A stretch of 22,537 nucleotides of DNA, from contig NZ_JBHSTI010000018.1 in the NCBI RefSeq assembly GCF_042660085.1, positions 1 through 22,537 of the forward strand, written 5' to 3'. The number at the start of each line of letters is the position of its first letter. Position 1 is the first letter of the stretch. Both the position numbers and the translations under genes were made by a program. This document shows, one piece after another, positions 1 to 22,537 of the stretch. Below the pieces are notes generated by a model, which was given only the letters and a program-made list of their open reading frames with translations, made no database searches and was not told where the DNA came from. The DNA comes from Longivirga aurantiaca (GTDB taxonomy: Bacteria > Actinomycetota > Actinomycetes > S36-B12 > CAIYMF01).

Positions 1-661
1 ACGTGGTGACGACCGCGGCCGACTCGAAGTAGAGATCGGGATGCATGCCGGCCTCGTCGGCCATCGGCAGCCACGACATCTCCATGGTCATGCCGAGCTC
101 GCCCGCGCTCGTGAACAGCACCGCGATCGACGACCAGAGGTACGCCGCCAGCACGCCGATCGACACGAGCGTGTCCATGCTGGTGGTGCCGTGCCGGGCG
201 TTGACCCACGCCGACCGGTGGAAGGGTGCGGCGCCCCACGTGACGACGACGGTGGTGAGCAGGAAGGCCATCCACTGCCAGCCGACGAACTGCAGCGGCA
301 TCACCATCGAGGTGAGCACCACGGGGACGCTGAGGACGGCGCTGACGCGCCAGCGGCGCCCGAGCTCGTCGGGGTCGTCGACGACGGCGGTGTCCGGGAG
401 GCGTACGCCGTACCCGGTGTTCTCCACGACCGCGACCAGGTCGTCGAACGTGACCCCGGCCGGGGCACGCACGGTGGCCGTCTCGGTCGCGTAGTTCACG
501 CTCGCGACCACGCCCGGCACCTTGTTGAGCTTCTTCTCGATGCGGTTGGCGCACGACGCGCAGGTCATGCCCGTGAGGTGCAGGTCCAGGAGCGCGTCGT
601 CCACACCGAGCCCCGCAGCGCCGGAGCGCGCGGTGGGGGTGCTGGCCGAGGGGGTGCTCAT
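1..661 (-). CDS. copA: Copper-translocating P-type ATPase, N-terminal part (5' end of the gene; it continues beyond the window start)
   Basis: This ORF is not in the supplied track. My own reverse-strand translation from ATG at 661..659 gives MSTPSASTPTARSGAAGLGVDDALLDLHLTGMTCASCANRIEKKLNKVPGVVASVNYATETATV... It has an HMA domain with a GMTCxxC motif, then TM helices (WQWMAFLLTTVVVTWGAAPFHRSAW...MDTLVSIGVLAAYLWS). AGGAGA lies 4 nt upstream of the ATG. It sits downstream of copZ and csoR. Confidence 0.9.
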   Translation of the reverse strand, partial: MSTPSASTPTARSGAAGLGVDDALLDLHLTGMTCASCANRIEKKLNKVPGVVASVNYATETATVRAPAGVTFDDLVAVVENTGYGVRLPDTAVVDDPDELGRRWRVSAVLSVPVVLTSMVMPLQFVGWQWMAFLLTTVVVTWGAAPFHRSAWVNARHGTTSMDTLVSIGVLAAYLWSSIAVLFTSAGELGMTMEMSWLPMADEAGMHPDLYFESAAVVTT

Positions 662-696
662 GACGTCTCCTGGTGTGGGTCGGGCGTGGGGGCGGA

Positions 697-906
697 TCAG
701 CTGGTGACGAGGGTGTAGCCGGCCTCGTCGATCGCGGCGGCGACGGCCTCGGTGCTGGGGTCGGCCTCGGCGGTCACGGTGACCTGGCCGCTCTCGAGCT
801 CGACGGCGACGGCGGTGACGCCGGGGATCAGCGAGACCTCCTCGGTCACCGCGGTCACGCAGTGCTGGCAGGTCATGCCCTGGACGGTCCAGACGGTGGT
901 GCTCAC
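697..906 (-). CDS. copZ: Heavy-metal-associated (HMA) copper chaperone, CopZ-like, 69 aa
   Basis: This is the C-terminal tail of the spurious track ORF 697..2319. It reads VSTTVWTVQGMTCQHCVTAVTEEVSLIPGVTAVAVELESGQVTVTAEADPSTEAVAAAIDEAGYTLVTS with an MTCxHC metal site. The start is GTG at 906, preceded by GAAGGAG. Confidence 0.9.
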   Translation of the reverse strand: MSTTVWTVQGMTCQHCVTAVTEEVSLIPGVTAVAVELESGQVTVTAEADPSTEAVAAAIDEAGYTLVTS

Positions 907-965
907 GTCGTGCTCCTTCGGGTGCGTTGCGGGGTTATGTGCAGCTGCGGGGTGGTGCCGCCGGG

Positions 966-1289
966 TCAGGACCGGACGAGCCGGGCGATGGCCGCGGACG
1001 CCTCGGCGATCTTGGCGTCGGCCTCGGCCCCGCCCTTGACCGCGGCGTCGCGGACGCAGTGGTCGAGGTGGTCCTCGAGCAGCAGGAGCGCGACGTTCTC
1101 GAGCGCGCGGGTGGCCGCGGACACCTGGGTCAGCACGTCGATGCAGTAGGTGTCCTGGTCGACCATGCGCGCGATGCCGCGCACCTGGCCCTCCACGCGG
1201 CGCAGCCGCGTGAGGATCGCGTCCTTGTCGCCCGCGTAGCCGTGCTGGTGCGTCACGTGTCCCGTGTCGTGCGGGTGCTCGTCGGTCAT
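966..1289 (-). CDS. csoR: CsoR/RcnR-family copper-sensing transcriptional repressor (DUF156)
   Basis: The 107-aa product includes ...ILTRLRRVEGQVRGIARMVDQDTYCIDVLTQVSAATRALENVALLLLEDHLDHCV... This carries the C-H-C ligand pattern typical of CsoR. AGGAGG lies 7 nt upstream of ATG 1289. It is the first gene of the csoR-copZ-copA cluster. Confidence 0.9.
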   Translation of the reverse strand: MTDEHPHDTGHVTHQHGYAGDKDAILTRLRRVEGQVRGIARMVDQDTYCIDVLTQVSAATRALENVALLLLEDHLDHCVRDAAVKGGAEADAKIAEASAAIARLVRS

Positions 1290-1317
1290 CGCCGTACCTC
1301 CTGGTCTGCTTCAACCA

Positions 1318-1336
1318 GGGTACCCCCCCAGGGTAT
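1318..1336. promoter_or_regulatory. Candidate CsoR operator (GC-rich pseudo-palindrome GGGTACCCCCCCAGGGTAT)
   Basis: TACCC (1321-1325) and GGGTA (1331-1335) are inverted repeats around a C-tract, 30-48 nt upstream of the csoR ATG. This resembles the TACCC-N-GGGGTA type of known CsoR operators. The octamer CCAGGGTA also occurs twice in direct orientation (1314-1321 and 1328-1335). Confidence 0.6.
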
Positions 1337-1382
1337 TTCCACCAGGCCAGTCCGACGTGGTCTCCCTCACGTCCGGACAGGG

Positions 1383-1418
1383 CGAAGGCCCGATCCCCCT
1401 GCGGGGATCGGGCCTTCG
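1383..1418 (-). terminator. Intrinsic-type terminator hairpin downstream of the NlpC/P60 gene
   Basis: A perfect 16-bp GC-rich stem (CGAAGGCCCGATCCCC / GGGGATCGGGCCTTCG) closes a 4-nt loop. It lies 28 nt after the stop at 1446 and before the csoR promoter region. There is no U-tract, which is common for actinobacterial terminators. Confidence 0.7.
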
Positions 1419-1445
1419 GAGAGAGAGGTGCTGGGGTTCCGCGCC

Positions 1446-2075
1446 TCAGACGAGGCGGACGGCGCCGCTGTAGCGCTGGCCGTACCAGCCGCTGAAGACG
1501 TAGTCGACCTTGACGTCCGTGCGCGGGTTGGTCGCGCTGATCATCTTGCCGTTGCCGACGTACAGGCCCACGTGGTGCGCGCCGTACTTGAAGAAGAAGA
1601 CGAGGTCGCCGGGCTTGAGGTACCTCTTCTGGACGCGGATGCCGGCGTAGAACTGCGCCTTCGAGTAGTGCGGCAGCGTCTTGCCGTACGCGTACTTCGC
1701 GATGTAGCGCGTGAGGCCGGAGCAGTCGAACTTCGTCGGACCGGACCAGCCCGCGACATACGCAGCACCGAGCTTGGTCTTCGCGAGCTCGACCGCGCGC
1801 CAGCGCTTGATCGCCTTCACGCGCGCGGCGATCTGCGCCGCGGTCAGGGTGGTGGCCGTGGTCGTCGTCGCCGTGGCGGTCGCGGTACGGGTGGCGGTGG
1901 TCGTCGCCGTCGGGGTCAGCGTGGTCGTGGTGACCGCGGTGGTGGTCGGTTCGATCGGCGTAGACGTGGCCGCCGAGGCGGATCCGGCGCCGGCGAGGCC
2001 GATGGTCAGGGCGGCGGAGACGAGCAGCGTGGCCGGCAGGGCACGGCGACGCGCAGCGGTGAGCACGGGGAGCAC
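1446..2075 (-). CDS. Secreted NlpC/P60-family peptidoglycan endopeptidase with a Thr-rich linker
   Basis: The N-terminus (VLPVLTAARRRALPATLLVSAALTIGLAGAGSASA) looks like a signal peptide. A Thr/Ala low-complexity linker follows. The C-terminal part has the catalytic-Cys context FDCSGLTRY and HVGLYVGNGKMISA, typical of NlpC/P60. The start is GTG at 2075 with GAGAGGA upstream. Confidence 0.9.
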   Translation of the reverse strand: MLPVLTAARRRALPATLLVSAALTIGLAGAGSASAATSTPIEPTTTAVTTTTLTPTATTTATRTATATATTTTATTLTAAQIAARVKAIKRWRAVELAKTKLGAAYVAGWSGPTKFDCSGLTRYIAKYAYGKTLPHYSKAQFYAGIRVQKRYLKPGDLVFFFKYGAHHVGLYVGNGKMISATNPRTDVKVDYVFSGWYGQRYSGAVRLV

Positions 2076-2094
2076 AGGTGTCCGATCCTCTCGA

Positions 2095-2229
2095 CGCCGA
2101 CCGGGTTAGCTGACGGGCTCGGGCTAAGAGGTGCCCTACGCGGGGGCCGTGAGGCCGTCCGTGATTCGCCCCGGAGTGCTTGGGTCCCCGGCTCGCCGGC
2201 GGTGAGAGCCGCCGGCGATTGAGCGCGTC
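2095..2229 (-). promoter_or_regulatory. c-di-AMP riboswitch (ydaO/yuaA class) in the 5' leader of the NlpC/P60 gene
   Basis: The minus strand reads CGCTCAATCGCCGGCGG...GAGCCGGGGACCCAAGCACTCCGGGGCGAATCAC...GTAGGGCACCTCTTAGCCCGAGCCCGTCAGCTAACCCGGTCGGCG. This matches the conserved ydaO blocks as I recall them: CGCUNAAUC, GGGGACCCA, GGGGNGAAUC, GUAGGGC and CCCGANCCCGUCAGCUAACC...GCG. It ends about 20 nt before the RBS and GTG start. Confidence 0.85.
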
Positions 2230-2271
2230 ACCCGTGCCCGGCGAACCCGGACAGGTGCAGGTGACTGACAG

Positions 2272-2302
2272 AAAGTAAGCAACGCCCCCCGAGAGGGTCC
2301 AA
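2272..2302 (-). promoter_or_regulatory. Candidate sigma-70-type promoter for the riboswitch-NlpC/P60 transcript
   Basis: The minus strand has TTGGAC (2302..2297), then 18-19 nt, then TTACTT/TACTTT (2278..2272). It lies about 45 nt upstream of the riboswitch P1. The spacing is slightly long, so this is tentative. Confidence 0.35.
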
Positions 2303-2434
2303 ACCCGGTGTCCGGTCACGGGACGGTAACGGAAAGGAGGAAACGGACAACAGCCCAGGTCGCAACGGCTCTCGAGCGGTCGTTACGGCTACGTCGTGTG
2401 ACGAGGGTCTCAGCGCTCGGTGACCATCGGGCGG

Positions 2435-3307
2435 TCAGCGGGCAGCGAGGACGGCCTCGACGAGCTGGGCGAGGCCGTCGTCCTCCGGGCCCGGCAGCAG
2501 CGCCGCGGCCGCGGCGCGCGCGGCGGGGTGGCCGGTCTCCACCGCGAGGCCGACTCCCGCCTCGACGAGCATGGGGACGTCGTTGGGCATGTCCCCCACC
2601 GCGGCCACCGATGACAGCGGCACCCCGAGCCGGGCGGCCTGGTGCGCGAGCGCGGCGCCCTTGCTGACGCCCAGGGCGCTCATCTCGATGAGCACGTCGT
2701 CCGATGCCGAGTGCGTCGCGGTGACGAGGTGGCTGACGTGCCCGAGCGTGACGTCGAGCAGGGCGTCGACGTCGTGCCGCGCCGGATGGTCGCCGCCGTC
2801 GATGCGCGCGAGCAGCTTGATGACCGGGTGCCGTGCGGCGAGCGTGAGGATGTCGCCGTGCTCGACGCCGGCGACCCGGTAGCGCGCGCGGTACGACGGC
2901 TCGTGCGCGAAGTCGTCGGCGTCCGCAGGGCTGTCCCACTCGAGCGCGAACGCGACGCCCTCGATCTCCGAGCGCAGCGCTGCGACCGTCTCGGCGACGA
3001 CGTCGTACGCGATGGGGTGCGTCTCGAGCACCGCATGGGTGTCGAGGTCTATGACGAGCGCACCGTTCGCGCAGACGCCGATCCCGGCGTGCCCGGTGGC
3101 CTCGACCACCGGGGGCAGCCAGCGCGGCGGCCGACCGGTCACGAACACCACCGGCAGACCGGCCGCCCGGGCCGCGGCGAACGCGTCGATCGTCCGGGAC
3201 GACACCGTGTTGTCGGGCCGCAGCAGCGTGCCGTCGAGGTCGGTGGCGACCATCTGCACCCCGCCGGGAACTGCCGCCACCAGCTCGCGCCACCCTCGGT
3301 CCGTCAC
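2435..3307 (-). CDS. HAD-superfamily hydrolase, Cof-type (HAD-IIB) phosphatase
   Basis: Motif I is MVATDLDGTLL. Later motifs are VVFVTGRPP and AVGDMPNDVPMLVEAG, as in Cof/YbiV-like proteins. The start is uncertain. I chose GTG 3307 (VTDRGW...). ATG 3253 (MVATDLDGT) is the alternative. The track start at 3397 would overlap the amidase gene. Confidence 0.8.
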   Translation of the reverse strand: MTDRGWRELVAAVPGGVQMVATDLDGTLLRPDNTVSSRTIDAFAAARAAGLPVVFVTGRPPRWLPPVVEATGHAGIGVCANGALVIDLDTHAVLETHPIAYDVVAETVAALRSEIEGVAFALEWDSPADADDFAHEPSYRARYRVAGVEHGDILTLAARHPVIKLLARIDGGDHPARHDVDALLDVTLGHVSHLVTATHSASDDVLIEMSALGVSKGAALAHQAARLGVPLSSVAAVGDMPNDVPMLVEAGVGLAVETGHPAARAAAAALLPGPEDDGLAQLVEAVLAAR

Positions 3308-3353
3308 GGCCCCACCCTGCCGTGCCCCCGAGCCGGCAGGCGAACCGCCCCGG

Positions 3354-4865
3354 TCAGCCGCGGGTGGCGGGGGTGAACGTCGGGCGCAGGGCGCCATCGG
3401 CGCGCAGCCCGAGGATCTCCTCGACCACGTGACCTACCGCGACCAGCGTCGCCTCGGTGTGCGGCCGTCCGATGAGCGTGAGGCCCACCGGCAGGCCGTC
3501 GACGAACCCCATGGGCAGGCACAGCACCGGCCAGCCCGCGATGGACGGTGCCGGGCTCGCGAGGCCGCCGCCGGCGAAGTGGTCGCCGTTGGTGAGGTCG
3601 CTCTTCCAGGCCGGGCAGTACGCCGGGGCGATGAGCAGGTCGATGTCGTCGTCGGCGTCGAACGCGGCCTGCAGGTTCTTCGTCACCGCCCAGTCGAGGC
3701 AGATCTGCCGCGCCTCGTCGTACCTCTGGCCGGCCCGGCCGCCCGATGCGAGCGCCATCTCGAGCAGGCTCTGGTCGAAGAACGCGAGCTCGGTGTCGGC
3801 GTTCTCGCGGTTGAACTCCACGATGTCGGCCATGGTCGGCGCACCTGCGCCGAACCTGTCGAGCAGGTAGGCGTTCATGTCGTCGAGCATCTCGCCGACG
3901 AGCACCACGAGCTCGTTGTCCTCGTACTCGCCGGTGTGCGTGACCTCCGACGTCACGAGCGTGATGCCGCCGTCGAAGAGCGCCTGCGTGACTCCGAGGA
4001 ACACGTCGTCGGTCGCGATGTGGCCCGAGAGCCAGGAGTTCGCGACGCCGAGGGTGATGTCGTCGGCGGCCAGGCTGCCGATCGCGGTCGCGTACGCCGC
4101 CGAGCCGGTCAGCACGTCGAGCAGCAGAGCGACGTCGCGCACCGAGCGCGCCATCGGGCCGGGCATGTCCTGGCTCGCGCTGATCGGCACGATGCCCGCG
4201 GTCGGCACGAGCCCGAGGGTGGGCTTGAGGCCGGTGATCCCGTTGAGCGAGCTCGGGCATGTGATCGAGCCGTCGGTCTCGGTGCCGATCGCGAGCGGGG
4301 CGAGGCCGGCTGCGACGGCGGCGCCGCTGCCGGACGACGAGCCGCCTGCGCTGCGGTCGAGCGCCCACGGGTTGCCGGTGAGCCCGCCGAGGGCGGACCA
4401 GCCGGAGGTGGATCGGTTCGAGCGGAGGTTGGCCCACTCCGAGAGGTTGGTGACGCCGAGCACGATCAGCCCGGCCGCGCGCATCGAGGCGACGATCGGG
4501 GCGTCGCGGGTCGCCGGCCGGCCGTCGAAGAACAGCGACCCGGCCGACGCCGGCATGCCGAGCACCTCGACGTTGTCCTTCACCACGACCGGTACGCCGT
4601 GCAGCGCGCTGCGCACCGTGCCTGCCGCGCGCTCGGCGTCGAGCCGGTCGGCCTGCTCGAGCGCATCGGGGCACACCGCGAGGATCGAGCGCAGGTGCAC
4701 CGCGCCCGGGCCGTCGACGGCCTCGATCCGCCCGAGCAGCGTGCGGACGATCGCGACCGAGGTCGTGCGTCCGGCGGCGAGCTCGTCGGCCAGGGCGCTC
4801 GCGTCGGAGAAGCCGAGATCGGCGCTGGCGGCGTGCGGGTCGAGCGAGGCGTGGGGGCTGGTCAC
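3354..4865 (-). CDS. Amidase-signature (AS) family amidase
   Basis: The sequence contains the GGSSSGSGAAVAAG signature, plus ...VVVKDNVEVLGMPASAGS... and TDGSITCPSS. I prefer GTG 4865 as the start because codons 4866-4910 use rare A/T-ending codons. GTG 4910 is the alternative. Confidence 0.85.
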   Translation of the reverse strand: MTSPHASLDPHAASADLGFSDASALADELAAGRTTSVAIVRTLLGRIEAVDGPGAVHLRSILAVCPDALEQADRLDAERAAGTVRSALHGVPVVVKDNVEVLGMPASAGSLFFDGRPATRDAPIVASMRAAGLIVLGVTNLSEWANLRSNRSTSGWSALGGLTGNPWALDRSAGGSSSGSGAAVAAGLAPLAIGTETDGSITCPSSLNGITGLKPTLGLVPTAGIVPISASQDMPGPMARSVRDVALLLDVLTGSAAYATAIGSLAADDITLGVANSWLSGHIATDDVFLGVTQALFDGGITLVTSEVTHTGEYEDNELVVLVGEMLDDMNAYLLDRFGAGAPTMADIVEFNRENADTELAFFDQSLLEMALASGGRAGQRYDEARQICLDWAVTKNLQAAFDADDDIDLLIAPAYCPAWKSDLTNGDHFAGGGLASPAPSIAGWPVLCLPMGFVDGLPVGLTLIGRPHTEATLVAVGHVVEEILGLRADGALRPTFTPATRG

Positions 4866-5056
4866 GCGCGGAGCCTGCCACGCCGGGCTCGGCGTCGCAG
4901 GAGATGCCACGGGCCGGAGCTGTGCGCGGCGGTCGCGATGACGGTGGCCTTCGTCGCAGGCGGGAGTCCGCGGGCACTCCTCGGCGCTGCCCGGCGTACG
5001 ACGGGAACGCTGTGGACGCCGGAGGCGTGGCCCGGGGAGGATCGGCGGCGGAGGAG

Positions 5057-5656
5057 ATGCCCGTGGACCAGCGACGTGCCACGACCGCGGACGCCGACCC
5101 CATCGGCGACGTCATCACCCGAGTCTTCGCAGCCGACCCGCTCTGGGGGCCCGCCCTCGCGCGGCCGGACGGCCGCACCCACCACCTGCGCGCCTACTGG
5201 GACCTCTTCGTCGCCGGGGCGCTGCGGTTCGACTGCACGGGGATCGCCGGTGAGGTCGACGCGGTCACCGTGTGGATCCCGCCGGGCGAGGACGAGCTGA
5301 GCCCTGACCAGTTCGAGGCCGTGCTGGCGCTGCTGCGCGCCGAGCTGCCTGGCTCGGTGGACGACCTCGTCGAGCTGTTCGACCGGTTCGAGACGGTGCA
5401 CCCGCACGACGAGCCGCACTACTACCTGTCGCTGTTCGCGACGAAGCCCGAGAGCCGCGGGCGGGGCATCGGCATGGACCTGCTGCGCACGGATGTTGCA
5501 GCGTTCGACGCCGAGGGCGTGCCGACGTACCTCGAGTCGTCGAACCCGGGCAATGACGCCCGGTACGCCGCGGTCGGCTACCGGCCCGTGGGCAGGTTCG
5601 AGCACCCGAGCACCGGCGCCGTCGTCACGACGATGTGGCGCCCGGTCGGCGGCTGA
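5057..5656 (+). CDS. GNAT-family N-acetyltransferase (about 199 aa)
   Basis: The acetyl-CoA-binding core reads YYLSLFATKPESRGRGIGMDLL, followed by ...YLESSNPGNDARYAAVGYRPVG. ATG 5057 follows GGCGGAGGAG. The upstream part of track ORF 4904.. is Arg/Gly-rich junk. Confidence 0.85.
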   Translation: MPVDQRRATTADADPIGDVITRVFAADPLWGPALARPDGRTHHLRAYWDLFVAGALRFDCTGIAGEVDAVTVWIPPGEDELSPDQFEAVLALLRAELPGSVDDLVELFDRFETVHPHDEPHYYLSLFATKPESRGRGIGMDLLRTDVAAFDAEGVPTYLESSNPGNDARYAAVGYRPVGRFEHPSTGAVVTTMWRPVGG

Positions 5657-5678
5657 CCGCAGCACGTCGATCGGGTCC

Positions 5679-5709
5679 GTGTGCGATGAAGGGGGCCTTC
5701 ATCGCACAC
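5679..5709. terminator. Bidirectional terminator hairpin between convergent genes
   Basis: A perfect 14-bp stem (GTGTGCGATGAAGG / CCTTCATCGCACAC) closes a GGG loop. It lies 23 nt after the GNAT stop (plus strand) and 81 nt after the stop of the minus-strand gene ending at 5790. Confidence 0.7.
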
Positions 5710-5789
5710 CCCGGCCTCCAGCTGTGGATCCGTCCCCTCCCGTGCCGTGAAGGCCCCGGGACATGCCGGATTGCCACATCCAGCCTCCG

Positions 5790-6275
5790 TCAGCCGTCGA
5801 GCTGCTCGGTGGCGCCGGCGAGGGAGTTGGTGCCGGCGAAGAGCGCCGAGAGGTCGAGCGAGGTCACGCGGTGCTTGGACGCGAGGGTCACGTAGCGCCG
5901 CGCGAGCGCGTCCTTGGCGATGCCGAACACCGTGCTGAGCAGGCCGACGGACTCCGCGAGGTCCTCGGGCTCCTCGGCCGGGACGACCTGGCGCCACATC
6001 GCGGACTCCAGGACGTTGAAGGCGTGCTGGACCTCCGAGACGTCGAAGCCGGCGGCGAACCGCTCCTCGGCGACGGCGTCGGCGTACGCGATGATCGCGG
6101 CCACGTCGCGGTGGCCGATCGCTGCCTGCACGAGGTCGTACAGGCTCTCGAGCCGGGCCCGGGTGAACTCGGGGCCGGCGGTCTCGTAGTGGTGGAGCTG
6201 GAGCTGTGCCAGCTCTGCGGACGCATCGTCGAGGATGTGGTCGCGCAGAGTGCGCAGCGTGGTGTCGAGCTTCAT
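5790..6275 (-). CDS. Hypothetical all-helical protein, possibly an RsbRD_N-like (non-haem globin-type) sensor domain, stand-alone
   Basis: ATG 6275 is preceded by GGAGG with 6-nt spacing. The product begins MKLDTTLRTLRDHILDDASAELAQLQLHHYETAGPEFTRARLESLYDLV...FDVSEVQHAFNVLESAMWRQVV. The family call rests on my recollection of RsbR N-terminal domains only. Coding status is supported by high GC3. Confidence 0.6.
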   Translation of the reverse strand: MKLDTTLRTLRDHILDDASAELAQLQLHHYETAGPEFTRARLESLYDLVQAAIGHRDVAAIIAYADAVAEERFAAGFDVSEVQHAFNVLESAMWRQVVPAEEPEDLAESVGLLSTVFGIAKDALARRYVTLASKHRVTSLDLSALFAGTNSLAGATEQLDG

Positions 6276-6451
6276 CAGTCGCCTCCAGGGGCTCACCTCG
6301 ATCGTCCACCCGGTGTCCACCACCGCGCGTGCTCGGGGGCGCACGGTGTCTGACGGGTCACGCTTGCGCCGTTGTCGGCACGTCGTGGGCGCCGACGGCG
6401 TACGGCGAACGCTGTCGCGCGGCGTCGGTGGGCGCGGCTAGCGTCGCGGGC

Positions 6452-6934
6452 ATGGTCAGCGTGCGGCTCGAGCCGATGTCCCGTGACGAGTACGACGCCT
6501 ACCGGGTCACGGCCGAGCGCGAGTACGCCGACAGCTTCCGCGACTCCGGGTCGCTGCCCGAGGCCGAGGCGGTGGAGCGGGCGGCCGAGGACTACGCGCG
6601 GATCCTCCCCGACGGCTTCGACACCGAGGGCCACCTGTTCTGGACGGCGTATAACGCCTCGGGCGACGACGGCGCGGTGGGGATGCTGTGGCTGCACCTG
6701 CGTCCGACGTCGGAGGGGCTGACGGCATTCGGCTACGACTTCGCGGTGCGCGAGGACCTGCGCCGCTCGGGCTACGGCCGCGCGATCATGCTGGCCGCCG
6801 AGGCCGAGTGCCGTGCCCTCGGCGTCGTGTCGGTCGGGCTCAACGTGTTCGGCCACAACCGCGGGGCGCAGGCGCTCTACGAGCAGATGGGCTTCGAGAT
6901 CACCGGCATCCAGATGTCCAAGCGCCTCGATTGA
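6452..6934 (+). CDS. GNAT-family N-acetyltransferase (160 aa)
   Basis: The product begins MVSVRLEPMSRDEYDAYR and contains ...FAVREDLRRSGYGRAIMLAAEAECRALG...NRGAQALYEQMGFEITG (Q/RxxGxG/A motif). A TAGCGT -10-like hexamer lies 7 nt upstream of ATG 6452 and there is no SD, so the mRNA may be leaderless. Confidence 0.85.
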   Translation: MVSVRLEPMSRDEYDAYRVTAEREYADSFRDSGSLPEAEAVERAAEDYARILPDGFDTEGHLFWTAYNASGDDGAVGMLWLHLRPTSEGLTAFGYDFAVREDLRRSGYGRAIMLAAEAECRALGVVSVGLNVFGHNRGAQALYEQMGFEITGIQMSKRLD

Positions 6935-6936
6935 GG

Positions 6937-7266
6937 TCAGGCCTCGACCCAGCCGGCGACGGCGCGCCAGCCCCTGTGCACGCGCACGCTGCGGTGCGCG
7001 ACCTTCCAGCGGTCGTGGCCGAACCCCTCGCGCACCTCGGGCAGCTGCGGGCGCGGCAGCTCGTCGAGCACTCCGGCCGGCTGCTTGCTCGCGCCGGCCA
7101 TGAGCAGGGTGAACCCGTCGGGCAGCCACACGAGGATCACGTTGCGGCGCAAGCCCGGCGGGCCGACGGTGCCGGGGACGGCGTGCTCGACGTCATCGCG
7201 CCCGAGCCAGGTGCCGACCTCGTGGCGAGACGCCTGCAGCGCGGCGCGGAGCCGGTCGTCGCCCAT
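6937..7266 (-). CDS. Hypothetical protein (109 aa), no family recognised
   Basis: Very high third-position GC points to real coding. ATG 7266 lies 27 nt downstream of the preceding GNAT stop, so it is probably co-transcribed. It converges on the plus-strand GNAT with a 2-nt gap. Confidence 0.6.
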   Translation of the reverse strand: MGDDRLRAALQASRHEVGTWLGRDDVEHAVPGTVGPPGLRRNVILVWLPDGFTLLMAGASKQPAGVLDELPRPQLPEVREGFGHDRWKVAHRSVRVHRGWRAVAGWVEA

Positions 7267-7293
7267 GCCGTGATCGTGCCCCGTACGCCGTCC

Positions 7294-7860
7294 TCAGTCG
7301 AGCACCACGTCCGGGGCCGCGACCTCGAAGACGTGCTCGAGGCCGTCCTCGTCGTCCCACTCCTCGCCGACCTGCACGAGGCCCGCCGCGAGCACGATGG
7401 CGAGCGAGCCCGTGTTGTCGGGCGAGACGCTGGCGCGCAGCACGCGCACGTCCGGGTGCGCGGCCGCATACCGCCACATCGTCTGCGCGATCTCGCGGCC
7501 GTAGCCGCGGCGGCGGTACGCCGGCACCACGCGGTAGCCGATCTCGACCATGCCCCGGGAGTCGGGCGGCGCGTGGAAGTTGCCGAGGCCGACGATCGTG
7601 CCGGTGCTGCGCTCGACCGCGAGGCGGATCAGCCACGGGTTCGACCTCGGGTCCTCGCGGACCATCGGGATGCGCCAGCGGATGGGCGAGTCGTGCGGCG
7701 ACAGGATGTCCGTGGGGTCGTCGTACGCGAGCGGCGCCGGCTCGCCGTCGTGGTCGTCGGCACGCGTGAGCAACTGCTCGACCGTCACGAGCACGAGGTC
7801 GAGCCGCGGCCCCACGAGCACGTCGGGGAGCGCCGGCTGCTCGGCCTCGGGATCGGTCAT
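7294..7860 (-). CDS. GNAT-family N-acetyltransferase (RimJ/RimL-like, Acetyltransf_3 type), 188 aa
   Basis: The product contains ...VGLGNFHAPPDSRGMVEIGYRVVPAYRRRGYGREIAQTMWRYAAAHPDVRVLRASVSPDNTGSLAIVLAAGL... This is typical of the RimJ/L subgroup. Confidence 0.85.
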   Translation of the reverse strand: MTDPEAEQPALPDVLVGPRLDLVLVTVEQLLTRADDHDGEPAPLAYDDPTDILSPHDSPIRWRIPMVREDPRSNPWLIRLAVERSTGTIVGLGNFHAPPDSRGMVEIGYRVVPAYRRRGYGREIAQTMWRYAAAHPDVRVLRASVSPDNTGSLAIVLAAGLVQVGEEWDDEDGLEHVFEVAAPDVVLD

Positions 7861-7907
7861 GCGTCCATCCTCACCCGGTGGTCCAGCGGGTTCGCCGTAC
7901 GCCGTCC

Positions 7908-8010
7908 TACCCGGGTAGCGAGCGTGCGCTCTGCGACGGATCCGCCACTCAGGCTCCCGAGCGCTGCGTTACCCGGGTAGCGAGCGTGCGCTCTGCGACG
8001 GATCCGCCAC
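7908..8010. repeat. Perfect 41-bp direct repeat, two copies with a 62-bp period
   Basis: TACCCGGGTAGCGAGCGTGCGCTCTGCGACGGATCCGCCAC occurs at 7908-7948 and again at 7970-8010. The repeat lies in the intergenic region between the serS stop (8029) and the GNAT start (7860). Each copy contains the inverted motif GAGCG-TG-CGCTC. Confidence 0.95.
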
Positions 8011-8028
8011 CCAGCTAGCGGCGGTCGG

Positions 8029-9345
8029 TCAGGCGAGGGGCGTCAGGAGCTCGCGGCCGCCGAGGTACGGGCGCAGCGCCTCCGGCACGCGCACCGACCC
8101 GTCGGCCTGCTGGTGGTTCTCCAGCAGCGCGACGATCGTGCGCGTGATCGCGACGAGCGTGCCGTTGAGCGTGGCGAGGGGGCGTACGCCCTCCTCGTCG
8201 CGCATGCGGATGCGCAGTCGACGGGCCTGGAACTCCGTGCAGTTCGACGTCGACGTGACCTCGCGGTAGCGCTCCTGGCTCGGCACCCACGCCTCGATGT
8301 CGAACTTGCGCGCAGCGCTCGCTCCGAGGTCGCCGGACGCGACGTCGATGACGCGGTACGGGATCTCGAGGCTGTCCATGAACTGGCGCTCCCAGCCGAG
8401 GAGGCGCTTGTGCTCCTCGACGGCGTCCTCGGGCGCGCAGTAGGTGAACATCTCGACCTTGTCGAACCAGTGCACCCGGAAGATGCCGCGGGTGTCGCGC
8501 CCGCCGGAGCCGGCCTCGCGGCGGAAGCAGGGCGAGTAGCCGACGTACCGGCGCGGAAGGGTGTCGGCGTCGAGGATCTCGTCCGAGTGGTACGCCGCCA
8601 GCGGCACCTCGGCCGTGCCGACGAGGTACATGTCGTCCTGCTCGAGGCGGTAGACGTTCTCCGCCGCCTGGCCGAGGAAGCCGGTGCCCTCCATGGCCGC
8701 GGGCTTCACGAGCGCCGGCGGGATCATCGGGGTGAAGCCGTTGCCGCACGCGAGCGCGATCGCGTGGTTGACCAGCGCGAGCTCGAGGAGCGCGCCGACG
8801 CCGGTGAGGTAGTAGAAGCGCGAGCCGCTGACCTTGGCGCCGCGCTCGATGTCGATCGCGCCGAGCGCCTCGCCGATGTCGACATGGTCGCGGACCGTGA
8901 TGCCCTCGGCCGCGAAGTCGCGGCGTGCGCCGACCTCCTCGACGACGGTGAAGTCGTCCTCGCCGCCGACCGGCGCGTCGGAGTCGATGAGGTTGGAGAG
9001 CTGGCCGAGCAGCGTGGCGGCCTCCGCGTCTGCGGAGACACGGCGCGAGTCGGCCGCCTTCACCCGCTCGGCGAGGTCGGCGGTGCCGGCCATGGCGGCC
9101 TCGAGCTCGCCCTGGATGCCGGCGCGGTCGTCGTCCGCGGCCTTCTTCAGCCGGCCCTGGATGTGCCCGATCTGCTTGGACAGCAGGTTCTGCTCGCTGC
9201 GCAGCGCGCTGAACGTCGCCTCGGCGGCACGGCGCAGCTCGTCGGCGTCGAGGAGCTGGTCGACGATGCCCGGGTCCTCGCCACGTCGGCGCTGGCTCTC
9301 GCGCACACGGTCTGGGTCGTCTCGGAGGAGCTTGAGGTCGATCAC
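8029..9345 (-). CDS. serS: Seryl-tRNA synthetase (serine--tRNA ligase)
   Basis: The product begins [24 protein letters not shown] with an N-terminal coiled-coil arm. The class II core reads ...[34 protein letters not shown]... and ...[20 protein letters not shown]. The start is GTG at 9345. Confidence 0.95.
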
Positions 9346-9418
9346 GGGGGAAGCCTACGGGGGACCGCCACGCCGAATCCCGCCCGGCCGCTCCCACCCA
9401 CACCCGTGACGCGGGTCG

Positions 9419-9451
9419 ATCCGTCGCTTCCCAGGCCCGGGAGCGACGGAT
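9419..9451 (-). terminator. Terminator hairpin downstream of bpa
   Basis: ATCCGTCGCT(T)CCC pairs with GGGAGCGACGGAT to give a 13-bp stem with one bulge and a loop of about 5 nt. It lies 23 nt after the bpa stop at 9474 and upstream of the serS start region. Confidence 0.6.
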
Positions 9452-9473
9452 TGATCAGTCTCAGCGCAGGGGG

Positions 9474-10046
9474 TCAGAGGTAGAGGCCGCTCGAGTCGCC
9501 GCGGCCGTCGCCCGGGCCCTCCGGCCCGCCGGGGCCGCCCGGTCCTGCGCCGATGGCCCGGCGCCGCATGTGCTCGATCTGCGCCTGCGCGGCCATCTGC
9601 TGGGCGAACAGCGCGGTCTGGATCCCGTGGAACAGGCCCTCGAGCCAGCCGACGAGCTGGGCCTGGGCGATGCGCAGCTCGGACTCGCTGGGGACGGAGT
9701 CGTCGGTGAAGGGGAGCGAGAGGCGCTCGAGCTCCTCGACCAGCTCGGGGGCGAGACCCGACTCGAGCTCGGTGATCGAACGGCGGTGGATGTCGCGCAG
9801 GCGGGCCCGGGAGGCCTCGTCGAGCGGCGCACCGCGCACCTCCTCGAGGAGCTGCTTGATCATGCTGCCGATCCGCATGACCTTCGCGGGCTGCTCGACG
9901 AGGTCGGCCACCGAGGTGCCGCTCTCCGCCGCCTCGGTGTCGTCCGCCGCGTCCTGGTCGAGGACGCCGATGGGCTGGCCGTCCGGCCCCACGATGACGA
10001 TGCGCTGCTCGGAGCCCGCGTCCTGCCCTGGGTTCTGCTCGGTCAT
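9474..10046 (-). CDS. bpa: Bacterial proteasome activator Bpa/PafE family (DUF2587)
   Basis: From ATG 10046 the product begins MTEQNPGQD and contains ...KVMRIGSMIKQLLEEVRGAPLDEASRARLRDIHRRSITELESGLAPELVEELERL...AQLVGWLEGLFHGIQTALFAQQMAA... It has a Gly/Pro-rich tail ending in GLYL. The M. tuberculosis Bpa tail ends in GQYL. Confidence 0.8.
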   Translation of the reverse strand: MTEQNPGQDAGSEQRIVIVGPDGQPIGVLDQDAADDTEAAESGTSVADLVEQPAKVMRIGSMIKQLLEEVRGAPLDEASRARLRDIHRRSITELESGLAPELVEELERLSLPFTDDSVPSESELRIAQAQLVGWLEGLFHGIQTALFAQQMAAQAQIEHMRRRAIGAGPGGPGGPEGPGDGRGDSSGLYL

Positions 10047-10303
10047 GCAGCCATACAACCACCGCCCACCGCGGCACACGAGGCGAGCCCGACGACCTGC
10101 GTCCCGGTCATGGGGCGGCACCTGAATGAGCGTGCAGCGTCAGGCATGTGGTGGCGCACGATTTCGATCAGTTCACCTTCGCGTGGTTCCATATCTGCGC
10201 ACGGCGCGCCAGCAGGGCGCGCACCGGCGTTTCACCGTGAGGGGTGAGAGCACCGGACCCCCCAGGGCACCGGGCTGCGCGATCGTCCAGAAGGAGACGA
10301 CAC

Positions 10304-10813
10304 GTGGACTACAACTGGCTGTCCCCCGGGGCGGAAGCCCGTCCTGTCGGTGCCAAGGGTTGGGGATCGTTCGCGACCACGCGGATCCCCGCGGGCACGA
10401 CGGTTGCCGGTTTCGGCGGGTGGGTCGTGACGCGCGAGACGCTCGCGACGTTCAGCGAGGACCGGCAGGGCCGCTCGATCCAGATCGACGAGGACCTCTA
10501 CCTCGTCTCGGACGACACCCCCGAGCCCGGAGACATGCTCAACCACTCGTGCGAGCCGTCGTGCGGCCTCGTCGGCGCGACCGTGCTCGTGGCCATGCGC
10601 GACATCGAGGTCGGCGACGAGCTCACCTTCGACTACGCGACCTGCGACTCCAGCGACTACGACGAGTTCGAGTGCCTGTGCGGCGAGCCCACCTGCCGGG
10701 GGGTCGTCACGGGCCTCGACTGGACCAAGCCCGAGCTGCAGGCCAAGTACGACGGCTGGTTCTCCCCCTACCTCGCACGCCGCATCGCCGCCCTCCCCGC
10801 CTCCACCCGCTAG
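10304..10813 (+). CDS. SET-domain protein (putative protein lysine methyltransferase), 169 aa
   Basis: The SET signature is DMLNHSCEPSCG, followed by ELTFDY, and a Cys-rich post-SET-like motif CLCGEPTCRG. The start is GTG at 10304, 7 nt after AAGGAG. The track start at 10244 adds an Arg-rich extension. Confidence 0.85.
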   Translation: MDYNWLSPGAEARPVGAKGWGSFATTRIPAGTTVAGFGGWVVTRETLATFSEDRQGRSIQIDEDLYLVSDDTPEPGDMLNHSCEPSCGLVGATVLVAMRDIEVGDELTFDYATCDSSDYDEFECLCGEPTCRGVVTGLDWTKPELQAKYDGWFSPYLARRIAALPASTR

Positions 10814-10930
10814 GGCTGACGTCTCCCGCTCAGGACGGATACCGCCCCTGAGGGGCGCCGCTGTCCTTCCCTGCGCCGTACCCCTCGACCGAATCGCGCG
10901 CGACAGCGGCGCAGTGCTCCGGGCAGGCTC

Positions 10931-11932
10931 GTGGACGTGGACACGGGCCAGCACGACGGGCGCTCCGCGGCCGCGCCGGTGATCCGGCCGCTGCGGTGGG
11001 ACGGTCGTACGCCGCACCCGGCCGACATCGCCGCCGTCCACGACGTCTACACGCGCTACGAGCGCTCCCGCATCGGGACGGTCGACGCGTCGGAGGCTGA
11101 CACCCGCTACTACTTCGAGCTCGCCCACGTCGACCGGGAGGAGACATGCCTGCTCGACGTCTCCGGCCTGCCGGTGGGGTCGGTGTACGTCAAGGTCGAC
11201 CCGTCGGTCCGGGACGTGTACGCCGACATCGCGGTCGTCCCAGGGCCGCACGAGCCCGATGCACTCGCGGCCGCGCTCGCGCACGCGCTCACCGCGTCGC
11301 GCCGGATCGTCGCCCGGGCGGGCGAGCCTGGGTGGACCCTGAGGGTGGCGTGCTGGAGCCCGGACTCCGCCCTCTCGTCGCTGCTCGCCGCGGCGGGCCT
11401 CGTGCACGTGCGCAGCTTCTACCGCATGCGGATCGATTCGTCGTCCCCCTCGATCCCCTCTGTCGCACCGGAGCTGCCGCCCGGTGTGGAGATCGTCGTG
11501 CGCGACGACGAGCCCACCCGGCGGGCGATCTGGAAGGTCGACAACGACGCGTTCCTCGACCACTGGAACTTCGCCCCTGTGCCGTACGACGAGTGGTGGG
11601 ACGACCTGGGCACCGGCGATTCACGCGACCGCGACGGCTGGTGGCTGCTGACCGTCGACGGCGAGCCCGCGGCGATCTGCCTGCTGGACGAGCGTCGGGC
11701 CGAGATGAACGAGGGGTACGTCGGCATCCTGGGCGTGCGCCGCGAGTACCGACGGCGCGGGCTCGCCTCGCTCCTGCTGCAGCGCGCGTTCGTGCGATAC
11801 CGGGACATGGGCCGCACCTCGACGCTCCTGTCGGTCGACGCCCAGAGCCTCACCAGTGCTGTGGGCGTGTACGAGCGGGTCGGCATGCGGGTCGAGCACG
11901 TGCGGAACGGCTGGGCCCTCGAGCTGTCGTGA
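10931..11932 (+). CDS. Two-domain GNAT acetyltransferase with MshD (mycothiol synthase)-like architecture, paralog 1
   Basis: The central linker reads FYRMRIDSSSPSIPSVAPELPPGVEIV, then NDAFLDHWNF...DGWWLLTVDGEPAAICLLDE...GYVGILGVRREYRRRGLASLLL. This parallels the MshD domain layout. The start (GTG 10931) is tentative because there is no clear SD. Confidence 0.75.
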   Translation: MDVDTGQHDGRSAAAPVIRPLRWDGRTPHPADIAAVHDVYTRYERSRIGTVDASEADTRYYFELAHVDREETCLLDVSGLPVGSVYVKVDPSVRDVYADIAVVPGPHEPDALAAALAHALTASRRIVARAGEPGWTLRVACWSPDSALSSLLAAAGLVHVRSFYRMRIDSSSPSIPSVAPELPPGVEIVVRDDEPTRRAIWKVDNDAFLDHWNFAPVPYDEWWDDLGTGDSRDRDGWWLLTVDGEPAAICLLDERRAEMNEGYVGILGVRREYRRRGLASLLLQRAFVRYRDMGRTSTLLSVDAQSLTSAVGVYERVGMRVEHVRNGWALELS

Positions 11933-12000
11933 CACATCGGCCGACCCGGCGGGCCGAAACGCGGGCGACACGACGGGTGCCCCGCGGGCAGGCTCCCTGT

Positions 12001-12120
12001 GTGGACGACCCGACCGTGACCGACCCGACCGTGGACGACCCGACCGTGACCGACCCGACCGTGGACGACCCGACCGTGGACGACCCGACCGTGGACGACC
12101 CGACCGTGACCGACCCGACC
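12001..12120 (+). repeat. 15-bp tandem repeat, 8 copies in two variants (order A B A B A A A B)
   Basis: Variant A is GTGGACGACCCGACC (VDDPT) and variant B is GTGACCGACCCGACC (VTDPT). The eight copies are contiguous and in-frame with the downstream GNAT gene. Every unit starts with a potential GTG start codon. Confidence 0.95.
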
Positions 12121-13116
12121 GACGCCCTCGACCTTCTGCGCGCGGACCTCCCGGCGCACCTGACCGTGCGGCTGCCGAGGTATGTCGACGGCGTCGTCGA
12201 CCCGGACGATCTCGACGCCGCCGAGGCGCTCATCGCCCGCTGCGACGTCGCGGCCGTCGGCGAGCGCGACTCCGGTCGCGAGGAGGTGGCCGGGATGTTC
12301 TCCTCGGCGTCCACCGACCGCGAGCACTCTGCGTTCGTGCTCGACGGCGACGACCTCGTCGGCTACCTCTGGATCGAGCAGGACCCGACCGCCGCCGAGA
12401 CGTGGGTCGACGTGTACGCCGACCCCGAGCGCTGCACCCGCGGGATCGTCACGGCCGGCCTGAGTCACGGGCTCCGCGTGGGGCGCGCGACGCACGCGGC
12501 CACCGCGCCCGACCGTGCCTGGACCGTGCGCAGCGGCTGCTTCGGCACCGACACCGTCCTCGTGGAGGGGTTGCAGGCCGCGGGCTTCGAGTGCGTACGG
12601 CGCTTCTACCGGATGCGCATCGACCTCGCGACGGCGTCGCTGCCCGACGTCGCACCGCCGCTGCCCGACGGCGCGGTGCTGGTGAACGCGCGCACCGACG
12701 TCGAGCGACGACGCCTGTACGCCGTGCAGCAGGAGTCGTTCGCCGACCACTGGAACCACACCGCGCGGTCCTACGAGGAGTACCTCGAGCGCCTCGACGA
12801 CAACTCCAGCGACGACCCGGACGGCTGGTGGCTGCTCGAGGTCGACGGCGTCCCCGCGGCGGTCTGCCTCCTCGACGAGAGCCGCGCCGACCTCGGCGAC
12901 GGCTACGTGCGCACCCTCGGGGTCGGCCGCGACTTCCGCGGGCGCGGCCTCGCGCAGCTGCTGCTCATCCGCGCGTTCCTCCACTACCGCGACCGGGGCC
13001 GGTCCGGCGTGCAGCTCGGCGTCGACAGCACGAGCCCGACCGGTGCCGACAAGCTCTACCGCAGGGTCGGCATGACCGTCACCCGCGAGATCGACGCCTG
13101 GTCCCACCCGCTCTAG
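12001..13116 (+). CDS. Two-domain GNAT acetyltransferase, MshD-like architecture, paralog 2, with a pentapeptide-repeat N-terminus
   Basis: It is collinear with paralog 1: FYRMRIDLATASLPDVAPPLPDGAVLV...QESFADHWNH...DGWWLLEVDGVPAAVCLLDE...GYVRTLGVGRDFRGRGLAQLLL. The first possible start is GTG 12001, and any of 8 repeat GTGs or a later codon could be used. The track ORF 11146.. reads through paralog 1 out of frame. Confidence 0.75.
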   Translation: MDDPTVTDPTVDDPTVTDPTVDDPTVDDPTVDDPTVTDPTDALDLLRADLPAHLTVRLPRYVDGVVDPDDLDAAEALIARCDVAAVGERDSGREEVAGMFSSASTDREHSAFVLDGDDLVGYLWIEQDPTAAETWVDVYADPERCTRGIVTAGLSHGLRVGRATHAATAPDRAWTVRSGCFGTDTVLVEGLQAAGFECVRRFYRMRIDLATASLPDVAPPLPDGAVLVNARTDVERRRLYAVQQESFADHWNHTARSYEEYLERLDDNSSDDPDGWWLLEVDGVPAAVCLLDESRADLGDGYVRTLGVGRDFRGRGLAQLLLIRAFLHYRDRGRSGVQLGVDSTSPTGADKLYRRVGMTVTREIDAWSHPL

Positions 13117-13213
13117 CCCAGCTGCACCTCTCCGCCCTGAGGGTCGATCACGGCAGTTGAACTGCACTTCCTGACCCCTAGTCGTGATCTTGAGCGGTCG
13201 AGACGGGTGGGCC

Positions 13214-14191
13214 TCAGACAGCGAGCAGGACCTTGCCGACGTGCTCGCTCGCCTCGACCACGCGGTGCGCCTCGGCGGCGTCGCGCAGGGGAATCACGCG
13301 GTCGGTCACGGTCGAGATCGCGCCGCTCTCCACGAGCGGCCAGGCCTCGGCAGCCACGCGGGCGCAGATCGCAGCCTTCTCCGACGCCGGACGCGCCCGC
13401 AGCGTCGTCGCGCGCAGCTGCCCCCGCTTGCCCATGAGCACGCCGAGGTTGATCTCCCCCGTCGTGCCGCCCTGCATGCCGATCACCTGGATGCGGCCGC
13501 CGGTCGCGAGCACGTCGACGTTGCGCTGGAGGTACGCCGCCCCCATGACGTCGAGCACGACGTCCGCACCACGGCCTTCGGTCGCGGCCTTCACCGCTTC
13601 CACGAAGTCCTGCTCGCGGTAGTTCACCAGGATGTCGGCGCCGAGCTCGCGGCAGCGCTCGAGCTTGTCGGCCGACCCGGCCGTCACCGCCACGCGCGCG
13701 CCGAGCGCCGCGGCCGCCTGGATCGCGAACGTGCCGATGCCGCCGGCGCCGCCGTGCACGAGCAGCACGTCGCCGGCGCTGAGACCGGCGTCCATCACGA
13801 CGTTCGACCACACCGTGCACGCCACCTCGGCGAGCCCGGCGGCATCGAGCAGCGGGACCCCGCGCGGCACGGGCATCAGCTGACCGGCCGGTACGGCGAC
13901 GAGCTCGGCATAGCCCCCGCCCGCGAGCAGCGCCGTCACCTCGTCGCCCACCGACCAGCCGCCGACCCCGTCGCCGAGGGCAGCGATCACGCCGCTGCAC
14001 TCGAGCCCCGGGTACGCCGATGCGCCACGTGGAGGCGGGTAGAAGCCTTGGCGCTGAAGCAGATCCGCCCGGTTGACGGCCGAGGCGGTGACGCGCACGA
14101 GCACCTCCCCGGGCCCGGCGACGGCGTCCGGCACCTCCTGCCAGCGCAGCACGTCCGGCCCACCTGGCTCGGTGATCACGACGGCGTGCAT
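13214..14191 (-). CDS. qor: NAD(P)H:quinone oxidoreductase, zeta-crystallin/PIG3-type MDR family
   Basis: The product begins MHAVVITEPGGPDVLRWQEVP and contains ...NRADLLQRQGFYPPP...LVHGGAGGIGTFAIQAAAALGARV...GKVLL. This is the classic Qor pattern. Confidence 0.9.
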   Translation of the reverse strand: MHAVVITEPGGPDVLRWQEVPDAVAGPGEVLVRVTASAVNRADLLQRQGFYPPPRGASAYPGLECSGVIAALGDGVGGWSVGDEVTALLAGGGYAELVAVPAGQLMPVPRGVPLLDAAGLAEVACTVWSNVVMDAGLSAGDVLLVHGGAGGIGTFAIQAAAALGARVAVTAGSADKLERCRELGADILVNYREQDFVEAVKAATEGRGADVVLDVMGAAYLQRNVDVLATGGRIQVIGMQGGTTGEINLGVLMGKRGQLRATTLRARPASEKAAICARVAAEAWPLVESGAISTVTDRVIPLRDAAEAHRVVEASEHVGKVLLAV

Positions 14192-14192
14192 G

Positions 14193-15233
14193 TCAGTAGG
14201 CCGTGCCGTGGGTGGGGTGCGAGTCGGTGCCCGACGATCGGATGACGACGACGCGGTCGCCCTTCTGCAGAAGGGTCACCACGCCCTCGTCGAACCGGTG
14301 CACTGCACCGTCGCGTACGACGGCGAGCACCACCACGCCATGTGCCAGCAGCGACTGCGGTGGCACGCCGAGCTCGGCCGGCGTGATGGCGCGCTCGATG
14401 ATCTCGAGGCCGCGCACAGGCTCGAGCAGGTCCTCCACGATCTGACCGGCCACCGGCGACGCGAGCGACAGGCCGAGCAGGCGCCCCGCCGACTCCGCCG
14501 TCGGGATGACGATGCTCGCGCCGCTCTGCCGGAGCACGGTGATGTTCTGGCTCTCGCGGGCCGAGGCGACGATCGTGGCGGCGGGGGTCAGGCGCCGTGC
14601 CGTCAGCACGACGAGAACGGAGGTGTCGTCGCGGTCGGTCGCGACGACGACCCGCGCGGCCTTCGCGACCTCGGCCGCGGCGAGCACCTCCTCGCGGGTG
14701 GCGTCGCCGACGACCCCCACGCAGCCGAGCGCGGTGGCCTCGTCGACGGCCTGGCGCGTCCGGTCGACGACCACGATCTCTGCGGCCGGCGTCCCCTGGT
14801 CGAGCACCGCCTGCACTGCGCTGCGTCCGGTGACGCCGAACCCGACCACGACGGTGTGTGCGTTCACGCGCTGCCTCCAGCGGTTGGCACGGAAGTCGTC
14901 ACGGCTGCGCTGGGTGAGCACCTCGACGGTCGTGCCCACGAGCACGATGAGGAAGAGGAAGCGCAGCGGCGTGATGACGAGGGTGTTGGTGAGCCGGGCG
15001 ACGTCGGAGTACGGCGTGATGTCGCCGTACCCGGTCGTGGAGAGCGACACGGTCGCGTAGTAGAACGCGTCGAGCCAGCCGATCGGCTCCTCGGTGACGT
15101 CCCGGTAGCCGTCGCGCTCGAGGTAGACGATGACCGCGGTGATCACGAGGCACGCCGCCGCGATGCCGACGCGGGCGAGGATGGACGCGAGCGGGCTCAG
15201 CCTCCGCGCAGGCAGCCGCAGCACCGACGTCAC
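14193..15233 (-). CDS. Two-TM potassium channel with cytoplasmic RCK (TrkA-N / TrkA-C) domains
   Basis: The selectivity filter reads ATVSLSTTGYGD between two hydrophobic helices. A Rossmann-like VVVGFGVTGRS (RCK/TrkA-N) and a C-terminal TrkA-C-like segment follow. The start is GTG at 15233 with GGAAAGG upstream. The stop at 14193 is 1 nt from the qor ATG at 14191. Confidence 0.85.
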   Translation of the reverse strand: MTSVLRLPARRLSPLASILARVGIAAACLVITAVIVYLERDGYRDVTEEPIGWLDAFYYATVSLSTTGYGDITPYSDVARLTNTLVITPLRFLFLIVLVGTTVEVLTQRSRDDFRANRWRQRVNAHTVVVGFGVTGRSAVQAVLDQGTPAAEIVVVDRTRQAVDEATALGCVGVVGDATREEVLAAAEVAKAARVVVATDRDDTSVLVVLTARRLTPAATIVASARESQNITVLRQSGASIVIPTAESAGRLLGLSLASPVAGQIVEDLLEPVRGLEIIERAITPAELGVPPQSLLAHGVVVLAVVRDGAVHRFDEGVVTLLQKGDRVVVIRSSGTDSHPTHGTAY

Positions 15234-15248
15234 GCGCCGAACCTTTCC

Positions 15249-15267
15249 AGATGAAGGCGACCTTCAT
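15249..15267 (-). terminator. Small hairpin between the moeA-like stop and the K-channel RBS (terminator or attenuator candidate)
   Basis: GATGAAGG-CGA-CCTTCATC forms an 8-bp stem with a 3-nt loop. It lies 75 nt after the stop at 15343 and directly 5' of the channel RBS. The arms are identical to the inner arms of the 5679-5709 hairpin. Confidence 0.45.
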
Positions 15268-15342
15268 CCCATAGAGCCGTACGAACCGGCCCATCATCCC
15301 GGGAGCTCTCCCCAGGCGACGTCGGGCGACGGACTGAACCCG

Positions 15343-16521
15343 TCACGGCAGGGGCAGCACGAGTACGCCGGTGCCGCGCGCGCCCGCGCCGTGCGCCACC
15401 ACCGCGAGGCCGTCCGCGAGCGCGATCCCCCGCAGCGCGGCCGGGCCGTCGTGCGGCAGCGGAGTGGCCGACGGCACCAGCGACGTACGCCGACGCTGCA
15501 CCGGCACCAGCCGCACCCAGCCCTCGGAATCCACGAGACCGGGCGGCACGTCGGCCGCGAGCACGCACTCCTCGGTGCGCGACTCGTCCGCGCCGAGCTC
15601 GCCGCGCAGCACCGCCAGCAGCGGCACCAGCAGCGTCAGCACACCGGCCACCGCTCCTAGCGGCGCCTCGGGCAGCGACACCACGCGCCGCCCGTCCGGC
15701 AGCACCGCGAGGCTGCTCGCGGTTCCCGGTCGTACGGCGACCCCGTCGACCACCCACCGGCCGGAGAGCCGGGCCACGGCGCGGTGGACGTCGTCGGACG
15801 TCGAGGTCGCGCCCGTCACCACGATCACGTCGCTGTTGGCGTCGTCGATCGTGTCGACCAGCTCGTCGAGGCCGCCGAGCACGCGCACCGGCGGGAAGGC
15901 GCGCCCACCGGCCCAGGCGATCCAGCCGGGCAGCATCGGCCCGAGCGCGTCGCGGCCCTTCTCCGGTACGACGATGGCGACGTCGGGCGGTCGTACGACG
16001 GGCAGCGTGTCGAGGCCGGCCGCCGCAGCGAGAGCCGTGACCGCGGGTGTCACGACCCCGCCGGCCTGCAGCAGCATCTCGCCCGCCGCAGCCTCCTCGC
16101 CGCGCGGCCGCACGTCGCTGCCGGGCTCGACGTAGCCCGCATGCGGCGCGAGCCGTCCAGACGCCGGGTCGCCCACGTGCAGGCGGCCGGTGCGGCCCTC
16201 GTCGAGCACGAGCGCGTGGTCGGCGCGCAGCACGGAGTCGGCACCGAAGGGCAGCACGCCGCCCGCCGACACCTCGACCGCGCAGCCGTCCCCGAGGTGG
16301 TCGACCGGGCCGGGTACGACGTCCCACGGGCCCGGGCCGCTCACAGCCCAGCCGTCGACGTGGGCGGCGTCGGCCGGGGGGAGCGCGGTCGTGGCGACCA
16401 GCGGCTCTGCGAGCACGGCGCCGACCGCGGCCGCGAGCGGCACCGAGACGACGGGCAGCGAGTCGGCCGCCTCGCGCGCAGCACGCCGCGCGACGCTCCA
16501 GCTCACCAGCCCGTCGGTCAT
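15343..16521 (-). CDS. MoeA-family (molybdopterin molybdenumtransferase-like) protein
   Basis: ATG 16521 lies 7 nt after GGGAGGA. The product contains ...PLAAAVGAVLAEPLVATTALPPADAAHVDGWAV... (compare the MoeA PPFDxSAMDGYAV block) and ...SDVIVVTGATSTSDDVHRAV.. (MoCF-binding-like). The rest of track ORF 15343..17247 is a spurious 5' extension. Confidence 0.7.
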   Translation of the reverse strand: MTDGLVSWSVARRAAREAADSLPVVSVPLAAAVGAVLAEPLVATTALPPADAAHVDGWAVSGPGPWDVVPGPVDHLGDGCAVEVSAGGVLPFGADSVLRADHALVLDEGRTGRLHVGDPASGRLAPHAGYVEPGSDVRPRGEEAAAGEMLLQAGGVVTPAVTALAAAAGLDTLPVVRPPDVAIVVPEKGRDALGPMLPGWIAWAGGRAFPPVRVLGGLDELVDTIDDANSDVIVVTGATSTSDDVHRAVARLSGRWVVDGVAVRPGTASSLAVLPDGRRVVSLPEAPLGAVAGVLTLLVPLLAVLRGELGADESRTEECVLAADVPPGLVDSEGWVRLVPVQRRRTSLVPSATPLPHDGPAALRGIALADGLAVVAHGAGARGTGVLVLPLP

Positions 16522-16605
16522 GCCCTGATCCTCCCGCGTGCGCCGTACGCCGCACGTGCGCGACGCGCGCCGTACGCCTCCGACACCCAGAACGCTTGAC
16601 GGCCG

Positions 16606-16618
16606 CATCAAGTTGATG
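16606..16618. promoter_or_regulatory. 13-bp perfect palindrome CATCAAGTTGATG, candidate operator in the moeA-like / carboxylase divergent region
   Basis: The 6-1-6 palindrome is AT-rich relative to its surroundings. It starts 5 nt after a TTGACG -35-like hexamer (16596-16601) and about 58 nt upstream of the carboxyltransferase start. TGTCAG occurs three times just downstream (16619-16646). Confidence 0.4.
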
Positions 16619-16675
16619 TCAGTGTCAGATGACGCCGGTGTCAGGTGCTGGCGTCGTCGCAGGTCGGAGGGTGAC

Positions 16676-18292
16676 GTGGCACGGATCGCGAGCAGGGTCG
16701 ACCTGCGCTCGCCGGCGTACGCCGACAACCGCGCGGCCATGCTCGAGGCGCTCGGCGAGATCGACGCGCTCACCGCCCAGGTCGTGCGCGGCGGCGGGAC
16801 GAGCGACGACGCGAAGGCGGCCACGGCCGTCGCCAAGCTGCGCGGGCGAGGCAAGCTGCTGCCGCGCGAGCGCATCGGCCTGCTGATCGACCGTGGGTCG
16901 CCGTTCCTCGAGCTCTCGCCGCTCGCCGGCCACGGCACCGACGACCCGCTCGGCGGCGGCATGGTCAGCGGTATCGGCCGCATCAACGGCGTCGAGTGCG
17001 TGATCAGTGCGAACGACCCGACCGTGAAGGGCGGCGCCCAGGGCCCGACCAGTGTCGCCAAGGGCCTGCGCGCGATGGAGATCGCGCGCGTCAACCGGCT
17101 GCCGCTCGTGAGCCTCACCGAGTCGGCCGGCGCCGACCTCCCCAAGCAGGCCGAGATCTTCGTGCCGGGCGGCGCGAGCTTCAAGAACCTCACGCGGCTC
17201 TCGGCTGCGGGCATCCCGACCATCACGCTGGTCTTCGGCTCGTCCACCGCCGGCGGCGCCTACGTGCCCGGCATGAGCGACTACGTCGTGCTGCAGAAGG
17301 ACGCCGCGAAGGTCTACCTCGGCGGGCCGCCGCTGGTGAAGATGGCGATCGACGAGGATGCCGACGAGGAGCAGCTCGGCGGCGCGGAGATGCACGCGCG
17401 CACGAGCGGTCTCGCCGACTACCTCGCCGCCGACGAGCCCGACGCCCTGCGCATCGGGCGCGACATCGTCGGCCACCTCAACTGGCGCACGCTCGGGCCC
17501 GGGCGCTCGAAGGCACCCGTCGCACCGGCGTACGACGCCGACGAGCTCCTCGGCATCGCGAGCGCCGACGTGCGTGTGCCGTTCGAGGTGCGCGAGGTGA
17601 TCGCGCGCGTCGTCGACGGCAGCGAGCTCGAGGAGTTCAAGCCGCTCTACGGCTCGACCCTCGTGACCGGCTGGGCGCACCTCGACGGCTTCCCGATCGG
17701 CATCCTCGCCAACAACGGAATCCTCTTCAGCGAGGAGGCCGAGAAGGGGGCGCAGTTCATCCAGCTCTGCGAGCGCCATGACGTGCCGATCCTGTTCATC
17801 CAGAACATCACCGGCTTCATGGTGGGCACGCGCTACGAGCAGGGCGGCATCATCAAGGACGGCGCCAAGCTCATCAACGCGGTGTCGAACTCCACCGTCC
17901 CGCACCTCACGCTGATGGTGGGTGCGTCGTACGGCGCCGGAAACTACGGCATGAGCGGTCGCGCCTACGACCCGCGCTTCGTCTTCACCTGGCCCAACCA
18001 CCGCATCGCGGTCATGGGGCCGAAGCAGCTCGGCGGCGTGCTCGAGATCGTGGCCAAGCAGCGCACCGAGGCGGCCGGGCAGCCCTTCGACGCCAACGCT
18101 TTCGCGCCGATGCGCGAGGCGTTCGAGCAGCAGGTCGAGGCGCAGTCGACGGCGCTCTTCGCGACCGGCCGGCTGTGGGACGACGGCATCATCGACCCGC
18201 GCGACACCCGCACGGTCCTCTCGCTCGCGCTCTCCGCCGTGCACTCAGCACCGGTGCAGGGCGCGAACACCTACGGCGTCTTCCGGATGTGA
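16676..18292 (+). CDS. Acyl-CoA carboxylase carboxyltransferase (beta) subunit, MccB/AtuC-like
   Basis: The start is GTG 16676, 5 nt after GGAGG. The product begins [26 protein letters not shown] and contains ...[26 protein letters not shown]...[16 protein letters not shown]...[15 protein letters not shown]...[22 protein letters not shown]... This is typical of the methylcrotonyl/geranyl-CoA carboxylase beta family. Confidence 0.9.
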
Positions 18293-18296
18293 CCGC

Positions 18297-20434
<2,138 letters not shown>

Positions 20435-20438
<4 letters not shown>

Positions 20439-22306
20439 GCGAGCGACCGGTGCGGATCGCGAACTGCTCGGGGTTCTTCGGCGACCGGCTCGACGCGGCA
20501 CGCGAGATGGTCGAGGGCGGCCCGATCGATGTGCTCACCGGCGACTGGCTCGCCGAGCTCACGATGCTGATCCTCGCCCGGCAGCGGATGAAGCACGGCG
20601 TGGGCAGCGGCTATGCCCGCACGTTCCTCACGCAGATGGAGCAGGTGCTCGGCACCTGCCTCGACCGCGGCATCAAGGTCGTGTCGAACGCCGGTGGCCT
20701 CGACCCAGCCGGCGCCGCGGCGGCGCTGCGCGAGAAGGCCGACGAGCTCGGCCTGGGGCACGTGCGCATCGCGTACGTCGAGGGCGACGACCTCATGCCG
20801 CGCCTCGACGAGCTGAAGGCCGCGGGCGAGACGTTCACCAACCTCGACACCGGCGAGACCCTCGAGTCGTTCGGCATGCCGCCGCTGACCGCGAACGCCT
20901 ACCTCGGCGGCCGCGGCATCACCGCGGCGCTCGCGGCAGGCGCCGACGTCGTCATCACCGGTCGCGTCACCGACGCCGCGCTCGTCGTGGGCCCGGCCGC
21001 GTGGTGGCACGGCTGGTCGTACGACGACGCAGCCAACCTCGACCGGCTGGCCGGCGCGGTGGTCGCGGGCCACGTGATCGAGTGCGGCGCGCAGGCGACC
21101 GGCGGAAACTACGCGTTCTTCTCCGACGTGCCCGGGCTCGAGCACGTCGGCTTCCCGTGGGCCGAGGTGGCCGACGACGGCAGCAGCGTGATCGGCAAGC
21201 ACGACGGCACCGGCGGTCTCGTGAGCCTCGGCACCGTCACCGCGCAGCTGCTCTACGAGATCGGCGGCCCGGAGTACGCGAACCCGGACGTGACAGCGCA
21301 CTTCGGCACGATCGAGCTGGCCGAGGTGGCACCCGACCGCGTCGCCATCTCCGGCGTACGCGGTCTGCCCGCGCCCGAGACGGTCAAGGTCGCGGTCAAC
21401 ACCCTCGGCGGCTTCAGGAACACGGCGTCGCTGGTGGTCACCGGGCTCGACGTCGAGGCCAAGGCCGATCTCGCCCTCCGCACGGTCGCCGGCGTGACTC
21501 TGCAGCAGGCGCAGTCCCTCTCGCCGGTCGATCTCGCCGCCGCGAGCACGTTCCGGGTGCGCGAGCTGCACGCCGACCTGCTGCGCCGCGACCGCGAGGA
21601 CCCCGCCACCACCGCGGACGCCCAGGCCGAGCTGCGGCTCACCGTGAAGGCCGCGGATCCGAAGGCGGTCGGCAAGGCCTTCACCGCGCCCATCGTCGAG
21701 AGCGCGCTCGCGACGTACCCCGGCATGTTCCCGACGGCGCCGCCCGCCGAGGGCACGCCGTACGGCGTCTACTGGCCGACCACCGTGCCGGCGTCGATCG
21801 TGACCCAGACCGTCACCCTCGACGGCGAGGTCGTCGCCACCACGCCGTCCGGTCTTCGAGTTACTGCCCACATGGTTGTTGAGGAGGCTGCTTCAACGAC
21901 CATGTGGGCAGTAACTCGCGAAAGCGAGGGGGACGGCGCCGGGCCGCGGCTGCCGCTCGGCACGTTCGTCGGGGCGCGCAGCGGAGACAAGGGCGGCAAC
22001 GCCAACGTCGGGCTGTGGGTACGTCGCTCCGGCGACGACCGGCTCGACCGGCACCGCTGGGAGTGGCTGGCGAGGCTCGTCGTCGAGGACGGCATCAGCA
22101 CGCTGCTGCCGGAGTCAGCCGCTCTCGAGCACGAGGTGCACGTGCTGCCCAACCTCCTCGCGGTCAACGTCGTCATCCGGGGCTGGCTCGGCCGTGGCGT
22201 CGCCGACTCGACCAGCCTCGACCCGCAGGCCAAGGGCCTCGGCGAGCACCTCCGTGCCCGAATCGTGCAGATCCCCGAACACCTTCTGCGAGAGGACGCC
22301 TCGTGA
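20435..22306 (+). CDS. Acyclic terpene utilisation AtuA-family protein (DUF1446 N-terminal region plus a small C-terminal SGDKGG domain)
   Basis: The product begins MSERPVRIANCSGFFGDRLDAAREMVEGGPIDVLTGDWLAELTM and contains ...VITGRVTDAALVVGP...HVIECGAQATGGNY... The C-terminal part reads ...LGTFVGARSGDKGGNANVGLWV. ATG 20435 overlaps the upstream stop. The N-terminal 480 aa of track ORF 18992..22306 are out-of-frame junk. Confidence 0.85.
21857..21918 (+). other. 62-nt near-perfect hairpin (28-bp stem, 6-nt loop) embedded in-frame in the atuA-like CDS
   Basis: CGAGTTACTGCCCACATGGTTGTTGAGG-AGGCTG-CTTCAACGACCATGTGGGCAGTAACTCG. Of 28 pairs, 26 are Watson-Crick and 2 are wobbles (T21877.G21898 and G21883.T21892), read on the sense strand. 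Arm GC is about 54%, against about 72% for the surroundings. A CTCGC-GAAA-GCGAG mini-hairpin (21915-21928) overlaps its 3' end. Confidence 0.9.
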
Positions 22307-22537
22307 ACGCCGACCCCGACACCGTCGTGGAGCGCACGGCACCGCTCACCGAGCGCGGGCGGCGCACGCGCGAGAAGCTGCTCGCCGCTGCGCGCAACCT
22401 GTTCGAGGAGCGCGGGTACGCCGCGACCCGCATGACCGATGTCAGCATCGTCGCGGGAGTGAGCCACGGCACGGCCTACACGTGGTTCACCGACAAGGAG
22501 GCGGTGCTGCGCGCGCTCGTCGACACCATCGTGACCG
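22303..22537 (+). CDS. TetR/AcrR-family transcriptional regulator (N-terminal part; runs off the window end)
   Basis: GTG 22303 overlaps the atuA-like stop (GTGA). The HTH region reads RTREKLLAAARNLFEERGYAATRMTDVSIVAGVSHGTAYTWFTDKEAVL. Confidence 0.85.
   Translation, partial: MNADPDTVVERTAPLTERGRRTREKLLAAARNLFEERGYAATRMTDVSIVAGVSHGTAYTWFTDKEAVLRALVDTIVT

Follow-up and report, generated by a model that had tools for sequence, protein, structure and literature searches.

The stretch of DNA analysed here, referred to as the window (22,537 nt), carries an atuA-like gene on the forward strand (20435-22306, +), which encodes a 623-residue protein with an AtuA domain (Pfam, residues 6-461) and an AtuA_ferredoxin domain (residues 508-608), and which is part of an operon whose genes overlap at their stop and start codons. 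Between the two domains, in frame at codons 475-495, lies a long palindrome across which the gene stays open. Its core unit of 62 nt (21857-21918, without strand assignment) consists of a left arm (21857-21884), a loop reading AGGCTG (21885-21890) and a right arm (21891-21918). A repeat search delimited arms of 26 nt each (21857-21882 and 21893-21918, 96% complementary), and the stem reaches 28 bp when the wobbles T21877.G21898 and G21883.T21892 are counted; the 28-bp stem, 6-nt loop and in-frame position at a domain junction were thus all located as a preliminary description of this DNA had claimed.

Each arm comprises an outer part, CGAGTTACTGCCCA(C/A)A (21857-21872, partner 21903-21918), which is conserved throughout the repeat family described below, and a subtype-specific inner stem, TGGTTGTTGAGG (21873-21884, partner 21891-21902). 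Outer extensions that are weakly palindromic (left GGTCTT, right CGAAAGCGAG) give the element a probable full extent of 21849-21928, which, like its parts, has no assigned strand and coincides with a low-GC island at 21844-21931. The low GC content previously noted relative to the flanking coding sequence is borne out, the element having 54.8% GC against 72.4% for the window and G or C at the third position of 10 of its 21 codons against a GC3 of 92.8% for the gene. At the protein level, the element encodes approximately 21 residues (RVTA...WAVTR) within an interdomain linker (codons 462-507, 21818-21955, + strand) that is predicted to be disordered and is hypervariable in both sequence and length in an alignment of 120 homologs; the AlphaFold2 model has pLDDT <50 at residues 478-499 and coil at 472-504. 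The palindrome contains two stop-free reading frames per strand, one of which is used by atuA. The RNA folding energy of the 62-mer is -51.7 kcal/mol (z -13.2) for the sense strand and -43.2 kcal/mol (z -11.1) for the antisense strand, with none of 200 shuffles reaching such stability. In a 106-nt fold, the flanking sequences ACGCCGTCC and GGACGGCG also pair, but this pairing is not kept by orthologs and is therefore regarded as chance.

Within the window, the element is single-copy by both repeat search and covariance-model search (model R1, 76.9 bits for the window copy). Single-copy status, which had been named among the observations that would count against the earlier reading, is contradicted for the relatives, whose genomes contain dozens of copies. 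A scan of species-representative genomes with the pattern GTTACTGCCCA-N20-50-TGGGCAGTAAC matched 51 stretches, of which 49 are sites of the 62-nt palindrome in three related Nanopelagicales-type metagenome-assembled genomes (MAGs; GCA_038316965.1, the JBFWNE assembly and CAWJMG MFD02832.bin.1.159), two of which hold at least 22-23 copies apiece and the third 5; the pattern spans 56 nt in all 49. The subtype of the window, AAATGGTCG, has three further copies, all at intergenic metagenome loci. The family consensus runs from CGAGTTACTGCCCAAA through a genome-specific inner stem and a variable centre to TTTGGGCAGTAACTCG, with arms of 26-28 nt enclosing a centre of 6-18 nt. Columns 2-14 and 49-61 are invariant across 55 copies, in part because the search pattern demanded these columns. 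Pairing holds in 91.5% of cells across the family; none of 500 shuffles attained its covariation score of 0.288, and pairs 17-21 covary between subtypes. The Rickettsia palindromic element and MITE/REP-like analogies drawn in the preliminary description hold, since the element belongs to a multi-copy dispersed family. In Rfam, the best matches for 21700-22100 were generic hairpins of at most 27.8 bits, against gathering thresholds of 40 and above, and the element peptide, used as a 42-column tandem query against a protein database, shared words with 211 candidates, none at E <=10, the query itself being uninformative.

The copies occur in both orientations and are placed predominantly at gene ends. 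Counting distances to the stops of compositionally supported genes, a stop codon lies within 71 nt in 45 of the 50 copies outside atuA and within 17 nt of the core in 39, while 13 of the 50 sit between two convergent stops. Flank conservation reaches 6-10 nt past the core and prolongs the palindrome, with extensions like those of the window in other copies (TTCTTCGAG, CTCGCGGACCTCAG) and with TGA frequent at -6 to -4, inside the extension. No clear copy inside another gene was found among these 50: the apparently intragenic copies L012, L016, L034, L048, L051 and L055 lie upstream of the true start or in shadow ORFs, with L012, L016 and L048/L051 located upstream of gene starts.

The atuA copy itself is shared by related lineages. 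The same nucleotide position holds the element in at least eight other, independent assemblies: loci L001-L005 carry the same element, while L007, L062 and L064 carry a diverged but still paired version; L063 retains a GC-rich remnant. The element persists in orthologs with only 78-81% protein identity, contrary to the foreign or recent origin earlier suggested from its composition, and its presence at one position in at least eight independent assemblies shows that the atuA copy is of old date and not artefactual. The outer 28 nt match the window copy at 28 of 28 positions in four of five atuA orthologs, against 70-76% identity at 4-fold sites in the rest of the gene. The variable centre GGAGGCT is common to the window copy and L002, L003 and L004 despite differing inner stems. 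The L001 copy, with six mismatches and arms of two different subtypes, is eroded or half-converted, and the L005 copy has one C.A and one C.U mismatch. Locus L006, of the CAWJMG lineage, lacks the element in an otherwise intact operon, for which its tree position favours secondary loss or replacement, and P0002, the tree sister of the protein encoded in the window, is without the element, its gene likewise intact. On a neighbour-joining AtuA tree, the element-bearing genes fall into three separate clades, so that either a single ancient insertion requires several losses or the tree is unreliable.

Further information is provided by orthologous sites, of which 15 pairs, atuA included, were recognised among the three MAGs, with flanks 74-91% identical. 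All 15 pairs are occupied in both genomes, and, L006 excepted, no empty-site/filled-site polymorphism was seen. Between the assemblies JBBQAY and JBFWNE, the inner stem tracks the genome and not the site in 13 of 13 shared pairs, the GTGGGG subtype accounting for 22 of 23 copies in JBBQAY and 0 of 22 in JBFWNE. Because the inner stem matches the subtype of the host genome at shared sites, this pattern indicates that the copies, including the one in atuA, evolve in concert. The inner stem of the coding copy also matches its genome's subtype, and that copy has therefore remained a near-perfect palindrome.

Taken together, the atuA hairpin is very probably one copy of a dispersed 62-nt palindromic repeat tolerated in frame, and the same high joint confidence extends to the family being native to a clade of high-GC Nanopelagicales-affiliated actinobacteria. 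In an ancestor of this clade, one copy came to occupy the disordered interdomain linker of atuA, which alone in this gene is permissive, and there it is translated as about 21 residues. Copies at gene ends, once transcribed, probably act as 3'-end structures; like REP and TRIT motifs, for which such roles have been proposed, they would either terminate transcription with the help of a factor or block exonucleases. Classical intrinsic termination is unlikely, since neither the window nor the other copies have a U-tract 3' of the hairpin, a tract that mycobacterial RNA polymerase requires in vitro (PMC3993855). The copies are probably held at the subtype of their genome by templated homogenisation at the DNA level, either through gene conversion of single arms or through replacement of a REP/RAYT-like kind. 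The hairpin in atuA would most likely be a passenger unwound by translating ribosomes, without a gene-specific function, although a function could lie behind the persistence of a hairpin of -52 kcal/mol in translated sequence over such a long time.

Several other explanations have to be weighed against this reading. Selection on the RNA structure of the atuA sense transcript, acting through ribosome pausing, RNase III or internal initiation, appears very unlikely. Folding of the sense strand is favoured over that of the antisense strand by 8.5 kcal/mol, the two non-Watson-Crick pairs of the window copy are both G.U in the sense transcript, as the preliminary description emphasised, and many orthologs retain the hairpin. 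However, a single transition would turn either of these two wobbles into a Watson-Crick pair, and each joins two third codon positions, in a gene whose GC3 is 93%; moreover, 50 or more sites outside atuA carry the same sequence in either orientation, often between convergent genes, and mismatches across the family show no such bias, with 22 G.U against 26 A.C on the transcribed strand of the 32 copies that abut a single gene end. The mismatches in L005 and L001 and the intact, element-free gene of P0002 also argue against such selection, as do the individual signals proposed earlier. The window does contain GAGGAGG (21881-21887), an in-frame ATG (21902) and a competing CTCGC-GAAA-GCGAG hairpin (21915-21928), but in orthologs the putative start codon is ATT, CTT or AAT, GAGGAGG is not conserved in L001, L003 and L005, and L001 and L002 have lost the complementarity of the competing hairpin. 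That the palindrome arose in assembly, from an adapter or as a chimera has next to no probability: library hairpins can yield perfect long palindromes, but independent assemblies held by ENA, JGI and NCBI, made from different samples, all place the element at one and the same position, and it recurs at more than 50 other loci.

Less improbable, although still unlikely, is the possibility that the family consists of TRIT-like, factor-dependent terminator or processing hairpins and that the atuA copy was co-opted as a conditional intragenic attenuator, in which uncoupled translation would allow the hairpin to form and so reduce the expression of three genes further along the operon, for a TetR protein, an acyl-CoA dehydrogenase and an enoyl-CoA hydratase. 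The tight placement of copies at stop codons, the location of atuA in an operon whose stop and start codons overlap, and the strong conservation of the outer stem, suggestive of a recognising factor and parallel to the argument made for TRIT in PMC3152330, are in line with it; loss of the element in the otherwise intact operon of L006, the eroded or half-converted state of L001 and the presence of a single intragenic copy among more than 50 are not. Small chances are likewise assigned to a combined scenario, in which the genome-specific inner stems are imposed by a homogenising system that is active and guided by sequence, whether through a recogniser acting in trans or through templated conversion of each arm, while the atuA copy is retained as a translation-dependent attenuator or processing site of the atu-like operon; if this is true, the system would overwrite translated DNA too, so that some 7-10 linker codons of a conserved enzyme would be rewritten in step with the intergenic repeats. 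The differences between orthologous sites could also stem from repeated independent insertions of the active subtype of each genome at the same hot spots, for which the distribution of element-bearing atuA genes over three clades and a longer single-arm repeat in JBBQAY could speak. This is rated as unlikely, given a junction at the identical nucleotide across atuA orthologs, site-specific similarity in the variable centre, and the occupancy of both genomes at every orthologous pair, with L006 the only case of empty-site/filled-site polymorphism seen.

REP and REPIN sequences, together with RAYT genes, are hosted by Enterobacteria, Pseudomonas and Stenotrophomonas; the cognate RAYT, a Y1 HUH transposase, is present as a single copy with the repeats on its flanks. 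The hairpin represents a new family of REP/TRIT/MITE-like character, itself a known kind of element. As with REP/REPIN, it is a high-copy, mainly extragenic, short imperfect palindrome inherited vertically at fixed sites and divided into lineage-specific sequence classes in related genomes, here evident from the 15 orthologous pairs and the subtype counts, and, as in a REPIN, two inverted arms flank a short spacer. Unlike REPs, its arms begin with CGAGTTACTGCCC and have no GTAG/GTGG foot tetranucleotide, its hairpin measures 62 nt instead of 20-40 nt, and its arms are not themselves small hairpins; in addition, the host is actinobacterial, the copies number in tens and not hundreds, and one copy is translated. 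For comparison, orthologous RAYT genes in related strains are flanked by several different REP classes (Nunvar et al. 2013, PMC3686654), and the REPIN concept is set out in PMC3337134 and PMC3116915. A second parallel is the 'Tuberculosis Rho-independent terminator' (TRIT) motif, present in 147 copies in M. tuberculosis, reported as restricted to Mycobacterium and able, as a palindrome, to work in both directions (Gardner et al. 2011, PMC3152330). TRIT resembles the present family as a sequence-conserved actinobacterial palindromic hairpin with many copies, a narrow distance distribution around the stop codon and a motif overlapping the gene end; in contrast, a translated genic copy and genome-specific subtypes at orthologous sites are not mentioned for TRIT in the passages of that paper considered here. 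The missing U-tract also sets the hairpin apart from canonical intrinsic terminators.

Rickettsia palindromic elements (RPEs) were reportedly described by Ogata and co-workers in 2000 as palindromic sequences inserted in frame and translated, typically at tolerant surface or linker positions. They are 100-150 bp long, and their host, an alphaproteobacterium with an obligate intracellular life and an AT-rich genome, carries them in many of its genes. An in-frame, translated palindromic repeat is common to both systems, but the unit here comprises 62 nt (about 80 nt with extensions) and only one copy among more than 50 is genic; homology to RPE-1 to RPE-10 is unlikely given the host and its GC content. 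The term Rickettsia palindromic elements is used in PMC1779305. With MITEs such as Correia, ERIC and Nezha, for which occasional in-frame genic insertions are known (reviewed in PMC10969869), the family shares terminal inverted repeats, a short non-coding core and a dispersed distribution, but differs from them in the absence of a target-site duplication.

We know of no repeat elements described for this uncultured actinobacterial lineage, from which the present REP/TRIT-like hairpin family is new. For annotation, the low-GC, rare-codon palindromic stretch in this gene is to be read as a repeat copy, not as an RNA switch, gene fusion scar or artefact. Several species carry one repeat at orthologous sites, both at gene ends and in a linker that is translated, which furthermore constitutes a natural experiment: selection acting on the protein or the mRNA can be told apart from concerted evolution of dispersed palindromes. 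Should there be a recognising factor, the family would offer a tractable parallel to the unexplained mycobacterial TRIT motif.

With respect to mobilisation, a tblastn search for RAYT/IS200-like proteins in about 0.5 Mb of sampled flanks, a weak test that used IS200 TnpA and E. coli RAYT as queries, returned nothing below E = 0.49, and no target-site duplication is visible at the element, the flanks being inverted and without a direct repeat. The sole lead to a parent insertion sequence of the MITE type comes from two JBBQAY contig ends, where a repeat at least 175 nt long opens with a single arm (L049 2468-2644 and L058 1-175, 96% identical); the contigs break inside it, the L058 copy has no match in Rfam, and the repeat hints at an active larger element. 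A 167-aa ORF at L027 was considered as a transposase and set aside, its HAE and PCxxC motifs, recognised by eye, being those of a TadA-type deaminase. This ORF is flanked by the element and by GTAACTCGAGTTAC palindromes.

The element at 21857-21918 reads CGAGTTACTGCCCACATGGTTGTTGAGG-AGGCTG-CTTCAACGACCATGTGGGCAGTAACTCG, its 26-nt arms being 96% complementary in a repeat search of the window and forming, once two wobble pairs are added, the 28-bp stem and 6-nt loop reported in the preliminary description. The 62-mer folds at -51.7 kcal/mol (z -13.2) as sense-strand RNA and at -43.2 kcal/mol (z -11.1) as antisense RNA; folded as part of a 106-nt stretch, the two strands give -72.9 and -62.7, respectively. 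Its GC content of 54.8% is indeed low against 72.4% for the window and a GC3 of 92.8% for the atuA-like gene (20435-22306) in which it lies. No Rfam family matched the hairpin, and repeat and covariance-model searches of the window found no second copy. Two of the three frames on each strand are open through the element, the third meeting TAA within GTAAC.

The element is in frame and covers codons 475-495 of the 623-aa product, as previously described, and since Pfam places the AtuA domain at residues 6-461 and the AtuA_ferredoxin domain at 508-608, it falls in the interdomain linker. Both the sequence and the length of this linker are hypervariable among 120 close AtuA homologs, and in the AlphaFold2 model (mean pLDDT 80.4, pTM 0.85) pLDDT is <50 at residues 478-499, with coil predicted at 472-504. 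The protein appears to tolerate the element owing to this hypervariable, low-pLDDT coil. Overlaps of 4 nt (ATGA/GTGA) join the carboxylase biotin-carrier gene, atuA, the TetR gene and the acyl-CoA dehydrogenase gene at every junction, in the window (20435-20438) and at the corresponding positions of the atuA ortholog loci L002-L006, which implies translational coupling across the hairpin-bearing operon.

Within the same 120 homologs, the nearest relatives of the window protein carry an RVTAQ...WAVTR-type peptide whose middle varies by protein, and the homolog P0002 lacks it despite 91% identity. The DNA of the peptide-bearing orthologs holds the 62-nt palindrome at the same position, with a common outer stem, CGAGTTACTGCCCAAA, and inner stems that vary yet remain paired (AAAGTGGGGTTATGG/CCGATAACCCCACTTT in L003, AAATGCTCGTTGAGG/CTTCAACGAGCATTT in L004). 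In atuA orthologs further removed (protein identity 78-81%), the identical nucleotide position is occupied by a palindrome of different but compensated sequence (CGAGTCACTGCCCC...GGGCAGTGACTCG in L062, CTGGTCCACGTGA...TCACGTGGACCAG in L064, CGAGTTACACCTC...GAGGTGTAACTCG in L007), and in L063 a GC-rich remnant alone is left. The recent or foreign origin proposed earlier is contradicted by these orthologous copies over many assemblies, and the occurrence of the element in independent assemblies from ENA, JGI and NCBI rules out an assembly artefact. The outer 28 nt of window and ortholog are 28/28 identical in 4/5 orthologs, whereas 4-fold sites elsewhere in atuA are 70-76% identical to the same orthologs; the constraint acts on nucleotides rather than on protein. 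GC3 of the element's codons is 10/21. On a neighbour-joining tree with the linker left out, element-bearing atuA genes form three clades and element-free P0002 is the sister of the window protein; the simplest reading is a single old insertion followed by losses, although recurrent insertion into atuA is possible.

Scanning one genome per species with the pattern GTTACTGCCCA-N20-50-TGGGCAGTAAC returned 51 stretches, of which 49, all with a 56-nt span, lie in three related MAGs (JBBQAY, JBFWNE and CAWJMG) labelled Candidatus Nanopelagicales or uncultured Actinomycetes; the other two (Patescibacteria, Peptococcaceae) differ in span and are apparent chance matches. A metagenome scan added three copies of the window's inner-stem subtype (AAATGGTCG), all intergenic and immediately 3' of a stop codon. 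With the same palindrome at many loci, the atuA hairpin belongs to a dispersed repeat family. When 55 copies are aligned without gaps, three zones emerge, namely outer arms that are invariant, in part because the search pattern demanded them, an inner stem that comes in a few subtypes, and a variable central segment, about 6-18 nt long. Pairing holds in 91.5% of cells under the 28-pair structure; pairs 17-21 alternate among G-C, U-A, A-U and C-G. The score for covariation (0.288) was equalled by 0/500 shuffles. Conservation reaches 6-10 nt past the core (flank consensus cTGAgGTCCG|CGAG...CTCG|CGGACCtCAg), and the TGA of the neighbouring gene often lies inside this extension.

With genes called by composition (GC3 >= 0.82, GC1 > GC2), a stop codon lies <=71 nt away in 45/50 non-atuA copies and <=17 nt away in 39/50, and 13 copies sit between two convergent stops, the element filling almost the whole spacer. 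Other candidate intragenic copies were rejected, as they either precede the start of the gene or fall in shadow ORFs, so that the atuA copy is, among those found here, the single clear one within coding sequence.

The headline of the preliminary description, a sense-strand-specific functional RNA hairpin under strand-specific selection, is unsupported: 32 copies oriented by a single adjacent gene contain 22 G.U versus 26 A.C mismatches. In the atuA frame the stem matches third codon positions with each other, and a single transition would turn either wobble of the window copy into a Watson-Crick pair. The smaller features listed there (GAGGAGG, ATG, CTCGC-GAAA-GCGAG) are all present in the window, but the suggested internal start at codon 490 is ATG in the window only (ATT, CTT or AAT in orthologs), its GAGGAGG signal is unconserved in L001, L003 and L005, and the competing CTCGC-GAAA-GCGAG hairpin is disrupted in L001 and L002.

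A cross-genome comparison of the sequences flanking every copy identified 15 orthologous site pairs (flank identity 74-91%). In 13/13 JBBQAY-JBFWNE pairs, atuA included, the GTGGGG inner stem is present in JBBQAY and absent from the JBFWNE copy; the counts are 22 GTGGGG and 1 TCGACG in JBBQAY (23 copies), TGCTCG 9, TCGACG 4, TGCACG 3, AGCACG 3, others 3 and no GTGGGG in JBFWNE (22 copies), and 4 GTGGGG and 1 GGGGGG in CAWJMG (5 copies). Centres are partly site-specific, GGAGGCT being common to the atuA copies of the window, L002, L003 and L004. Site-specific centres combined with genome-specific stems indicate that sites are inherited while inner stems are homogenised within each genome, as is also known of REP classes from related strains (PMC3686654). 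The L001 atuA copy (2532-2593) has a TGCACG-subtype left arm, a right arm resembling the TGGTCG subtype and six mismatches, and looks half-converted, not randomly decayed. In CAWJMG, which has only ~5 family copies against 22-23 in each of the other two MAGs, the closest relative of the window AtuA (L006 11420-11500) is element-free and carries an unrelated 39-nt segment, GGPVGTVTIEPAY, instead.

In overall behaviour the element resembles REP/REPIN and TRIT, and its atuA copy resembles Rickettsia RPEs; as a dispersed multi-copy palindrome with an in-frame genic copy, it bears out the earlier analogy with RPEs and MITE/REP-like insertions. However, it lacks the foot tetranucleotide of REPs and the target-site duplication of MITEs, none being seen at the copies, and is therefore filed in neither family. 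We judge it a new addition to a broad and known kind, the dispersed palindromic repeats of bacteria, its atuA copy being an unusually clean case of a translated repeat co-evolving with intergenic relatives.

The data document a dispersed palindrome family, its gene-end placement, one orthologous in-frame copy and genome-wise inner-stem homogenisation. At gene ends the hairpin probably works on RNA as a 3' structure. No U-tract follows it, and since intrinsic termination by mycobacterial RNA polymerase requires one (PMC3993855), any termination would need a factor; factor-assisted termination has been suggested for the conserved TRIT motif (PMC3152330). Homogenisation would most likely proceed via short-tract conversion of arms or a RAYT-like process. 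A search of ~0.5 Mb of flanks for a mobilising enzyme, a weak test with approximate IS200/RAYT query sequences, found none.

Two JBBQAY contigs break off inside a repeat (L049 2468-2644, L058 1-175) that is at least 175 nt long and shows 96% identity between them; it starts with one element arm (CGAGTTACTGCCCAAAGTGGGGTAAT) and continues with a variable block of 10 nt. This repeat has strong secondary structure (z -5.2) and no Rfam match, neighbours AbiEi_4-like and PadR genes, and may represent the element in a longer or parental form. A second, unrelated low-GC palindromic family, TGTTCGGCTCTATTGGATGAAGG-N3-CCTTCATCCAATAGAGCCGAACA, has one window copy (15226-15300, between ion-channel and moeA-like genes; right arm intact, left decayed) and two intact intergenic copies in L002 (4686-4734, 14489-14541). 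A GC-rich hairpin, CGAATCCGTCGTTTCCCGG...CCGGAAACGACGGATTCG, whose first 11 bases have no exact match in the window, is conserved at two orthologous loci (L002 6054-6111, L004 5867-5916), where it lies at the beginning of the carboxyltransferase gene or shortly before it. L027 (4030-4096) contains two copies, 48 nt apart, of a perfect 14-bp palindrome, GTAACTCGAGTTAC, equal to both element termini joined head to head; they precede an ORF that resembles a tadA deaminase gene in its HAE and PCxxC motifs, as judged by eye, with a normal family copy after its stop. An operator-like site, a remnant and a junction are all conceivable for the paired palindromes.
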